Virus record (IMG/VR): IMGVR_UViG_3300045988_149282
Location: 33,636-97,635 of that record
From: a virus
Lineage: Duplodnaviria > Heunggongvirae > Uroviricota > Caudoviricetes
Length of the DNA: 64,000 nt
Strand: one strand, 5' to 3'
Shown one piece after another: positions 1 through 64,000 of this stretch; positions within the stretch are counted from its first letter, which is position 1; every line of letters begins with the position of its first letter. Below the pieces are notes generated by a model that did not search any database, had not been told where the DNA came from, and saw nothing but the letters and a program-made list of their open reading frames with translations. The translations under genes were made by a program, and so were the position numbers.

Positions 1-2
1 CG

Positions 3-3000
3 TTATCAACCCTCAACAGCACCGTGACCCAGCAGGGAAAAGACATTACGTCTAACTCCAACAGCATCACTTCGCTGTCAAACCAGATGGTTAACGGCCG
101 CCAGAACATGTGGGTGCGTAGCGTATACAACGTACAACTGGCGAACAATACCACTGAGCCGACCTTTAGCGATATCAACGGTAAGGCGCCAATCTCGATC
201 GATGAGGTTCCTGACGCGGCAAAACTGGACTTTGCGAGCGCCGGCAGTTACGTGATCGCGCATTACAAAGCCTTCGTGAAAGTCAATGCTGATACCACCA
301 TCACTATGGCACCAGGGTCTCGTGTTTTTGATGATACGGGCGCCGTGTACGTGAACGGTGTTAGGGTTGCCTTTGGTAATGCGAGCTGGAATACGGTTAG
401 CTTTGATCTGAAAGCTGGCTGGAGCACGGTTGAGTTCTTGGTGAACCAATGGACTGGTCAGGCTTACATTAACCTCGGCTTTAAACTGTCCGAGAAGGTA
501 GCCCAGCTGAATTCTGCTCTTGGGATGAACGCGCTTTCGAATGCCATTAGCGCCGTCACCTCAAACGTCAGCACCGTAGGTGATCGCGTCACGAGCACCT
601 CGCAGAGCGTTACTGATCTGCGAAACAGCCTCGAACAGACCAACGCTAATCTGGCGAATAAGGCAGATGCACAGGCGCTGTCTACGCTGCAAAATACGGT
701 CTCCAAGCAGGGGGATACGATTTCCAGCCAGGGTAACAGCATCACGAACCTGAATAACACCCTGACCGCTGCCAGAAACTCCGGTGACAACCTGATCCCG
801 AACTACGATTTCCTGCAGGGTGCAACTGCGTGGGATATCCAGTATCCGGCGGGCGTCGCTTTCGGCAACTTCGGTGATGGTAAGGCTGGGGTTAAACTGA
901 ACCGGACGACCACTACCAGCCCAGGCATCTTCTCCAACAACAACAAGCCGCTGCCGCTTAATGGTCAGCGCAAATATCGTGTTGTGGTTAAAGCCAAGGG
1001 CGTGTCCGGGGCGATGAACATGTTGATCCGGCGCCAGAACAAAATCGGCCAGACCGACAGCAATTATGAAGATAAAAACGTCACACTCACCAGTGAGTGG
1101 CAGACCATTACCTGGGAAACTGGGCTTACTGCCTCTAACGCTGATGGTCAGAACTTTAAGCTTTATGCGCACCCGGCTAATGCCGAAATCTGGGTTGATA
1201 CCTTTAAGGTCTTTGATATCACGGATGAGGTGAAGATCAAGGCTAATAGCGATGCGCTGTCTACGTTGTCGAGCACGGTGACACAGCAGGGTGACAAGAT
1301 CACCAGCCAGGGCAACAGCATCACTAAGTTGACCAATGACCTCGAGGCCGCTGACGCAAACATCGCGAAAAAGGCCGATCAGTCGGCAGTCACTACGCTG
1401 ACAGGTCGGGTAGAGAAGACGGAGTCCGGTCTGACGGCGGCGAACAGCAACATTACGTCGCTTAGCAGCTCTCTGAGCCAGCAATCCAAACGCGGCGCTA
1501 ATCTGCTTCCTGATGGCACTTTTGAAAGCTACGCGGTTGGCCATAATCTATCAAATAATCGCGTTATCGTTACCACTGATGACTCTCACGGTGGAAATAA
1601 GTGCATCCGTGTGACGCGTCCGAACGACTACAACGCCAACGCAACAGATAACAGCGATAACCATATTTTTAGCGGATTTCAGGTTCGCGATAACGCAGTG
1701 TTCTACATGGAGTGCTGGGTTAAGCTGGATGCCAATAGCACAGCCATGGCCGAGAACACGCAGATCTCTATCGGTTTGTCGCTCCAGTATCAGGATAACT
1801 CGTGGCAGTGGCCGGCAGTAACTAAAGCTGCGAAAGATCTGTCTACAGCTCAATGGACGAAGGTTTCTGGTTACCTGAAATCAACGAAGAGCGGTATTAA
1901 GCAGGCAATGGTGAGGATTTCTATTCCTAACGTTAGCAGCGTTAAGGCGGGAAACTCATTCCTTATTGATGACCTGGTCATTACCGAAGTAACTGATGCC
2001 TACAATGCGCAAAGTACAGCAGATGCTAACGCCAATGCGATTTCGACACTGGACTCGACCGTTTCCCAACAGGGCGACCAGATCACCAGTCAGGGTAACA
2101 GCATCACCAAACTGACAAATGACCTGGCAACGACCAATAACAACGTCAGTAAAAAAGCGGATCAGAGCGCTTTAAGCGTGTTGTCCGGGCGCGTCGATCA
2201 AACAGAATCGGGCTTATCCTCTGCGAATAGCAGTATCACTGCGCTTAATTCATCTGTACGCGCAGGGAATGCGACAAGTGGCGATTTGATTAGCAACCCG
2301 ACATTTGACCCAGAGTTTAGTCAGATGGGCTTCACTGTGGTTCCCAGCTCGTCTGAGGGCGTGCCAGCCAATTGCCCATACGCTTATGTTGCACGCATTG
2401 CGGCTCGCGACCATCACCCAAATTTTGCTGCTATTCCGGCGACATTGGGGGATGTCTATGAAATGTCTGCTCTCGTCGCGTGTGGCACTGGCTCCGCTGA
2501 TTTCAACCTGTATCTCGGAACCGCAACACGGCCAAGCGGCAGCGTGGGCGCGCCTCTGTCATCTGGCGGCAACCGCAAGGCGTCGGCCACATGGCAGCGA
2601 GTAACCTGGCGTTTCAAAATTACTCAGGGGATTGTCGATCGCGGCTTCTTCCGTCCATTCCTGCAAATCAACCAGTCCAGCCCGTTCGGCACCGTCTGGT
2701 ATGTGACCGACTGGCATCTGCGGAACGTAACCGACTCCTCCAAAGTTCAGGATTCTCTCGATGCTACGGCGAAAGCGGTTGATTCGCTGACCTCTACGGT
2801 AAATCAGCAGGGGGAGAATATCTCCAGCATTGGTACACGTACTACCAATCTTGAGAATAATTTGAGAACAACAAATGCAAACGTTGCTCAAAAAGCGGAC
2901 GCCAATGCTCTGACGGCACTGACCAACCGTGTTACCCAGACCGAAAAAGACATTAACTCAACGAGTTCTTCTGTCACGAATCTGAACAACAAGGTTGATG

Positions 3001-6000
3001 CAATTTCTGTCGGCGGTACAAACCTGATCAAGAACTCCGGCGATATGACCGGCTGGTCGAACGTTGTCAGCGATACGTATCGTGGTAACGCGGTAATTGG
3101 CGCAACTGTAAAAGCCGGCTCCGGTTACAGGGATTTGCGGGAAATCACGCTTGAGTCGCCGGTCGATGCAGGTGAGTACGTTTACAGCTTCTATGCGAAA
3201 GGCGGTGTTGCTGGCCAGATTATGACGGCGTTCTTCTACAATCCGAACACTACAACGTCTATCGAGACCAGCCAGGGTGCGAAGGGTAACAACAGTGATG
3301 GCCGTGCGCAGTTCACGCTGACCACTTCATGGGCCCGCTATTGGGTTAAGTGGAAACAGACACCTACCACGAGTACCAAGCGCCTGATTCTGTGTCGTAT
3401 CGAGAGCAATACCTCCAAAGACCAGACGGTGTACATCAACAGTCCGAAGTTTGAGGTAGGTAACGTTGTTTCCGACTGGAACGAGTCTCCGTCTGATAGT
3501 GCCAGTGCGTCGGCTGTGGACTCGCTGACAACGAAAGTGAATCAGCAGGGCACTTCCATTAGCTCTATCGGAAATCGCACCACATCGTTGGAAAACGGGT
3601 TATCGACAGCTCAAAACAACATTGCCAAGAAGGCTGATGCTTCTGCATTGCAGGATCTCCGGAACACGGTGACATCTCAGGGTGATGATTTAACCGCGGC
3701 GAACAGCAGCATTACCAGCCTGCATGCCTCGATGAACCGTCGCACTGTGTTTACTGTCACTGCACGGGGTAATGGCAACAGCGTTACCCATGGGGTGTTT
3801 GATGAAAGCGGCAAGAATCTGTTTACCCCTGGTCGCAGCTGGGCGCTGGTCACTTTTGCAAAACACAGCGACGGATCAACGGTGATTGCGACCTCCAAAA
3901 CATACGATGTCTTTGGCAGCGCGAATAATGGCGCCACGATGTCGGCTGATATCGAGGCACTGGCCAGTGGGACTTACGTTTGCGTCCTGACATTCGATGA
4001 GCCAACTGGCAACCGAGGTAAGGTGTTGTCTGCCCTGGAATCTCTTGGTGGCACTTCCGAAGTCGTTAACTCTCTGCCGTATCGTGGCGCCTACATTCTC
4101 CTTGGCCGCAAAGGTATGAAGCCGGGCGATGGTCTGGAACTGCGTGCGCCAACCGGTGGCGACGGCACCGCCCACATTTCGACCTCAGTCGAGTTTGTGA
4201 ACGGGGTAATGATGGGGCTGGGCGCCGCTGGTGGTGTGATGATGAAGGCTGATGCGAACGCATCTGCAATTACCACGCTCCAGAATACAGTGAAGACCCA
4301 AGGGGATAATATTGACTCCCTGAGCTCCTCGACAACAGCGCTGGAAAACAGCCTTGCGTCCAGTAACGCCAGCGTGGATGCAGCAAGCCAGATCCCCGGT
4401 AACCTGATCGTAAACCCGTCTTTTGAGCGTGGTACGGAGGGCTACACTGGTTGGAGCGGTATTGCCACGGTGGCAACGCTGCAGGTTCCACATCTTGGCA
4501 CCAAAGCCGCCAAACTAGCGGCGGGTGGTTCTGCAGGCGTGGGCCAGAAGATCTCCTTCAAAAAGGATCGGTCGTACAAAATTGGTATTTGGGCAAAGCA
4601 GGACCCTAATACCACCATTCAGTCGACCGACAACACAAAATTCCGTGTGGCTGACGGTACTGGCCTGATTGCAAGTAAGGTTTATGGTCCGTTCACCTCG
4701 AACTGGCAGGAGGTGTCATGGACATGGAAGGCGACAAAGGATGTCCTTGCTGACGTTCAGTTCACTGCTTTCTTGTCAGCCGGCGCGATGTACTTTGATG
4801 ATTTTTACGTCGTCGATGTGACCGACTCAGTTGAAACTCAGGCGAACTCGAGTGCGATCACGAAGCTCGATAGTCGTGTGACCAAGACAGAGAATGACAT
4901 CACCAGCCAGGGCAGCCAGGTTACGCAACTTAAGAATGACCTTGCTACCACAAACACAAATGTTTCGAAGAAAGCGGATGCAGCTGCGTTAACGGCATTA
5001 ACGAACCGCGTCACGCAGAATGAGAAAGAAATTGGAACCCAGAGCAGCCAGACAACTTCGCTCAAAAACTCTTTGAGCACTGTTCAGGCAATGGGAAGCA
5101 ACCCGTGGTTTGATGGTTCTCTGGAGACGTACTCCGAAAACCAGCAGATCAGCGGCTCGCGCGCGGTCGTCGTCAGCTCTCAGAAACGAAGCGGAACGAA
5201 GTCGTTGCGTGTTTCCCGCGGCGCCGGTGAGGGCGGAAACAGCGATAAAACCATCGGTAAGTGGATTGCTCTGCGTGAAAATGCGGTATTCCGCATTGAA
5301 CTCTGGGCGATGATGCCGGCAGATCAGTCGCCATCATCCGGGTGGTCAACGCTCGTTGGTTTGCAGACCCAAAACGCTGCCAACAACAATAACTGGCCGA
5401 CGGCAATCACTATCAATGAAGCCGCATTGGGTGCAAGAGGCGCATGGAAGAAATTCACCGGTACGCTCCGTGTAGCCGCTGGCCACACTCGCGGCGCATT
5501 TTGGGTATCTACCCGCGGCACAACTGGCACTGGTACACCGGGGTATGATCTGTATATCGATGACGTTGTTGTCACCGATATCACCGACGCAAAAGAGGCT
5601 CAAGATTCGGCTAATTCGAACGCATCCGCGCTCACCAGCCTTACCTCACGTGTTACCAATGTAGAAGGGCAGGTGACATCCCAGGCGTCTCAGCTGTCCT
5701 CTTTGACGTCCCAGGTGAATGATGCGTCTTCGAAGGTTGATCAGATGGCGCAAACCATCACCAACAACGAGAAAACGCAGTCGTCGCTGAATACCAGCTT
5801 GCAGTCGCAAATTGATGCGCAGGCATCGGCAAACATCAAGAACCAGACGGAGTTGAATAACGCCACCACTTCGATGGCGGCAATTAAATCAACTCAGCAG
5901 ACTCAGGCCACAACGATTAGTGCACTGTCTCAGCAGCAAACGAATTTAACGGCCCAGGTAGGAGGCCAGTCAGCCGAGCTGCAGGAGCTGAAGAAAACGG

Positions 6001-6821
6001 TTGTTGAAAACGGCAACGTTAACAGCACCTGGATGGTCAAAATGGAAACCAACAGCAACGGTAAAAAGTATGCTGCTGGTATAGCTTTAGGTATCGATGG
6101 CAAAAATTTGCAGAGCCAGTTTCTGGTTCAGACTGATCGCTTCGGCTTAATCAACACCTCTAACGGGAATACGACTACACCTTTCGTTATCGAAAATGGC
6201 GTTGCGTATATTAATGCCGCTGTCATTAAAGATGGCTCGATCACCAATGCGAAAATTGGAGGCGAAATCCGTTCTGACAATTTCGTTAATGGTTCAAATG
6301 GCTGGAGAATTGGAAAAGACGGTAGTTCACAGTTCAACAATGCGATATTCAGAGGTCATATTGAAGCGCGCAGTGGTACGTTCAAAGGAACCCTGGAAGC
6401 TCAAAACTTTATTGGTGATATCGCTGTAGCTCGGCGTTATGCGGGTTTATCGTTCCGTCGTAACAACACCGTACAGCGTGATGGTCGTTACCAGAACCGC
6501 GGATACGGTATGACTATTGTGCTAAGTTGCACCCTGATATATCAGGTTACTGGGGGGAATGAGGATCGTAACGGTTATATTGTTGAAATGACATTTAACG
6601 TTGGCGGTCAGGAGGCAACTCGCAGTTTCCCGATCAACCCGCGAATGAATATGGGCTCCTACTCGATGGAGTTTCGTTTTGCAGCGGATATTCCAGGCAA
6701 CTATGACAACGTCCCGTTCTTTGTAAGAGCACGTGGTCGGGATGCTACTTGGAACTACCAGTGTTATGTAGAAAACATCACTGCCACTGCTTTCCGTACA
6801 AACAGCAACTCATTCAGCTAA
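3..6821 (+). CDS. giant tail fibre protein, 5-prime partial (frame is open to the window edge)
   Basis: ORF of 2265+ aa; at least eight copies of an ~80-aa Ser/Thr/Asn/Gln-rich repeat (TVxQQGDxITSQGNSITxLxNxL...KKADxxAL) alternating with ~200-aa globular modules; the same repeat translates in frame from nt 3 with no stop, so the true start lies upstream of the window. Confidence 0.7.
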   Translation, partial: LSTLNSTVTQQGKDITSNSNSITSLSNQMVNGRQNMWVRSVYNVQLANNTTEPTFSDINGKAPISIDEVPDAAKLDFASAGSYVIAHYKAFVKVNADTTITMAPGSRVFDDTGAVYVNGVRVAFGNASWNTVSFDLKAGWSTVEFLVNQWTGQAYINLGFKLSEKVAQLNSALGMNALSNAISAVTSNVSTVGDRVTSTSQSVTDLRNSLEQTNANLANKADAQALSTLQNTVSKQGDTISSQGNSITNLNNTLTAARNSGDNLIPNYDFLQGATAWDIQYPAGVAFGNFGDGKAGVKLNRTTTTSPGIFSNNNKPLPLNGQRKYRVVVKAKGVSGAMNMLIRRQNKIGQTDSNYEDKNVTLTSEWQTITWETGLTASNADGQNFKLYAHPANAEIWVDTFKVFDITDEVKIKANSDALSTLSSTVTQQGDKITSQGNSITKLTNDLEAADANIAKKADQSAVTTLTGRVEKTESGLTAANSNITSLSSSLSQQSKRGANLLPDGTFESYAVGHNLSNNRVIVTTDDSHGGNKCIRVTRPNDYNANATDNSDNHIFSGFQVRDNAVFYMECWVKLDANSTAMAENTQISIGLSLQYQDNSWQWPAVTKAAKDLSTAQWTKVSGYLKSTKSGIKQAMVRISIPNVSSVKAGNSFLIDDLVITEVTDAYNAQSTADANANAISTLDSTVSQQGDQITSQGNSITKLTNDLATTNNNVSKKADQSALSVLSGRVDQTESGLSSANSSITALNSSVRAGNATSGDLISNPTFDPEFSQMGFTVVPSSSEGVPANCPYAYVARIAARDHHPNFAAIPATLGDVYEMSALVACGTGSADFNLYLGTATRPSGSVGAPLSSGGNRKASATWQRVTWRFKITQGIVDRGFFRPFLQINQSSPFGTVWYVTDWHLRNVTDSSKVQDSLDATAKAVDSLTSTVNQQGENISSIGTRTTNLENNLRTTNANVAQKADANALTALTNRVTQTEKDINSTSSSVTNLNNKVDAISVGGTNLIKNSGDMTGWSNVVSDTYRGNAVIGATVKAGSGYRDLREITLESPVDAGEYVYSFYAKGGVAGQIMTAFFYNPNTTTSIETSQGAKGNNSDGRAQFTLTTSWARYWVKWKQTPTTSTKRLILCRIESNTSKDQTVYINSPKFEVGNVVSDWNESPSDSASASAVDSLTTKVNQQGTSISSIGNRTTSLENGLSTAQNNIAKKADASALQDLRNTVTSQGDDLTAANSSITSLHASMNRRTVFTVTARGNGNSVTHGVFDESGKNLFTPGRSWALVTFAKHSDGSTVIATSKTYDVFGSANNGATMSADIEALASGTYVCVLTFDEPTGNRGKVLSALESLGGTSEVVNSLPYRGAYILLGRKGMKPGDGLELRAPTGGDGTAHISTSVEFVNGVMMGLGAAGGVMMKADANASAITTLQNTVKTQGDNIDSLSSSTTALENSLASSNASVDAASQIPGNLIVNPSFERGTEGYTGWSGIATVATLQVPHLGTKAAKLAAGGSAGVGQKISFKKDRSYKIGIWAKQDPNTTIQSTDNTKFRVADGTGLIASKVYGPFTSNWQEVSWTWKATKDVLADVQFTAFLSAGAMYFDDFYVVDVTDSVETQANSSAITKLDSRVTKTENDITSQGSQVTQLKNDLATTNTNVSKKADAAALTALTNRVTQNEKEIGTQSSQTTSLKNSLSTVQAMGSNPWFDGSLETYSENQQISGSRAVVVSSQKRSGTKSLRVSRGAGEGGNSDKTIGKWIALRENAVFRIELWAMMPADQSPSSGWSTLVGLQTQNAANNNNWPTAITINEAALGARGAWKKFTGTLRVAAGHTRGAFWVSTRGTTGTGTPGYDLYIDDVVVTDITDAKEAQDSANSNASALTSLTSRVTNVEGQVTSQASQLSSLTSQVNDASSKVDQMAQTITNNEKTQSSLNTSLQSQIDAQASANIKNQTELNNATTSMAAIKSTQQTQATTISALSQQQTNLTAQVGGQSAELQELKKTVVENGNVNSTWMVKMETNSNGKKYAAGIALGIDGKNLQSQFLVQTDRFGLINTSNGNTTTPFVIENGVAYINAAVIKDGSITNAKIGGEIRSDNFVNGSNGWRIGKDGSSQFNNAIFRGHIEARSGTFKGTLEAQNFIGDIAVARRYAGLSFRRNNTVQRDGRYQNRGYGMTIVLSCTLIYQVTGGNEDRNGYIVEMTFNVGGQEATRSFPINPRMNMGSYSMEFRFAADIPGNYDNVPFFVRARGRDATWNYQCYVENITATAFRTNSNSFS

Positions 6822-6877
6822 CATGGCGCCCCTTTGGGGCGCCCACTAAACCGTATTAACTCAAGGAAGAGTAAATT

Positions 6878-8317
6878 ATGGCAATGTATGAAGTTGGCAC
6901 CATAACGGGTGCTGCAAACCAGGCAAAGGTTACAGGTATTTCCACTAAGTGGTCGGAGACCGCCCTGGGTATTCAAGAGGGTTCGATTCTTGTCATTTAT
7001 CGCAATGGAAGTGCCGATCTGTATGCCATCAAATCCGTTAATAACGACACTCAACTGACCCTGACGAGAAACATTACAACAGCTTTTTCTGGTGCGAAAT
7101 ATGGAATTATCACATCAGAAACAGCCAGCACATCGTCTTTTGCTAATCAACTCGCCAGTGCATTCACTCTGTGGCGTAATGTTGTCCAGGGGTGGTCTAC
7201 AGCACTAACAGGTAGTGGCAATATTACAATAACAGACCCTTTAACGGGTGTATCTGTGACTGTTCCAGCAATTTCAGGAATGGCGAAAGCGTCCGATCTC
7301 ACAGCACTTAGCAACTCGCTGAAAGATGTAGCGAAGACTACAACGGCAAACACATGGACGCAGGCGCAGACGTGGAACGCAGCATCTACGTTTAAAAATA
7401 ACCTTACGGTGAACGGCACTTTTACAGTAAATGGGAATTTCTACGGCAAGCAGCTTGCTGGAGGCCACATAGAGTTAACAGGGGCGACCCCTTATATCGA
7501 CTTTCACCACGGCAACACCACAACAGACTACACACATCGAATTATTACTGAGAATGGGGCATTGGCTGTTTATCCGGGCTTACGCGTCCGTGGTGGATTG
7601 GGGATTTATGGTGTAGCTACGCAATACGGAGATCAGTACGGGCAGGGATTTATCACCCGTCTTAACACAGATCCAGGTAACGTAGCTAACGGCACAATCA
7701 TTGCCTCTCCACGCGTCACAACTAGGTTCAACACTCGCGGCAGTGACACAAATGTTGACGGCGGACAGGGGGCCATGTGGTTTGAGGAGCAGGTGGGGAC
7801 GAACCATAGGCTGGTATTCATGCTTGGTGGTTTCAGTCAGCCTGTCCAATATTGGCACCACTTGCCTGATGGGCGGATCTATAGTAGTTCTCGCGGCGAT
7901 GTTGCATTTAACGGGACGTCCGACGAACGGTTGAAACATAGTATAGAACCGACTGACGGCCATTTGTCAGTCGATCGCATTCGTCAGCTTGAGCTGGTGA
8001 CGTTCGTCTATAACGATGACGAGCAGGAACGAGTACGCCGCGGGATTATTGCGCAGCAGGCTCAGCTGGTCGACAAACAGTATGTTAAGCAGATTAACAC
8101 ATCGTATATTCTCAACGGTGAGAAAGTGGACGATGACCGTCTGCAACTCGATAATAACGTTATTCTAATGGATACATTGGCGGCGGTTAAAGTACTGATT
8201 CAGCGAGTTGAAGAACTTGAGAATAAACTTAACTCATCAGAAGGGAGCGACGCCATAAATACAAACCAGAATACCTTCGATACAGGCGTGGCCATGAGAA
8301 GTGAGCAATCAAATTAA
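6878..8317 (+). CDS. tail fibre/tail spike protein with C-terminal intramolecular chaperone (peptidase S74-like) domain
   Basis: 479 aa; C-terminal region has the SDERLK...coiled-coil signature of self-cleaving intramolecular chaperone domains of phage fibres; RBS-like sequence upstream. Confidence 0.65.
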   Translation: MAMYEVGTITGAANQAKVTGISTKWSETALGIQEGSILVIYRNGSADLYAIKSVNNDTQLTLTRNITTAFSGAKYGIITSETASTSSFANQLASAFTLWRNVVQGWSTALTGSGNITITDPLTGVSVTVPAISGMAKASDLTALSNSLKDVAKTTTANTWTQAQTWNAASTFKNNLTVNGTFTVNGNFYGKQLAGGHIELTGATPYIDFHHGNTTTDYTHRIITENGALAVYPGLRVRGGLGIYGVATQYGDQYGQGFITRLNTDPGNVANGTIIASPRVTTRFNTRGSDTNVDGGQGAMWFEEQVGTNHRLVFMLGGFSQPVQYWHHLPDGRIYSSSRGDVAFNGTSDERLKHSIEPTDGHLSVDRIRQLELVTFVYNDDEQERVRRGIIAQQAQLVDKQYVKQINTSYILNGEKVDDDRLQLDNNVILMDTLAAVKVLIQRVEELENKLNSSEGSDAINTNQNTFDTGVAMRSEQSN

Positions 8318-8395
8318 TTCAATTCGTATGTAAGTGCTTACCTACAATTAGTTTCTAATTTATGATATAAATCTGCCATCCGATTTGACTTATTC

Positions 8396-8731
8396 ATGGA
8401 GGAAGACATGTCAAACGAGATGGCAGGCGTGACGCCAGAGCAGGTGGAGCGCATTGCCGCAATTGTTGCGCGAGAAGTCGTAGGAAAATTAAGTAAGGAG
8501 CTTCGCGATGATATTGGCCAGGAGGTCAACGATCAGCTGCGAACCTACTTTGGCGATATGACTCCGGCGCAACATAGCATTCAGCATTCCAACCTGGACA
8601 AACTTCTTAATCGGCTCGACACGATTTCAAGCGGGTTCTTTGGAGGCATTATTTCCAAGATTACCTCGTTCCTGATCACCGTGCTGCTTTTGGGTTTGGC
8701 CGCTTATGGCGTGAAAAATGGACTGCAATAA
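8396..8731 (+). CDS. putative holin-like small membrane protein
   Basis: 111 aa, single C-terminal hydrophobic helix (ITSFLITVLLLGLAAYGV); GGAGGA RBS; immediately precedes putative lysin and spanins. Confidence 0.35.
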   Translation: MEEDMSNEMAGVTPEQVERIAAIVAREVVGKLSKELRDDIGQEVNDQLRTYFGDMTPAQHSIQHSNLDKLLNRLDTISSGFFGGIISKITSFLITVLLLGLAAYGVKNGLQ

Positions 8732-8744
8732 CAGGAGAACAAGG

Positions 8745-9437
8745 ATGAGTACTCCAAGAGGCATTCGTAACAACAACCCTGGCAACCTGGATAAAGGGTC
8801 GCCGTGGCAAGGGTTAGTAAACAACCCGTCGGAACCGCGGTTCTGTACTTTTAAAGACCCCGTATGGGGGATTCGAGCACTGACAGTAACGCTCATCACC
8901 TACCATGATAAGCGCCGTGCAAAAGATGGCTCCAGCATCGATACGATCCGCGAAGTCATCGAGCGTTGGGCGCCGCCACACGAAAACAACACCGCCGCCT
9001 ATATCAATGAGGTTTCTAAAGCCGTTGGCGTGACGCCGGACATGATCATCGATCTGCATGACTACAATACTATGCGGCCGCTGGTGGAGGCGATTATTCG
9101 TCATGAGAACGGTCGTGGCCCTTTGAAAACACTCAACAGCTGGTATTCGGCCGAAGTTATTGACGAAGGTATGCGTCGCGCCGGCGTCGTTAAACCGGTA
9201 ACTGCAGTGAAAGCCGTACCTGTCACGAAAGAAACTGCAGGCGCAACGGTGACTGCAGGTATCGGTATTGCGCAGCTGGCGGACGTAATGCCGCAGATCT
9301 CCGTTGCGATGGATAAGGCCCAGGGACATATTACCAGCGGGGATACCGTTCGCATTATCTTCGGTATTGCGACCATTGTTGTCGCCGGCTTTATTGCCTG
9401 GTCGCAAGTTCGTAAGCATCAGGCAGGAGTGGTGTAA
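8745..9437 (+). CDS. putative endolysin / cell-wall hydrolase with C-terminal membrane anchor
   Basis: Start chosen at ATG 8745 behind AGGAG RBS (track ORF starts at 8718); conserved GIRNNNPGN motif near N-terminus; C-terminal hydrophobic helix; position between holin-like gene and spanins. Confidence 0.35.
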   Translation: MSTPRGIRNNNPGNLDKGSPWQGLVNNPSEPRFCTFKDPVWGIRALTVTLITYHDKRRAKDGSSIDTIREVIERWAPPHENNTAAYINEVSKAVGVTPDMIIDLHDYNTMRPLVEAIIRHENGRGPLKTLNSWYSAEVIDEGMRRAGVVKPVTAVKAVPVTKETAGATVTAGIGIAQLADVMPQISVAMDKAQGHITSGDTVRIIFGIATIVVAGFIAWSQVRKHQAGVV

Positions 9438-9439
9438 CC

Positions 9440-9691
9440 ATGAACGGCAGCCTGCTTTCAAAGGTCAAATCGACCATCATGACTTTGGCTGCCGTCTTCT
9501 CTGTGCTCGTTGGGGCGTACACCTGGGGTGGACGTGCTGCCCGGCGGGCCATGGAAGAAAAGGCGCAGAGAGAAACCAACAAACGGCTTCAAGGCACAGT
9601 GGATGTGAAAAATGAGACGATTAATGAAGTCAGGACTAAGGATGCTTCTGCCGTTCATCGCGAGCTTCGCGATAAGTGGATGCGTGATTAA
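9440..9691 (+). CDS. i-spanin (Rz-like)
   Basis: 83 aa, N-terminal TM helix followed by charged coiled-coil region; o-spanin gene overlaps its 3-prime end in another frame. Confidence 0.55.
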   Translation: MNGSLLSKVKSTIMTLAAVFSVLVGAYTWGGRAARRAMEEKAQRETNKRLQGTVDVKNETINEVRTKDASAVHRELRDKWMRD

Positions 9692-9839
9692 ACCCCAGAC
9701 CGTGGGCGTACAATTCTGCGATGGGGCTAACCCTATCTACATCAGCAAGGACGACGCCCTGACAGAAGAAACTGAGAGGGAAATCCTGATCCACAACACG
9801 CTGGGTGAGCGAATCTGTGATTGGGGGAAAGGTACATAA
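9612..9839 (+). CDS. o-spanin (Rz1-like outer-membrane lipoprotein)
   Basis: 75 aa, signal peptide with lipobox FAISGC; overlaps i-spanin gene out of frame, the classic Rz/Rz1 arrangement. Confidence 0.55.
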   Translation: MRRLMKSGLRMLLPFIASFAISGCVIKPQTVGVQFCDGANPIYISKDDALTEETEREILIHNTLGERICDWGKGT

Positions 9840-9851
9840 GGAACTGACGTA

Positions 9852-9890
9852 AGATGCGCTTGCGTTGATGTGAGGCGCATCTGTTTCTTC
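9852..9890 (+). terminator. rho-independent terminator after lysis cassette
   Basis: Hairpin agatgcgc...gcgcatct followed by T-rich tract. Confidence 0.5.
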
Positions 9891-10080
9891 TATCTGTAAT
9901 CGAGTAAATGCCGTCATCCAAGTTCACCGAACTTGATTATTCTTCACCGAACTTCACTCAAGGTAATCTTGAATCATCCTGCTTAATGATGTAGATTTAA
10001 CCAACAGCTGACGATGTCGTCAGCCGTTAGACCTGAAAAGGTGCCGCAATGACACTTGTGTTAACGGCTAAGGTGGATAT

Positions 10081-10500
10081 ATGCTAAATTATCATGACAA
10101 TACGCGTTCTATGCAGACGATCCGCACCAATACTGCGGTTATCGACAGCTTTCCTATGCGTATTCACAACAGTGAAGACGCAGTAGAAGTGCGACGTATG
10201 TTGTGCCGTGAATCAGCTAACCGCCAGCACTTCATCGTCACTTTTAAGAGCGATGTGGCGCGTGCCGAAAAGATCTCTAATTCTACGTCACTGGTTAAAC
10301 CGTTGGCCGAGGTTGTCACTAACGGTAAACGAACCTCTTTTGTTTTAGATGTTGCTGAACAATATCCTGACTTGAAGTGTTTAGATCGTGATATTTCTTC
10401 ACGAATCAAACAAGTTGTAGAGTCTTTTATGAAGAAATTCTGTAAAATCGATGATATGGAACCATCAACGGCACAGAATACTTCATGGCACCATCTCTAA
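10081..10500 (+). CDS. hypothetical protein (cargo cassette gene 1)
   Basis: 139 aa ORF, no recognisable motif; overlaps next gene by 16 nt. Confidence 0.4.
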   Translation: MLNYHDNTRSMQTIRTNTAVIDSFPMRIHNSEDAVEVRRMLCRESANRQHFIVTFKSDVARAEKISNSTSLVKPLAEVVTNGKRTSFVLDVAEQYPDLKCLDRDISSRIKQVVESFMKKFCKIDDMEPSTAQNTSWHHL

Positions 10501-11258
10501 TTGGTCAGGCGAACAGATTAATCCCTGAAATAGAAGACTACAGCAAGGTCTTGTCTGAAATGCCGAGAGCGACGAGAATTATCGCTCTCGGTGAGTTCTA
10601 TTTTATCTCCCGAGGTTTCGATCTAATTCGATTTACCGAATACGAGCTTGTTGATTCGGCCTATGAACGCTGTATTGTTGGCGAGTGTCTTGAGTCATGT
10701 GATCCTGATTACCAAGAGCAGGAAGTTAAGCGACTCAAACGTGCTGGTTACACACCTCTTGAGATAGGAGCAGAAATTGAATCCTACAAGTTGCATGTGG
10801 GGCAGCCAGTCCAAACAGTCTTCCGCGTGGCCTACTGCGAGTTTCCAATCAAGGATAAATCTGGAGTAAAAGTCAGCGCCAAGCAGATTAGAGGGGTTTT
10901 TACTCATGCTGATTATATGGGATTAGGCATCGCAAGTTTTGCTTACCTTTATCTCGTAGATAAGTATCAGTACTTGGTTTGCGATACGTTACAGACGGTA
11001 AAAGGCGCAACTCTTTGGGCTGTGAGTATGCGCAAACATGGACTGGTCGAAATTTACGATACGAAGAACGAAAATTTTATAGAGGAATTGGGTGAGGATG
11101 CCTGTGGCGTAAGTGGTTTTATTCCGTGGGATATCGGTAAGTCTGACGGAGGCCAGATGCGAAGACGTGAAGAGTGGGGGACTAATAAAATCAATCTCAC
11201 CCCAGGTGCTTGTACTCATATAGTGAACATTCTGAGTAAACGATCTATGAATCAATAA
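10485..11258 (+). CDS. hypothetical protein (cargo cassette gene 2)
   Basis: 257 aa ORF, translationally coupled to the upstream gene, followed by a strong terminator; no recognisable motif. Confidence 0.45.
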   Translation: MAPSLIGQANRLIPEIEDYSKVLSEMPRATRIIALGEFYFISRGFDLIRFTEYELVDSAYERCIVGECLESCDPDYQEQEVKRLKRAGYTPLEIGAEIESYKLHVGQPVQTVFRVAYCEFPIKDKSGVKVSAKQIRGVFTHADYMGLGIASFAYLYLVDKYQYLVCDTLQTVKGATLWAVSMRKHGLVEIYDTKNENFIEELGEDACGVSGFIPWDIGKSDGGQMRRREEWGTNKINLTPGACTHIVNILSKRSMNQ

Positions 11259-11283
11259 ACCCGCTACGGCGGGTTTTTTGTTA
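11259..11283 (+). terminator. rho-independent terminator
   Basis: cccgctacggcggg hairpin followed by TTTTTTG. Confidence 0.7.
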
Positions 11284-11406
11284 TTAAGCCCACCTATGTA
11301 CCTATCATTAAACCTTTACACCGCAGCCGTAGGCATTTAGGCTATATCACATATAAGAAAACAAGTTGTTTCAGACGATAATTATATACGCAAAGGGAAC
11401 TCTCCA

Positions 11407-12075
11407 ATGACCAAGATCTTTGTGGTTGGCGGCACAAAGGGCGGGCCTGGCAAATCCACCGTTGCCCAGCAAATTGCCGTTTGCCTGAAAGTCAAAAAGA
11501 AGAAGAAGGTTTATATTACCGATATAGATATTCAGCGCACGACAACGAGCTGGTGTGAAGACCGTCGACAGAACGAAGACCTTGAGCTGATTCCTTTTGC
11601 ATACGTTCAGGATGACATCATTAAGCACCTAAAATCGCTTCAGGGTAGAGCTGAGTTTGTAGTGGTAGATGCTGGTGGCTTCGACTCCGAAATTCAGCGA
11701 CAAGCGATGCTGATGGCTGACGTTATCATTATCCCGCTGCGTCCTAAGCGTCGTGATTTGAAATCTTTACGTGACATCGATCCTATTATCGACAATGTTC
11801 GCAATGTAAACGATAAAGTGAAGGTCCGCGCGGTCATGAACCAGTGCCCGGCTTTGCCATCACAAGTGTCTCGCATTCTGGCGGCTAAAGAGATTGTTGA
11901 GACGTTTGGCATCGAGTCTGCGCCAGTCAATCTATATAACCGCAACGTCTATGATGATGCGGAAGAGTCTGGTCGCTCTATCTTTGAAATGACCGGTAGC
12001 GAGCGCGACAAAAAGGCGGAAGCCGAGTTTGAAGAATTTGTAGATTATCTGTTGAGTCTGGAGGAAGAAGAATAA
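11407..12075 (+). CDS. parA: ParA/Soj-family partition ATPase (small, type Ib-like)
   Basis: 222 aa; deviant Walker A GGTKGGPGKST at N-terminus; followed by small partner gene. Confidence 0.7.
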   Translation: MTKIFVVGGTKGGPGKSTVAQQIAVCLKVKKKKKVYITDIDIQRTTTSWCEDRRQNEDLELIPFAYVQDDIIKHLKSLQGRAEFVVVDAGGFDSEIQRQAMLMADVIIIPLRPKRRDLKSLRDIDPIIDNVRNVNDKVKVRAVMNQCPALPSQVSRILAAKEIVETFGIESAPVNLYNRNVYDDAEESGRSIFEMTGSERDKKAEAEFEEFVDYLLSLEEEE

Positions 12076-12434
12076 TGTCCATGAAAATGGGTGACCTAGC
12101 AAAGCGCAAAGAGCCTGATGCACCGGCTAAGAACACAACTCCTTTGCGCCAACCAGTCAGACCACAGGGACGCCCGACTCGTGGCAAAGAGAAAATTAAA
12201 AGCCGCACAATGTCACTGGAGGACGAATACTTCGAACTGCTGGAGATGATGAAGTTCATCCCTCGCTTCGAGAAGTTCACTCGTTCTGACGTGATTCGAG
12301 CAGCCATTTTCCATCTGGCAGAGAAGTCACCGCAGGAAATCGAGGACATCGTGAAATTGAATGAGGCGATCACCGCTGCCGATGTCACGATGCGTACCGA
12401 TGAAATCAAACGAGAGTTGATGAAGAAAGGTTAA
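12075..12434 (+). CDS. small partition DNA-binding protein (ParB/ParG-like partner of ParA)
   Basis: 119 aa, basic N-terminus, start overlaps parA stop (ATGA-type coupling); assignment from operon position. Confidence 0.4.
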   Translation: MSMKMGDLAKRKEPDAPAKNTTPLRQPVRPQGRPTRGKEKIKSRTMSLEDEYFELLEMMKFIPRFEKFTRSDVIRAAIFHLAEKSPQEIEDIVKLNEAITAADVTMRTDEIKRELMKKG

Positions 12435-12486
12435 AAATCATGCATTGGCGCGTACATTGCGCCAATGCATAACTACAGTGTCAGCT

Positions 12487-13254
12487 TTATGCCGCGCTAA
12501 CACTATGTTCAGTCCTAACCACCCCAACCTTCACAAAAGGGCTACCGTAGCTTGGTGGCTTCTTGATTAATTTGCCTACATACAGTTTTCTAATATGCTC
12601 ATCGGCTATTCTGCCAACAAATTCATAACGTTTTGTGTCGGGGCCAAGAGCTATATCCCTTGTAAAGTACTGCTGAGAACCGGCTTTGACCCAGCATTCA
12701 ATCTGATAAACTTCCATTATCAGCCCACCATATGTAGCGTAGGCATATTTGAGATTCTCGTCTCTTGGAACCTTTGCCCATACGCCACGCGTAGCTTCAT
12801 ATAATGCCAGAGCGGACATTCCTGACTTGTAGGTGCTGTTTAGCAGGAAGGCAAGACCGGCGTGCTCAGGAGCAATTTCAGTTTCCTCTTGCAGCACTAA
12901 GTGATGGTAGGCGTCCAGTGATATTCTGCCCATCATGGAACCACTTCCTCGTACCTTATTCGTAAGCTCTCCGACCCCCATAAGGTCGATGCATGTCGCC
13001 TCAACAAGTTTGGCTGTGGTTTCATCCATACCATGACGAAGTATATCTATGCCTAATTTTTTATTAGCCAAAAGTTCTTTGATCCGCATGGATTTGGGAG
13101 AGTCATCGGGATACTTGATGTGATCGAGACAACGAGTCGATTTGCCTTTTCCTATGTAAAACGGTCTTTTCATCTTGTCTTCTGTATCATAGAGACAGTA
13201 AACATAGTATTTAGCCTTATCCAATGATCTCGCGTATACCGATAAATCGTCCAT
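12487..13254 (-). CDS. GIY-YIG nuclease-domain protein (free-standing; homing-endonuclease-like or defence nuclease)
   Basis: 255 aa; N-terminal YVYCLYD...PFYIGKGK...R...H matches the GIY-YIG catalytic motif; unrecognised C-terminal domain; only minus-strand gene in this block. Confidence 0.55.
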   Translation of the reverse strand: MDDLSVYARSLDKAKYYVYCLYDTEDKMKRPFYIGKGKSTRCLDHIKYPDDSPKSMRIKELLANKKLGIDILRHGMDETTAKLVEATCIDLMGVGELTNKVRGSGSMMGRISLDAYHHLVLQEETEIAPEHAGLAFLLNSTYKSGMSALALYEATRGVWAKVPRDENLKYAYATYGGLIMEVYQIECWVKAGSQQYFTRDIALGPDTKRYEFVGRIADEHIRKLYVGKLIKKPPSYGSPFVKVGVVRTEHSVSAA

Positions 13255-13364
13255 TATTGCATCTCTTTGCTACTGACTAATGCGTTCTATTTTACACATA
13301 AGTTTTTAATCAATTTAACAGGCTCAAAGTGTAGAGCTTCTGGGCGTCTAAGACGACAAGTTAT

Positions 13365-13420
13365 GCCTGCTTCTGTATATATAAATAATAAGTAACTTAT
13401 TAAATATATACGGAAGCAGG
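13365..13420 (+). terminator. long-stem hairpin, terminator-like (copy A of a duplicated element)
   Basis: 17-bp stem cctgcttctgtatatat / atatatacggaagcagg with AT-rich loop, followed by TCTTTT; near-identical element at 58497-58553. Confidence 0.5.
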
Positions 13421-13527
13421 TCTTTTAAAAGACACCACCAGAACAACTCCCTTCCGTTTCCACTTCCAAAAACTGCCACCAGTCGCTATCATCCGCTCAT
13501 TGTGATAAGTAAGTAACTACCTACCAG

Positions 13528-14277
13528 GTGAGCCACATGAGCCAAATCTTTTTCGATACCATCGACAACGACCAGTACGACTTCATGACAGAGTGGAATA
13601 CCGCTGTTATGGACAAGTGGGTCGCTGAAAACATTGGTTTGTCGCGCTGTAAAGACGAGGCTGAACTCTTCGAGACGAAGTGGTTTGATTACCGCGACAT
13701 GCATCCTCTCATGGCCACCTGTCTTTTTACGGAGGCATACAAACGTCAGTACTCAAATATCATGCTGACGCACGGTCGCGAACACTTTGAAACAGCTCCG
13801 TTCACCACCGGGTTAAAACGCCTGCCTTATCAGGAGTTGTCGACTGCCAATAAAACGTCGCTATGGAAAGCACGCCAGTTTGCGGATCGCTATTGCTGCT
13901 CATACGACTACTTTATCTCCACCGTTCTTTCCGCAGCTGCACGACGGCTGTGGGACAAGCTGCCGCGCCCACAGCATTTATGGCAGCCAGAACTGATTGA
14001 GATATTTGAAGAGAAATTAGCCAGACGCGCAACAACCCGTCTGGATGACTCTCTGGTTAGCTTTAAGCATATGGGAGACATGCAGTTCAACCCGATTCAG
14101 GAAAGCTATTTTGAGTGGATTCTGGAGCGTTTGCGCACCATCCCTCGCAGCAAGCGCATACGCGCAATTTTCTCCGCTATCTGGCTAATGGAAATCGTTC
14201 CAGAGCGCCTTATTTCCGCCCACTTTCCAGAAGAACTGGAAGAAGCACGGCGGTTTATTGATCCCCTATCTAATTAA
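13528..14277 (+). CDS. hypothetical protein (possible replication accessory/helicase loader by position)
   Basis: 249 aa ORF with RBS; directly upstream of DnaB-like helicase; no motif recognised. Confidence 0.4.
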   Translation: MSHMSQIFFDTIDNDQYDFMTEWNTAVMDKWVAENIGLSRCKDEAELFETKWFDYRDMHPLMATCLFTEAYKRQYSNIMLTHGREHFETAPFTTGLKRLPYQELSTANKTSLWKARQFADRYCCSYDYFISTVLSAAARRLWDKLPRPQHLWQPELIEIFEEKLARRATTRLDDSLVSFKHMGDMQFNPIQESYFEWILERLRTIPRSKRIRAIFSAIWLMEIVPERLISAHFPEELEEARRFIDPLSN

Positions 14278-14320
14278 CTAATACTAGAAAACAATTTGTT
14301 TAAAAAACAAAGGAAAGCAC

Positions 14321-15661
14321 ATGACCGAACTTTGCCATACAGGACGCGGGCTGTCCGAAGAGTTTGATGAAGATTTCCAGAACAGACTGACGGCATATTT
14401 TTGTCGTGATCACGAGTTTCTTACTCGTGCGGGAGATCTGGTTGTGCCTAGCCAGTTTGCCAATGCGGCCAATGCCATATTGGTTAATATGGTTTCGGGC
14501 TATTACCGTATGTACAAGAGCGCGCCCTCTTCATCTGCAATTCTGGATATGCTTAAGCGTGCGAAACGCGATAAGACTATCCGTGAGGAACTATTCGCCG
14601 ATGTTGTTGCTGCGTTTAAGCGCATTCTTGCAGAAAAATTGTCCGATACCTCGTACATGGTTGACCAGGTATCAACCTTCGCAAAAAGTGTAGCGTTTGA
14701 TGATGCTCTGATTAAGGCTGCTGAACTGAAAGAGAAAGGCGACTTTCAGGGGGCGATGGCAATCATGGCCAAGGTTCAGCAGATTGGATCGAACGAAGCG
14801 ACCGGAATCTATGACTACTACACCTCCGCAAGTGAGCGATTGAAAGCGCGTGAATATGAGGCTTCAGAGGAGTATGTACCAAACAGTATTACAACTGGAC
14901 TCCCTCTTCTCGATAGGTTGCTGTACCAAAAAGGCTGGGCAAAGCGCGAAATGGTGCTCTTCATGGGGTTCGCTAAATCCGGTAAATCGACCGCAATGGG
15001 TGAGTTTTCCATAAACGCAACGCTTGCTGGCTACAATGTTCTGTATCTCTCGCTGGAGGTTCACACCACCATTTTATCCGACCGTTTTGATGCAAGATTG
15101 TCGGAGACAGAAATGTCCAAGCTGGTGGAACGGCGCGATGAGGTTCATCGTAAGTTGGCAGAGTTGGGAGCCACGAAGGGGATTGGTAGTTTGTGGGTGG
15201 TTGAGCGTCCGTCAGGAAGTATGTCACCGGCAGATCTGGACCGTATGCTTAACAGCATGAAAGCCAACGGCATGGTGCCTGACATGGTTGTTGTCGACTA
15301 CGCAGATTTGATGCGTGCCAGTTATGACCTTCGTGATGATCGCGCCAACATTCGTAGCATCTACACCGATTTACGTGCTCTTTATGACAAGCATAACGTT
15401 GCTGGGATCACGGCATCGCAGACAAACCGTGAAGGTGGCGCGTCAGAAGTTGCCACAATGATGCACGCTGCCGACAACATCGAAAAAGTACGTATTGCTG
15501 ACCTGGTAATAACGATCAACAAAACCGAAGAAGAAGAAGCGAAAGGAGAGGCTCGTCTCTACTTTGCCGGTTCACGTAACCAGCAGGGAGGGATCAGCAT
15601 TCGCGTTAAACAAAACCTCGAACAAATGCGCTTCATTGAGCGAATCTTAGACGTTACCTAA
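14321..15661 (+). CDS. dnaB: DnaB-family replicative DNA helicase
   Basis: 446 aa; Walker A GFAKSGKST, Walker B MVVVDYADLM, SQxNR-like ASQTNREG motif. Confidence 0.7.
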   Translation: MTELCHTGRGLSEEFDEDFQNRLTAYFCRDHEFLTRAGDLVVPSQFANAANAILVNMVSGYYRMYKSAPSSSAILDMLKRAKRDKTIREELFADVVAAFKRILAEKLSDTSYMVDQVSTFAKSVAFDDALIKAAELKEKGDFQGAMAIMAKVQQIGSNEATGIYDYYTSASERLKAREYEASEEYVPNSITTGLPLLDRLLYQKGWAKREMVLFMGFAKSGKSTAMGEFSINATLAGYNVLYLSLEVHTTILSDRFDARLSETEMSKLVERRDEVHRKLAELGATKGIGSLWVVERPSGSMSPADLDRMLNSMKANGMVPDMVVVDYADLMRASYDLRDDRANIRSIYTDLRALYDKHNVAGITASQTNREGGASEVATMMHAADNIEKVRIADLVITINKTEEEEAKGEARLYFAGSRNQQGGISIRVKQNLEQMRFIERILDVT

Positions 15662-15667
15662 AAAATA

Positions 15668-15695
15668 AGCGTGGAGAACACCTCCACGCTTGATT
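15668..15695 (+). terminator. hairpin (possible terminator/attenuator) between helicase and primase
   Basis: agcgtggag aacac ctccacgct stem-loop; weak T tract. Confidence 0.3.
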
Positions 15696-15742
15696 CATTG
15701 GTGAAACAACTTTTCTTTTGCCAAACCACAAAAGAAAAACAC

Positions 15743-16924
15743 ATGAACCTTTATATTATATCAACATTTAGGTTGGTCACAATATTGCCTGTTAAAAGTG
15801 GAATTATCGTGAGCGAGCTGAAAGAGCTAATTACCGAATTAGATTTTGAACAATGGTTGGATACTGAAGGTATCGTTTATCGACGTGGAGGCGTGAGTAC
15901 TCGCGGTCGTGAAGTGAATATCAAGGAGTGTCCGGTATGCGGCAGCTCCAACTGGAAGGTATATTTCAATCTGACCAGTGGCGTCGGTAAATGCTTCGCT
16001 GGTGATCATCCCGAAGAGATTCAGTTCAATAAGCTGGTCTTCCTCAAGCACTACAGCGGCAAATCACGACGACAGTTCGAGGAATATGTGCAGAACGCCC
16101 TTCTTTCCCAGGGGTGGGCACCAAAGAAAGAAGAGCTAGTGCTTGCAAGCACAGTCGAGTTAGAGGAGCCAGTTGCACTCCCTCGTCATTACGAGCTTCC
16201 TATAGATGGCCGTCTTCCAGACTATCTGGTTGAACGAAACATATCGCCTGAAATGGCAAAGTATTTTGACCTACGATACTGCGTCGAAGGCAAGCACGCC
16301 TATGTAGATCCGTATACAGATCAGGTTAAAGGACAGATATTCGATATGCGAATACTGATACCGGTTTACGATCTGGATGGGGTAATGAAGACATTTCAGG
16401 GACGAGACATTACCGGTACAGCAGAACGCCGCTACCTCTTTCCTATGCAACTTCCAGCTTCAGGTAAGTTTCTCTACAACGGCCATAATGCAGTCGGCAA
16501 ACAGACTGTAGTTGTCTGTGAGGGGGCGTTCGATGTTATGGGGGTTAAACGAGCTATTTTTGACGAAGAAACATTACGTGATTACGTGGAACCAATAGGA
16601 ACGTTCGGGATGCATCTATCTGGTAACACCACTCAGGATGCAGAAGATCAGTTAGGCGCGTTCCTGACGCTCAAGGCGCGTGGGTTACGTAATGTGATCA
16701 TGATGTGGGATAGTGAAAAGCAAGCTATACGCAACACGATGGCCGCAGCCAGGCGACTGACCAGTATTGGTCTTAATGTCAAAGTGGCGTGTTTGGGCGA
16801 GGAAGGACTCGACCCGGGCGATGCAACGCCAGAGCAAATCATCAAAGCCTATTATCGGGCAAAACCGTATACCAAACAGTTGGAGTTGCAAAGCAAGGTT
16901 TTGGGCATTAAGGCTCTATCATAA
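15743..16924 (+). CDS. dnaG: DnaG-like DNA primase (zinc-binding domain + TOPRIM)
   Basis: Zn-finger CPVCGSS...KCFAGDH; TOPRIM motifs VVVCEGAFD and MMWDSE; start placed at ATG 15743 because track start 15671 lies inside a hairpin. Confidence 0.65.
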   Translation: MNLYIISTFRLVTILPVKSGIIVSELKELITELDFEQWLDTEGIVYRRGGVSTRGREVNIKECPVCGSSNWKVYFNLTSGVGKCFAGDHPEEIQFNKLVFLKHYSGKSRRQFEEYVQNALLSQGWAPKKEELVLASTVELEEPVALPRHYELPIDGRLPDYLVERNISPEMAKYFDLRYCVEGKHAYVDPYTDQVKGQIFDMRILIPVYDLDGVMKTFQGRDITGTAERRYLFPMQLPASGKFLYNGHNAVGKQTVVVCEGAFDVMGVKRAIFDEETLRDYVEPIGTFGMHLSGNTTQDAEDQLGAFLTLKARGLRNVIMMWDSEKQAIRNTMAAARRLTSIGLNVKVACLGEEGLDPGDATPEQIIKAYYRAKPYTKQLELQSKVLGIKALS

Positions 16925-16999
16925 CAATCACCTTTAAAATAAGTAGATGATTACTTATCTTTCTGTGAGAATACTTTCATCTGTTAGCTAGGAGTTGGT

Positions 17000-17782
17000 A
17001 TGAAAGACGAAATTCAGAAATTAGCCTGCGACATCATTGATAAAACTGGTTTAGAAATCAGCGAGAGCAATCGGCTAGACATCATTGAAAAAGCCGTAAA
17101 AACAGCAATGGATCATATCGCCACTCGTTTGGTCGAGATCCCGCTACCGGGGCTACCTTATCTGAAGGTTAAGTTACACGTATGGGGTGAACCTTCTTGT
17201 GCACGGCGTTCTGCATTAGTTGTTTTTATTAGCAAAGAAAACCCGATCAGTCTTAAAGTGCAGGTTGGGGCATGGATGGATGGCAAAGTGATCTACACAA
17301 ATACCGTTTTTTGTGCGTCAAATGACAGTATTATTGAAGAGGCTATTCAAGAATCACTTCTAACTATGCATAGCTTATTTTTGCTGGAAGACAAGCAAAA
17401 CTACGAAGAGTACTTACGGTCGATAAAAGGTGAGAGAACATTGTCACTTAAAGCCGATTTCGTTACCCCGACAAACCTGTTGGAAGTCTTGCTTAATAAA
17501 GGGGCTAATGATGCCGTAAATGTAATCAGAGAGAGTGAGTATGCGTCTCTTTGCGACATGTGCAAAAGCCAGTTGGATCTGGTGCATATCGTTATTGATG
17601 CTGGGAAGGCATGTGATGGCGTAATGGCGGAGTTTGCTGGGAAGATGGTCAGGATTGCTAACGAATTACCGATGATAGAGCAAGAGGCTAAATCATACGC
17701 CACCAATCATGTCACAGAGCTTCTTGTCCCCTATCGCTTAGAAAGCGATCAGCGCAAGATGATTAGCTGGGGAAGTTGGTAA
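17000..17782 (+). CDS. hypothetical protein
   Basis: 260 aa ORF with RBS; no motif recognised. Confidence 0.4.
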   Translation: MKDEIQKLACDIIDKTGLEISESNRLDIIEKAVKTAMDHIATRLVEIPLPGLPYLKVKLHVWGEPSCARRSALVVFISKENPISLKVQVGAWMDGKVIYTNTVFCASNDSIIEEAIQESLLTMHSLFLLEDKQNYEEYLRSIKGERTLSLKADFVTPTNLLEVLLNKGANDAVNVIRESEYASLCDMCKSQLDLVHIVIDAGKACDGVMAEFAGKMVRIANELPMIEQEAKSYATNHVTELLVPYRLESDQRKMISWGSW

Positions 17783-17837
17783 TCTCTCCGCGCGTCGTTT
17801 TTTACGCAAATAACGATAGGTAAGTACAAGATTATTT

Positions 17838-18320
17838 ATGGCGGTAGTTGTGAAAGCTGATTTGTCAAAAATCCCCTCTATTTCAGGAAATAATGGTTAT
17901 TCACTTCGTTGTGAGGAAGTAAAGATAAACGGTGAGTCGGCATATTGCAGCTACTCCGTTTGCCAGCACACCATTCTTGCCTTCAAAGAAAACCGTCTTC
18001 CTCGAACTTCATTCCAGTCGTGCGCAACCGCTATCAAAGCAGGCAAATGCAAGGCGTTAAAAATGATGGTTGAAGAGATTCGTAAAGGAGAATCTCTGTA
18101 TTTCGAAGATATGACCGCGCTCATTAAGGAGGTTGAAGAACGGAATAAACAAGCCAGAACTTTAAAACGAAAACGTGACAGTGTAACGATTAATAGCATG
18201 GTTAAGAAGAGCGCCACATCACAAACAGCGATCACTGACGTGTATGCGGCGTTGCTTGAAGAAACAACAAAAGAAACACATGAGCAAATCGATCAACATA
18301 TGGAGGCAAAACAACAATGA
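17838..18320 (+). CDS. hypothetical protein
   Basis: 160 aa ORF, Cys-containing N-terminus, basic C-terminus. Confidence 0.35.
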   Translation: MAVVVKADLSKIPSISGNNGYSLRCEEVKINGESAYCSYSVCQHTILAFKENRLPRTSFQSCATAIKAGKCKALKMMVEEIRKGESLYFEDMTALIKEVEERNKQARTLKRKRDSVTINSMVKKSATSQTAITDVYAALLEETTKETHEQIDQHMEAKQQ

Positions 18321-19639
18321 AAAAGTTGATCGCACTTAAGCATAAGCTGGACGAAATGAAAGCTATGGGAACCAATGCAAAAAAAGAGGCATTGGCCAAC
18401 ATGGATGACTTTGAACAAAGCATGGTTTCATTGATGCTCAACCCTTTCATCCGTTTTGGGGTAAAGAAATACAAAGTGGCAAAGCCGCTTAGTGAGTCCG
18501 TCCCAAGTGACGAAAAAGCCATTGATGTACTGAATAAGCTGGCCTCTCGCGAGCTGACGGGGAACGCAGCAATAGCAGCTGTTGAGTCTATCGTGGCGTC
18601 AATGTGCGCCGATGGGCAGGACGTGTTCCGTCGTTTCCTCTTAAAAGACCCGAAAGCAGGTGTTGGGATTAGCCTATGCAACAAGGTTTTTGAAAATCCC
18701 ATTCCGAAATTCGAGGTGCAGCTGGCGTCACCGTATAAAGAAAAAGGCGACAAATACCCCTTCAAGCCAAATCCTAAAGCAAAATGGCCGATGATTGGCA
18801 GTCTTAAGCTCGATGGTTTGCTAGTAATTTGCGAGGTTATTGTTGACGAGGAAGAGGTTAACTTCCTTTCTCGTACTGGTAATCCAATCACGTCTCTCGA
18901 TCACCTAAAGCCAGCAATGCTCGAATTAGGCAAACTTTCAGGCCACAAACACATCTTCTTCGATGGTGAAGGAACAGCCGGTTCATTTAACCAGTCCGTA
19001 TCTGCATTGCGCAAAAAGAACGTGCAGGCAATTGGCGCTATTTATCATGTTTTCGACTTCTTCCTACCGGAATGGCGAGCACAGGCTAAATCCAAAGAGT
19101 ATGCAAAGACAGGTATGAAGCTGAAAGAGCGCCTGGCTATTCTCGTGGCGTTGTTCAAAAACGATCGCAGTGAAGGCTACACACAAGACATTCACCTGCA
19201 TCCGTTCTATATCATCCATAGCCACGAAGACCTCATCGAACGCTTCATGAAACGCCTGGACGATAACGAAGAAGGGGAGATGGGTAAAGATCCGAACTCT
19301 GTTTACGAGTTTAAACGCACCCGCAGCTGGTGGAAGTTAAAAGACGAAGATTCAGAAGATGGTGAAATTATCGATTTTGAGCCGGGCGATCCGGACTCTG
19401 GTTTTGCCAACACGCTTGGAAAAATTGTTATTCGTCTTGAAAACGGCGTCATCGTGCGTGCGAGCGGCATTAAGCATAAATATCTGGACGAGATCTGGAA
19501 CAACAAAGAGAAGTACCGTGGTCGTATTGTTGAGGTTCATTGTCACGAGAAAACACCGGATGGCAGCTTACGCCACCCACGACTGAAATGGCCGCGTTGC
19601 TTACGCGATACAGAAGATCGAATCGGAGATAAAGAATGA
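18317..19639 (+). CDS. lig: ATP-dependent DNA ligase
   Basis: 440 aa; nucleotidyltransferase motifs K-L-D-G (motif I), FFDGEG (motif III), WWKLK (motif V) resembling T7-type ligases. Confidence 0.6.
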   Translation: MKKLIALKHKLDEMKAMGTNAKKEALANMDDFEQSMVSLMLNPFIRFGVKKYKVAKPLSESVPSDEKAIDVLNKLASRELTGNAAIAAVESIVASMCADGQDVFRRFLLKDPKAGVGISLCNKVFENPIPKFEVQLASPYKEKGDKYPFKPNPKAKWPMIGSLKLDGLLVICEVIVDEEEVNFLSRTGNPITSLDHLKPAMLELGKLSGHKHIFFDGEGTAGSFNQSVSALRKKNVQAIGAIYHVFDFFLPEWRAQAKSKEYAKTGMKLKERLAILVALFKNDRSEGYTQDIHLHPFYIIHSHEDLIERFMKRLDDNEEGEMGKDPNSVYEFKRTRSWWKLKDEDSEDGEIIDFEPGDPDSGFANTLGKIVIRLENGVIVRASGIKHKYLDEIWNNKEKYRGRIVEVHCHEKTPDGSLRHPRLKWPRCLRDTEDRIGDKE

Positions 19640-19815
19640 TGCTCGGCTGGATGATTGCATTTTTAGCAGTTGGTTTTTTCATCGGTATTGTGGTGATGTC
19701 CAGTTGCATTAATGACTACATTAAAAACGGTGTTATAGAAAGACGCGGTCGTATTTATCGCATTGTAGAAATAACCAACACCCTGAAGGAGATTAAGGAT
19801 GATCGTATTAAGTAA
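19636..19815 (+). CDS. small membrane protein (paralogue of 20011-20163 product)
   Basis: 59 aa, not in ORF track (below cutoff); N-terminal TM helix then RGRIYRIVEITNT; start overlaps ligase stop. Confidence 0.3.
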   Translation: MMLGWMIAFLAVGFFIGIVVMSSCINDYIKNGVIERRGRIYRIVEITNTLKEIKDDRIK

Positions 19816-20014
19816 ACGGGAGAAGGAAACGCTTCATGAAATCAGTAAGTGGCCGGAGTTCCCTGAGTACTGGAAGCCTAAAACGCGAGCTAAGTTAGAG
19901 CGTTTAGGGTTGGTTGCAAACGTTTCTGAAACGAAGTGTTCGGCCAACTACCAGTTAACTGATAAAGGGAAAGTATTGCTACAGCAATTAGTAGAATCAG
20001 GAGTGTTAAAATGA
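19799..20014 (+). CDS. hypothetical small protein
   Basis: 71 aa ORF, coupled to neighbours. Confidence 0.3.
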   Translation: MIVLSKREKETLHEISKWPEFPEYWKPKTRAKLERLGLVANVSETKCSANYQLTDKGKVLLQQLVESGVLK

Positions 20015-20163
20015 TTCCATACATCTCATTAGCTTTTATGGGTGGCTTCCTTATCGGCTTCGGCATCTGTCGTGATTTAATTAAGCAGGAACTTAAAACC
20101 AAAACACTGTGCATCGGAAAGCGTGTGTATCGGGTAGTTCATGAAACAAAGGTTAAAAAATGA
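20011..20163 (+). CDS. small membrane protein (paralogue of 19636-19815 product)
   Basis: 50 aa; TM helix then KRVYRVVHETKV, mirroring the 19636 protein. Confidence 0.3.
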   Translation: MIPYISLAFMGGFLIGFGICRDLIKQELKTKTLCIGKRVYRVVHETKVKK

Positions 20164-29129: not shown

Positions 29130-30365
29130 ATGACGACTACTGCACTGCAAAATGAAAAAAATCCTTCTGATTACCTTGTTTGCAAGTGGTGCGGCAAATC
29201 ATTTCACTATTTTAAGTCCCATGTAGCCAATGGTAATTGCGAGGGCATTCCTGAGTCAGTAAAAGATGCCGATCCTGACACCGTACTGAAAATGTACACA
29301 ACGCAGTTTCCAGATGAACCAACGCTATCGAAAAAGGCACTTGATGCAATTCAAGCTAAACGTGCCGAGCAAAAAAGCGAAATGGCCAAATCTTCTGGCT
29401 TGACCAGTAGCCCTGGCTACACAGGCACAGTTGAGTACAAGATGGATCTGGTCGCAGCTCACGAACTGCTAAACGTAACGGTGGAAGAACTCGGAACAAA
29501 ACGTGGGACGCCGCTCATGGTTAGCGTCAACGTCAATACGCCGTATCCAGAGTTCGTTCCCGAAGTGAAGAAAGGCTACGTATATGGCGACTTCGAACTG
29601 ATCAAAGATATTTTCATGATGCTTGAACTTGGCATACCTGGCTATTTGTGGGGTCATGCAGGAACAGGCAAATCGTCATTGCCTACACAGCTATGTGCTT
29701 TGCTCAATCGTCCGTTGATCCGTGCCCAACATACAGCATCAATGGAAGAGGCACATGTTACGGGGCAAATTCTGGCGCGTGATGGCTCTACGTATTTCGA
29801 ACCTGGCTTGCTTGCGCTCGCAATGAAGCATGGCTGGGTTTACCTCGCGGATGAATACGACTTTGCGTTTCCACAAATTCTTGGCGTGTATCAGCCAGTG
29901 CTGGAAGGTGAAGCGTTGGTCATCAAAGAGGCAACTCCAGAATGGCGTCGCATTACTCCGCATGAACGGTTTGCTTTCATTGGCACTGGCAACACGAACG
30001 GATCTGGTGATGAAACCGGCTTGTACCAGGGTACAAACATCCAGAACGCCGCGAACTTTTCGCGTTTTGGCATCGTTTCGAATGTGAAATACATGAGCAA
30101 AGACGCAGAGATCAACATGTTGACAAATGCAGGCATCGTGGATGAATACGCTGAAAAGATGGTTAAGTTTGCCGGTATCGTTCGCGATGGATACGAAGAA
30201 CACCTTATTAGTCAGCCAATTGGCCCTCGTGAACTTTTGTTGTCGGCCAAGATTGGAATGATGCGAGGCGACTTTGTGACAGGTATTGAGCGTTCTTTCA
30301 TTAACAAACTCCCTTCAGCTTCTGCACAAGCGGCTCGTGAAGTTGTTCAAAAAATATTTGGTTAA
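29130..30365 (+). CDS. CobS/MoxR-like AAA+ ATPase
   Basis: 411 aa; Walker A GHAGTGKSS, Walker B-like VYLADEYD; paired with upstream VWA protein. Confidence 0.6.
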   Translation: MTTTALQNEKNPSDYLVCKWCGKSFHYFKSHVANGNCEGIPESVKDADPDTVLKMYTTQFPDEPTLSKKALDAIQAKRAEQKSEMAKSSGLTSSPGYTGTVEYKMDLVAAHELLNVTVEELGTKRGTPLMVSVNVNTPYPEFVPEVKKGYVYGDFELIKDIFMMLELGIPGYLWGHAGTGKSSLPTQLCALLNRPLIRAQHTASMEEAHVTGQILARDGSTYFEPGLLALAMKHGWVYLADEYDFAFPQILGVYQPVLEGEALVIKEATPEWRRITPHERFAFIGTGNTNGSGDETGLYQGTNIQNAANFSRFGIVSNVKYMSKDAEINMLTNAGIVDEYAEKMVKFAGIVRDGYEEHLISQPIGPRELLLSAKIGMMRGDFVTGIERSFINKLPSASAQAAREVVQKIFG

Positions 30366-30367
30366 TC

Positions 30368-30571
30368 GTGCGTAAAGGATGTTTCGGCTCTCTTATCGCT
30401 GCTTCTGAAACTGGTAAGGCTTGTCTGGTGTGTCCAGACAAGCCCGATTGTCACCAATCAGCAAAAGAAGTTGCGATTTCGATGCATGGGAAGTTCGTAG
30501 GCTTCCCCAATGACAAAATCAAAAAAACCAGAAAGGTAAAAACACATGAAGGCACTGATGGTTCGAACTGA
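30368..30571 (+). CDS. hypothetical small Cys-rich protein
   Basis: 67 aa ORF with C-x-x-C-containing pattern (CLVCPDKPDC); overlaps start of Pol III gene. Confidence 0.2.
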   Translation: MRKGCFGSLIAASETGKACLVCPDKPDCHQSAKEVAISMHGKFVGFPNDKIKKTRKVKTHEGTDGSN

Positions 30572-33500
30572 CTTCTCACTTGGGGAGTCGGCTTTAAAAG
30601 CAGAAAACGCGGTGAAGATTGCCAGAGAAGCTGGCTACACCGCTGTAATTTCAGCAGATAGCATGAATATTGCGAGCGTTATTCCACTACAACGTGCCGC
30701 TGGTGACGACATGGCGGTTATTTGTGGTGTGAAACTAAACATTGTTGATGATCCCACATACGAGCACCGGGTTAAACTTGCTAAAGAATCTATGAGATGT
30801 ATGGAATCATTAGAGCGGGGACGTAACTACTCGTTTACCGCTCTAATTAAAAATGAGCAAGGATATCGCGACATCTGCGAACTAATGACGGTGGCCAACA
30901 CACGAGAACAGTTCTACTTTGTACCGCGTCTCTCGCTCGAACAGTTGGTTTCTACATATGCCAAAGGCAACATCATCCTGCTCACTTCCGACATCGATAG
31001 CGTGTTCCAACGCAACGATTTTGCAAAAATCACAAGCTCACTGATTACAGCGGGCGGGAAAGACAACTTCTATAGCGTGGTTTATCCGCACCCTACCCCA
31101 TTCTACGACCAGATTAACGTCCGGGCGATGAAAGTCGCCAGCGCATTGAAAATAGAGCCAGTGGCGTTCTATCCCGCTTATTACGAATCGATCGACGATG
31201 CAGACATTAAAGACATTGCGCACATGGTTACGAACAACATAAAAATCGACCAGCCGCATCGTCTGCGTATCCCCCACCAGCGAGATAACGCCATCAATGG
31301 TCGTCGCCATCTCCTTGAGGCGCTTAAAGCCTTCTCCATTCGCATGGATGTGCCGGTAACAGCTGCAATGGCCTCAACAACGCAGGATACCATTATCGAT
31401 GCCTGCACATGGCGCTGGCATGAATTGCCACCAGCACTGCCCAAGATGGCAGACGACGAACCTGCAACGCTGATGAAACTGGCTGTTGCAGGGCTGCGTA
31501 AACGTCTTACCACAAAAGAGTTTGGATACACACCACCTGCTTCTGAGAACAGGGTTTATGTTGAGCGGCTAAAGTACGAAATGGACACGCTGACTCGCCT
31601 GGGATTCTGTGGTTACTTCCTGATGGTGCGCGATCTGATGAATCATAGTCGTGAAACTGGCATTCCCGTTGGGCCTGGTCGTGGTTCCTCTGCCGGTTCT
31701 CTGGTGGCGTGGTGCATAGGCATAACCAACGTCGACCCAATCCGTCACGGTCTTCTGTTTGAGCGTTTCATCAACCCTGAGCGTCTCGACTTGCCGGATG
31801 CGGACTTGGACTTCAGCCAGGCACGTCGCCATGAGGTGATCGAGTATCTGAATGAACGCTACGGCGAAGATTACGTTGCAGGCATTCCGAACTTCACCTA
31901 CCTGGGCGCAGCCTCTGCACTACGTGACACCGCTCGTATTTATGGTGTGGAGTCCGCAGATATGGCGGTATCAAAAGAACTGAAGAACGTCGAGGATGAT
32001 AGCCTTCCATTGGAAGAGCTGCGCGAACAACTGGCAAGTCTCGACAAATACGCAACAAAATATCCTGATGCATTCAATGCAGCCTGCAAGTTACAAAGCC
32101 TTATGCGTGGCTTTGGTAGACATGCGGCAGGGATGATCGTAGCAGGTGTTCCTCTGACAGAACGTACACCGGTTGAGCGCCGTGGTGACGCGCGTTGTAT
32201 CGCATTTGACAAGCGTTACTGCGAGGCTATGGGCCTAATTAAGCTGGACGTACTTGGTCTGGCAACTCTCGATTTGCTCGATAGTGCAAAACGCTACATA
32301 AAAGAGAACACAGGTGAAGATATCAATCTTGATGCCATTTCTCTTGAAGATCGCAAGGTGCTGGATGGTTTTGCTGCTGGGTACACTCAAGGTGTTTTCC
32401 AGCTTGAATCAGGCCCAATGCGCAAGCTGCTTAAAGATTTAGGTGGTGGAATTGAGCCAATGAGCTTTAAAACGGTTGTTGCTACGACTGCGCTCTTCCG
32501 GCCGGGGCCAATTCAGTCAGGCATGTTGGATGACTATGTTTCTGTAGCCAAAGGCTTTATGACGCCGGAATCATTACACCCCGTTCTTGATGAACTTACC
32601 GCAGAAACAAATGGCGTGATTCTCTATCAGGAACAGACGATGAACGCGACTCGATTGCTTGCTGGCTTCACAATGGCTGAAGCTGACGGCGTTCGTAAAG
32701 CGATCGGCAAAAAAGACATGGAAAAAATGAAGAGCATGGGCGAGAAGTTCATCGTTCAGGCTCAAGCTGGCTGGATAGACGTTGAGCTGGAAGATGGCAC
32801 TACACAGCGCATTCACCGTGCGGAACATTTTAAATGCGAAGACGGAACTCTGAAAACTGTCGAAGAGGCACTTGAGTACGGCGCAAAACTACCTATAAAC
32901 GCAGTACGCGTTACAGCGTCACATCCAGGGCTATCAGAGATGAAAGCGAAGGAGATCTGGACCGCATTCGAAAAGAATGGTGCCTACCAGTTCAACAAAT
33001 CACACTCTGTTGCTTACTCCTTAATCAGTTATCAATCTATGTGGTTGAAAATTCATTATCCCGCGGAGTTCTTCGCTGCTGCTCTCACTATTCTTGGCGA
33101 AGATAAACACCAGGGGCTGGTTAAAGATGCGCTGACCTATGGTATTCGCGTATTGCCACCAGACGTTAACGTGTCATCTAACCGAATCGAGATCCGCACG
33201 CTTGAAGATGGCAGCCAGGTGCTGTATGCGCCCTTCTCTGCTGTGAAAGGGTGTTCTGAGAATGGCTGCCAAGCCATCATGAGAGCGCGAGAAAAAGTTG
33301 GCGGCAAATTCGAGTCACTGGCGCAATTCGAAGAAGCTGTCGAGAAACGTGCCTGTAATAGTCGAGTGCGCGAATCGCTGCAAAAAGTAGGGGCGTTTGC
33401 ATCCATCGAGCCAGGCAGTCTGCCAGCAACTGATCCAGAGCGCCTACGCGACCAGGCTGAATTGATGGGAAACCTTGTCATAGACGCAGTTAAAGCCTCA

Positions 33501-34064
33501 CGTCCGTTTGAGATGAACCCCAAACGTTCGGCTGAAATTAACGTACTCATGACGCGGATGGCGGCTGAAATGGGCTTAGGTGATGAACTAATCCGCCCCA
33601 GCATTGGTATTAAGCCGAAAATCATGATCATTCTGGACAATGCGAACGGCAATGATGCTCGAACCGGTTACTTTATGGAGAACGGATACGACGACTTTAA
33701 GGCCAAGCTATTGACGGCTGGAGATTTACGCATGGGCGATCTCTATGTCACAGGTGTTTGCAAGAAGGTTAAAGACAAAGAAAAAGACTACACCAAAGAC
33801 GAGATCGGCCAGTTCACCGACTTTATGCGTGAAGAGATCAATCTGGTGCGTCCGACCTATGTGCTGACGTGTGGCAGCCGGGCAACTTCATTGTTTAACA
33901 ACAAAAACAAGCCATCCGATTTGGTCGGCAGGAAGGAGTATCTTCCAGACCTTGACGTTACTGTCTTTTACGGGTTTAACCCCAACATTCTTTACTTCAG
34001 ACCTGAAGAGGGAGAACGACTAGAAGCGATATTAACCGACGTAGCAGAAACTATTAAGTCGTGA
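30546..34064 (+). CDS. dnaE: DNA polymerase III alpha subunit (DnaE-like)
   Basis: 1172 aa; N-terminal PHP domain, conserved polymerase core motif GPGRGSSAGSLVAWCIGITNVDP and catalytic PDADLDF. Confidence 0.8.
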   Translation: MKALMVRTDFSLGESALKAENAVKIAREAGYTAVISADSMNIASVIPLQRAAGDDMAVICGVKLNIVDDPTYEHRVKLAKESMRCMESLERGRNYSFTALIKNEQGYRDICELMTVANTREQFYFVPRLSLEQLVSTYAKGNIILLTSDIDSVFQRNDFAKITSSLITAGGKDNFYSVVYPHPTPFYDQINVRAMKVASALKIEPVAFYPAYYESIDDADIKDIAHMVTNNIKIDQPHRLRIPHQRDNAINGRRHLLEALKAFSIRMDVPVTAAMASTTQDTIIDACTWRWHELPPALPKMADDEPATLMKLAVAGLRKRLTTKEFGYTPPASENRVYVERLKYEMDTLTRLGFCGYFLMVRDLMNHSRETGIPVGPGRGSSAGSLVAWCIGITNVDPIRHGLLFERFINPERLDLPDADLDFSQARRHEVIEYLNERYGEDYVAGIPNFTYLGAASALRDTARIYGVESADMAVSKELKNVEDDSLPLEELREQLASLDKYATKYPDAFNAACKLQSLMRGFGRHAAGMIVAGVPLTERTPVERRGDARCIAFDKRYCEAMGLIKLDVLGLATLDLLDSAKRYIKENTGEDINLDAISLEDRKVLDGFAAGYTQGVFQLESGPMRKLLKDLGGGIEPMSFKTVVATTALFRPGPIQSGMLDDYVSVAKGFMTPESLHPVLDELTAETNGVILYQEQTMNATRLLAGFTMAEADGVRKAIGKKDMEKMKSMGEKFIVQAQAGWIDVELEDGTTQRIHRAEHFKCEDGTLKTVEEALEYGAKLPINAVRVTASHPGLSEMKAKEIWTAFEKNGAYQFNKSHSVAYSLISYQSMWLKIHYPAEFFAAALTILGEDKHQGLVKDALTYGIRVLPPDVNVSSNRIEIRTLEDGSQVLYAPFSAVKGCSENGCQAIMRAREKVGGKFESLAQFEEAVEKRACNSRVRESLQKVGAFASIEPGSLPATDPERLRDQAELMGNLVIDAVKASRPFEMNPKRSAEINVLMTRMAAEMGLGDELIRPSIGIKPKIMIILDNANGNDARTGYFMENGYDDFKAKLLTAGDLRMGDLYVTGVCKKVKDKEKDYTKDEIGQFTDFMREEINLVRPTYVLTCGSRATSLFNNKNKPSDLVGRKEYLPDLDVTVFYGFNPNILYFRPEEGERLEAILTDVAETIKS

Positions 34065-34071
34065 TCCAATA

Positions 34072-34100
34072 AACATGGCCTCTATGGCCATGTTTTCTCT
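34072..34100 (+). terminator. rho-independent terminator after dnaE
   Basis: aacatggcc tcta tggccatgtt hairpin followed by T-rich tract. Confidence 0.6.
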
Positions 34101-34189
34101 TATCCCCTCATATCCCCTATCCTCGAACTCCTTGCCTTATCATCACAATGATATAATCAATATAAGATGATAAGTCAAAAGGAAAGCAC

Positions 34190-34621
34190 ATGATCACCGA
34201 TATTTACGAGAAAATAATGTCTGATCTCGAGTTTGACCGAGACAATCTGGAGGAAGTCTGGCGTAGACAACCCCGCCTTTTAATGGAGTATGGCTCAAAA
34301 CTCGCTCATGCAGAAAGAAGTGTCGCAGAGGCAAAACTTAACCTTGAAGCTGTTGAAGCAAAGCTATACGACACAGAGCGTAAGAACTTGAGTATGAACG
34401 GTATTAAGTTCAACGAGTCTGTACTGGACGCTAAGGTTAAAACAAACCCACAGTATCTGTCTAAACGGCAGAAGTTGGATGAAGCACGGCACATCGCAGA
34501 CATATACAAACATGCTGTCGCCGCCTTTTCGCATCGCCGAGACATGATCGTTCAGGCGTCAAAGATGGCCATCGTTGAATTAGAGCGATTAGGCTCTGAA
34601 CGCTTTATTACTCCCCGTTGA
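34190..34621 (+). CDS. hypothetical protein (possible UvsY-like recombination mediator)
   Basis: 143 aa, predicted helical; size and position next to gp32-like SSB are suggestive, sequence similarity is weak. Confidence 0.3.
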   Translation: MITDIYEKIMSDLEFDRDNLEEVWRRQPRLLMEYGSKLAHAERSVAEAKLNLEAVEAKLYDTERKNLSMNGIKFNESVLDAKVKTNPQYLSKRQKLDEARHIADIYKHAVAAFSHRRDMIVQASKMAIVELERLGSERFITPR

Positions 34622-34738
34622 TTTTTGATAGATAATAAGTAAGTACTGATCTATCATTTAACAGCTCGAAAGAGCCACGAATGAACGAAAGCCCAACGCG
34701 CATAGCGCCATCGGCCAAATCACAACAAGGAGAAACAC

Positions 34739-35767
34739 ATGTCTAAGACATTACTTGATTTGCTTAACAAAACTCGTGAAGACATTGCCGCCAAACGTGG
34801 TAACAACGTTGATCTGACTCGCTTAAAAGACGGCGTCAACTATATCCGCATCTTCCCGAATAAAGACGACCCAAACGGTAAGTTCTTCCAGACTTTCGGT
34901 ATGCACTACGTTAAGTATCAGAACGAGGAAGGTAAAGAAGCAACCAACGCTTATATTTGTGAGCAACATACTCACGGTCGCGCTTGTCAGCTATGCGAAA
35001 TGGTGATGGAAGGTCGCGCTCGTCACAAGGGTAACAAAGCAATGGAAGAACGCATCGGTCAAATGCGTGCCACTCCTCGCTACCTGGTCAACGGCATTCT
35101 TTCTGCTCGTGAGGATTTCGCAGATGCTGAGAAATGCCAGTTAATCGAGCTGCCGTCTACTGTATTCGATGATATCTGCAAAGCAATCACCGAAGACATC
35201 GCTGATGATATCGGCAATCCACTGAGCAAAGAGGAAGGCTACGCATTCCTGATTAAACGTACTGGCTCTGGTCGCGATACCAAATATGACGTCTCGCCTA
35301 AGCGTAAAGTCTACAAAGGCGATATCGAAGATAAATTCTGGAATACCCAGCATGATCTGATCGCATACGCAAATCAGGCTGATGAAACTCGTCTTCTGTC
35401 GACAGTTCGCACTATGGGTCGTCTGATTGGCATCGCTGCACCAACTGCCGCAGCATCTGCACCAGCAATTTCCTCAACCGCGAAAACATCGGCTGCGGCA
35501 CTACCTGGATTTGGCTCTGTCACTGGTCATACGGAGGGTGCGACTGCTGTAGCTACCGCTCATACCCCAGCTTCTGAACCAACCAGTCTGGTTGATGAAG
35601 AAATCCTCCGTGCCGTTGAAACTGAATTTAAACCAGAAGCAAGTCCCGCTGCCGTTGCAGTATCAGTCAAAGAGTCTGAAGCAGTCGCAGCGACATCTGT
35701 AGCAGCCGCATCTGCGACGGAAGATGAAGGTCTGGATGACCTACTGAGAGAGCTGGACTCTCTGTAA
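34739..35767 (+). CDS. single-stranded DNA-binding protein, T4 gp32-like
   Basis: 342 aa; zinc-binding C/H cluster (CEQHTHGRACQLC) and acidic C-terminal tail ending DDLLRELDSL resembling the gp32 tail. Confidence 0.55.
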   Translation: MSKTLLDLLNKTREDIAAKRGNNVDLTRLKDGVNYIRIFPNKDDPNGKFFQTFGMHYVKYQNEEGKEATNAYICEQHTHGRACQLCEMVMEGRARHKGNKAMEERIGQMRATPRYLVNGILSAREDFADAEKCQLIELPSTVFDDICKAITEDIADDIGNPLSKEEGYAFLIKRTGSGRDTKYDVSPKRKVYKGDIEDKFWNTQHDLIAYANQADETRLLSTVRTMGRLIGIAAPTAAASAPAISSTAKTSAAALPGFGSVTGHTEGATAVATAHTPASEPTSLVDEEILRAVETEFKPEASPAAVAVSVKESEAVAATSVAAASATEDEGLDDLLRELDSL

Positions 35768-35783
35768 TCCCATTACGTGACCA

Positions 35784-35813
35784 GTAAGGCGTCTACGGAC
35801 GCCTTACTTTTTG
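35784..35813 (+). terminator. rho-independent terminator after SSB gene
   Basis: gtaaggcgtc tacg gacgccttac hairpin followed by TTTTTGG. Confidence 0.65.
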
Positions 35814-35827
35814 GAAGGAATGTACCG

Positions 35828-36772
35828 GTGAATTATCTCTTCGTAGATGGCAATAGCCTGGGTTATTACCACCAACAATCTGACAAATTGCACAACGGCG
35901 AAATGGAAGTACAGGCTGCTTTCGGCTTTGTTAAGAACGTCCGTCGTTATGCCTCCATCCTCCATGCCCGACCTATGATTCTTTGGGATGGATTTAGTGA
36001 CAAGCGTCGCGACTTTTACCCGGACTACAAAGCAAATCGCGACGACGATCCTGATATGAAAAAGATGAAGGAAGGCTTTGCTATCCAGAAGCCATACATC
36101 CTCAAAATGATGACCGCGCTTGGAGTTACCCAACTCATTGCAAAAGATGCAGAAGCGGATGATCTGGCCGGGCTGCTGGTAGCCAGCATTGCACCGCAGC
36201 CAATCGTTGAACACATCTATCTGTTAACAGGCGATAGCGACTGGCTTCAGTTAGTTCGCGAAAACGTAAGCTGGGTAAGCCTGCGCGAAGACGCCAAAAA
36301 CAAGCAGGTTAATTTTGAGCAATTTGCGGAGCTGACAGGATTCGCTACTCCTCGCGCATTTTTGGAAGCAAAAGCATTACAAGGCGATAAATCGGACAAC
36401 ATTAGCGGTGTTGGTGGCATTGGTGCTGGCGGTGCGAAAGAGCTGCTGCATGAATGGGGAAGTGTCGCAACGATGGTACGCGGCATCAACGACGGCTCAA
36501 TCGTGGTTGACAAAGGACGCCATAAGACCGCCTTCAACAAACTAGCGAAGAATGCCTTCAACGAGAAAACAGGCTGTCGAATGCTCGAAGCGTTCAAGAG
36601 AAACATCACGCTAATGAACCTGATTGAGACGAAGTTTCCGCCTACCGAAATCGAAACAATCAAAGGCAATCGTGACGTGAAAGCATTCGAGCAACTGTGC
36701 TACGAGCTGAATTTCCGTTCGTTCCTTGAAGACCTTGAAGTGTTTGTTCTTCCATTCGAAAGGTATTGCTAA
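35828..36772 (+). CDS. 5-prime-3-prime exonuclease / flap endonuclease (FEN, T4 RNase H / T5 D15-like)
   Basis: N-terminal PIN-like LFVDGNSL motif; H3TH motif GDKSDNISGVGGIGAGGA; start placed at GTG 35828 behind GGAAGG because track start 35777 lies inside the terminator hairpin. Confidence 0.65.
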   Translation: MNYLFVDGNSLGYYHQQSDKLHNGEMEVQAAFGFVKNVRRYASILHARPMILWDGFSDKRRDFYPDYKANRDDDPDMKKMKEGFAIQKPYILKMMTALGVTQLIAKDAEADDLAGLLVASIAPQPIVEHIYLLTGDSDWLQLVRENVSWVSLREDAKNKQVNFEQFAELTGFATPRAFLEAKALQGDKSDNISGVGGIGAGGAKELLHEWGSVATMVRGINDGSIVVDKGRHKTAFNKLAKNAFNEKTGCRMLEAFKRNITLMNLIETKFPPTEIETIKGNRDVKAFEQLCYELNFRSFLEDLEVFVLPFERYC

Positions 36773-37038
36773 TGCTTAAATCGATTATCAATGGCGCTAC
36801 AACCACCCCTGCCCAACTGGCAAAAGAGATTGTCTTTTATCACGGTGAGTACGCTGTCATCGCACTGCCGTCAATTCTAGGCGCTGCCGGAATGAAAGCG
36901 ACAGATCGCGAGTTTGGATTAGTCAGCGAGCAGGTCGTAAAAATCCTCGCTCGTGTATCCAGACTCCTTAACCACGATGCGATTATATTCGACGAATCCG
37001 CCGCTTTAAAACGAATCAACGAAACAAAAGGAGCCTGA
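36772..37038 (+). CDS. hypothetical small protein
   Basis: ORF overlapping FEN stop (TAATG); ATG at 36772. Confidence 0.3.
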   Translation: MLKSIINGATTTPAQLAKEIVFYHGEYAVIALPSILGAAGMKATDREFGLVSEQVVKILARVSRLLNHDAIIFDESAALKRINETKGA

Positions 37039-37040
37039 TC

Positions 37041-38114
37041 ATGGCAAAAGGAAAATCCGCACTGGCACTTGCTCTGAAAAAGAAAATCGGTAGCAACGAC
37101 GAAATTCAGAAAGTAACTCATTGGATTGATACAGGCTTTCCACCGTTAAACAAAGCTATTTCTGGTCGTTACGATGGCGGCTTCCCATGTGGTCGTATCG
37201 TCGAAGTATTCGGTCCTCCAAGTGCAGGGAAAACGTTCCTTGCAACAGCAGCGATGATCTCCGCTCAAAAACAAGATGGTCTGGCGGTATTCCTCGATCA
37301 TGAAAACAGTTTTGACGTTGGCCTGGCTGTAGCCAATGGCCTGAACGCAGATGAGGATGACGGTCAGTGGGTATACAAGCAGCCTGATACCTTCGAAGAC
37401 TCTGTAGAGTTGATCGGCACAATTCTTAAATTGGTACGTGATGAAGAGCTTATTCCTGAATCAGCACCTATCTGTATCGTGGCTGACTCACTTGCGTCTA
37501 TGGTTCCGAACTCCAAAGCCGAGAAGTTCGAAAAGATGGCTGAAGGCACTGCCAAAGACAAAGATCAGCTAAACATGAACGACAATACGGCACTGGCTCG
37601 TGCGACAAGTGCGAACTTCCCTACTCTGGCTTTGTGGGCACGCAAATACAACGCCTGCATCATCTTCTTGAATCAGGTTCGCACAAAAATCGGTGTAATG
37701 TTTGGCGACCCTACTACGTCTCCAGGTGGAGATTCACCGAAGTTCTACGCTTCTGTACGTATCCGTCTTGGTGCATCGGTGATGAAGGATGGTAAAGAGA
37801 AGATCGGCCAGGACGTAGGCGCAGAATGCATCAAAAACAAAGTTGCACCACCGTATGGCAAATGCACCTGGAAATTCTACTTCGATCCTACTCGTGGCCT
37901 CGACGTTATCGAATCGCTCGTCGAGTACATGCTGGAAGAAGGATACCTGCCAAAGAACGCCAGCGGGCGAGTTGAAATTGGTGACAAGAAATACACCAAA
38001 TCGCAGATCGTCGAGATGTATCGGGAGAAGCCACTGGCTGAAATCATTGCGGCTTTGCAGGCAATCGACGACCGAAGAGCAAAAGACAACCCAACCGAGT
38101 CAGTAGAAGAGTAA
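37041..38114 (+). CDS. RecA/UvsX-family recombinase
   Basis: 357 aa; Walker A GPPSAGKT within RecA-like core, Walker B-like IVADSLASM; AAGGAG RBS. Confidence 0.7.
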   Translation: MAKGKSALALALKKKIGSNDEIQKVTHWIDTGFPPLNKAISGRYDGGFPCGRIVEVFGPPSAGKTFLATAAMISAQKQDGLAVFLDHENSFDVGLAVANGLNADEDDGQWVYKQPDTFEDSVELIGTILKLVRDEELIPESAPICIVADSLASMVPNSKAEKFEKMAEGTAKDKDQLNMNDNTALARATSANFPTLALWARKYNACIIFLNQVRTKIGVMFGDPTTSPGGDSPKFYASVRIRLGASVMKDGKEKIGQDVGAECIKNKVAPPYGKCTWKFYFDPTRGLDVIESLVEYMLEEGYLPKNASGRVEIGDKKYTKSQIVEMYREKPLAEIIAALQAIDDRRAKDNPTESVEE

Positions 38115-38119
38115 ACACA

Positions 38120-38146
38120 AGGCGTCCACAGGACGCCTTTTTTATC
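38120..38146 (+). terminator. rho-independent terminator
   Basis: aggcgtcc aca ggacgcct hairpin followed by TTTTTTA. Confidence 0.7.
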
Positions 38147-38206
38147 TCTTGAAAATATATAAGTACTTACTTATTATTTTCGCATAACAACCACATAGGA
38201 AAACAC

Positions 38207-38407
38207 ATGATCAAAATCTATCTATTGGCAGTAGCCACAGGCGTTTCAGTGGCTCTCATCTACGGTTTACTGGTTCCGTCGCTGATTTCTACCAAGAGTG
38301 ATTTAGCCGTCATGTTTGGAGTTATCGTTGGTTTTGGTGCTCCTGTAATCGGTCTTATTGCTGGTCGTAAGTTTATCAACTCATTAATCAAAGCAAAGGG
38401 GAAATAA
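38207..38407 (+). CDS. small two-TM membrane protein (possible partner of SPFH protein)
   Basis: 66 aa, two hydrophobic helices; directly upstream of SPFH lipoprotein gene. Confidence 0.4.
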   Translation: MIKIYLLAVATGVSVALIYGLLVPSLISTKSDLAVMFGVIVGFGAPVIGLIAGRKFINSLIKAKGK

Positions 38408-38410
38408 GTA

Positions 38411-39241
38411 ATGAAGAAAGGTTTACTTGCAGTTGCTCTGGCGGCTATTTGCACAATGGGTCTTACTGGCTGTGATCGCGTGGAGCCTGGATACGTTGGC
38501 ATCAAAGTAAACAAATTAGGTGAAGACAAAGGGATCGGTGAAGTGGTTGGCGTTGGTCGCCAATGGACAGGTCTTAACACCGAACTTTACGTATTCCCGA
38601 CCTTCAAACAAATGAAGACCTACGACGAACCGTTCACATTCCAGATGAGTGACGGTACTGCTATTGGTCACAAAATTGGCGTTGCGTATCTGGTTAATCG
38701 TGACAAGGTAACGACGGTGTTCCAGACCTATCGCAAAGGCGTAGACGATATCACCGAATCAGATCTGCGTCAGAAAATTGCCGACTCTCTAAACCGTTTG
38801 GCCAGCCGTATGACCACTGACTCATTTATCGACGGTGGTAAGGCGCAATTGCTGGACAACGCACTGAAAGACATTCAGAAAGAGATGTCTCCGGTTGGTA
38901 TTGAGGTACTGAGCCTGTCATGGGTTGGAAAGCCTGATTACCCAAAAACCGTCATTGAATCTATCAACGCCAAAGTAACGGCTAACCAGCGTACTCTGCA
39001 ACGTCAGCAGGAAGTTGAACAACGTAAAGCTGAGGCGAATATGCTACGTGAACAGGCTAATGGTGAAGCTGATGCTATCCGTGCTCGTGCTCAAGCAGAA
39101 GCAGACGCCATTCGTCTGCGCGGTGAAGCTCTGCGTCAAAACCCGAACGTTATGGAACTGGAAGCCATCAATAAATGGAATGGCCAGTTACCGCAGTACA
39201 TGACTCAAGGGGCTAACACTCCTTTCATTACAGTGAAATAA
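38411..39241 (+). CDS. SPFH/band-7 (prohibitin/stomatin-like) domain lipoprotein
   Basis: 276 aa; lipobox LTGC; SPFH-like core followed by Ala/Glu/Arg/Gln-rich coiled-coil tail (EANMLREQANGEADAIRARAQAEADAIRLRGEA). Confidence 0.55.
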   Translation: MKKGLLAVALAAICTMGLTGCDRVEPGYVGIKVNKLGEDKGIGEVVGVGRQWTGLNTELYVFPTFKQMKTYDEPFTFQMSDGTAIGHKIGVAYLVNRDKVTTVFQTYRKGVDDITESDLRQKIADSLNRLASRMTTDSFIDGGKAQLLDNALKDIQKEMSPVGIEVLSLSWVGKPDYPKTVIESINAKVTANQRTLQRQQEVEQRKAEANMLREQANGEADAIRARAQAEADAIRLRGEALRQNPNVMELEAINKWNGQLPQYMTQGANTPFITVK

Positions 39242-39258
39242 CTCCCCTAAAAAGTTCA

Positions 39259-39284
39259 GGCGTCCAGTTGGACGCCTTTTTTAT
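39259..39284 (+). terminator. rho-independent terminator
   Basis: aggcgtcc agtt ggacgcct hairpin followed by TTTTTTA. Confidence 0.7.
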
Positions 39285-39332
39285 CGCAATTATCTTATTA
39301 AGAAAACAATTTGTTTAAAAGGATAAGAAAAC

Positions 39333-39758
39333 ATGACAGTTATTAAGAAACTCTACGATGCCGCAAACGTGGCTCTGGATGTTATTGATGATGAAGTAGC
39401 AAAAGGCTTTCCTGAACCTGATTGGGCGCATCAGCTACGAAACGCTATCGCAGAAATGACCCCACCAGATCCAACCCCCGACGAGACAGACTGGCAGCGA
39501 TTCATCCGTATGTACGCTCAGGAAATAGGTCCAACGCCAACGGCAGAGCAGGCAATGCTGCTGAAATACTTCAAAGAGGCGGGAGAGGATTTACCAATTG
39601 ATGACTCAGCATATTGGTTCCACTGCGCATGGCGTAAGTATGACGTGATATACACACAAGGCATGGGAAGCAAAGATATGGTTGTGTGGCATCTACTCCA
39701 TATAGACACAGCCGTTGACAGAGTTATTGAACAGTTTTTCCCTAACCAAGAAGATTGA
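39333..39758 (+). CDS. hypothetical protein
   Basis: 141 aa ORF behind AAACAAtTTGTTT motif and RBS. Confidence 0.4.
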   Translation: MTVIKKLYDAANVALDVIDDEVAKGFPEPDWAHQLRNAIAEMTPPDPTPDETDWQRFIRMYAQEIGPTPTAEQAMLLKYFKEAGEDLPIDDSAYWFHCAWRKYDVIYTQGMGSKDMVVWHLLHIDTAVDRVIEQFFPNQED

Positions 39759-39813
39759 TCGCCTATTCATAACTAACAAAATAAGTAAACACTAACCACA
39801 AAAGGAAAAACAC

Positions 39814-40089
39814 ATGAGAGTTTTAGTTCGAATCGTTACCAGCACTGTCTATGACGTGTTTCCGCTTTTTATGGTCAAAGTCGATGGCCTTAACGATGAA
39901 GAAACTGACGCGCTGATCCAGCGTACTCTTGTTGAATATACAGGTCATGACGCTGATTCAGTGATGGTTGATGATGATGGTGTTTGTTGGCATAACGGCA
40001 ACTGTTGGTACGTAGAAGAGACTCAACAAATCAGTAATGAAGATGCTGAACATCTTGAGCGTATTTTAAGCATCAGCACTTTTGAGTGA
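39814..40089 (+). CDS. hypothetical protein
   Basis: 91 aa acidic ORF with consensus aaggaaaaacacATG start context. Confidence 0.35.
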   Translation: MRVLVRIVTSTVYDVFPLFMVKVDGLNDEETDALIQRTLVEYTGHDADSVMVDDDGVCWHNGNCWYVEETQQISNEDAEHLERILSISTFE

Positions 40090-40128
40090 GTTTACAGTAA
40101 AGTTTATATAAGTTAGTATCTACCTATC

Positions 40129-40305
40129 ATGAAGATTTTTATTGAATACTTGTTACTCATCGTTTCAATAGCTTTTGTCATCGACTGCATTTTCACTGGT
40201 GTCATTCGTAAAGTCTTTTCCCCGGTGCACGACGTAGTCATAAACGCTTTGGCTATCGTGCTCGTATTTAATTCAGCATTTGATGTAATCAAAGAGGTGG
40301 CAGCA
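40129..40305 (+). CDS. small membrane protein
   Basis: 58 aa, not in ORF track; hydrophobic; stop overlaps next start (ATGA). Confidence 0.25.
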
Positions 40306-40640
40306 TGAAGACCATCCCATTCGCGCTGTTGTTTCTTTCTTCGATCGTTGTGGCCGACACCACTGTTTATCAGTGTGAAATGTCTGTAGCCGACGTTAAG
40401 AATGGCGCTCTTACCGACGTCATAAAAGCACCATATGGAGCGATGGTCGTAGACAGCGGCGACCAGTTCTATGTTGTGCGTGACGATCGAGTGTTGTCAT
40501 CCCCATATCTCACAAATCGTAATGGCAAATTAACCGGCGTCGGAGAAGACCACTTCGTATACAACAAATACAAGGGCTTCTATGGCGTTCACGCTTCTCA
40601 GCAAAGCTACCTTTTCGATGACTGCAAGGAGGTTGGGTAA
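40305..40640 (+). CDS. secreted/periplasmic hypothetical protein
   Basis: 111 aa with N-terminal signal-peptide-like segment (MKTIPFALLFLSSIVVA). Confidence 0.4.
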   Translation: MKTIPFALLFLSSIVVADTTVYQCEMSVADVKNGALTDVIKAPYGAMVVDSGDQFYVVRDDRVLSSPYLTNRNGKLTGVGEDHFVYNKYKGFYGVHASQQSYLFDDCKEVG

Positions 40641-40852
40641 TGGCATTAACACTGGCAGGTCTGGAAATCGAGAAAACAAGCGGCTACTGGCGTGCTAAGG
40701 GTTTCAAGCAGCATGGCATTCTTGAGCGTCTGGAACGTGAAGATGGGTATATCGTCCACCAGCGGCGTGAATGGCGTATGTACGATCCAGAAACAGGAAA
40801 ACTGACTACAAAAGCCGGAACACTTTGGGGTCTGTTAAAGAAAATACACTAA
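40640..40852 (+). CDS. hypothetical small protein
   Basis: 70 aa basic ORF; followed by hairpin 40861-40884. Confidence 0.3.
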   Translation: MALTLAGLEIEKTSGYWRAKGFKQHGILERLEREDGYIVHQRREWRMYDPETGKLTTKAGTLWGLLKKIH

Positions 40853-40898
40853 ATGCAAACTGACTGCGGCACGTTCCGCAGTCATATTTCATAGTCGT

Positions 40899-41433
40899 CA
40901 CCGCTGACAGCATACACAATCAACTACCGCTGATAGCATATCGAGAGTCTATCTCACCGCTCACAGCATACTTTACTCGATTTTTTACCGCTGACAGCAT
41001 ACTTAAGAAATTGCATGAATAATGTGTCCCGGTATGGGTATAACCAGAACAAAATTACCGCTGGCAGCATACGAATGTCTGACATATACCATTAATTACC
41101 GCTGATAGCATATCCAAACAAAAATTCCTCAATAAAACACCGCTGACAGCATACGTTCTATCAGGGAGTAGCAGGCAATAAATGCCTTTCACTACAAGCA
41201 ATCAGCGCAATAGCAATAGAATGTTAGTGAGCGCAAACCTATATGGAATGCACTCTTCGAGGTTAGTAACCACTGGGGAGGTATGACAGAGCATTGAGTG
41301 GTGATAGATGATTTACCGCTCACAGCATACGTTCATCTCACTATACCGCTGGTAGCATATCTTTAACCGTTCACAGCATACTTTTCAGAAAAATAGCCGC
41401 TGATAGCATACATTTCACCGCTGACAGCATATC
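40899..41433. repeat. iteron array (12 copies of ~17-19-bp repeat ACCGCTGA[C/T]AGCATA[C/T]) downstream of repA; incA-like copy-control locus
   Basis: Copies at about 40899, 40926, 40955, 40987, 41056, 41097, 41139, 41313, 41345, 41365, 41395, 41416 with irregular spacing. Confidence 0.75.
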
Positions 41434-42526
41434 AAAGCAGTTTGAGACTATTGGAAAGGATCTCAATCATCTTGATATTTTCAGGCGTCAAATTCTGCGA
41501 AAGTTCGGTTATCTTGTTGATAATGTTCTGTTTGGCATCAATTTCCCCAGCTTTCTCATCTGGTTTTTTGGGTTCGATGTCTTCAGGTTTTGGCGGTGCG
41601 ACTTTGAGTTTTGGATTGCGGCTGTGAATCTGGATATAGATCGACCGCCCACGCTTAATCTCGCTGTATTCGAGATAGCCCAAATCTTGGAGAGCTTTTA
41701 AGCCGTTACGTATAGTCTGATTCTGCGAGCTGACATTCCTGCTACTCAAATTGAGTCGCGCACGCAATCGAGCAAGCGATACCGGCGCAGGCTTGGTAGG
41801 AAGACTTTCGATGAAGGTGTACAGAGCCTGTGCTGTTTCTTTGCGTGGTAGCTTATTGATAACCTTTAACTGCAAAAGAACCTTATGGTCAAAGCGATAT
41901 AGTTCGGCCAGCTTCGGTTCTGCATAGAACACCACCGTATCTTTCTGCTCGTTGTAGTCCACGCTATTGATGAGGTGCACCATCAGAAGCGAGATCTTGT
42001 TAGAGCCGTCGACGTTCTTTTCTTCATACGTTCTCTGGAAAGACAGAGTTGTACGCATGATCTTCAAAAGACTGTTTGTAAGCCGGTCGCGGAGTGTTTT
42101 GCGGATCTGTGACGATGGATAGCCACAAAACTTAGCAAATTTCGTGATGCTTAACTCGACACGACCGTTAGGTTCGCCGTATTCTGCCAGCGAACGCACA
42201 ACGCCCACCCACGTTTTGAAATCATGATCCATGTCGAGACGAGGACCGGTTATCTTGATATCGGAATAGCCTTCAGAACGGGCTACTTCGAGCTGGACAA
42301 GCTCCTTTGAAGCATCAATCTCATTTGGCTTGTTACGTTTACTGTATTTTGTTCCCTTAAGCGTGGGGACGAACAACCCCAGTCGCATCAACGCAATTGG
42401 TTGGACTGTATTGTTGCTATTAGGGACAAGTTCCCCTGTGTACAATTCAAGGGAACCTTCTTCAAAGTTGTCGATGTTATCTTCTACTTCTTTGTTATTT
42501 TTACCTTTTTTATTTTTTGTGGACAT
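41432..42526 (-). CDS. repA: plasmid replication initiator RepA (iteron-binding)
   Basis: Gene bracketed by iteron arrays; basic Lys-rich N-terminus; start set at ATG 42526 (MSTKNKKG) because the track extension to 42646 runs through the upstream iterons. Confidence 0.65.
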   Translation of the reverse strand: MSTKNKKGKNNKEVEDNIDNFEEGSLELYTGELVPNSNNTVQPIALMRLGLFVPTLKGTKYSKRNKPNEIDASKELVQLEVARSEGYSDIKITGPRLDMDHDFKTWVGVVRSLAEYGEPNGRVELSITKFAKFCGYPSSQIRKTLRDRLTNSLLKIMRTTLSFQRTYEEKNVDGSNKISLLMVHLINSVDYNEQKDTVVFYAEPKLAELYRFDHKVLLQLKVINKLPRKETAQALYTFIESLPTKPAPVSLARLRARLNLSSRNVSSQNQTIRNGLKALQDLGYLEYSEIKRGRSIYIQIHSRNPKLKVAPPKPEDIEPKKPDEKAGEIDAKQNIINKITELSQNLTPENIKMIEILSNSLKLL

Positions 42527-42545
42527 GTGGACACCTTTGTCATTC

Positions 42546-42651
42546 AACCGCTGACAGCATACTTGATTTGCCGCTGACAGAATACCAAAAACAGTTGGCA
42601 GCATACGGTGAACCGCTGACAGACTATCAATTACCGCTGACAGCATACATG
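42546..42651. repeat. origin iterons (5 copies) upstream of repA
   Basis: Copies at about 42546, 42570, 42594, 42611, 42631 of the same ACCGCTGACAGCATAC repeat. Confidence 0.7.
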
Positions 42652-42683
42652 AACATGGCTTCAGACCAGTCGTGGCGCGGCTT

Positions 42684-42765
42684 ACAGCGATCGGGGATCT
42701 TATTTGATCTATACAAGGATCTATCTATGGATCTCTTTATTAGGATCTATCCTGTGGATATGTGA
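42684..42765. promoter_or_regulatory. GATC (Dam-site) cluster with DnaA-box-like sequence; part of replication origin
   Basis: Six GATC within ~60 bp (cgatcg, ggatct x4, tgatct) followed by cctgtggata resembling a DnaA box (TGTGGATAA). Confidence 0.55.
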
Positions 42766-42847
42766 ATAATTAAAACAGGCATTTACTACCTTCGGCGCAC
42801 CTGGTGGGTTATCGTTGCCTCGGCTAACAATCACAGAAAAATGACAT

Positions 42848-43492
42848 ATGGATCTAAAACGCACGCGCTGGGTTCGTCGTCTTGAAGACGGCTCCTACAC
42901 TATCGAATCAAATTCCAACCTGAATAAGCAGAAGTTGCTTTGTGACATCTGCGGTATAGCGGCGAAGTGCCCGATCTACGAAACCAGAATTAAACTTGAT
43001 AAGGCTGGTGTGAATTTTCATTTAAACAGTTGCATCAGGTACGTTCCATTACTCGCATTTCGTAAACCGATCATCGGATTGGATGCTCCCTACTTCAACA
43101 CACTCCGTTCAGGTGTGACGTGGCGAGATCGTTTATCACCAGACAAGCTGATTTGCCTCGTATCCGCAGACACAGGGAAAATCATCCGTTTTGGGAAAGT
43201 AGACAAGGTTTACTCAGGCCCAGTAGACGAAATGTTGCGGAAACACAGCCGGTTTAATCATCTCTGTATGGGTGGTGAGAAAATCGAGAAGGTAGAAGAA
43301 GTGATCCGCAAATCCTACGGACACTTTCTGACCAAAGATAGCCTGCTCACCGCAATCTACATCAGACATGTAAAACGTGAGTTCGACCTCGAATACCACA
43401 GCGAAGAAGAGCTTAACCTTGTTGACCCACGTCCAAAAGCTGGCGTCATAAGCATAAACGCAGCGCGTAAAAAGCCCACTGACGCGCTGTAA
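42848..43492 (+). CDS. hypothetical protein
   Basis: 214 aa ORF next to origin; Cys pairs near N-terminus (CDICG...C); no family recognised. Confidence 0.4.
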   Translation: MDLKRTRWVRRLEDGSYTIESNSNLNKQKLLCDICGIAAKCPIYETRIKLDKAGVNFHLNSCIRYVPLLAFRKPIIGLDAPYFNTLRSGVTWRDRLSPDKLICLVSADTGKIIRFGKVDKVYSGPVDEMLRKHSRFNHLCMGGEKIEKVEEVIRKSYGHFLTKDSLLTAIYIRHVKREFDLEYHSEEELNLVDPRPKAGVISINAARKKPTDAL

Positions 43493-43746
43493 CCCTCCAG
43501 ATCGTATATTGGCGTAGATAGAATCTACGCCTCCTCAAAATAGCTCTCATAGCGTTCTACAGTGATCCTGTCTTATTTTTAGTCATACAGACAAGCAAAG
43601 TTGCTCCACAATAAATAGGTATATACTTACTTATAAATTTTGTATATTAAGACGCTCGTTTCATTCCTAACATACCGTTATGCATAGTTGTTTACCTTCT
43701 CATTGCTCTTAAAATTTGTATCAAAATAACCACAAAGGAAAAACAC

Positions 43747-44832
43747 ATGACTTTGCCATACGGCGTCATTTCTGACTGCCACTACCACAAATGGGATGCG
43801 TTCTCCACGACGAACGCAGAGGGGCTTAACTCCAGACTTGAAATACAGTTGGAAGCAACGAAAGAAGCAGCCATCGCCATGAAGAAGGCCGGTTGTAAGT
43901 ACATGTTGGTTGCCGGTGATACATTTCACGTCCGAGGAACTGTGTCCCCTTCTGTTTTGCATTACGTAACTGAAACGTACAAGTGGATTATCAACGAGCT
44001 TGATCTGACAGTAGTAATGCTGGCCGGTAATCACGATCTTGAAACCAACGATTCAGTATATAGCGCCAACGCAGCAGCATCGCTGAGTTCTATCGGCGTG
44101 GTAATCGTATGTGGCAAACGCCCACACTCAATAAAAATTGGTGATGTGACTGTCCACCTGATTAGCTGGCGTAACAATCATGCGGAGCTTATCAGCGATC
44201 TGAAAGCATTACGTAAGAGCGTAGAAGGTGATAATCATGACGTTGTTATCCATACATCCATTAACAAAGCCATTCCAACAATGCCTGACGTCGGTATCGA
44301 TGCGCAGGAGTTAAAGGATATCGGCTTTCGTCTCGTGCTTAGTGGGCATTACCACAACCACAAAGAGGTCATTCCTGGAGTTATCAGTGTCGGTGCGCTG
44401 ACCCATCAAAATTGGGGAGATGTTGGATCTCTGGCTGGTTACATGATCGTAAACCCGGACGGCAGTTTCAGTCACTACGAAACCAGTGCGCCTAAATTCA
44501 TTAACCTGGAAGATTATGTTGCCGATGACCAAATTCGCGGCAACTACGTGCGTTTCCGCGCCGTAATTGAGAACGATGAAGAAGGCATTAAGTACCAGAA
44601 CATCCTCAAAACAATGGGTGCAAAAGGTGTCGTGTGCAACTTCATCCGTAAGTCATCAATGATGGAAGGGACAGCAAGCACAACGGAAACCAGCAAAATC
44701 GATAGCCTGGGAGAGTCGGTATCTGCTTATTGCAAGATTGTCCACGATACTGACGGCGGATTTGATCTGAGCAAGTTGGATATTTTGTGTCAGGAAATCC
44801 TCACCGAAGCGGAGAGTTCGGAGGCTGTGTGA
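43747..44832 (+). CDS. sbcD: SbcD/Mre11-like nuclease (T4 gp47-like)
   Basis: 361 aa; calcineurin-like phosphoesterase motifs LVAGDTFH, MLAGNHDL, SGHYH. Confidence 0.7.
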   Translation: MTLPYGVISDCHYHKWDAFSTTNAEGLNSRLEIQLEATKEAAIAMKKAGCKYMLVAGDTFHVRGTVSPSVLHYVTETYKWIINELDLTVVMLAGNHDLETNDSVYSANAAASLSSIGVVIVCGKRPHSIKIGDVTVHLISWRNNHAELISDLKALRKSVEGDNHDVVIHTSINKAIPTMPDVGIDAQELKDIGFRLVLSGHYHNHKEVIPGVISVGALTHQNWGDVGSLAGYMIVNPDGSFSHYETSAPKFINLEDYVADDQIRGNYVRFRAVIENDEEGIKYQNILKTMGAKGVVCNFIRKSSMMEGTASTTETSKIDSLGESVSAYCKIVHDTDGGFDLSKLDILCQEILTEAESSEAV

Positions 44833-45061
44833 GGCAAAGTCGTTATGGGAGCTTTCGAGACTTTGCCATCACGATGAAAAGACTTGAACGAGGCCAGACG
44901 GTGATGTTTCACAAGCCCTACCCGCCACAAGGAAATCCCGTAGCGTTTTATCTTGGAAGGTTAACCAGAAAAGGCGTATTGAGGCGCAGATCCTTCCCGG
45001 CGCATACGGAGTTCAGATTGAAAGAAGGTCAAAAGCTAACACACGGTATCAAAGGTGTTAT

Positions 45062-46978
45062 ATGAAGTTTTTAAAGCTCCAGGTTGAGAATTTTATGGCT
45101 ATCGCCAGCGCGGAGGTCGAGTTAGATCAGCGTGGTTTAGTGCTCATTCAGGGTGTTAATAGTGATGATAGTTCCGCATCAAGTAATGGCTCTGGAAAGT
45201 CAACGCTAATGAATAGCCTGATGTGGTGTCTTTATGGCGAAACAGCTCATGGTGTGAAGGGTGACGATGTGTTGTCTACCGACCATGAAAAGAACTGTCG
45301 TGTTGCAGTAACCATCGAGGATGAAGGCAAGAGATATGCGATCATTCGTCACCGTAAACACAAAGAGTTCAAAAATCGGCTTATCGTTCGTGGTGAAGAC
45401 GGCGATATGACGAAAGGCAAAGATGCGCTGACGCAAGAGTTCGTCGAGCGTCTGATCGGTGCATCTAAAGAGGTTTTCATGGCTTCCATCTATGCGAGCC
45501 AAGAAGCTATGCCAGATTTACCTGGAATGTCCGACAAAAACCTCAAAACCATCGTAGAAGAAGCCGCTGGCGTTGACAGACTGACACGCGCCTACGCTAT
45601 TGCTCGTGAGCGAGCTAATGCAGCTGCCGCACGTATGGATGTGGTTAAAACCAAATTGGAGTCGACAATCTCGACCATTGAGGCAACACAGTCAGAAATT
45701 GAGTCAGCGAAAGCCTCCTCTGAATCATGGGAGCAAGAGCGTTCTAAACGTTATGACGATGCCCTGGCTGGGCTGGCCAGTGCCGAAGTTGAGTTAACGG
45801 AAGTTGAACTTGAGATCCGCACTCTTCCCGAACAGATCCGTGATACCGAGAAGGCAATCGAAAGTGAGCGCAAAAAGTTAGCCTCAAAAGAAGAACATGA
45901 CGCCAAGTTGCTCAAAGTTCGTGGTGCGATAACTGATATTCGGGCAAGCATCAAAGCTACAGAAAATAGTCAGGCTGATGCAATGAACCGCGCGCGTAAT
46001 TTTAAGACTAAAGCAGAAGAGGTTGGTACTAAAGTGGGATCACCATGCCCTACTTGTGGCAAAGCCTACTGCGAAGAAGATCTATCAACGGTGAAGGAGA
46101 ATTTCATTGAACAAGCACGTCAGGAAATTGGTCAGGCGAAGACACTTGCAGAGGCAATGGCTAAACACAAAACGAATCTTGAGAAAGCGTTAAGCATTGA
46201 GTCTGCCCTTGTTAAAACGACACCTGATGTAACGGCTATCATTGCCCGGATTGAAGAGCTTACGAAACAACTCTCATCTTTGCGTCATCGTGAGAAGGAG
46301 GTTGTTGCTATTGAGTCTCTTGTGACTCGTGCTCGTACTGAGGTCGATCGTATATCAAAAGAGATTAATCCGTTTATTGCTCTTATCGCCAGACACGAAG
46401 ATAACCTGGTATCCAGTAAGTCTACCTTCAAGTCCTTAAAAGATGAGTTGAAGGCTATTCAGGAACAAACGTTGCTATTGGAAAAAGCTCGTCAGGTCTA
46501 CTCTCCTGCCGGGGTGCGTTCTCATATTTTGACGTCTGTTACGCCTTTCCTGAATACACGCACTGCCGAGTATCTCAATACGTTGTCTGACGGGAATATT
46601 ACTGCTGAGTGGTCGACGATGGATGTCACTAAAAAAGGTGAGTATCGCGACAAATTCAACATTAGTGTGCAGAAGAAAGGTTCAAGTAAGTCGTTCCAGA
46701 CCCTCTCTGGTGGTGAGAAGCGGAAGGTTCGCATTGCGTGTTCTTTGGCATTGCAGGATCTGGTTAGTAACCGGGCGAGTAAAAACATCGATTTGTTTAT
46801 CGGCGACGAAATTGACGATGCACTCGATACAGCCGGTCTTGAACGCCTCATGGGTATTCTGGAGTCCAAAGCTCGCGAGCGAGGTACTGTGCTGATTATC
46901 TCCCATAAAGAGATGAAGTCATGGTTCCGGGAAACTATTACGCTGGAAGTTAAAGAGGGGCGCAGCTATGTCGTTTAA
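45062..46978 (+). CDS. sbcC: SbcC/Rad50-like ATPase (T4 gp46-like)
   Basis: 638 aa; N-terminal Walker A NGSGKST, central coiled coil with CPTCGK zinc-hook-like motif, C-terminal signature LSGGEKRKV and Walker B LFIGDEIDD. Confidence 0.75.
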   Translation: MKFLKLQVENFMAIASAEVELDQRGLVLIQGVNSDDSSASSNGSGKSTLMNSLMWCLYGETAHGVKGDDVLSTDHEKNCRVAVTIEDEGKRYAIIRHRKHKEFKNRLIVRGEDGDMTKGKDALTQEFVERLIGASKEVFMASIYASQEAMPDLPGMSDKNLKTIVEEAAGVDRLTRAYAIARERANAAAARMDVVKTKLESTISTIEATQSEIESAKASSESWEQERSKRYDDALAGLASAEVELTEVELEIRTLPEQIRDTEKAIESERKKLASKEEHDAKLLKVRGAITDIRASIKATENSQADAMNRARNFKTKAEEVGTKVGSPCPTCGKAYCEEDLSTVKENFIEQARQEIGQAKTLAEAMAKHKTNLEKALSIESALVKTTPDVTAIIARIEELTKQLSSLRHREKEVVAIESLVTRARTEVDRISKEINPFIALIARHEDNLVSSKSTFKSLKDELKAIQEQTLLLEKARQVYSPAGVRSHILTSVTPFLNTRTAEYLNTLSDGNITAEWSTMDVTKKGEYRDKFNISVQKKGSSKSFQTLSGGEKRKVRIACSLALQDLVSNRASKNIDLFIGDEIDDALDTAGLERLMGILESKARERGTVLIISHKEMKSWFRETITLEVKEGRSYVV

Positions 46979-47711
46979 ATTAAGCCGCTCGCAGTTTTTG
47001 CAGGTATTTGCAGTGATGCAGTCGATAAAACTGATCAATGGGCATACTTCCAATGGTGCGGCTCCACGTATTCTGTGGAGCAGCAACAATATTGACGGAG
47101 TACAATTCGCCGCGTTGCTTGGTCTAATATCCGAGACACCATTGATGCAAAGTTTGAAATCACTACCACCTGGATGTATTGCGCCGATCCTGATTAATCC
47201 TTTTGTTGAGGGGGGATATCTTCCCAACGTCGGGCCTGGGTTTATTGCATCCCATGAAACTGAAGATCTTAACATTAATAGCGAAGGGTTCTTTGGGGGA
47301 ATGGGTGCGCATCACTGTATGGCTTTCACGAACCTTATTCGACTTGCCAATAAGCGGGTGGATAGTTTGGCATCGCCAGGTGATGCTTTTACTGGTTTCC
47401 TTATCCAAAGGAGGGATAAAAAGTACAGTACGGACAAACTACAGTTTGTTGGTAAGTATGGAGAAATGGTAGAAATCGAACTTCAGCTCCCTCATGTTTT
47501 AGCAAACGATAGTGCAGACAGTCGGAGGCTGTTGGGCATCATGCGTCATTTCATAGCAAGTGGTGTTAAACATGCCGCAGATAAACGTGTCACGCAGGAA
47601 AATGAGTATTCAGACTTTGCAAACTATCCCCAACCAACGTTGCAAACGGCAATAGTAGCCAATTCGTTGGAGGCGAGATTATTGGAAAACCCTATATGGG
47701 GAACATGGTAA
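46968..47711 (+). CDS. hypothetical protein
   Basis: 247 aa ORF overlapping sbcC stop. Confidence 0.4.
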   Translation: MSFKLSRSQFLQVFAVMQSIKLINGHTSNGAAPRILWSSNNIDGVQFAALLGLISETPLMQSLKSLPPGCIAPILINPFVEGGYLPNVGPGFIASHETEDLNINSEGFFGGMGAHHCMAFTNLIRLANKRVDSLASPGDAFTGFLIQRRDKKYSTDKLQFVGKYGEMVEIELQLPHVLANDSADSRRLLGIMRHFIASGVKHAADKRVTQENEYSDFANYPQPTLQTAIVANSLEARLLENPIWGTW

Positions 47712-47720
47712 GGAGACTAT

Positions 47721-48290
47721 ATGAGTAAAAAAATCAGCGTAGTTGGTGTTGATCCCTCAATGAGCAACTTTGGGCTTGCTGTGGGCACTTTAGACCTTGA
47801 GACGGACGAACTTGAGATTCACGGCCTTACTCTTGTTGAGACTAAAGCGGGGAGTAACAAAAAGACCGTTCGTGTGAACAGTGACGATCTGCGCCGAGCC
47901 AGTGAAATATGGCGTGTTGCGAAGCCAATCATTGATAAGGCAAATATGGTTTTTTGTGAGCTACCGGTTGGGAGCCAAAACTCTCGTTCGCAGACGTCTT
48001 ACGGTATTTGTATCGGTGTACTTGCGTGTGTGGATAAGCCATTGATCCAGGTTACTCCAAACGAAATCAAGCATTTTGTCGGCAATAAACTTACTACATC
48101 GAAAGAAGAGATTATCCAGTGGGCTACGAAAAAACACCCTAAAGCACCGTGGCTGCGTCGTAAGCAATCTGGACAGGATGTTCTCGTGAACAAAAACGAA
48201 CATTTGGCTGATGCGGTGGCTGCCATCCATACCGGTATGCAAACAGATCAGTTCCGCCAGGTGCGCGATGTTCTTAAGTCTCTCATTTGA
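47721..48290 (+). CDS. RuvC-like Holliday junction resolvase
   Basis: 189 aa; N-terminal VVGVDPS (RuvC catalytic Asp motif) and C-terminal HLADAVAAIHTG resembling RuvC family; AAGGAG RBS. Confidence 0.5.
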   Translation: MSKKISVVGVDPSMSNFGLAVGTLDLETDELEIHGLTLVETKAGSNKKTVRVNSDDLRRASEIWRVAKPIIDKANMVFCELPVGSQNSRSQTSYGICIGVLACVDKPLIQVTPNEIKHFVGNKLTTSKEEIIQWATKKHPKAPWLRRKQSGQDVLVNKNEHLADAVAAIHTGMQTDQFRQVRDVLKSLI

Positions 48291-48324
48291 TTTCATTGAT
48301 AGGTAAGTGCTTATCTATTAACAT

Positions 48325-48356
48325 GGGCCACTATATTTAGTGGCCCTCTTTATTTG
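48325..48356 (+). terminator. hairpin with T tract between resolvase and nrdA (terminator or 5-prime UTR attenuator)
   Basis: gggccact atattt agtggccc followed by tctttatttgg. Confidence 0.5.
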
Positions 48357-48363
48357 GTGATAC

Positions 48364-50679
48364 ATGATAAGCATCGTAAAACGTAACGGCCAAACAGAGC
48401 CGTTATCCGAAGAAAAATACAACCGCGTCGTAATGTATGGCGTAGAAGGCATTCGTGGTGTAAGCGCATCCGCTGTAGCAATGGGAGCTGCGGCCAGCAT
48501 TTTTGATGGGATGACCACCAGCCAGTTGCATGAGGCTTTGGTTAAATCTGCCGCTGATTTGATCTCACCAGAAGCACCAAATTACTCACAGGTGGCTGCC
48601 CGCCTGAACATTTTTAAAATCCGCAAAGATGCCTTCGGTCGTTACGACTATCCGAACTTCTACCAACACATTGTCAAGAACGTTAACAAGGGCGTTTATG
48701 ACAAGGATTTGCTGACACATTATTCGTTTGAAGAGATCGAAGAACTCGGCAATTACATTAAGCCGAAACGTGACGATCTTTTTGGCTATGCAGCTACGGT
48801 GCAGTTGCAAAGCAAATACCTCGTTCAAAACCGTGTTACTGGTGAGATTCATGAGGGGCCCCAACATATCTATATGCTGGTAGGCATGTGTCTGTTCCAG
48901 AATTGGGAAGACGACTGCGCTGGCAAAACACGTATGGAGATGGTCAAAGGTTTCTATGACGTTACAAGTACGTTCAAACTGTCTCTGCCCACACCAATCA
49001 TGGCCGGCGTCCGTACTCCAACCCGTCAGTTCTCCAGTTGTGTGCTGATTGAGTCTGGCGATAGTCTGAAAGGGATTAGTGCAGCTTCAGCCGCAATTAT
49101 CGACTACGTTTCACGTCGTGCTGGAATTGGTATTGGTTTTGGCCGTATCCGTGCGTTGGGCAGCGAGATCCGCAATGGTGAAGCCACCCATACCGGAGTT
49201 ATTCCATTCCTGAAGCATTTCCAGACGGCTGTTAAATCTTGTTCGCAAGGTGGTGTTCGTGGTGGCGCAGCAACAGCGTTTTACCCGATCTGGCATCTTG
49301 AAGTTGAAAGTCTGCTGGTGGTGAAAAATAACCGTGGTATTGATGAAAACCGCGTTCGCCATCTTGATTACGGCGTCATGAGTAACCGTCTAATGTACCG
49401 TCGACTCGTCAGAAGCGAGAACATCACTCTGTTCAGCCCGCATGATGTGCCTGATATGTACGAAGCCTTCTTCACAGACCAGGAGCTGTTTGAAAAGCTG
49501 TACCATAAATACGAAGCCGATGATTCAATTCGCAAGAAGTCAGTACCTGCCATTGAGCTGTTCTCATCTCTGATGCAGGAACGAGCGTCCACGGGCCGAA
49601 TTTATATTGCGAACGTCGATCATATTAATGAGCATGGCGCTTTCATTCCTGCTCTTGCACCTGTCCGCCAGTCAAACCTGTGTATGGAGATCACCCTACC
49701 CACCCGTCCACTGGCATTTACCGACGACCCGAACGGTGAGATCGCGCTATGCACTTTATCCGCTTTTAACCTCGGAGCCATCCGTTCACTGGAGTCTCTT
49801 AAAGAGGTGGCGTTCTATGCCGTTGCTGCACTGGATTCGTTACTGGATTATCAAGACTATCCGATGGAGGCAGCCGAAGTGCCTGCCAAAGCTCGTCGTA
49901 GCTTGGGAATTGGTGTAACCAACTTTGCTTATTACCTGGCAAAGAATGGCGTTCGTTATTCTGATACCGCTGGCAATAAACTGGTGCATGAAACATTCGA
50001 AGCTATCCAGTATTACCTTCTTGATGCCAGCTGCCGACTTGCTGAAGCAAAAGGTGAGTGTGACTGGTTTGAGCAGACCAAGTACGCAATTGGTCAGTTG
50101 CCGATCGACCATTACCGTTCTTCATTAGACGAAAGTGGCGAAACCAACTTTGAGTTAAAGATGCCGTGGGAAGAACTGCGTGAACGTATTGCAAAATACG
50201 GCCTTCGCAACTCCACACTGACGGCACAAATGCCATGCGAGACTTCCAGCCAGATCACTAATTCCACCAACGGCATCGAACCGCCTCGTGGCCCGGTGTC
50301 GGTGAAATCTTCTAAGGACGGCATCGTTAAGATGGTCGTGCCTGAGTTTGAAAAACTGAAGGAACAGTATGAATACCTGTGGGATATGCCGGACAACCGC
50401 GGCTATCTGACAAAGGTGGCGATCATCCAGAAGTTCTTTGACCAGGCTATTTCAGCCAATACCAACTATGACCCTTCTCGCTTTGAAGGCGATAAAGTCC
50501 CAATGATGACGCTACTGTCAGATTTGCTTCTCGCCTACAAGATGGGAGTTAAAACGCTTTACTACCACAACACCAGAGATGGGGCAGGAAAGCGTGATGA
50601 CGACGAACCGCAAAATCCACTGACGCAAGCTGTAGCCGTCGAGCCAGAAGATGAGTGCGACGGAGCCTGCAAAATCTGA
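48364..50679 (+). CDS. nrdA: ribonucleoside-diphosphate reductase class Ia, alpha subunit
   Basis: 771 aa; collinear with E. coli NrdA including PTRQFSSCVLIE, NLCMEI and C-terminal redox cysteines (ECDGACKI). Confidence 0.9.
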   Translation: MISIVKRNGQTEPLSEEKYNRVVMYGVEGIRGVSASAVAMGAAASIFDGMTTSQLHEALVKSAADLISPEAPNYSQVAARLNIFKIRKDAFGRYDYPNFYQHIVKNVNKGVYDKDLLTHYSFEEIEELGNYIKPKRDDLFGYAATVQLQSKYLVQNRVTGEIHEGPQHIYMLVGMCLFQNWEDDCAGKTRMEMVKGFYDVTSTFKLSLPTPIMAGVRTPTRQFSSCVLIESGDSLKGISAASAAIIDYVSRRAGIGIGFGRIRALGSEIRNGEATHTGVIPFLKHFQTAVKSCSQGGVRGGAATAFYPIWHLEVESLLVVKNNRGIDENRVRHLDYGVMSNRLMYRRLVRSENITLFSPHDVPDMYEAFFTDQELFEKLYHKYEADDSIRKKSVPAIELFSSLMQERASTGRIYIANVDHINEHGAFIPALAPVRQSNLCMEITLPTRPLAFTDDPNGEIALCTLSAFNLGAIRSLESLKEVAFYAVAALDSLLDYQDYPMEAAEVPAKARRSLGIGVTNFAYYLAKNGVRYSDTAGNKLVHETFEAIQYYLLDASCRLAEAKGECDWFEQTKYAIGQLPIDHYRSSLDESGETNFELKMPWEELRERIAKYGLRNSTLTAQMPCETSSQITNSTNGIEPPRGPVSVKSSKDGIVKMVVPEFEKLKEQYEYLWDMPDNRGYLTKVAIIQKFFDQAISANTNYDPSRFEGDKVPMMTLLSDLLLAYKMGVKTLYYHNTRDGAGKRDDDEPQNPLTQAVAVEPEDECDGACKI

Positions 50680-50784
50680 CATATGGTGGGGTGTATCCCC
50701 ACCTTCTCTTTGATTTGTAAGCCTTGTTTAAACAAATAAGATAACAACTTGTTTAAACACATCAAAAAGCAAAAGGAAAAACAC

Positions 50785-51927
50785 ATGTCATATTCAACGT
50801 TCCGTTTGGGTGCTAATGATGCAACCAAAGAGCCTATGTTCCTCGGACAATCTGTCAACGTGGCACGTTACGATCAGCAAAAATACCGTGATTTTGAAAA
50901 GTTGATTGAACGTCAATTGTCTTTCTTCTGGCGGCCGGAAGAAGTTGATATTTCGAGCGATCGTATCGACTTCAACACGAAGCTGCGGGACCACGAACGT
51001 CACATTTTTCTGAGCAATCTCCGTTATCAAACGTTACTCGATTCAGTTCAGGGACGTAGCCCAAATGCAACGCTGCTGCCGCTTATCTCTATTCCTGAAC
51101 TGGAAACGTGGGTTGAAACATGGTCTTTCTCTGAGACTATCCATAGCCGCAGCTACACCCACATTATTCGTGGCATGGTGGACGATCCGAGCATTGTTTT
51201 TGACGGTATTGTTACGGATGAAGAAATCATCAACCGAGCGATCAGTATCTCTGCTGAATATGACAGGCTTTATGGGATGACCTGCGAGCGCCAGTCGTTA
51301 GGTGAGAAAGAGTTTGAACGTCTGTACGTAAATGAATATGGCTGGGAGCCATACCCTTTGCATCGTCAGCTTTTCCGCACGTTGGTGTCCATTAATGCGC
51401 TTGAGGCGATCCGTTTCTACGTAAGTTTTGCATGTACGTTTGCCTTTGGTGAACGGAAGTTGCTTGAGGGTAACACCAAAATTATGCGCTTTATTGCCCG
51501 TGATGAAGCTCTGCATTGCGAAGGAACTGAACGCATGATCCGCTTCATGCGTACCGGTCGCGAAGGTTTATTGTGGAAAGAGATTGCTGCTGATGAAGAA
51601 AACGTCATTTACGACACCATGAAATCAGTCGCCGAACAAGAAATGAACTGGGCAGACTATCTCTTCAAAGACGGTTCGATGATTGGTTTAAACGCGGATA
51701 TTCTCAAAACCTATGTAAAATACCGCACCAATCTGGCTATGAATCGTCTTGGCCTGAAGGCTTTATTTCCAGAAGTTACCACTGATCCGCTGGTCTGGAT
51801 GAACAAGTGGTTGTTAACCGACACACTGCAAATTGCACCACAAGAGGCAGAGCAAAGCACATATCTGGTAGGTCAGATAGATTCTACCGTGGATAAGGCT
51901 TCTCTAAGCCAGTTTGCAGACCTGTAA
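50785..51927 (+). CDS. nrdB: ribonucleoside-diphosphate reductase class Ia, beta subunit
   Basis: Collinear with E. coli NrdB ([20 protein letters not shown]..., iron/tyrosyl-radical site [13 protein letters not shown]); start moved to ATG 50785 behind aaggaaaaacac (track start 50749 sits in the operator-like motif). Confidence 0.85.
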
Positions 51928-52004
51928 ACCGATACAAAGCATTATGTGGCCTGGCAACGCTGGGCCACAATGGATCACAAGAATTAAGAAGGAACAAAAC
52001 TAGC

Positions 52005-52874
52005 ATGAACTTTACCAAACTGACTGACCACCTGAAACTTGCCACCGATCGACTCATTGGATTTAAGCCAGAACCATATGAGTTGCATGAAGGCCATGGT
52101 GTAGCCACTGAAAGTATTTACAAGATGGTCGATCAGTTTCATGAACTCTTCCAGCATCCGAGACGCGTTATGCCGACACCAGCGCTGCTTCGTCTCCGTG
52201 CAAGCCTGATTCATGAAGAAGCTGTAGTGGAAGGTATTCCAGCCGCAATGAATGGGGATATTGAGCAACTGCTGGATGCAATGGCCGACTTTTTATACGT
52301 TGGTGTTGGTACGATGGTCGCCATCAAAGGTGGTATTTCTACCGGCATGACCTATTACACGCAGGAACAGAGCATTGATCGCTTTATGCAGACAATTTTT
52401 GTGCCTGGTAACACTGTTTTCGATGATATGGCAATGCCATTTCAGGAAGCTCGTGAGGCGTCATGTATGCTCGAAGAGCTGGCAGATAAACTTGAGAACA
52501 AGACTGTTAAGGATTCTGAGCTGATTCAGGAACTGCGCCGTGTAATGAACAAAATCTATGTGGCGTGCATGATGACCTATCGACTGGCTGATTTCCTCGG
52601 TATCAATGTTGTCGAGCTGGTTGGCGAAATTCATCGGTCCAACATGACAAAATTATGGCCTGCAGATGCCGAAGAGCGTCGCCATGCTGTGGCCAACTGC
52701 AAATACGACTCTTCTGACCTGGGATTTCGCCATGCTGATGGCACCGATAAGATGATCGGTTTTCGAATTTCCGATGGAAAGATTCTGAAGTCTCCAACCT
52801 ATAGTGATGTCGATTTATCCTCCTTTGTTGAGCAAGCTAAAGCCTCAGCAATGTACGGAATGATCAAAAAATAA
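52005..52874 (+). CDS. hypothetical protein, possibly MazG-like nucleotide pyrophosphohydrolase
   Basis: 289 aa; helical EExxE...D patterns (LIHEEAVVEG, EQLLDAMADF) reminiscent of MazG/HisE-type NTP-PPases; weak. Confidence 0.3.
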   Translation: MNFTKLTDHLKLATDRLIGFKPEPYELHEGHGVATESIYKMVDQFHELFQHPRRVMPTPALLRLRASLIHEEAVVEGIPAAMNGDIEQLLDAMADFLYVGVGTMVAIKGGISTGMTYYTQEQSIDRFMQTIFVPGNTVFDDMAMPFQEAREASCMLEELADKLENKTVKDSELIQELRRVMNKIYVACMMTYRLADFLGINVVELVGEIHRSNMTKLWPADAEERRHAVANCKYDSSDLGFRHADGTDKMIGFRISDGKILKSPTYSDVDLSSFVEQAKASAMYGMIKK

Positions 52875-52943
52875 TTGTAGGTAGTTATCTATCTGTGTAT
52901 ATTGCATTTGCGCGTTAAATTTCTGAAACAACTATTCGTTTTT

Positions 52944-52968
52944 GGTGGCCTATGGCCACCATTTTTTT
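52944..52968 (+). terminator. rho-independent terminator
   Basis: ggtggcc tat ggccacc hairpin followed by ATTTTTTTAT. Confidence 0.7.
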
Positions 52969-53045
52969 ATCTATCTGGTCTTGTTCTCTCAATAAATGTA
53001 AACTCACACAATGAATAAGTGGTTACTTATCTTTGTGAGGTTTTT

Positions 53046-54149
53046 GTGTCACTCCTTTTGAATCGTGAGCATACGAACGGTCAGGTAACAAACGCATCGT
53101 ATGCAAAAGTTATTGAGACGGTGCTTAAAAGCGGCGTGCAGGCTGATGATCGCACAGGCACTGGTACTTTAAGCACCTGCTACGTTCCCTCTTACTACAT
53201 GCTTACTGGTGGGACTGTGCCGCTTATTTCTGGAAAGGCGGTAAATCTTAAGCCACTACTTGTCGAACTTGAGTGGTATCTGAAAGGCACGGGCAACATC
53301 CAATTTCTCAAGGATAACGGCGTTAAGATTTGGGATGCATGGGCCGATGAGAATGGCGATTTGGGGCCGGTTTACGGTAAGCAGTGGCGTCGATGGGAAG
53401 ATACCCGCATCGTGAGCCATAGTGAATATCTGAGCAAGATCGATACTTTCCGTGAACGCGGGTACAAAGTCGAGGGATACCTGGGTATCAGTGAAGATCG
53501 CGTAGTGCTGTCCCGTGAAATCGATCAGCTACAGCGTATTGTCGATACACTGCGCACGAATCCTACCGATCGTCGCATCATGCTTAACGCATGGAACGTA
53601 GGCGAGCTTGAGGATATGAAACTGCCACCTTGCCACTTTGTCTTCTCTTTGTGGAGTCGTGAGCTTGATTTTGAAACCCGTTTAACGATGGCAACTGACA
53701 TTGGTCTTCAACACAGTCGCCTCGGTTATGAGTCTATCTACACCAAGATGCTATACGATCTGGAGATGGACGGCAGTGTTACTGAAACTGAACTGGATGA
53801 ACTTGGAATCCCCAAACGCATCCTCAACTCCTGCCTCGTACAGCGTAGCGTAGACACTTTTGTTGGTATGCCATTCAATATTGCTGGCTATGGCATTCTC
53901 ACTCATTTTCTCGCGAAGATTACGGGTCACATGGCCGGTGCATTTGTACATTTTGGCTTTGACGTGCATTTGTACAACAACCACATGGAAGGTGTGTGTG
54001 AGCTAATGAAACGACAGGCTCCAGAGCATTCAGATCCGGTCGTTATTTTCCCTCATGAATGGTCTGAGCTGGATGATTTCAAATGGGACGATATTCTGAT
54101 TCTTGGCTATGACCCTCTACCGTGGATCAAGGTTCCAGTGGCGGTGTGA
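53046..54149 (+). CDS. thyA: thymidylate synthase (ThyA) with lineage-specific insertions
   Basis: Collinear with E. coli ThyA (DRTGTGTLS, WDAWADENGDLGPVYGKQWR, catalytic PPCH, MPFNIAGY); start placed at GTG 53046 behind GAGG; two insertions of ~25 and ~50 aa relative to E. coli ThyA. Confidence 0.8.
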   Translation: MSLLLNREHTNGQVTNASYAKVIETVLKSGVQADDRTGTGTLSTCYVPSYYMLTGGTVPLISGKAVNLKPLLVELEWYLKGTGNIQFLKDNGVKIWDAWADENGDLGPVYGKQWRRWEDTRIVSHSEYLSKIDTFRERGYKVEGYLGISEDRVVLSREIDQLQRIVDTLRTNPTDRRIMLNAWNVGELEDMKLPPCHFVFSLWSRELDFETRLTMATDIGLQHSRLGYESIYTKMLYDLEMDGSVTETELDELGIPKRILNSCLVQRSVDTFVGMPFNIAGYGILTHFLAKITGHMAGAFVHFGFDVHLYNNHMEGVCELMKRQAPEHSDPVVIFPHEWSELDDFKWDDILILGYDPLPWIKVPVAV

Positions 54150-54150
54150 T

Positions 54151-54564
54151 ATGGCAAGAGGTATGTATGTCTTATGCGAAATTGAAGGTGTGCTGGCAAA
54201 TACCAGCCATCGTAAATCTGTATCTGACGCGGATGCAGGCCAGCTCATTGCCGGTGATGAACTCATTTTCCCCACCAGCCGTATGTTGCGTGGTTTTGCT
54301 CGCTCAGGGGCTGAAGTGGTGCTTATCAGTAGCCGCTCTGAAACTCTTGAAGCGCCCACTAAACGATGGCTGAAAGATTTTGGCGTTGATTACGACTGGC
54401 TTCATCTCGTACCGAATGGCACCAGTTATGAGAAGCATATTAAGCGCACATTAGCGGAGCATAAAGGCGATCTGCTTATCGCTGCGCTGGTGCACGATCC
54501 TCGACTCCGTGCCGCTTTAGCTGACTCTCATCATAGACCGGTCATCTATGAGGTGAGCAAATGA
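54151..54564 (+). CDS. hypothetical protein in nucleotide-metabolism operon
   Basis: ORF between thyA and DHFR genes; start at ATG 54151 directly after thyA stop. Confidence 0.35.
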   Translation: MARGMYVLCEIEGVLANTSHRKSVSDADAGQLIAGDELIFPTSRMLRGFARSGAEVVLISSRSETLEAPTKRWLKDFGVDYDWLHLVPNGTSYEKHIKRTLAEHKGDLLIAALVHDPRLRAALADSHHRPVIYEVSK

Positions 54565-55037
54565 AGATGATAGCTGCTGTTGGCCGTAACTATGAGATCG
54601 GCATAGCGAACGAACTGCCCTGGCGTTGTTCTACCGATCTGAAGCTATTTAAGAGACTCACCAAAAACGCTACTGTCGTTATGGGGCGTAAAACGATGGA
54701 AAGTCTCAAACGCCCTCTTCCAGAGCGTCATAACCTCGTTTTGACGCGCTCTCATGGCTTTGTACCAAATGGATTCTACCCTGCTGGTGTGGATGATGTG
54801 TTGCGATTACCAGAGCCTGTGTGGGTGATTGGCGGGGAACAAATTTACTCGCTATTCATGCCGCATGTTGAAGAGATTTGGCTCTCCCACATCGGCGTTG
54901 ATGTACCAAACGCCGATGCATTCTTCCCGGCAAGCATGATGCGTAACTTAGGCTTTGTGCCTGTTGAAACAGCTTATACCCAACGAGCCAGCGAGGAAGA
55001 GCCTGGCTTTTCGCAGATCGTATACAGAAGGTCGTAA
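54561..55037 (+). CDS. folA: dihydrofolate reductase
   Basis: 158 aa; DHFR motifs IAAVGRNYEIG...LPW, VVMGRKTMESL, VWVIGGEQIY. Confidence 0.8.
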   Translation: MKMIAAVGRNYEIGIANELPWRCSTDLKLFKRLTKNATVVMGRKTMESLKRPLPERHNLVLTRSHGFVPNGFYPAGVDDVLRLPEPVWVIGGEQIYSLFMPHVEEIWLSHIGVDVPNADAFFPASMMRNLGFVPVETAYTQRASEEEPGFSQIVYRRS

Positions 55038-55681
55038 TGGATTACCGGATTGGGATCACTGGTGCTCAGGGCAGTGGGAAAACAACCCTGGCTAAATATA
55101 TCGACAAACATTACGGAATCCCTTACGTGGATGCTGGTGTCGGAAGTTTGATGAGCCGCCTCGGTGTTCGAGTAGGTGAGTCTATGCCTCTATATGAGCG
55201 GCTTCAGATTCAAATGGAAATAGCAAAGCATATAGAGCTACTTACACGTGGTGTTGAAGGCTTTGTTATCGATCGCACACCTGCTGATGTTATGGCCTAC
55301 ACGTTGGATTTGGTCGGCCATACCAATGAAGATCGGTGTATTGAGTTAGCCCTCGATATCGAAAAGTTTTGCCACAAAACTGCTATTTCAAACTTTAACG
55401 CCATTGCTGGCTTACGCCCGGGAGTCGCTCTCTCAGAGCGAGATTACTTGCGATCACAACGAGCATCATTAGACCGTCTGTATGTCGCTCGTATTGATGC
55501 GTTGATGTGCGGGGAACTGACAAAAATTCACCTGCATCCGCAAAGGGGAGATCTGCAAACCTTCGTCGTTTCCAACCGGTATCGCACAGTTGAAGCAAGA
55601 GCCAGATCAGTGATGAGAATGCTAGATAACGCTGTAGAAAAGATAGAAAACCGGTTCTGTGGCCGAGTGACCGTTCATTAG
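55037..55681 (+). CDS. P-loop NTPase, putative nucleotide kinase
   Basis: 214 aa; Walker A GITGAQGSGKTT at N-terminus; in operon with thyA/DHFR. Confidence 0.4.
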   Translation: MDYRIGITGAQGSGKTTLAKYIDKHYGIPYVDAGVGSLMSRLGVRVGESMPLYERLQIQMEIAKHIELLTRGVEGFVIDRTPADVMAYTLDLVGHTNEDRCIELALDIEKFCHKTAISNFNAIAGLRPGVALSERDYLRSQRASLDRLYVARIDALMCGELTKIHLHPQRGDLQTFVVSNRYRTVEARARSVMRMLDNAVEKIENRFCGRVTVH

Positions 55682-55742
55682 AAATTGTTCGCCTCTTCGA
55701 CATTGCGACAATAAAACTCTCAAAATGGGTTAAGGATAAAAA

Positions 55743-56162
55743 ATGTTTAGTGAAATGTTGCTTGAAGATGAACTGGATCGGAAAACAACAGAGGCTTTGA
55801 TTCGTGTAGCGGACGAACATTCCCGGTCGCTTATGAGCGATCGAGAGGCTCGTCTGGCTATTCGTGCCATATTCGAAACTGCGCAGGGGCTTGTTGGTAC
55901 ACAAGTGGGTGAAGCCATTAACATCGCCATGTCTCAGTTCAGTGAAGGCAGTAAAAAGCCTCTGTTTCCTATGCATTTGATGCTGGCTGGTGGCACAGTG
56001 CTTTATATCTCTGTTTGTCTGGATAGCAACCAAATCAATATTCTCAACACTGTGTCAGGTAAGTGGAAAGATCCGATTGTCTGTGAAACCAGTGAAGAAA
56101 CTTTGAAAAAAGCGGCTCAATTTGTACGTAGCGCACTACTTAAGGGCGCTAAGAAGTTGTAA
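55743..56162 (+). CDS. hypothetical protein
   Basis: 139 aa ORF with RBS. Confidence 0.4.
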   Translation: MFSEMLLEDELDRKTTEALIRVADEHSRSLMSDREARLAIRAIFETAQGLVGTQVGEAINIAMSQFSEGSKKPLFPMHLMLAGGTVLYISVCLDSNQINILNTVSGKWKDPIVCETSEETLKKAAQFVRSALLKGAKKL

Positions 56163-56171
56163 GGAGTTCTG

Positions 56172-56729
56172 ATGACAACGATTGTTGCAGGCATCGATAT
56201 CGAGTCTACGGGACTGGATTTCCTTGCTGGTCATAAAATTATTGAAATCGCAATTACCCGCTATGAACTGGAGACACAGAGACATATTGATAGTCTGGAG
56301 ATGCGTTTTAACCCTCGCAGAAACATAGATCCGAAAGCTCAAGCCGTTCATGGCATTTCATTGGAACAGCTCGCAGCTGAACCTTTGTTGTCAAATCATG
56401 CCAGCGAAATTGGCGCTTATATGGGGGCATGTAGTGTGTGGGTTGCTCATAACGGCGAAGCATTTGATATACCATTTATTCGACACGAGTTTTCAGGGTA
56501 TGGAGTAAGACTGCCAGAAGTTCCTGTTATAGATACTATGTTATCGGGATTTTGGGCCACAGAAGACGGAAAACGTCCCCGCCTTGAAGAGTTGGCCTTC
56601 TCTCTTGGCTTTATATACGATCATGCCAAAGCACATAGTGCCTTATATGACACAAACTTAATGATGCAATGCTTCTTTAAGGCACGTAATAAGTACGGAT
56701 TTTTTAAATTACCCTCTGAAATTGTGTAA
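56172..56729 (+). CDS. DnaQ-like 3-prime-5-prime exonuclease (DEDDh, proofreading epsilon-like)
   Basis: 185 aa; Exo I GIDIESTG, Exo II WVAHNGEAFDIPF, Exo III HSALYDTNL; AAGGAG RBS. Confidence 0.7.
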   Translation: MTTIVAGIDIESTGLDFLAGHKIIEIAITRYELETQRHIDSLEMRFNPRRNIDPKAQAVHGISLEQLAAEPLLSNHASEIGAYMGACSVWVAHNGEAFDIPFIRHEFSGYGVRLPEVPVIDTMLSGFWATEDGKRPRLEELAFSLGFIYDHAKAHSALYDTNLMMQCFFKARNKYGFFKLPSEIV

Positions 56730-56733
56730 AACA

Positions 56734-56771
56734 AAAGCCTACTTTAAAAAGTTTAAAGTAGGCTTTCTTTT
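56734..56771 (+). terminator. rho-independent terminator
   Basis: aaagcctacttt / aaagtaggcttt 12-bp stem followed by CTTTT. Confidence 0.65.
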
Positions 56772-56887
56772 AAAGAACAGTCGCCTTTCAATCATTTCCT
56801 GCCTGTATTTAATACTTTTCCGCCTGATAGGTTTAGTCAAAATGCAGCTATCGAAATGCAAATGTAACCAAACAGAAGGAGACTTAC

Positions 56888-57697
56888 ATGAGTTCGGTTG
56901 AAAATGTAATGACAAATGATGATCTGGACGAGCTGACAGCCATGTTGCAATCACTTGATGAACCAGTAAAAAAAGCTGCACAGGTTGAAAATACTGATGA
57001 TATTGACGATCTGTTGCTCGGCCTAGATGCTGGCGTAGCCATGAGTTCTGATGATGTTGCCGAAGAACTGTTCAATGAAGAAAAAGCAGGTGATTTCAGC
57101 TCTGCTTTAAATGAGTTGGAGTTAGCGCATGAGCCTATAAACGTAATTAACGCTGAAAGTGTTGAAGCTGCCGAAAACGAGCCAGAACAATTGGGATTTA
57201 TTGAAGTTGAAGAGTGTGTTGAGGTTAATGATGAATTAAAAGTTCAACAGTCAAATGATAGCAATACAAATAAAAAAGCTCGTACTGCAAGAGGTCCTCG
57301 TTTTACTTTAAGTGATAAAGATGATTCGTTTTTCAATAAAGCGGGCTTAGAAAAAGATATTTTCTTAGACGCTTACGATAACGCGCCTGTCAAAGCAAAG
57401 GATAAGATATTAAACCTTCTTAATTGGTTTAGCGGAGGTCCAGATATTAGTGTTTACACGGTAATTTCCATGAGACACCTTCTCACAGAAAAGAAGGCAA
57501 CAAGTAATAGTATTAAGATTGCTTTAATGAGCAATCCAGAAAAACCGTATCCGCTTAATACTGCGTCAACTCAGGCTGGGCAAATGATGGCTGTATTTCC
57601 AGCGACAGGAATTGCCGTTAGAGACGGTGGAAATCTAACATTGAACGAAGAATCACCGATCGTTAAGAAGTTTGTCGCGGAGTACACTATTGGATGA
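56888..57697 (+). CDS. acidic protein of unknown function (DNA-mimic/anti-restriction candidate)
   Basis: 269 aa; N-terminal ~110 aa extremely Asp/Glu-rich; AAGGAG RBS; directly upstream of Dam-family methyltransferase gene. Confidence 0.45.
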   Translation: MSSVENVMTNDDLDELTAMLQSLDEPVKKAAQVENTDDIDDLLLGLDAGVAMSSDDVAEELFNEEKAGDFSSALNELELAHEPINVINAESVEAAENEPEQLGFIEVEECVEVNDELKVQQSNDSNTNKKARTARGPRFTLSDKDDSFFNKAGLEKDIFLDAYDNAPVKAKDKILNLLNWFSGGPDISVYTVISMRHLLTEKKATSNSIKIALMSNPEKPYPLNTASTQAGQMMAVFPATGIAVRDGGNLTLNEESPIVKKFVAEYTIG

Positions 57698-57880
57698 CGT
57701 TCCCCTACTTAAAATAAAGCCCATAGAGAGCTTTATAGTACTGGGTAAGCCAATCACATACCCAGCACCACAAAAACGCGCCAGAGAGCTTCTCGTTTGC
57801 ATTTCTGGCGTGTTTTATTTGATTGCCAGACATAAAATCAAATGCAAAAATAGGTATATACTTACCTATCGAGAAAGAAG

Positions 57881-58474
57881 ATGATTGCAGCCGAAAAAAT
57901 CAAACAGCGAAAGCGCGACAACTCTCTTCGTGACCTCTGGAGAACACCTGACTGGCTGTTTTCTGCCATTCAACGTTATCTTGGAGTGACATTTGATGTT
58001 GACGTTGCCTGCAACAAGGACAATGCAAAGCTGCCTAATTTCATAGGCGTTGAGCGTGATGCTTTGAAATCTGAATGGGGACAGCCAGGTACAATTGCCT
58101 TCCTCAATCCACCCTACTCCAAAATCTACCCCTGGATTGATGCGGCTATACGTGAGCAGGCTCGCGGAGTTACAACAGTGATGCTAATTCCTCAATCCCT
58201 CGATACAAAGTGGTATGAGCGTGCAACAGAGTGTGCGAATGAGACGATTATTCTGTCTGGTGGCCGCGTAGCGTTTGTCGAGCCTGACGTAAATCTGGGT
58301 CAGGTAGAAGTAAACATCAACCCAGGTGGCAGTATGCTCGTTGTTTTTCGAGGATTCTGTCAGGACGCTGGGCACTCTATAAGCAAGATCCCTTTGGACG
58401 TCATGAAAAGTCTGGGAGGGTATGATCCTGCGAATGTGATCAGGAAAAAAAGACCATCAAAGAAGGCTGCTTAG
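57881..58474 (+). CDS. dam: phage-type DNA N6-adenine methyltransferase (Dam family)
   Basis: 197 aa; WRTPDWLF motif and catalytic NPPY tetrapeptide typical of phage Dam-family MTases. Confidence 0.7.
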   Translation: MIAAEKIKQRKRDNSLRDLWRTPDWLFSAIQRYLGVTFDVDVACNKDNAKLPNFIGVERDALKSEWGQPGTIAFLNPPYSKIYPWIDAAIREQARGVTTVMLIPQSLDTKWYERATECANETIILSGGRVAFVEPDVNLGQVEVNINPGGSMLVVFRGFCQDAGHSISKIPLDVMKSLGGYDPANVIRKKRPSKKAA

Positions 58475-58496
58475 TTTGTTCTGGTGTCTGTAATTA

Positions 58497-58553
58497 GCCT
58501 GCTTCTGTATATATAAATAACTACATATTAATTATTAATATACGGAAGAAGGC
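58497..58553 (+). terminator. long-stem hairpin terminator (copy B of duplicated element)
   Basis: gcctgcttctgtatatataaataa...atatacggaagaagg with T tract; first 24 nt identical to copy at 13365. Confidence 0.55.
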
Positions 58554-58659
58554 TGTTTTGTATCAGAGACTCCAGACCTGAACATCACTACAGAATCCAC
58601 TAGAACCCCTTCCCAGACGCTTTAAAATCGATTTTATGAACCACTTTAAGGAAACCAAC

Positions 58660-58890
58660 ATGTCATACCCGACTAATGTCGTTGCGCTCGTAGAGAGCGA
58701 TTTTCTGGCCCAGGCTCGTGAAATGATGAAAGATCGTGAGCAGGCTTTCAACTTGTACGAATGGGCAATTAAGTGCTTGCATCTTGGCGAGCATCGCGAA
58801 CTTGTTGAACAGCTTTTAGGTGAGTTGATCAATGAGGTGTTTGCCTTGAATGTTCAACTACATGGTAGAGAAAATAATCAATCACAATGA
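58660..58890 (+). CDS. hypothetical small protein
   Basis: Start chosen at ATG 58660 behind AAGGAAACCAAC (track start 58636); helical, no motif. Confidence 0.3.
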   Translation: MSYPTNVVALVESDFLAQAREMMKDREQAFNLYEWAIKCLHLGEHRELVEQLLGELINEVFALNVQLHGRENNQSQ

Positions 58891-59473
58891 TAGATAAGTA
58901 CAAACTATTCATAAAGTGAATTGTAAGTGCTAAGATCTGATAGTTTCCAGTCGTAGACTGGAGACTCGACCTGATGGGTGGGGGTAAGCGTCACTGGCGT
59001 CAGGTTTAAAAAAGCTCACTACCAGCGTAGAACTGGTGCCGTTTAGGTGTCGGGGAAGGGGGAACCAAAGTGAGCAGAGACAAGGGTCACTTTATGATTG
59101 TCGAGTCTGGGGTGTTTCGAGAGGTTGAATCCAGTACTCCCCTTCATAAAGTGTGGGAAGATCTCGGTTCTGGGGTGCTGTCATCCATAACTTCCCAAGT
59201 CTAAGCTGGCAGTAGACTTAGACCATAACTTTTCAGGTTATGAAACGACCAGGTTGGTGAGAGATTTTTATACTCACCTCCCTGGGAGAGTATTACCTGA
59301 AAAGACAACCTCTCACTTCGTTCGAGGTGAACTTCACTCACTTCGTTCGTTCAGTTCAGGTTTATAAAAACCTGTTCTGGGAAGTAATTTGTTTATTTTA
59401 ATAATTATTAACACGCACGCGTGTGCGCACGCGCGAGGAAAAAATCGGCGCGGCGCTTGATTCAGGAGTTTAT

Positions 59474-60064
59474 ATGACGACGAAGACACCAGCCCGATCG
59501 CAAGCAAAAACTCGCAAAAAAGCCAAAAACAAAAATTCTCCCCGCACCAATCCCACAACGCCTGTCGTAGAGTTCAATCCCCAGCTCAAAACCGTGAAAA
59601 TCTTTAGTGATGGCTCTTGCCTTAAAAATCCGGGTGGCCCGGGCGGTTACGGTATCGTTCTCCAGTATCGTGGTGAGGAACGCGAATTCTCAGATGGTTT
59701 TCATAGCACCACCAATAACCGCATGGAGATGATGGGGGCACTTATCGGGCTGGAGCGTTTGAAATATCCATGCAACGTTATTTTGCACTCTGATAGCCAG
59801 TATCTGAAAAACGGCATGACACAGTGGATGAAATGGTGGAAACGCAATGGATGGATGACTTCTGACAAAAAACCGGTAAAGAATGTTGATCTGTGGAAGC
59901 GTCTGGATGAGGCCGCAAGTCGACATAATGTTCGCTGGAAGTGGGTTAAAGGTCACGCCGGGCATCGTGAAAATGAAATATGTGATCGACTCGCGAAGAT
60001 CGCAGCTTTTTCAGCAGCAGATATGCCTCACAAGAAAGATATTGGTTTTGTTTATAACAAATAG
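59474..60064 (+). CDS. rnhA: ribonuclease HI
   Basis: Collinear with E. coli RNase HI ([50 protein letters not shown]); start at ATG 59474 behind AGGAG (track start 59423 adds an unlikely N-terminal extension). Confidence 0.85.
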
Positions 60065-60212
60065 TAAGTAAGTGTTTACCTATCATTTCAAATCATGTAT
60101 CTTATCGGCGTCAGGATGACAATGTGTTGGTAAGACACAGTTCCAGGATGGAACGAGAAAGGCGGCTGGCAATCGCCAGCCGCAACTCTTTCTGACACTG
60201 GATGGAGTCCAC

Positions 60213-60707
60213 ATGGCACGTCAAACCTATTTCACTTCTGTAACTAAACGTCCTCGTTCTTTACGTCAAATTTTGGCCGAATTATTTAGCGGTCGTGTTA
60301 TGTCACGTCTTGATGAACTAGAGACTACCGTTCGGTTGCTGAATGAACGTTTAGATAATCAAGCGTCAGTTGTTGCGAACGTGGGGGCGATTGTTGCCTC
60401 TGGTTCTTCACGCGAAGCGAAAAATGCACGGCCTTTAGTGAAGGAGAAAAACAACAAGGACAGTTCGAATGGAAAATTTTCAAAGAAAGAGGCTGAAACC
60501 AATGGCCTACGTTCTCATTATAGTTTCACTGGCGACGGTAGCCGTTCCAGCCGGTCAGAGCCTTTTGATGCCGGATTCATCCATCACCACACCTTCGTCG
60601 ACGACAATTACCACCACTCCAGTGGAGCGTCCTGTCACTCTGGATGGGATGGCGGTGGATGCGATACCTCAACTTCATCCAGTTACTCAGGATCATGCTG
60701 TGACTAA
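60213..60707 (+). CDS. hypothetical protein with Ser/His/Cys-rich C-terminus
   Basis: 164 aa ORF with RBS; C-terminal low-complexity region containing HHH and CxxxxxxC patterns. Confidence 0.35.
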   Translation: MARQTYFTSVTKRPRSLRQILAELFSGRVMSRLDELETTVRLLNERLDNQASVVANVGAIVASGSSREAKNARPLVKEKNNKDSSNGKFSKKEAETNGLRSHYSFTGDGSRSSRSEPFDAGFIHHHTFVDDNYHHSSGASCHSGWDGGGCDTSTSSSYSGSCCD

Positions 60708-60716
60708 GGCGGTTGT

Positions 60717-60905
60717 ATGAACTGGTTTTCAAATCACTTTGGAAAAATTTGGCTGGCAATTCTTGCCCTCATGGCCGCCGGTTGGGTATCGAACATTATA
60801 AAACTTGTTTGCTCTGGCGATCTCCAGTTTCAGGCTGGCATGACCTTGGCTCGTGTAGTTGGGATTTTTATTTTTCCAGTCGGTTCGGTACTTGGTTATT
60901 TCTGA
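60717..60905 (+). CDS. small membrane protein
   Basis: 62 aa with two hydrophobic segments. Confidence 0.3.
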   Translation: MNWFSNHFGKIWLAILALMAAGWVSNIIKLVCSGDLQFQAGMTLARVVGIFIFPVGSVLGYF

Positions 60906-60998
60906 CGGTTGTTAGTGCATATGCATTGACCGTCTTTGCGTAAGCAATTTATTTAACTAGAAAACAACTTGTTTTGACAAATAACAAAAGGAAAACAC

Positions 60999-61424
60999 AT
61001 GTTAGGTTTCTTCAAAAAGAAAACTCGTAAAGCAGTTATCGAAGTCAAAAAAATGGAGAACCGTGATGCGGTTGAGGCCACCGTGTGGGGCGCGTACATG
61101 ATCTCCTATGCCGACGGCACATGTGACGCAAAAGAAATTGCCATTCTTGAGAAGACAATTGCAGCTCTGCCTGCGTTTTCTCCGTTTGCTGGTGAAATTG
61201 CCCAAATGAGCGCCAATATCCGTGCTCGTTACGAAGCGTCCCCTCGTTCTGCTAATGCACAGGCTATTCGTGAGCTGTCTGATATTGCGGGTACTCCAGA
61301 GGCGGTCGATGTTCTGTGTCTGTGCCTTGATATTGCCGATCAGGATGGCATTGGTGAACAAGAAGAGCAGGCACTGAAAAAGATCGCCCAGGCGCTTCAG
61401 TTGTCACTGGATGCTTATCTCTAA
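60999..61424 (+). CDS. TerB-like domain protein
   Basis: 141 aa; helical, ISYADGTCDAKEIAILEK and LDIADQDGIGEQEEQAL resemble the two metal-binding repeats of TerB-family proteins. Confidence 0.4.
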   Translation: MLGFFKKKTRKAVIEVKKMENRDAVEATVWGAYMISYADGTCDAKEIAILEKTIAALPAFSPFAGEIAQMSANIRARYEASPRSANAQAIRELSDIAGTPEAVDVLCLCLDIADQDGIGEQEEQALKKIAQALQLSLDAYL

Positions 61425-61582
61425 TGCTTGAGAGATTCCGGCTTGTGACCGTCATTGCTCTTCTGGTGATGGCGGTGTTGGTGGATTTTACGGGAAAGAT
61501 GATGTCTGTCATTTCTGATGGCCTCCTCATTGGTTTGGCGATCTACTTCGCTTATCCGCTAGTCCGTAAAGCAACGTGTTAA
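61424..61582 (+). CDS. small membrane protein
   Basis: 52 aa, not in ORF track; start overlaps upstream stop (TAATG); hydrophobic; followed by terminator hairpin. Confidence 0.25.
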   Translation: MLERFRLVTVIALLVMAVLVDFTGKMMSVISDGLLIGLAIYFAYPLVRKATC

Positions 61583-61584
61583 TG

Positions 61585-61613
61585 ACAAGGGCCAAATGGC
61601 CCTTGTGTTTCGT
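61585..61613 (+). terminator. rho-independent terminator
   Basis: acaagggcc aaat ggcccttgt hairpin followed by GTTTCGTT. Confidence 0.55.
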
Positions 61614-61721
61614 TGACCGAAATAGAGAGTTTGCACCTTTACGTTTAGCTTGCTCCCCTTTTATGCCACATCACAATAAAGCCAATAAGAAAACAACTTG
61701 TTTAAGCATTAGGAAAAACAC

Positions 61722-62291
61722 ATGTGCAAGAAATGCAAAGCGATAGCTGATGAACAAAACGCCTTATTCGAAGAAATGGATGCTAATGAACTGGTCAAAA
61801 TGTTAGCCATTCTTCGAGGAATAGAAGACGTTTCCATATTTGAGAGAGTGGTTACAGCACTTAATTTTGAGTCCACCTTTGAAGAGCCAACTCAGGTTGT
61901 AGCTTTAGCACATCATTTCGGTGTTCATTATCTTGCTGAAAAAGAGCGCGCTGATAAGTTGCAGGCGACTTTGGATATGGTGAGCGAGACTCAACGAACT
62001 GATGACACTAACAAGAGTGAGGCGATTATTGCCAGCAAAGATCGTGAAATTGCTGGGCTTAAATCCTCTCTAACGATGTTGATGTCTGCGTTCAATCTTA
62101 TGTCTTCTCAGGCGGGTTATAAAATGCCATCACTAAACAGCGATGATCCGATGGCCGTTCGTCAGCTTTTGGGAGCAATGGCCGACCAACTCGACGACAC
62201 AAAGAGTCGCCTTGAAGACATGATGCGTGAGTTAAGCCATCGACATAACCTCGCAACACAACCACACAAAGTCTTTCAAAGCTCTAATTGA
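61722..62291 (+). CDS. hypothetical protein
   Basis: 189 aa ORF behind AAACAAcTTGTTT motif and consensus start context. Confidence 0.4.
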   Translation: MCKKCKAIADEQNALFEEMDANELVKMLAILRGIEDVSIFERVVTALNFESTFEEPTQVVALAHHFGVHYLAEKERADKLQATLDMVSETQRTDDTNKSEAIIASKDREIAGLKSSLTMLMSAFNLMSSQAGYKMPSLNSDDPMAVRQLLGAMADQLDDTKSRLEDMMRELSHRHNLATQPHKVFQSSN

Positions 62292-62345
62292 TCTGATATG
62301 GCCGCATGATCGGCCATATTGTGTTGATAAAAACAAGGGTGAAAA

Positions 62346-62627
62346 ATGGCATACGGTACAGGGATTTACAACAATAAAGGAATTAACGTTACTGGCTTCC
62401 TTACACCTATTTTTTTTCTTGATCGATTTACGGCGTCATCAGGCTCTAAGACGTACTCTAATCCGCCACCGGGTAAATCACTACATGCCGTGTGGTCATT
62501 AATGCCTCTTAACAACGACAACTACATCAATTTACCTGTTCCAAATGTTACTATTAATGGAAATACGGTTAGTTGGTCAAATTTATATACGGGGCTTGGT
62601 TCTTACATATACACATACTGGGGATAA
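62346..62627 (+). CDS. hypothetical protein (AT-rich)
   Basis: 93 aa ORF, Asn/Tyr/Gly-rich, AT-rich codon usage. Confidence 0.3.
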   Translation: MAYGTGIYNNKGINVTGFLTPIFFLDRFTASSGSKTYSNPPPGKSLHAVWSLMPLNNDNYINLPVPNVTINGNTVSWSNLYTGLGSYIYTYWG

Positions 62628-62629
62628 TT

Positions 62630-63244
62630 ATGTTCGGGATGTCAATTACTCAATCAGATGGAAGTTTGTGGATGAGTCCAGAATTTACTCCGCAAAATCT
62701 GATTAATAAAGGGACAATGTCTGCATCTAAAGGTTCTGTTTTTAAAACATCAATCCCATCAAACAAATCATGCTTTTTCTTCATAAAAAGCAGTAATAAG
62801 GCGAACATGATGTTTATTCATGAACATAGTAACGGATACAATGCTCTCAGATTGCATCAGGTAAATGGTAGCCCCGGAACAATAACAGTTTATGCTTTTT
62901 CTGATATGGTGTTACCACATTCTGGCTATGGCATTGCCATGTATAACAGCGCAGGCGCAATGGTGTATCACGGTGAGATGATGCCCCTTGATGCAAAACT
63001 TATCACTATTACTGACCCACAATTTACAATAGATATGGGGTATCCGTGCGCAGTAATGCCTGCTATGGTTGGGGTTTATAACTATAGACGAACCGATTAC
63101 GACAGACCTGTCTATGTAACTATGACCGGTGCAACTGGAAACCAAGTATATAACGGTCAATGGTATTCCGGTAATGTCACATGGGATATTAAGAAGATTT
63201 ATACAAACAAAATCCTGGTTATAAATACCTCAAAGTATGATTAG
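62630..63244 (+). CDS. hypothetical protein (AT-rich, beta-rich)
   Basis: Start at ATG 62630 immediately after upstream stop; Tyr/Asn/Gly/Thr-rich. Confidence 0.35.
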   Translation: MFGMSITQSDGSLWMSPEFTPQNLINKGTMSASKGSVFKTSIPSNKSCFFFIKSSNKANMMFIHEHSNGYNALRLHQVNGSPGTITVYAFSDMVLPHSGYGIAMYNSAGAMVYHGEMMPLDAKLITITDPQFTIDMGYPCAVMPAMVGVYNYRRTDYDRPVYVTMTGATGNQVYNGQWYSGNVTWDIKKIYTNKILVINTSKYD

Positions 63245-63347
63245 CAAATACCTTTATTTAAAGGATTGCCTGTTAATTTCTATTTAGCACCTTTTCATTT
63301 TTGAAATAATTGCACTATTAAACAAATCTTTTCTTAATGGTGCAATT

Positions 63348-63824
63348 ATGAATACAGCTCTTTCCATCATCGACGATACCAACTCAAACACTGCTATCGA
63401 TTATCGTCAGGAAATGAACGTCATCCACGAAATCGTAGCCGAGTGCGAGAAAGAGATCGCCTTCATGTATCAGGTTCACGACTTCGTTTATGGCGACGAA
63501 CGCCACAACATGATTAATCGCCTGCTGCAACTGAACCATCGACCAGATGAAGAACGCTCACGTTTGAATCGAGCTTGGCTGGATAAAGTCGATCTGGAAT
63601 GGGTGAAACAGAATATTTGGGCCGAGTACTGGAGGAAGGTCACGGATATGACTAACGTTTTGCTGATCATGCCAGCTTCCCGTCGCGACGAGTGGCGTGA
63701 GCAATTTATCGAGGGCAAGCAGGAAGTCATCAAAACTGACAGAACCGGCTATCAGATGAAGGTTAAAGAGTTCGTTGGTGTACCGGAGTTCAAAGTGGAT
63801 ACAGACATCCCTACGATGGCTTGA
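63348..63824 (+). CDS. hypothetical protein
   Basis: 158 aa ORF; no motif recognised. Confidence 0.35.
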   Translation: MNTALSIIDDTNSNTAIDYRQEMNVIHEIVAECEKEIAFMYQVHDFVYGDERHNMINRLLQLNHRPDEERSRLNRAWLDKVDLEWVKQNIWAEYWRKVTDMTNVLLIMPASRRDEWREQFIEGKQEVIKTDRTGYQMKVKEFVGVPEFKVDTDIPTMA

Positions 63825-64000
63825 TCTGACAGCTATCTGCAATTTGCACAGATATCTGCCAGATCTGGTTCAGATTAATACACTATATCTGCCCACCTAC
63901 TCCTTTGAACTTTTCAATAAACGTGACGATTTTCTGGAAAACCGTCTGTTTTTTCGTTTTATATTGCGGGTTTAACGGACTAAGTTTTGGTAATGTCTCG

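Follow-up and report, generated by a model that had tools for sequence, protein, structure and literature searches.

Anatomy of a putative P1/RepFIB-family iteron replicon, and of a conserved non-iteron island within its control array, in an SSU5-like phage-plasmid

Repeats flank a replication initiator gene at 40.86 to 42.77 kb of the window (the whole stretch of viral DNA that was analyzed, 64,000 nucleotides in length), and this locus raises the question of whether its likeness to the plasmid origin of phage P1 reflects common descent and what the locus does for the element that carries it. An earlier note on this DNA had called it a “P1-type iteron replicon” and had proposed that a methyltransferase encoded elsewhere on the element could methylate its origin. 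We consider it very probable that the region is a low-copy theta replicon that maintains an SSU5-like temperate phage as a plasmid prophage and that belongs to the P1 RepA/RepFIB family of iteron replicons. The features on which the analysis draws are as follows, in window coordinates.

40861–40884, plus strand: terminator-like hairpin (9-bp stem, six G–C pairs) that ends a converging plus-strand gene block (ORF 40640–40852)
40901–41153, minus strand: distal control (incA-like) iterons, seven copies, reading TATGCTGTCAGCGG in the repA sense
41222–41277, no strand assigned: conserved non-iteron island, TGTTAGT-N7-AACCTA-N18-AGGTTAGT-N3-CACTGGG, in the 162-bp gap between the groups of control iterons
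41316–41431, minus strand: proximal control iterons, five copies, beginning directly past the repA stop codon
41432–42526, minus strand: repA, iteron-binding initiator of 364 residues, between both iteron arrays (assigned by ORF and homology)
42518–42533, minus strand: two tandem TGTCCACA octamers that overlap the repA start codon
42548–42647, minus strand: origin (incC-like) iterons, five copies, immediately upstream of repA
42651–42688, minus strand: GC-rich spacer, homologous in sequence to the spacer of P1 oriR (GCCGCGCCACGaCTGG)
42689–42747, no strand assigned: six GATC sites, as five AGATC(C/A) heptamer repeats plus CGATCG
42753–42769, minus strand: tandem DnaA boxes, TTATTCACA (42769–42761) and ATATCCACA (42761–42753), at the outer end of the origin
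57881–58474, plus strand: phage-type N6-adenine DNA methyltransferase of 197 residues with an NPPY motif, outside the replicon proper

The product of repA shares 43.5% identity with P1/P7 RepA over residues 32–309 (E 2e-64) and about 50% with IncFIB RepA, and is by this measure slightly closer to the latter. It matches Pfam Rep3_N with 37.5 bits (cut-off 22.4), and an alignment of RepA across six replicons contains 90 invariant columns. The winged-helix fold of RepA is taken from this Pfam match only, because PDB sequence searches, run both with RepA alone and with a six-sequence profile, returned no solved structure. The start codon was chosen from the alignment, which shows where the N-termini of RepA begin in the relatives. 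The true start is the ATG at 42526, which has an AAGG Shine–Dalgarno sequence 7 nt upstream; the RefSeq model of the protein, with 404 residues from an ATG at 42646 that lies within an iteron, starts 40 codons too early.

The origin iterons probably carry the repA promoter as well, in which case the binding of RepA would repress its own gene. The candidate, TTGGTA-18-AAGTAT, overlaps iterons 4 and 5; it is a weak match to the consensus, and a consensus scan called no minus-strand promoter. In P1, which has the same five-iteron layout, PrepA lies inside the iterons. The octamers that overlap the start codon are possibly weak inner DnaA boxes, each with two mismatches from TTATCCACA; the corresponding position is occupied by CTATCCACA in P1 and by GTATCCACA in the Klebsiella relative.

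Scanning the window for the iteron core CCGCTGACAGCATA with up to three mismatches gave 21 matches, compared with 4.6 ± 2.2 in shuffled sequences, none of which (0 of 100) reached 21. Seventeen of the matches are on the plus strand inside the replicon region, with 12 at 40901–41431 and five at 42548–42647, and the 12 downstream and five upstream iterons counted in the earlier note are thereby recovered. Start-to-start spacings are 26, 30, 31, 70, 41, and 41 bp for the distal control iterons, 30, 21, 30, and 21 bp for the proximal ones, and 23, 21, 21, and 21 bp at the origin. The earlier note had named absence of the repeats on resequencing as grounds for giving up its reading; the repeats are real rather than an assembly artifact, with all 12 downstream iterons present in 23 of 23 complete related loci and the region covered at ≥99% identity by more than 60 independent plasmid assemblies. 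The five upstream iterons are complete in 21 of these 23 loci, and the other two loci score four at the three-mismatch cut-off. On the far side of the control array, the hairpin at 40861–40884 marks the outer boundary of the replicon. The ORF that precedes it (40640–40852) has a homologue in SSU5 that is annotated as a “Cre-associated protein.”

Beyond the origin iterons, the GATC sites start at 42689, 42696, 42706, 42718, 42730, and 42744 and span 59 bp, in agreement with the six sites in about 60 bp reported in the earlier note, and the DnaA-box-like sequence mentioned there corresponds to the tandem boxes at 42753–42769. Nowhere else does the window hold more than three GATC per 60 bp; a cluster of six was reached in none of 300 first-order Markov shuffles, and by a Poisson estimate about 0.002 such clusters would be expected per window. 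TTATTCACA fits TTWTNCACA exactly on the repA-sense strand, and ATATCCACA, which overlaps it, departs from TTATCCACA at one position. Together with the DnaA boxes, the heptamer tract makes up an AT-rich stretch (32% GC at 42700–42789), which is presumed to be both the strand-opening region and the target of Dam and SeqA.

The origin core (DnaA boxes, GATC heptamers, and GC-rich spacer) aligns base for base among P1 oriR, two IncFIB plasmids, SSU5, and the Klebsiella relative. The aligned order is tandem DnaA boxes, GATC heptamers, the motif AGATCCCyGATCG..GCCGCGCCACG.CTGG, and five phased iterons, and the tandem boxes coincide with the DnaA-binding feature annotated in P1, where the counterparts of the GATC sites are likewise annotated, as Dam sites. 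Four of the GATC sites are invariant across the six replicons in the origin alignment, and none of the six is lost in any of the 23 related loci. The DnaA/GATC segment is also the least variable part among 20 related loci, with two variable positions out of 120. The description as a “P1-type iteron replicon” holds, given the identity between the RepA proteins and an origin core that can be aligned with the annotated P1 oriR, and, to judge from these alignments, the P1-type layout is true homology, beyond a mere resemblance of arrangement.

The replicon is of a kind that is already known, namely that of the E. coli SSU5-like phage-plasmids of the pECOH89 type, IncFIB(H89-PhagePlasmid), because the region is 99.7% identical to published IncFIB(H89-PhagePlasmid) plasmids, such as p47258-4, and was located in 119 of the 5,426 complete genomes of E. 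coli, on plasmids only (plasmid-borne in 119 of 119, chromosomal in none). The carriers are circular, non-mobilizable plasmids of about 110 kb. Typing of one such circular plasmid found the present replicon as the sole typed one, and PlasmidFinder classes it under IncFIB. The accessible literature yielded no experiments on this particular replicon and no description of the detailed origin anatomy of pECOH89-type elements. SSU5-like phage-plasmids with this replicon type (pECOH89 and relatives) bear blaCTX-M-15 in clinical E. coli, and the replicon is relevant to the typing, host range, and incompatibility of SSU5-like phage-plasmids.

P1 oriR and RepFIB provide the model for how the replicon would work. 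RepA monomers would bind the five phased origin iterons (42548–42647) while host DnaA occupies the tandem boxes at the outer edge of the origin (42753–42769), and the two proteins would jointly open the AT-rich GATC-heptamer tract between them, allowing host DnaB/DnaC and the replisome to be loaded. RepA would repress its own synthesis through a promoter inside the origin iterons. The 12 downstream iterons would titrate RepA and “handcuff” with the origin iterons, which would hold the copy number at about 1–2 per chromosome and set the incompatibility specificity. Opening would need all six GATC sites to be fully methylated, and after initiation the hemimethylated sites would be bound by SeqA, blocking immediate re-initiation; host Dam should suffice for this methylation. 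Replication from P1 oriR is known to depend on Dam methylation and to be subject to sequestration by SeqA, and for RepFIB the same is indicated by reference titles in PMC2865523, among them that of Gammie and Crosa (1991), which names roles of adenine methylation in REPI, the RepFIB replicon of pColV-K30.

The P1 model leaves unaccounted for the island that interrupts the control array. The island occurs once in the window and is common to all SSU5-like replicon types; its blocks and their spacing are identical in the SSU5/pMT1 and Klebsiella types, and no copy turned up in the P1 and IncFIB replicon regions that were compared. The three replicon types that share it have RepA proteins of only 48% identity and different iterons. 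Scanning viral contigs for the island pattern gave 65 loci, 63 of them SSU5-like. The related loci were picked by an exact match to the island, and a count of its variability among them is circular; the positions usable as evidence are the 25 unconstrained spacer positions, which show no variation in 28 E. coli-type copies, and the outer 12 positions, which do not vary among the 11 different flank variants of the E. coli type that were listed. In the gap beside the island, about 12% of positions vary.

Several candidate identities for the island were considered. A structured RNA or single-strand initiation signal was rejected, since folding both strands as DNA in three replicon types yielded z-scores of −1.6 to +0.5 against shuffles; a long stem that is possible in the Klebsiella-type island is not conserved. 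An Rfam scan of 40500–43000 at E ≤ 1 matched no known RNA in either the replicon or the island. A small ORF was likewise rejected: a 34-codon frame exists, but no Shine–Dalgarno sequence was seen for it, and its first codon reads TTG in most of the Klebsiella copies and, in one of them, TTA. A partition centromere is not supported, as the island is single-copy in the window and no sequence resembling it was found when the repeats within and near the ParA-like operon were inspected. Comparison by eye with the consensuses of Ter/Tus, IHF, lox/dif-type sites, and P1 parS gave no convincing match.

One reading of this conservation is that the downstream array, or a part of it that includes the island, is more than a copy-control sink and has an extra maintenance role, for example by acting like a centromere or by binding a regulator, which would let a protein of the phage backbone or of the host modulate replication. 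The identity of blocks and spacing despite divergent RepA proteins and iterons, the invariant spacer beside a varying gap, the restriction of the island to the SSU5-like side of the comparison with P1 and IncFIB, and the lack of linkage between the partition genes and the replicon all speak for it; the single copy, the absence of island-like sequence among the partition-operon repeats, and the purely hypothetical nature of a binder speak against it. The position of the island relative to the iterons also varies by type, and in the SSU5 type the island is inverted, which argues against a role in handcuffing that depends on geometry. On balance we regard such an extra role as unlikely. The more specific proposal is more doubtful still: the island would bind a phage-backbone or host protein and thereby let the phage program or host physiology tune the copy number or shift the origin from plasmid to lytic mode and back, and the element's own methyltransferase might likewise override SeqA sequestration on induction. 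A loose analogue exists in Vibrio cholerae, where the P1-like origin of chromosome 2 is regulated by non-iteron 39-mers and crtS. The reading that we favor for the array remains that of copy control in a P1/RepFIB-type replicon.

The other proposal of the earlier note concerned the “Dam-family adenine methyltransferase” at 57881–58474. The family assignment was borne out: the 197-residue ORF matches Pfam PF05869 “Dam” (E 2.9e-38, 131.6 bits, cut-off 28.1) and TIGR01712, phage N-6-adenine-methyltransferase (113.2 bits, cut-off 97.05), both above their cut-offs, and its translation has the (D/N)PPY catalytic motif as FLNPPYS. PF05869 was the sole Pfam family at E ≤ 0.01, with no match to PF02086 (MethyltransfD12, the host-type Dam), and by these profiles the enzyme and E. 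coli Dam are not orthologues. It is about 39% identical to methyltransferases of Stx phages. Its gene lies 15 kb from the replicon in a plus-strand block of nucleotide-metabolism and replication genes (nrdAB, thymidylate synthase, DHFR, a 3′–5′ exonuclease, and RNase HI).

The enzyme could in principle methylate the six origin GATC sites and tie origin firing to the phage program, for example if over-methylation on induction abolished SeqA sequestration and turned the origin into a run-away or lytic one, or it could permit plasmid replication in Dam-negative hosts. The six GATC sites at the origin are conserved, and in the annotations of the relatives no lytic replicon of the RepL type was noticed. 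A member of the enzyme's family, M.EcoVT2Dam, targets GATC (PMC6602927), and from such family members the same specificity is presumed for the present enzyme. Against the proposal, the enzyme is only about 39% identical to its Stx-phage homologues, the gene is distant and sits in a block of a kind typical of lytic-phase genes, and P1 pairs oriR with a methylase of its own in the same way, its dmt being C1-repressed. To our knowledge, all hosts seen (Escherichia, Shigella, Klebsiella, Salmonella, and Yersinia) are Dam-positive, and the homologous P1 and RepFIB replicons function with host Dam; P1 dmt has been linked to methylation of the pac site rather than to control of oriR. A coupling through the element's own methyltransferase is not needed in Dam-positive enterobacterial hosts, and we judge it very improbable. 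Most likely, the enzyme serves lytic-phase DNA, for example in restriction protection or other late functions, rather than the plasmid origin.

That the repeats are something other than Rep-binding iterons, such as phage attachment sites (in the GenBank entry for Klebsiella phage pJN2-26, two 20-bp copies on either side of repA are annotated as attL and attR) or assembly artifacts, can be dismissed almost entirely, as there are 17 copies rather than two, phased and placed like P1 incC and incA, on an element that is a free circular plasmid never seen in E. coli chromosomes, and the repeats recur in dozens of independent assemblies.

With the region read as a P1/RepFIB-type replicon, the picture of how such replicons function is unchanged by the present results, with the conserved non-iteron island as the one feature that falls outside it. 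The practical yield is an exact origin map, a predicted exclusion between the H89 and pKPHS1 types, and a corrected start for the RefSeq RepA.

The experimentally annotated P1 oriR comprises a DnaA site, five Dam sites, five incC iterons with PrepA, and nine incA iterons, and the order of parts is the same in both systems: tandem DnaA boxes, GATC heptamers, GC-rich spacer, five iterons, repA, and a downstream control array. P1 has five GATC sites where the present origin has six, and its origin iterons are spaced 21, 21, 21, and 22 bp as opposed to 23, 21, 21, and 21 bp. Its iterons read ATGTGTGCTGGAGGGA rather than TATGCTGTCAGCGG, so that a different incompatibility specificity is expected. 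The nine P1 control iterons are mixed in orientation (three forward and six reverse), whereas the 12 here share a single one, and the pairing geometry may therefore differ. RepA carries a C-terminal extension of about 55 residues here that P1 RepA lacks. The P1 methylase gene dmt lies under a C1 operator 3.5 kb from oriR; because P1 thus encodes a GATC methylase of its own, the methyltransferase of the present element is one more parallel to P1 and not a novelty. Directly downstream of the control array, a type Ia parA-parB-parS locus like that of P1 was not found, and small converging ORFs without a Pfam match stand there instead. Where P1 has parAB-parS, the present element has a small ParA-type partition operon 29 kb away, with the sole ParA-like gene seen (a 222-residue MinD/ParA-type ATPase, 11407–12075) and a 119-residue partner. 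The phage backbones are unrelated by annotation, with baseplate genes in P1 and lambda-like tail genes (minor tail protein L and tape measure) here.

RepFIB (P307, pColV-K30 REPI, and IncFIB(AP001918)) has the closest RepA outside the phage-plasmids, including the C-terminal extension, and the same origin core of DnaA box and GATC heptamers. Its iterons differ (ATAAGCTGTGGCAT-like in the IncFIB examples), and both IncFIB examples compared have a tyrosine recombinase gene downstream of repA that is missing here. A table in PMC12838234 lists strains that carry an IncFIB(AP001918) plasmid alongside an IncFIB(H89-PhagePlasmid) one, which indicates that the two are compatible.

Among the SSU5-like phage-plasmids, pECOH89, p09EL50, and PhiR41_1 of E. 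coli are the same type of element, with a region 99–99.8% identical and no substantive difference. The RepA of pECOH89 is identical to that of p09EL50, and the shared genes include dam, parA, parB, nrdAB, and rnhA (PMC3999498). The SSU5/pHCM2/pMT1/pLF82 (Cyrano) type has the same phage backbone, replicon family, layout, and 56-bp island, but a RepA only 48% identical and different iterons (ACCACTGTAGAGAG); its control array runs in both orientations, its island is inverted, and its origin core is duplicated, with the repA-proximal copy lacking GATC at about three heptamers. The Klebsiella pKPHS1 type (IncpKPHS1) is closer, with a RepA 85% identical, the identical iteron core TATGCTGTCAGCGG in five origin copies, the same six GATC sites, and tandem DnaA-type boxes that are each one base off (TTATCCACT). 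It has eight control iterons compared with 12 here, and it carries the same 56-bp island, which in this type lies past the array and not within it; the published description of this type (PMC6735626) counted no more than four iterons on the downstream side of repA and recognized no known domain in RepA. From the shared iteron specificity, we predict that the E. coli H89 and Klebsiella pKPHS1 types should exclude each other.

The replicon region, at 40.86–42.77 kb of the window, contains a single large ORF, repA, on the minus strand, with iteron copies on both sides. The iteron core comprises 14 nt and reads CCGCTGACAGCATA on the plus strand and TATGCTGTCAGCGG in the sense of the gene. The whole 64-kb window was scanned for this core, allowing up to three mismatches, and compared with 100 shuffles; 21 matches were obtained, against 4.6 ± 2.2 in the shuffles, none of which (0/100) reached 21. 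Seventeen of the 21 matches lie inside the region, all on one strand.

Features of the replicon region and of a separate ATPase locus (window coordinates)
40901–41153: distal control iterons, seven copies
41222–41277: conserved 56-bp non-iteron island in the 162-bp gap between the two control iteron groups, TGTTAGT-N7-AACCTA-N18-AGGTTAGT-N3-CACTGGG
41316–41431: proximal control iterons, five copies, the array ending at the repA stop codon
42548–42647: origin iterons, five copies, spaced by 23, 21, 21, and 21 bp
between the origin iterons and the GATC tract: GC-rich spacer
42689–42747: GATC tract, six sites in 59 bp, five of them within AGATC(C/A) heptamers
42753–42769: two overlapping DnaA boxes, TTATTCACA and ATATCCACA
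11407–12434: MinD/ParA-type ATPase (222 aa) and a 119-aa partner without a Pfam match, 29 kb from the replicon

Outside the GATC tract, no 60-bp stretch of the window holds more than three GATC sites, and a cluster of six was seen in 0 of 300 Markov shuffles (Poisson expectation, approximately 0.002). The stretch holding the heptamers and DnaA boxes (42700–42789) is AT-rich, with 32% GC. The earlier note had described 12 iterons downstream of repA and five upstream, six GATC sites in about 60 bp, a DnaA-box-like sequence, and a methyltransferase ORF at 57881–58474, and these observations were confirmed in all particulars (iterons counted at 40901–41431 and 42548–42647).

Translation from the ATG at 42526 gives a RepA of 364 residues; this ATG is preceded, at a distance of 7 nt, by an AAGG Shine–Dalgarno sequence, and related proteins have their N-termini near the same position. 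The RefSeq model (WP_001348683.1; 41432–42646; 404 aa) takes as its start an ATG that lies within the outermost origin iteron, and its first 40 residues (window 42527–42646) are translated iterons. Alignment and the Shine–Dalgarno sequence support ATG 42526 as the start. RepA scores above the cut-off for Pfam Rep3_N and is 43.5% identical to P1 and P7 RepA over residues 32–309 (E = 2e-64), approximately 50% identical to RepA of thousands of IncFIB plasmids, 85% identical to RepA of Klebsiella pKPHS1-type phage-plasmids, and 48% identical to RepA of the SSU5, Cyrano (pLF82), and pMT1 types. A six-way alignment contained 90 invariant columns and showed that the window RepA has a C-terminal extension of approximately 55 residues, which RepFIB and SSU5 RepA also possess but P1 RepA lacks. 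Residues ~310–364 (window 41432–41596) form a proline-/acid-rich linker followed by a short conserved C-terminal helix-like segment.

In the curated P1 record, a DnaA site of two tandem boxes is followed by five Dam sites, then by five incC iterons that contain the repA promoter, and then by repA and nine incA iterons, and the parts of the window replicon stand in identical order. Between the DnaA boxes and the first iteron, the window can be aligned with P1, SSU5, two IncFIB plasmids, and a Klebsiella relative at a mean column identity of 71%; four of the GATC tetranucleotides do not vary, nor does much of the spacer. Judged by this alignment, the origin is homologous to P1 oriR, beyond a mere similarity of layout. 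Together with the identity of RepA to its P1 and P7 counterparts, the alignment of the origin core supports the earlier reading of the region as a P1-type replicon. We compared 23 related loci, drawn from plasmids as well as viral contigs, 20 of them position by position. The 12 downstream iterons and six GATC sites are kept in all 23, and five upstream iterons are found in 21, the other two having four at the threshold used. Within the replicon, variation among the 20 loci is lowest in the DnaA/GATC segment, where two of 120 positions are variable.

Based on these comparisons, the region is very probably a functional plasmid-prophage replicon that works by a P1 oriR/RepFIB-like mechanism. RepA would bind the five phased origin iterons and DnaA the outer boxes, upon which the AT-rich heptamer tract between them would open and the host replisome would be loaded. 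The repA promoter would sit in the iterons, allowing RepA to repress its own synthesis; a candidate, TTGGTA-18-AAGTAT, matches within the origin iterons, where a consensus scan makes no call. The 12 downstream iterons would titrate RepA and pair with the origin, which would keep the copy number low and determine incompatibility specificity. Firing would need fully methylated origin GATC sites, and SeqA would sequester hemimethylated ones. Control by methylation and SeqA has reportedly been described for the P1 origin, to judge from the titles of work by Abeles and Austin in 1987 and Abeles et al. in 1993, and methylation is said to have a role in the RepFIB replicon of pColV-K30, from a title by Gammie and Crosa in 1991; all three titles appear among the references of PMC2865523.

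The 197-aa product of the methyltransferase ORF matches Pfam PF05869 and TIGR01712 (phage N-6-adenine methyltransferase) and carries an NPPY motif. It has no match to PF02086, the host Dam family, and its sequence indicates that it is not orthologous to host Dam. Beyond SSU5-like elements, its best matches are Stx-phage enzymes (~39%) and other E. coli, Klebsiella, and Salmonella phage enzymes (~30%). A member of the same family, M.EcoVT2Dam, is known to target GATC (PMC6602927), which makes GATC specificity of the 197-aa enzyme plausible, albeit unproven. The gene and the origin are 15 kb apart, and the neighboring genes (nrdAB, thymidylate synthase, DHFR, an exonuclease, and RNase HI) resemble a block for DNA metabolism in the lytic phase. 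The hosts of the element carry their own Dam, so that no methylase of its own is needed, and P1 too has a GATC methylase, dmt, with a C1 operator, 3.5 kb from oriR, so that such an enzyme does not set the element apart. These points leave the suggested coupling of the origin to the phage program, through methylation by the element's own enzyme, unsupported, unneeded, and non-distinctive, and we consider it very improbable.

Its conservation argues that the 56-bp island is functional. Both the Klebsiella and the SSU5/pMT1 types have its blocks at exactly the spacing seen here, although SSU5/pMT1 elements differ in their iterons and their RepA is only 48% identical. Searches of one P1 and two IncFIB replicon regions that tolerated 8 mismatches in 28 positions did not recover the island. 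While the zero-variation count from the related-locus comparison is circular, the 25 spacer positions left unconstrained by the search pattern showed zero variation across 28 E. coli-type copies; the outer 12 positions were also constant among the flank variants listed, and approximately 12% of positions in the remainder of the gap were variable. The island lies inside the control array in the window element but after the array in the Klebsiella type. In the SSU5 type, it follows four iterons and is inverted between oppositely oriented iterons, which suggests inversion by iteron recombination. Rfam gave no match to the island, neither strand folded better than shuffles, and as an ORF it lacks a conserved start codon. 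No second copy was found elsewhere in the window, and no similar sequence among repeats in or around the ParA-like operon. The island looks like a candidate duplex protein-binding site of the SSU5-like backbone rather than of the RepA/iteron system.

The window represents a temperate phage with lambda-like tail genes and plasmid functions. The 2.5 kb around the replicon are 99.0% identical to Escherichia phage PhiR41_1 and 99.2 to 99.8% identical to dozens of plasmids from E. coli and Shigella, among them p09EL50 of E. coli O104:H4; these plasmids are circular, mostly non-mobilizable, and approximately 110 kb long. On one near-identical plasmid with typing examined, the H89-type replicon was the sole typed replicon. 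The 1.9-kb region occurs in 119 of 5,426 complete E. coli genomes, on plasmids in every case and on the chromosome in none. One example is p47258-4, the published plasmid of strain 47258, which measures 110,844 bp and is typed as IncFIB(H89-PhagePlasmid) (PMC12838234). The type element, pECOH89 (2014), is an SSU5-related phage-like plasmid that shares an identical RepA with p09EL50 and whose genes include dam, parA, parB, nrdAB, and rnhA (PMC3999498), and a 2025 survey states that SSU5 (IncFIB) replication genes are already in plasmid-typing tools. Hence, the replicon is of a known kind, a member of the P1/RepFIB iteron family that is listed as IncFIB(H89-PhagePlasmid). No detailed anatomy of the H89-type origin was found in the accessible literature; what remains new is the small conserved island and, as a proposal, the methyltransferase coupling. 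The window also carries a cluster of four tRNA genes at 21229–21856 (Asn-GTT, Tyr-GTA, Thr-TGT, and Ser-TGA); P1 has adjacent tRNA-Asn and tRNA-Thr genes near dmt and tciA, and the annotation of a near-identical plasmid places a TciA-like tellurite/colicin-resistance gene downstream of rnhA, which hints at a module common to P1 and SSU5-like elements.

In SSU5, the origin core is present twice (L003, 1760–1990 and 2140–2400), with iterons after each copy; the outer copy has six intact GATC sites, and the repA-proximal copy has lost GATC at approximately three heptamers (AGAACCA, AGACCCA). In the 108-kb Yersinia pestis NCTC5923 contig NZ_UAVH01000011.1, an origin-adjacent 214-aa gene, homologous to window 42848–43492, occurs at two places (L086 and L087), with repA beside one only; overlapping assembly of a circular pMT1 could explain the two copies, as could a genuine duplication. 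The published description of the Klebsiella sister group lists just four iterons and reports that RepA has no known domain (PMC6735626). In Klebsiella phage pJN2-26, two repA-flanking iterons (L004 1878–1897 and 3148–3167) are labeled attL/attR in GenBank, and are almost certainly misannotated RepA-binding iterons.

The window element differs from P1 in that its 12 control iterons all share one orientation, against three forward and six reverse iterons in P1 incA, and in that its partition genes are unlinked to the replicon. The ATPase and partner at 11407–12434 are likely the partition system; a perfect 12-bp inverted repeat, ATGCATTGGCGC-N7-GCGCCAATGCAT, follows them at 12440–12470. The iteron sequence also differs from that of P1, so that a separate incompatibility specificity is expected, consistent with the finding of IncFIB(AP001918) and IncFIB(H89-PhagePlasmid) plasmids together in the same strains (PMC12838234). 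The Klebsiella pKPHS1 type has an iteron core identical to that of the window element and should therefore be incompatible with it.

Follow-up and report, generated by a model that had tools for sequence, protein, structure and literature searches.

Evidence for a large structured RNA gene upstream of rnhA in SSU5/pHCM2-like phage-plasmids and its possible link to a second replication origin

The locus described here is part of a window of 64,000 nucleotides (the whole stretch of DNA that was analysed), which represents an SSU5/pHCM2-like phage-plasmid. At the end of its replication and nucleotide-metabolism module, a gap separates a 76-aa gene (58660–58890) from a gene for RNase HI (59474–60064). 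The lack of any ORF of 60 or more residues on either strand of 58891–59330, stated in the initial annotation, was confirmed on the sequence; the longest ORFs in this region code for 44 aa (59070–59204, + strand) and 46 aa (59201–59341, − strand). The earlier identification of the downstream gene as RNase HI is correct, with its ATG at 59474 and not at 59475. In the database records of the relatives compared, the gap is devoid of any annotated feature. The 1.7 kb around it show 77–99% identity to SSU5-group phages of Escherichia, Salmonella and Klebsiella, and a search with the 600-bp gap alone matched 687 pHCM2/IncFIB-type plasmids in PLSDB. Only one copy of the element is present, at an internal position; in the linear record of SSU5 it is found ~78.5–79.3 kb into 103 kb, remote from the record ends. 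The features of the locus are the following.

58660–58890, + strand: 76-aa gene (phrog_5343), always located 5' of the RNA; its predicted structure is a three-helix protein
58928–58936, + strand: predicted extended −10 promoter (TG at 58928–29, TAAGAT at 58931–36), inferred start ~58943
58942–58966, + strand: H0, predicted 5' terminal hairpin (inverted repeat I6, lineage comparison)
58969–59074, + strand: predicted 5' domain with H1 (58969–80/58992–59005) and H2 (59015–20/59069–74)
59083–59298, + strand: predicted central multi-helix domain, closed by H3 (59083–85/59296–98) and with seven further helices
Within the central domain, + strand: H4 (59088–96/59145–53), H4a (59107–11/59130–34), H5 (59154–60/59191–97), H5a (59173–77/59182–86)
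Within the central domain, + strand: H6 (59199–208/59213–23), H7 (59224–30/59236–42), H8 (59249–62/59273–85)
59119–59127, + strand: 5' strand of the predicted pseudoknot, GAGAGGTTG, in the H4a loop, pairing with 59306–59314
59306–59314, + strand: 3' strand of the predicted pseudoknot, CAACCTCTC, overlapping the 5' arm of the 19-mer hairpin
59309–59327, + strand: 19-mer hairpin top, CCTC[TCACTTCGTTC]GAGG (= CCTC[TCACTNCGTTC]GAGG), a motif also found in unrelated phages
59328–59358, + strand: H10 (TGAACT/AGTTCA), the loop of which repeats the 11-mer TCACTTCGTTC at 59338–48
59352–59379, + strand: H11, lineage-specific hairpin (inverted repeat I7)
59375–59387, + strand: conserved 3' motif TTCTGGGAAGTAA, with CTGGG in every lineage, followed by a U-rich stretch
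59386–59410, no strand assigned: AT-rich spacer (24 of 25 positions A or T), sequence and length varying by lineage
59411–59445, no strand assigned: alternating purine–pyrimidine GC tract (59411–35), GCGCGAGG (59431–38) and A-run (59439–44)
59474–60064, + strand: rnhA, RNase HI with a 39-aa basic N-terminal extension (Pfam RNase_H, 9.8e-45)

A conservation analysis, which had been proposed for this region, revealed that the gap is the best conserved stretch of its neighbourhood. In region-by-region comparisons with SSU5, pJN2-26 and a Salmonella Newport plasmid, identities were 86–94% for the gap core and 60–77% for the flanking dam, orf76, rnhA and orf164. From position 58965 on, the gap reaches 87–92%, whereas the whole 1.7-kb neighbourhood including the flanking genes attains only 77–80% in the same relatives. 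A Cronobacter plasmid retains the core at ~68% and has no rnhA behind it.

Relatives were gathered in four ways: with a conserved 22-mer, with the neighbour protein, with a gapped motif in metagenomes and by BLAST. This resulted in 18 sequences from five lineages: the main SSU5/E. coli/Klebsiella lineage, L106 (82%), L102 (73%), a Cronobacter/Enterobacter lineage (68%) and L104, which is beyond BLAST detection and was aligned by eye and by covariance model. L109, a C-to-T converted, bisulfite-like assembly, was left out. The search of genome contigs with the neighbour protein yielded only two Kluyvera loci, and the gapped-motif search of metagenomes found close relatives only, plus two chance matches (L145 and L159). 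No member of the RNA family was found outside the SSU5/pHCM2-like phage-plasmids of Enterobacteriaceae. The family of the 76-aa protein is likewise confined to Enterobacteriaceae, with 40 clusters which are all at least 61% identical.

The secondary structure was predicted with RNAalifold from 16 and then 18 sequences. About 90–100 base pairs were obtained, 32–35 of them with compensatory double changes and almost none broken. Merging of the predictions gave 13 helices plus a pseudoknot, corresponding to 98 pairs, with the 5' hairpin H0 in addition. Over the 18 sequences, 94.4% of the pair cells are paired, as opposed to 34–49% when the 3' partners are slid by 1–3 columns. Both sides have changed in 45 of the 98 pairs (8–11 in the slid controls), and none of 500 shuffles attained the observed values for pairing and double changes. 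As the family is narrow, the covariation rests on five lineages, with consequently few independent events per pair. G–U cells are much more frequent than A–C cells (201 versus 38); for individual sequences of the well-aligned main group, the counts are 7–11 to 0–1. This excess indicates that the folded strand is the + strand, as for all neighbouring genes.

Protein coding could be ruled out, with no conserved ORF and with substitutions spread evenly across the three codon phases (no 3-nt periodicity). A type I toxin–antitoxin mRNA of the hok/sok kind was also rejected, as the small ORFs differ between lineages and the substitutions are without codon bias. A non-coding RNA gene had been among the possibilities raised in the initial annotation, and it is strongly supported by the conserved promoter, the compensatory changes, the G–U asymmetry marking the + strand and the lack of a coding signal. 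We consider it highly probable, from comparative sequence analysis, that 58928–59388 constitutes the gene for a structured + strand RNA of ~450 nt.

The RNA does not belong to a family represented in Rfam. The search with Rfam 15 which had been suggested for the gap gave no family for it: with 4227 models, among them RNAI, tmRNA, RNase P, group I and II introns, GOLLD, ROOL, OLE, HEARO, raiA and c4, the whole window at gathering threshold contained only three tRNAs (21.2–21.5 kb). When 58400–60300 was searched at E ≤ 10, there was no hit inside 58900–59400 other than a chance match to mir-375 (E 6). ARAGORN detected no tmRNA. A covariance model built from H4–H7 of the central domain (R1) identified one copy in the window, and among 75 sources only SSU5-like loci matched. 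Literature searches for a non-coding RNA or origin mapping in SSU5/pHCM2, and for the hairpin sequence, found no relevant description. The element is a new, previously undescribed RNA family.

The predicted extended −10 promoter had been missed by a simple promoter scan because its −35 region is poor. Both TG and TAnnnT are invariant in alignment A1, including Cronobacter. A −10-like hexamer is located 7–8 nt 5' of the hairpin in all of 14 loci, with an upstream TG in most; in pJN2-26 and L104 the hexamer is kept, the exact spacing of the TG is not. The sequence of H0 is different in each lineage, with a clear stem in nearly all and a weak one in the Cronobacter clade, and an invariant CTCG (58965–68) follows it. 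The transcript probably starts at ~58943, and H0 may be a protective 5' hairpin.

In the 5' domain, H1 is 99.5% paired, with 7 of its 12 pairs changed on both sides, while H2 (95% paired) encloses two short helices and the conserved G-rich GGGGAAGGGGGAA. In the central domain, H4, H5–H5a and H6–H8 are 96–100% paired, and H6 is compensated in 8 of 10 pairs. The value for H4a is only 75%, owing to the misalignment of one clade by MAFFT. Other long-range pairings (58962–70/59100–08, 59187–97/59378–88 and a G-rich/C-rich one) were discarded, being either invariant or lost in the Cronobacter clade.

Several repeats and hairpins had been listed for this region before, and the short repeats are mostly strands of RNA helices rather than protein-binding repeats. 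The hairpin cataacttttcaggttatg at 59224–59242 is a real helix, H7, which is compensated in other lineages, and TCTGGGGTG occurs twice as described (59106–14 and 59169–77). The repeat TTCATAAAGTG is also present (58908–18 and 59143–53), with a length of 11 nt instead of 12, as its first copy begins with 'a' and not with 'c'.

The predicted pseudoknot connects the H4a loop with the region 3' of the central domain. In the window it consists of 9 bp, GAGAGGTTG:CAACCTCTC, and both strands are invariant in most sequences. The corresponding pairs are TGAGAGTTT:AAACTCTCA in L106, GAGAGGTGT:ACACCTCTC in L102 and TTTGGGTTTT:AAAACCCAAA in L104. Each lineage has 8–10 contiguous pairs, which are compensated in L106 and L102 and fully re-written in L104. 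This covariation is the strongest single evidence for the predicted tertiary fold. The 19-mer hairpin, which extends to ACCTC[TCACTTCGTTC]GAGGT (59308–28), shares its 5' arm with the 3' strand of the pseudoknot; the two pairings are therefore mutually exclusive. Compensatory changes in the stem of H10 are seen in the Cronobacter clade and in L104 (GAAACC/GGTTTC, CAAACC/GGTTTG). L104 has kept the RNA and the pseudoknot and has lost the CCTC/GAGG form of the 19-mer hairpin.

The region up to 59388 is the probable 3' end region of the RNA, as judged from the conserved motif and the sequence following it. A scan of the window detected no canonical intrinsic terminator on the 3' side of the RNA. 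In most lineages the RNA is followed by a weak CC..GG hairpin and a U-rich stretch. These are better formed in the Cronobacter clade, where a terminator-like hairpin (ACCCA-UUC-UGGGU plus U-rich stretch) and then a new promoter are found 3' of the RNA.

The gene downstream of the RNA varies by lineage: it may be rnhA, a Tad2-like gene, a gene for a 200-aa protein, or a small RNA with its own promoter. All downstream genes share the + orientation of the RNA. In most lineages rnhA adjoins the RNA, and it is absent from this position in two to three, including Cronobacter/Enterobacter and L102. A riboswitch or gene-specific leader was rejected, there being no constant downstream gene family. A more general cis-acting 5' leader, a regulatory or processive-antitermination RNA which would control read-through into rnhA and beyond, is suggested by the promoter directly upstream, the common orientation with all downstream genes, the lack of a canonical terminator between RNA and rnhA in the window and the two mutually exclusive pairings, which resemble a switch. 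However, leaders normally accompany one gene family, whereas here the downstream gene changes, and the Cronobacter clade has a terminator-like hairpin and a new promoter after the RNA. To our knowledge, bacterial leaders and put-type elements are all far smaller than ~450 nt with 14 helices. We consider a leader function improbable.

Among the neighbours of the RNA across lineages are genes of the Tad2-like (anti-Thoeris) family, a Dam methylase gene and a second small RNA with CsrA-type GGA loops. In L107, the same slot is filled by a non-homologous, equally structured sequence, which matched no known RNA family. Within the RNA itself, the loop UCACUUCGUUC occurs twice and the motif UCUGGGG three times. 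A phage-wide promoter or operator function was rejected for the GC motif and the loop motif, neither of which recurs elsewhere in the window.

The RNA could also act in trans, as a ribonucleoprotein scaffold or a decoy which targets host or phage factors and is unrelated to replication; its role might be in host takeover, anti-defence or lysis–lysogeny control, and the 19-mer hairpin would be a protein- or RNA-recognition module reused across contexts. Such a function would agree with an own predicted promoter and a stabilising 5' hairpin, with the very high conservation and with the elaborate pseudoknotted fold, which is like that of other large ornate RNAs. The RNA has repeated loop motifs, the U-rich stretch after the conserved 3' motif could terminate it, and the strictly linked 76-aa helical protein could be a partner. 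The nature of the neighbours (Tad2-like, Dam methylase, the GGA-loop RNA) and the equally structured replacement in L107 point in the same direction. On the other hand, no partner or target was identified, and the window shows no enrichment of sequences complementary to the loop motif. Furthermore, a trans-acting RNA leaves two observations described below unexplained, the conserved AT-rich spacer with GCGCGAGG-A(n) downstream of it and the recurrence of hairpin and GC tract at the origin positions of other phages. A trans-acting function is possible, though in our view rather unlikely.

Downstream of the RNA, the initial annotation had described an AT-rich promoter region interrupted by a GC tract. 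The tract is real and non-random; a convincing sigma-70 promoter was not found in the AT-rich stretch, which is better described as a spacer between the RNA and the conserved GCGCGAGG-A(n) element. Positions 59411–59435 indeed read acacgcacgcgtgtgcgcacgcgcg, a perfect purine/pyrimidine alternation over 25 nt, and cgcacgcg occurs twice (59414–21 and 59426–33) around ACGCGT at 59417–22. Formation of Z-DNA by this tract, as proposed earlier, is plausible. In phage DNA, less than 0.1% of 160-nt windows taken at random contain an alternating GC run of at least 12 nt. All relatives have the tract, at variable length (8 nt shorter in pHCM2, a longer run in L106), and its only constant part is the 3' end, (Y)GCGCGAGG plus A-run. 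Nearly every lineage keeps this end; in L102, it reads CACGCGAGG, without an A-run. As the GC element is retained where rnhA is absent, it belongs with the RNA and the AT-rich spacer, and not with rnhA or its ribosome-binding site.

The 19-mer hairpin top is not restricted to the SSU5 group. A search of IMG/VR with the 19-mer CCTCTCACTNCGTTCGAGG gave more than 40 additional loci among the matches listed, with ~3 expected by chance. These loci are situated in unrelated contigs of 25–60 kb. In most of them the 19-mer tops a longer hairpin, the lower stem of which differs in sequence and stays complementary. In L207, the 11-nt loop is inverted relative to its flanks. With the short hairpin as query against isolated phages, only Aeromonas T4-like phages matched, which have 2–4 near-copies; the copy examined is located between annotated genes. 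BLAST searches with L171, L172 and L205 against isolated phages gave no match.

The identical hairpin is found in L171, L176, L203, L183 and L025. In L171 and L176 it is located inside a phrog_678 O-like initiator gene, which is followed by a DnaC-like loader, in L203 inside a phrog_391 O-like gene, and in L183 and L025 inside phrog_1408/16167 initiator genes. Its reading frame is the same in all these initiator genes, and it is situated in the inter-domain linker after the N-terminal domain. Direct repeats just upstream of the hairpin are present in all four loci examined (L171, L176, L183 and L025). The last repeat copy ends ~27 nt before the hairpin in L171 and L176, and the repeat families of L171, with 2–3 copies each, make up at least four iteron positions. 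In L172, the most abundant type, there are five or six iteron-like repeats of 11 bp, an AT-rich block and two such hairpins. Some hairpin copies are upstream of ordinary genes or beside terminators. Of 11 unrelated contexts, three have alternating GC of at least 10 nt in the 160 nt that follow the hairpin (background probability 0.006 per window); a fourth has an 8-nt GC run downstream, and none has a run of 8 nt or more upstream. From its position, the hairpin in these other phages appears to be associated with replication origins. Lambda carries its origin at the corresponding position of its initiator gene (PMC12663957, in part).

In other phages, the hairpin top also occurs within protein-coding genes, where it would naturally act at the level of DNA. 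This might argue for a site that acts purely as DNA (pac/cos, recombination, cruciform or Z-DNA), with the pairing reflecting single-stranded or extruded DNA. The inverted loop in L207 and the Z-DNA-prone GC tract, which varies in length as if by slippage, could be seen in the same light. But 14 helices and a pseudoknot over 450 nt, with G–U cells far in excess of A–C cells, fit an RNA folded from one strand, and the conserved promoter is placed exactly at the 5' hairpin. For packaging or recombination, which had been put forward earlier, we found nothing in favour: the element is a single copy within the replication and nucleotide-metabolism module and is far from the ends of the SSU5 record. 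We regard a DNA-only site as extremely improbable.

Our preferred reading, held tentatively and at somewhat less than even probability, is that the RNA is a component of a second, transcription-driven vegetative origin and is processed by the adjacent RNase HI. A transcript initiated at ~58943 would run through the two hairpins displaying the loop UCACUUCGUUC, and would continue into the easily melted AT-rich stretch and the GC tract ending in GCGCGAGG-AAAAAA. Over the AT/GC region the RNA would remain hybridised to its template as an R-loop. RNase HI, encoded downstream or supplied by the host, would trim the hybrid RNA at the purine run to leave a primer, which could then be extended by the Pol III alpha, DnaB-like helicase and DnaG-like primase of the element itself. 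Hybrid formation would be governed by the folded domain and its pseudoknot, the latter drawing on the same bases as the origin hairpin.

The geometry of the locus is compatible with such an origin: the A-run (59439–44) lies ~500 nt 3' of the inferred start, and the AT-rich region (59386–59410) is located 59 nt after the 19-mer hairpin, comparable to the unwinding region beside the hairpin in lambda-type origins. A link to replication is further suggested by the association of the hairpin and GC tract with origin positions in unrelated phages and by the location of the locus in the replication module, next to rnhA. A replicon for the plasmid mode is present elsewhere, at 41–42.8 kb. It comprises RepA with a Rep3 WH1 domain (41432–42646), seven iterons of 22 nt (41052–41433) and DnaA boxes (42753–69). 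An origin at 59 kb would therefore be a second one, paralleling oriR and oriL of P1.

Several results argue against an origin. The GC skew does not switch at 59 kb, though as it is positive throughout it is uninformative as an origin marker; the number of DnaA boxes around the element does not exceed that expected by chance, and 58850–59500 contains no iterons, only short repeats in two copies. A scan of 58942–59388 found no RNA I-type antisense regulator within the RNA. The only − strand promoter-like site is located at the very 5' margin of the RNA (58949 to 58920) and is directed away from it, and a scan for − strand terminator-like sites within the RNA detected none. In the Cronobacter/Enterobacter and L102 lineages rnhA is not beside the RNA, and L104 keeps the RNA without the CCTC/GAGG form of the hairpin. 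In addition, most transcripts could end at the weak hairpin and the U-rich stretch that follow CUGGG and would then not reach the AT/GC region.

A variant in which the RNA itself is the origin-recognition element, an RNA initiator replacing the module of O-type protein and iterons, is highly improbable in our estimate. In this case, the H4a loop GAGAGGUUG would also pair with the DNA strand of the origin hairpin arm CAACCTCTC, and the RNA would open the conserved hairpin which other phages would open with an iteron-bound initiator protein. Covariation cannot separate RNA–RNA from RNA–DNA pairing, so that an RNA initiator is compatible with the evidence.

Phage-plasmids of the SSU5/pHCM2 kind are frequently found in clinical E. 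coli, Klebsiella, Enterobacter and Salmonella, and some phage-plasmids carry resistance genes. It is rare to find a large pseudoknotted RNA that surpasses all of its surroundings in conservation and has no entry in Rfam, and such an RNA is a good target for structure determination. If the element is an origin, this would identify the vegetative origin of the SSU5-like group and provide a second, independent case of replication controlled by RNA folding outside the ColE1 plasmids, and also a handle on copy-number jumps and induction. Many unrelated, uncultured phages have the combination of hairpin top and alternating GC tract at origin positions, and our literature search found no description of it. 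This module predicts a shared step in the initiation of phage replication.

Among known systems, large structured RNAs of mobile elements offer one comparison. The RNA resembles ROOL, GOLLD, OLE, HEARO and raiA in size class (hundreds of nucleotides), in its many covarying helices and pseudoknot and in its residence in a mobile element. It differs from them in the absence of a covariance-model match, in not being located beside tRNAs and in its very narrow taxonomic range. With lambda-type origins the element shares the 19-nt hairpin top beside an AT-rich region. In contrast to these, no iterons or initiator gene surround the hairpin in the window, where it forms part of a structured RNA and the pseudoknot occupies its 5' arm.

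The phage-plasmid P1 has a plasmid origin (RepA and iterons) and a separate vegetative origin which has to be transcribed through. RepA and iterons at 41–42.8 kb and a candidate second origin at 59 kb are a similar arrangement. The oriL of P1, however, is inside the repL gene, and we know of no large folded RNA there. The T4 origins oriF and oriG consist of a promoter and a downstream unwinding element which holds an R-loop. They need no conserved RNA structure, in contrast to the ~100 covarying base pairs of the element.

The ColE1 origin uses the RNA II preprimer, RNase H and Pol I. Its structured transcript starts ~500–550 nt upstream of the RNA–DNA switch; folding of RNA II decides on hybrid formation, and the antisense RNA I originates from the 5' part of the preprimer. 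The element is like ColE1 in having a predicted promoter ~500 nt 5' of a purine run, with GC-rich DNA preceding that run, in its predicted long, highly structured transcript with alternative pairings which could decide on hybrid formation, and in the RNase HI gene immediately downstream, as the ColE1 origin uses RNase H. It differs in having neither sequence nor Rfam similarity, nor an antisense promoter or terminator of the RNA I kind within the RNA. Its fold is a multi-branch domain with a pseudoknot and not a row of stem-loops, the phage-plasmid encodes Pol III alpha and not Pol I, and the RNA–DNA switch is only putative here. The proposed origin would thus work in a manner similar to ColE1, P1 oriL and the T4 origins while belonging to none of them. 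Together with its AT/GC tail, the element may represent a novel form of RNA-linked origin architecture.

A hairpin top of 19 nt, CCTC[TCACT(A/T)CGTTC]GAGG, which the window RNA carries in its 3' part, recurs across many unrelated phage contigs. The stems below it differ in sequence from contig to contig, with complementarity kept. The element often lies immediately 3' of iterons, within replication-initiator genes, where the reading frame is always the one giving PLT(T/S)FE, and an alternating GC tract often follows on its 3' side. Contig L207 has the 11-nt loop in inverted orientation with respect to its flanks. We found no description of this hairpin top in the literature.

Sites of the 19-nt hairpin in compared contigs
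L171, 5270-5394
L176, 9111-9238
L203
L183, 2597-2765
L025, 6246-6353
L172, about 1480-1610
L219, 701-723

The plasmid-mode replicon of the window is located at 41052-42769.

Elements of the replicon
41052-41433, seven iterons of 22 nt each, ACCGCTGnCAGCATA
41432-42646, minus strand, RepA with Rep3_N WH1 domain
42708-51, three repeats containing GGATCT
42753-69, two adjacent DnaA boxes

Elsewhere, a tRNA cluster at 21229-21856 comprises four genes, Asn-GTT, Tyr-GTA, Thr-TGT and Ser-TGA, with Ser-TGA detected by ARAGORN only. The region 22000-25000 is a low-GC island (GC 0.34-0.35 versus about 0.46) with reversed GC skew; its 442-aa ORF (22956-24284, minus strand) could be a cargo gene gained recently.

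One contig, L109 (Logan SRR8137545), has T in place of nearly every C when compared with close relatives. Such a pattern suggests that bisulfite-converted reads were assembled, making the contig an artefact in the public collection; it was therefore left out of the comparisons.

In a single lineage, represented by L107 (Logan contig SRR28417476), the 76-aa gene and a tandem pair of RNase H genes flank the slot (2726-3437), and the sequence within it shares no detectable similarity with the window RNA. It begins with a -10-like element and a 5' hairpin, has an AT-rich tail of about 110 nt and is predicted to fold very stably (z = -5.1). It matched neither Rfam nor R1, the covariance model of the central domain of the window RNA, and may be a non-homologous RNA with the same job.

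The RNase HI of the window carries a 39-residue N-terminal extension rich in lysine, arginine and proline ahead of the Pfam domain (59474-59590), possibly binding nucleic acid. The deposited SSU5 annotation places the rnhA start still further upstream, within the GC tract region.

Directly 3' of rnhA lies a second conserved non-coding unit (60075-60192).

Elements of the post-rnhA unit
within 60075-60192, predicted promoter: -35 TTTACC, 17-nt spacer, -10 TATCTT
60110-20, hairpin 1: stem GTC/GAC, loop AGGAT
60140-54, hairpin 2: stem GTTCC/GGAAC, loop AGGAT
60162-83, intrinsic terminator at the 3' end

In lineages lacking rnhA at this position, the unit adjoins the big RNA directly on its 3' side, and immediately 3' of the pair are Tad2-like genes (PF11195, anti-Thoeris family); the window has none immediately 3' of this region.

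Tad2-like genes (PF11195)
L102, 3598-3912
L110, 3431-3742
L099, 4105-4416
L004, 3529-3840

The stem of hairpin 2 is compensated in other lineages, with GGA invariant. The unit looks like a small RNA of about 83 nt and of the CsrA/RsmA-binding type; its only match of this kind, to CsrB, is weak and partial (E 0.099).

What the first reader, a model, noticed from the sequence alone, without database searches (positions are those of the whole stretch)
60213..61613. TerB-like protein flanked by small membrane proteins and a Ser/His/Cys-rich protein
TerB domains are associated with membrane stress and phage-defence-linked operons. Here a TerB-like gene (60999-61424) sits with two small membrane proteins (60717-60905, 61424-61582) and a low-complexity metal-binding-like protein (60213-60707), ending at a terminator. 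The unit could be a stress or exclusion module.
Basis: inference. Interest (0 to 1): 0.45.

Follow-up and report, generated by a model that had tools for sequence, protein, structure and literature searches.

The report
Phage P1-type tciA–tciB (TerB) cassette
The TerB-like gene is real, but it and the small membrane-protein gene after it form the already-annotated, functionally untested tciA–tciB accessory cassette of phage P1 sitting in a swappable slot of a common E. coli plasmid-phage, while the two upstream genes belong to the phage backbone.

Summary
All four ORFs and the terminator exist as described, and TerB homology is confirmed (Pfam above threshold; profile hit to solved TerB 2JXU, E=2.7e-16; confident all-helical model).

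The window is an SSU5/Cyrano-type E. coli phage-plasmid. In Cyrano, 60999-61424 and 61424-61582 are already annotated "P1 TciA-like" and "P1 TciB-like" (DUF3927). This pair is the only conserved unit. A two-helix TciB gene abuts TerB in 9 of 11 unrelated phages and in 15 of 15 prophage loci.

Phage SSU5 has the same flanking genes but an antirepressor gene in this slot, so the two upstream genes are backbone and not part of a module. The "Ser/His/Cys-rich" tail is not under purifying selection in its own frame. A conserved, mostly unannotated +1-frame ORF (60469-60720, 83 aa, one TM helix) is.

There is no TerC or TerD and no match to defence-system models. In published RNA-seq of a Cyrano lysogen the genes sit at background, which argues against a lysogen-protecting module.

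Most likely (inferred): TciA is a metal-binding cytoplasmic protein docked on the TciB membrane hairpin, acting on membrane or ion state during phage growth. Known kind; low interest.

The parts
60162..60183 (.). GC-rich hairpin (9 bp, 8 GC), terminator-like on both strands. It closes the RNase H gene and precedes the 164-aa ORF.
60213..60707 (+). 164-aa ORF (phrog_10411, unknown function), a backbone gene of SSU5-like phage-plasmids. Codons 1-85 (coiled-coil-like) are under purifying selection. The Ser/His/Cys-rich tail (codons 87-164) is not, although the frame is kept open.
60469..60720 (+). Embedded +1-frame ORF, 83 aa: basic N-terminus, one TM helix, Thr/Ser/Pro-rich tail. It has a conserved ATG with AAGGA 8 nt upstream, and its stop overlaps the next gene's start (ATGA). 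Not annotated in Cyrano, SSU5 or pJN2-26; called as a gene in a Cronobacter copy.
60717..60905 (+). 62-aa two-TM membrane protein (phrog_6006, unknown function), a backbone gene. Its homologues elsewhere stand alone without TerB.
60884..61635 (+). Variable slot, about 750 bp. Nucleotide homology to SSU5 stops at 60883 and resumes at 61636. Here the slot holds motif + tciA + tciB + terminator; in SSU5 it holds an antirepressor gene.
60959..60974 (+). Palindromic motif AGAAAACAACTTGTTT, 25 nt upstream of the tciA ATG. It is one of at least 7 copies in the window, each just upstream of a gene start, and is probably a promoter or operator element.
60999..61424 (+). tciA: 141-aa TerB-family protein with no hydrophobic (transmembrane-length) segment, so taken as cytoplasmic. 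It has a cationic amphipathic N-terminal helix (net +5 over residues 1-20) and invariant acidic residues D23, D39, E46, D95, E122.
61424..61582 (+). tciB: 52-aa DUF3927 two-helix membrane hairpin. Its start overlaps the tciA stop (TAATG). Conserved core: R6, D22-F23, S29, D32-G33, P45, K49.
61585..61606 (+). Intrinsic terminator hairpin closing the tciAB cassette.
61688..61703 (+). Second, identical 16-nt copy of the palindromic motif, upstream of the next backbone gene (61722-62291, phrog_5508). Together with 60959-60974 it brackets the cassette.

Best explanation
The core of the finding is the tciA-tciB cassette first named in phage P1. It is a roughly 750-bp self-contained cargo unit (upstream palindromic regulatory motif, two translationally coupled genes, terminator). 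It sits in a replaceable slot of an SSU5/Cyrano-type E. coli phage-plasmid. The two upstream genes are family-specific backbone genes and not part of the unit.

Shown: TciA is a TerB-fold protein with no transmembrane segment (so taken as cytoplasmic) and a preserved set of acidic residues. TciB is a two-helix inner-membrane hairpin. The pair is conserved across temperate and strictly lytic phages. It is not expressed above background in a lysogen of the near-identical phage Cyrano.

Inferred mechanism: TciA docks on the cytoplasmic face of the membrane through its cationic amphipathic N-terminal helix and through TciB. In this role TciB would replace the large membrane protein TerC that partners canonical TerB. 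The complex would sense or buffer a divalent-cation or membrane-stress signal so that the infected cell's envelope stays functional during phage development. It would be an auxiliary, non-essential function, not tellurite resistance as such.

Confidence in the identity and in the two-gene unit is about 0.95. Confidence in the membrane-complex mechanism is about 0.35.
For: Identity: Pfam TerB and DUF3927 both score above their gathering thresholds. PHROGs assigns 'tellurite resistance' and 'TciB-like'. TciA is 78.7% identical to P1 TciA. Cyrano annotates the same genes as P1 TciA-like and TciB-like. The profile hit to TerB 2JXU has E=2.7e-16. The AF2 model has pLDDT 88.6 and six helices.

Two-gene unit: a two-TM ORF follows TerB in 9 of 11 unrelated phages, and 8 of these pass the DUF3927 threshold. 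The same arrangement holds in 15 of 15 bacterial loci, and all 10 flanking proteins sampled from seven of them matched phage protein families (holin, endolysin, Q, CI-like repressor). Stop and start overlap in 18 of 22 pairs.

Cargo status: SSU5 carries an antirepressor in the same slot, with homology breakpoints at 60883 and 61636. Identical 16-nt motif copies bracket the cassette.

Membrane-partner idea: the literature reports TerB as an interaction partner of the membrane protein TerC. Vibrio phage MS02, which lacks tciB, has a TerC-family gene next to its TerB. The TciA N-terminus has net charge +5 and the highest hydrophobic moment in the protein. The invariant columns of the alignment are mostly acidic.

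Lytic-cycle rather than lysogen role: the pair occurs in N4-like and jumbo lytic phages. In P1 it lies in the C1-controlled ban region. In this window it shares its motif with helicase, primase and RNR genes. Its transcripts are at background in the Cyrano lysogen.
Against: No experiment in the searchable literature links TciA or TciB to any phenotype. P1 tciA, tciB and tciC are non-essential by CRISPRi. No physical TciA-TciB interaction has been shown or modelled here. The only natural fusion found (P0101) looks like a single-base frameshift on one contig, and an exhaustive search found no other fusions. TciB diverges much faster than TciA (29-61% against 79-92% identity among enterobacterial copies), which is unusual for a tight obligate partner. 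Metal binding is inferred only from conserved acidic residues. Foldseek's best structural match is weak by E-value (2H5N, E=0.25, probability 0.99, TM 0.53-0.56). The motif-bearing genes do not share one expression profile (parA is on in the lysogen), so the timing inference from the motif is soft. In lambdoid prophages the pair sits in the late region next to the lysis genes, which would also fit a lysis-related role.
Confidence: 0.6

Rival explanations
1. All four (or five) genes from 60213 to 61582 form one operon-like stress or superinfection-exclusion module that protects the lysogen.
For: The gene order is syntenic in all 35 related viral contigs and in Klebsiella and Cronobacter relatives. 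No terminator lies between 60905 and 60999. CYRAN_83-87 share a small transient rise in condition B1 that CYRAN_82 and CYRAN_88 lack. Three of the products are small membrane proteins, as many exclusion proteins are.
Against: SSU5 keeps the upstream genes but swaps tciAB for an antirepressor. P1, lambdoid, N4-like and jumbo phages carry tciAB without the upstream genes. Homologues of the 62-aa protein stand alone elsewhere. There are no PADLOC matches. Transcripts are at or below the prophage background in the lysogen.
Confidence: 0.1
2. The pair is a tellurite or pore-forming-colicin resistance determinant, as its database names say.
For: TciA is homologous to TerB of the ter operon. The database names are 'tellurite/colicin resistance protein'.
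Against: The name was given by homology only (P1 annotation note). TerC and TerD are absent from the window, while TerC-TerD is reported as the minimal functional unit. The authors of phage PMBT3 reached the same doubt for their lone terB. The genes are silent in the lysogen.
Confidence: 0.05
3. TciB is a holin-like or antiholin-like membrane protein, and TciA is its cytoplasmic regulator. Together they tune lysis timing or cell division.
For: TciB is a two-TM protein with basic residues at both ends, which I read as N-in/C-in by the positive-inside rule, like class II holins (the holin class is from my own knowledge). In lambdoid prophages the pair lies between Q and the holin and endolysin genes. 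The P1 name includes 'inhibition of cell division'.
Against: In P1, N4-like phages, LIET2 and this phage the pair lies among early or DNA-metabolism genes, far from the lysis genes. Cyrano has its own holin, endolysin and spanin genes elsewhere. The P1 genes are non-essential.
Confidence: 0.1
4. TciAB is a counter-defence: a phage TerB decoy or modulator that blinds TerB-containing 'membrane surveillance' defence systems such as Shango or Bunzi, or other abortive-infection sensors of membrane state.
For: TerB domains occur in the Shango and Bunzi defence systems and are proposed to monitor the membrane. The pair is carried by lytic as well as temperate phages and is not expressed in lysogeny, as expected for an infection-phase function.
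Against: This is purely circumstantial. TciA has no similarity to PADLOC models of those systems at E<=1, and no literature link was found.
Confidence: 0.08

Closest known systems
Phage P1 tciA-tciB-tciC (Lobocka et al. 2004 P1 genome annotation; GenBank AF234172)
   Same: TciA is 78.7% identical. It is followed by a DUF3927 two-TM protein whose start overlaps the tciA stop. Both sit in a phage-plasmid, and both are functionally uncharacterised and named by homology only.
   Different: There is no tciC-like third small gene, because the terminator follows tciB directly. TciB is only about 38% identical. The genomic setting and regulation differ: P1 has the pair in the C1-controlled ban region among tRNA genes, whereas here it lies behind a family-specific palindromic motif.
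TerB of the terZABCDE tellurite-resistance operon (e.g. K. pneumoniae KP-TerB, PDB 2JXU)
   Same: Same Pfam family, profile-level homology over nearly the full length, similar size, and an all-helical model. Canonical TerB is reported to associate with the membrane and with TerC.
   Different: There are no terZ, terA, terC, terD or terE genes. The partner is instead a 52-aa hairpin. The gene is phage-borne and single-sequence similarity is low (no phmmer hit to PDB).
TerB-domain anti-phage systems Shango and Bunzi (Millman et al. 2022)
   Same: They contain a TerB domain and have a proposed link to the membrane.
   Different: There is no match to PADLOC models and no adjacent helicase or ATPase genes. 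The pair is encoded by phages, including lytic ones, not by defence islands.
Mobile regulatory cassettes of T4-type phages (promoter-early stem-loops that flank shuffled ORFs; recalled from memory, not checked here)
   Same: A short repeated regulatory sequence with a terminator brackets an exchangeable accessory gene unit. Identical 16-nt copies flank tciAB, and the SSU5 slot is also flanked by copies.
   Different: The motif sequence and the phage family are different. Recombination at the motif is inferred, not shown.

Membership tests
TerB family (Pfam PF05099) | Scores above the curated Pfam gathering threshold | tested here: met
   31.5 bits against a cut-off of 24.4, E=2.4e-7, residues 33-136
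TerB family (Pfam PF05099) | Homology to an experimentally solved TerB | tested here: met
   The profile of 12 phage TerB sequences hits 2JXU with E=2.7e-16 over query positions 14-138. The single sequence alone finds nothing.
TerB family (Pfam PF05099) | Compact all-helical fold of TerB type | tested here: inconclusive
   The AF2 model has six helices and pLDDT 88.6. The only structural match with high probability is 2H5N (probability 0.99, TM 0.53-0.56, E=0.25). I recall 2H5N being classed as TerB-like, but did not verify that. The NMR entry 2JXU was not retrieved by Foldseek.
TerB family (Pfam PF05099) | Conserved acidic residues in two ADG...E half-motifs (proposed metal site) | tested here: met
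   D23, D39, G40, E46, D95 and E122 are invariant across 12 phage TerBs down to 30% identity. Metal binding itself was not tested.
ter operon (terZABCDE) tellurite-resistance system | TerC and TerD-family genes encoded with TerB | tested here: not met
Neighbouring genes have other identities.
ter operon (terZABCDE) tellurite-resistance system | Confers tellurite, colicin or phage resistance | not testable with these tools
   This needs MIC and plating assays.
P1-type tciAB(C) cassette | TerB gene immediately followed by a DUF3927 two-TM gene with overlapping or abutting stop and start | tested here: met
   DUF3927 scores 45.1 bits against a cut-off of 25. There is a TAATG overlap at 61424. The same junction type occurs in 18 of 22 other pairs.
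P1-type tciAB(C) cassette | Third small single-TM gene (tciC) after tciB | tested here: not met
   The terminator starts 3 nt after the tciB stop, and there is no ORF. tciC is also absent from several other carriers.
Known anti-phage defence systems (PADLOC-DB v2) | Any of the proteins matches a defence-system model | tested here: not met
   No family at E<=1 for the four proteins or for the embedded ORF.
Prophage 'moron' (autonomously expressed in the lysogen) | Transcribed well above the prophage background during lysogeny | tested here: not met
   Published RNA-seq of the 98.6%-identical phage Cyrano gives CYRAN_85 and CYRAN_86 values of 7.0 and 5.0, against a median of 9.8 and a cut-off of 49. 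They are not in the authors' list of 13. Only five conditions were sampled.
Prophage 'moron' (autonomously expressed in the lysogen) | Own promoter and terminator, variable presence among related phages | tested here: inconclusive
   The terminator and variable presence are met. No sigma-70-like promoter was found upstream. A family-specific palindromic motif is present, but its role is unknown.
Rz/Rz1-type embedded gene pair (considered for 60213-60720) | Outer gene with an N-terminal TM helix, and an embedded +1 gene encoding a lipoprotein with a lipobox | tested here: not met
   The outer protein has no hydrophobic segment. The embedded ORF has a TM helix but no conserved Cys or lipobox.

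The most novel reading that the evidence does not exclude
TciA-TciB is a minimal, self-sufficient TerB machine in which a 52-aa membrane hairpin replaces TerC. Phages of many lifestyles would deploy it during infection to reset the host's membrane or divalent-cation state, or to blind TerB-type 'membrane surveillance' immunity (Shango, Bunzi). That would make it a widespread, unrecognised host-takeover or counter-defence module, and a tractable two-protein entry point into the long-unsolved biochemistry of TerB.
Probability: 0.1. Interest if true: 0.55.

Novelty: already known. Interest (0 to 1): 0.2.

Why it matters
As it stands, this is a correct rediscovery of an annotated gene pair in a common plasmid-phage: the same cassette is found in 209 of 5,426 complete E. 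coli genomes.

Its modest value is threefold. First, it narrows the question. The unit to study is two genes, not four; it is probably an infection-phase function rather than a lysogen-protecting one; and tellurite resistance is unlikely without TerC and TerD. Second, the tciA-tciB pair may be the simplest available system for finding out what a TerB domain does, which is still unknown about 30 years after the ter operon was described. Third, the analysis exposed an unannotated overlapping gene and a family-wide regulatory palindrome that improve the annotation of SSU5-like phage-plasmids.

Tried and rejected
- A single-sequence search of PDB with TciA found only noise. A profile was needed.
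- Foldseek against PDB did not retrieve 2JXU and gave only one meaningful hit, at a weak E-value.
The closer alignment A2 worked.
- The close-relative scan of viral contigs with TciB returned only the same phage family, so it could not test linkage. Distant phage records had to be fetched one by one.
- The exhaustive representative search with the 52-aa TciB gave only 12 significant hits and no TerB fusions. The one natural fusion, P0101, looks like a one-base frameshift, so I rejected it as Rosetta-stone evidence.
- I considered that the 164-aa ORF might simply be mis-framed. I rejected that because the long frame stays open far more often than synonymous recoding of the +1 ORF allows: 3-6% in the naive test, and 5-29% per lineage in the stricter one.
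- I considered an Rz/Rz1-like spanin pair and rejected it: there is no lipobox and no TM helix in the outer protein.
- I considered the motif as a simple 'silent in lysogeny' operator. The Cyrano data do not support one shared profile, because parA is expressed.
- NCBIfam gave nothing useful.
- Literature searches for tciA/tciB, DUF3927 and phage TerB found annotation-level mentions only.
Full report
**What is there.** A hairpin terminator follows at 61585-61606, with a fold of -21.6 kcal/mol and z=-5.2 against shuffles. The window belongs to an SSU5-like E. coli phage-plasmid. The 3-kb region is 98.8% identical to Escherichia phage CMS-2020a and 98.6% identical to phage Cyrano of E. coli LF82. 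The 671-bp core occurs in 209 of 5,426 complete E. coli genomes, and 211 of the 213 places are on plasmids, of about 106-120 kb in nearly all the listed records.

**TerB homology is real.** The 141-aa protein scores above Pfam's gathering threshold for TerB (31.5 against 24.4 bits). It matches PHROG 632 'tellurite resistance' at E=4.8e-63. A profile of 12 diverse phage homologues hits the solved K. pneumoniae TerB (2JXU) at E=2.7e-16 over nearly the full length. An AlphaFold2 model built on 44 homologues is confident (pLDDT 88.6, pTM 0.81) and consists of six helices. Foldseek's only high-probability structural match is 2H5N (probability 0.99, TM about 0.55, but E=0.25), so the fold evidence is supportive rather than decisive.

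Across phage TerBs down to 30% identity, the invariant positions are mainly acidic: D23, D39, E46, D95 and E122, in two ADG...E half-motifs. The first 20 residues form a cationic amphipathic helix. They carry net charge +5 while the rest of the protein carries -10, and they have the highest hydrophobic moment in the protein.

**It is the known P1 tciA-tciB pair.** The protein is 78.7% identical to P1 TciA. The 52-aa protein is a DUF3927 family member (45.1 bits against a cut-off of 25) and matches PHROG 1470 'TciB-like'. Cyrano already annotates the two genes as 'P1 TciA-like' and 'P1 TciB-like', and RefSeq calls them 'tellurite/colicin resistance protein' and 'DUF3927 family protein'. The P1 names were given 'by homology'. 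I found no functional study. In a genome-wide CRISPRi screen, P1 tciA, tciB and tciC are non-essential (PMC10695390).

**The conserved unit is two genes, not four.** Outside the SSU5 family I examined 11 phage TerB loci.
- Nine have a two-TM ORF of 46-59 aa directly after TerB. They are P1, P7, the lambdoid phages Fostie and JLK-2012, the N4-like phages FSL SP-058 and SP-076, Pantoea LIET2, Pseudomonas phiK7B1 and the jumbo Erwinia phage ChrisDB.
- Eight of these nine pass the DUF3927 threshold.
- The two exceptions are PMBT3, which has TerB alone, and Vibrio phage MS02, which has a TerC-family gene next to TerB instead.
- In 15 of 15 loci from bacterial genomes, a TciB-like ORF abuts the TciA stop codon. 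All ten flanking proteins sampled from seven of these loci matched phage protein families, including holin, endolysin, Q antiterminator, CI-like repressor and a P2-type replication protein.
- Stop and start codons overlap in 18 of 22 pairs and lie within 3 nt in 21 of 22, which fits translational coupling.

None of these elements carries homologues of the 164-aa or 62-aa genes. Tblastn finds the 164-aa protein only in SSU5-like phages. It finds the 62-aa protein there and, as a stand-alone gene without TerB, in Aeromonas and Vibrio phages.

**The slot is exchangeable.** SSU5 itself has the same backbone order: Dam, RNase H, the 164-aa homologue, the 62-aa homologue, then a slot, then the 189-aa homologue and a methylase. 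In SSU5 the slot holds an antirepressor gene instead of tciAB. Nucleotide homology between the window and SSU5 ends at 60883 and resumes at 61636.

The cassette is bracketed by two identical 16-nt copies of AGAAAACAACTTGTTT, at 60959 and 61688. The SSU5 slot is likewise flanked by copies of this motif. The motif (core AAACAAnTTGTTT) gives 9 matches in the window at up to 2 mismatches, against 0.25 expected. Each copy lies about 17-45 nt upstream of a start codon. The genes involved are ParA-like, DnaB-like helicase, primase (weaker copy), a CobT-like protein, RNR small subunit, tciA, the 189-aa gene and others. I read it as a family-specific promoter or operator element, and possibly as a recombination linker for cassette exchange. 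Both readings are inferences.

**The 'Ser/His/Cys-rich protein'.** The 164-aa frame is conserved with in-frame indels down to 40% identity, but its two halves behave differently.
- Codons 1-85 show the normal substitution pattern (third position most variable), with dN/dS of about 0.19-0.27 in five comparisons, 0.48 in the closely related L009-SSU5 pair, and not computable in one pair where synonymous sites are saturated.
- Codons 87-164 show the annotated third position as the least variable, with dN/dS of 0.9-2.4 in six of seven comparisons.
- The +1 frame over the same DNA (60469-60720) gives dN/dS of 0.36-0.61 in those six comparisons.
- The seventh comparison is a close pair with few substitutions and goes the other way.

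The +1 ORF encodes 83 aa with a basic N-terminus, one TM helix and a Thr/Ser/Pro-rich tail. It has a conserved ATG preceded by AAGGA or GGAG. It ends in an ATGA overlap with the 62-aa gene. A gene caller called it in place of the long ORF in a Cronobacter copy.

On the other hand, the long frame stays open in every lineage examined (E. coli, Salmonella SSU5, two Klebsiella types and Cronobacter), with its stop at the same place in each. Random synonymous recoding of the +1 protein would keep the long frame open only 3-6% of the time. Under a stricter test that allows for shared ancestry, the figure is 5-29% per lineage.

My reading is a genuine dual-coding region, in which the amino-acid sequence of the +1 product is what selection preserves. 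The metal-binding look of the Ser/His/Cys tail should therefore not be taken at face value.

**What it probably does.** Tellurite resistance as such is unlikely. TerC and TerD are absent from the window, and they are reported as the minimal functional unit, with TerB described as an interaction partner of the membrane protein TerC. None of the proteins matches a PADLOC defence model.

Published RNA-seq of the LF82 lysogen of Cyrano gives normalised values of 8.3, 7.3, 7.0, 5.0 and 7.1 for CYRAN_83-87 in overnight LB. The prophage median is 9.8, the authors' cut-off for lysogen-expressed genes is 49, and the repressor scores 96. None of the five genes is among the 13 genes the authors list (PMC9928086). 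Values stay low in the other four conditions, apart from a shared small rise in condition B1.

Several other observations point the same way:
- The pair is present in strictly lytic phages.
- In P1 it lies in the C1-controlled ban region.
- Here it shares its upstream motif with replication genes.

Together these suggest an infection-phase accessory function rather than a lysogenic-conversion function.

The mechanism I consider most likely is inferred, at about 0.35. TciA would be held at the inner face of the membrane by its N-terminal helix and by TciB, which would be a small substitute for TerC. The acidic site would bind a divalent cation, so that the complex senses or buffers membrane or ion stress during phage development. 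Rival ideas (a four-gene exclusion module, true tellurite or colicin resistance, a lysis-timing role, a counter-defence decoy) are listed with their evidence.

One caveat for a tight-complex model is that TciB evolves much faster than TciA. Among enterobacterial copies TciB is 29-61% identical while TciA is 79-92% identical. Between the E. coli and Klebsiella phage-plasmids TciA is 92% identical, while its neighbours are 40-63% identical.

**Verdict.** The proposed four-gene module is not supported. The finding corresponds to an already annotated, functionally unstudied phage cassette in a very common plasmid-phage. Interest is low (0.2). It would be higher only if the pair turns out to be a minimal TerB machine or a counter-defence, which I put at about 0.1.

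Noticed in passing
window 58965-59380 (+), between the 84-aa gene and the RNase H gene: A stretch of about 420 nt is 88-93% identical across SSU5, two Klebsiella phage-plasmid types and a Cronobacter copy. That is far more conserved than the neighbouring protein genes, which are about 68-78% identical at the nucleotide level. It contains the 44-aa ORF annotated as CYRAN_81. In LF82 RNA-seq that locus is 12-fold above the prophage background and rises to log2 10.3 inside macrophages. No Rfam family matches. RNAalifold predicts 138 pairs, 5 of them with compensatory double changes and few broken pairs, although the single-sequence fold z-score is only -1.2. This is a candidate structured non-coding RNA next to a phage RNase H gene. 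Its role is unknown; a replication primer or a regulatory RNA are guesses.
   Followed up: partly
window 60469-60720 (+): An 83-aa ORF with one TM helix is embedded in the +1 frame of the 164-aa gene and is not annotated in Cyrano, SSU5 or pJN2-26. It is under purifying selection (dN/dS 0.36-0.61), while the overlapping tail of the annotated frame is not (0.9-2.4). It has its own Shine-Dalgarno and an ATGA overlap with the next gene. Both frames stay open in all five lineages examined.
   Followed up: yes
window 11357, 14287, 26894, 39302, 50740, 60960, 61689 (weaker copies near 10408, 15704, 63320): The palindromic motif taaGAAAACAAnTTGTTTaa recurs 17-45 nt upstream of start codons of ParA-like, DnaB-like helicase, primase, CobT-like, RNR small subunit, tciA and other genes. 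There are 9 matches against 0.25 expected. It is conserved at the corresponding places in SSU5 and Klebsiella relatives. The genes behind it do not share one expression profile in the Cyrano lysogen.
   Followed up: partly
window 60959-60974 and 61688-61703; L049 (SSU5) 3272 and 4244: Identical 16-nt motif copies bracket the tciAB cassette, and the equivalent slot in SSU5, which holds an antirepressor, is bracketed in the same way. This suggests cassette exchange by recombination between motif copies.
   Followed up: partly
L045 (Vibrio phage vB_VpaP-MS02) 375-1923: This phage has a TerC/Alx-family membrane protein gene directly upstream of its TerB gene and no TciB-like gene after it. It is a natural case of a phage TerB paired with TerC instead of the small hairpin.
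   Followed up: no
L003 (P1), L043 (P7), L005 (JLK-2012), L041 (ChrisDB), L042 (phiK7B1): In five unrelated phages the tciAB pair lies within a few hundred bases of tRNA genes. In this window the tRNA cluster (21229-21856) is about 40 kb away. This may only reflect shared accessory-gene hot spots.
   Followed up: no
window 60999-61424 against L002 (Klebsiella phage pJN2-26) and L069 (Cronobacter): TciA is 91-92% identical between the E. coli, Klebsiella and Cronobacter phage-plasmids. In the Klebsiella copy the flanking genes are only 40-63% identical, and TciB is 61-62% identical in both. This means either unusually strong constraint on TciA or recent exchange of the gene.
   Followed up: no
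protein P0101 (196 aa, one contig): A P1-type TciA is fused in frame to TciB (Pfam TerB + DUF3927). The junction sequence looks like a one-base frameshift at the overlapping stop and start, so it is probably an error or a recent mutation rather than evidence of a functional fusion.
   Followed up: partly
window 62346-63244 (+): Just downstream lie two more accessory-type genes, matching PHROG 557 'outer membrane protein' (93 aa) and PHROG 425 'membrane associated protein'. The second is listed as a 223-aa TTG-start ORF that overlaps the first, whereas Cyrano annotates it as a shorter, non-overlapping gene of 201 aa. This part of the genome is rich in small envelope-directed proteins of unknown role.
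   Followed up: no
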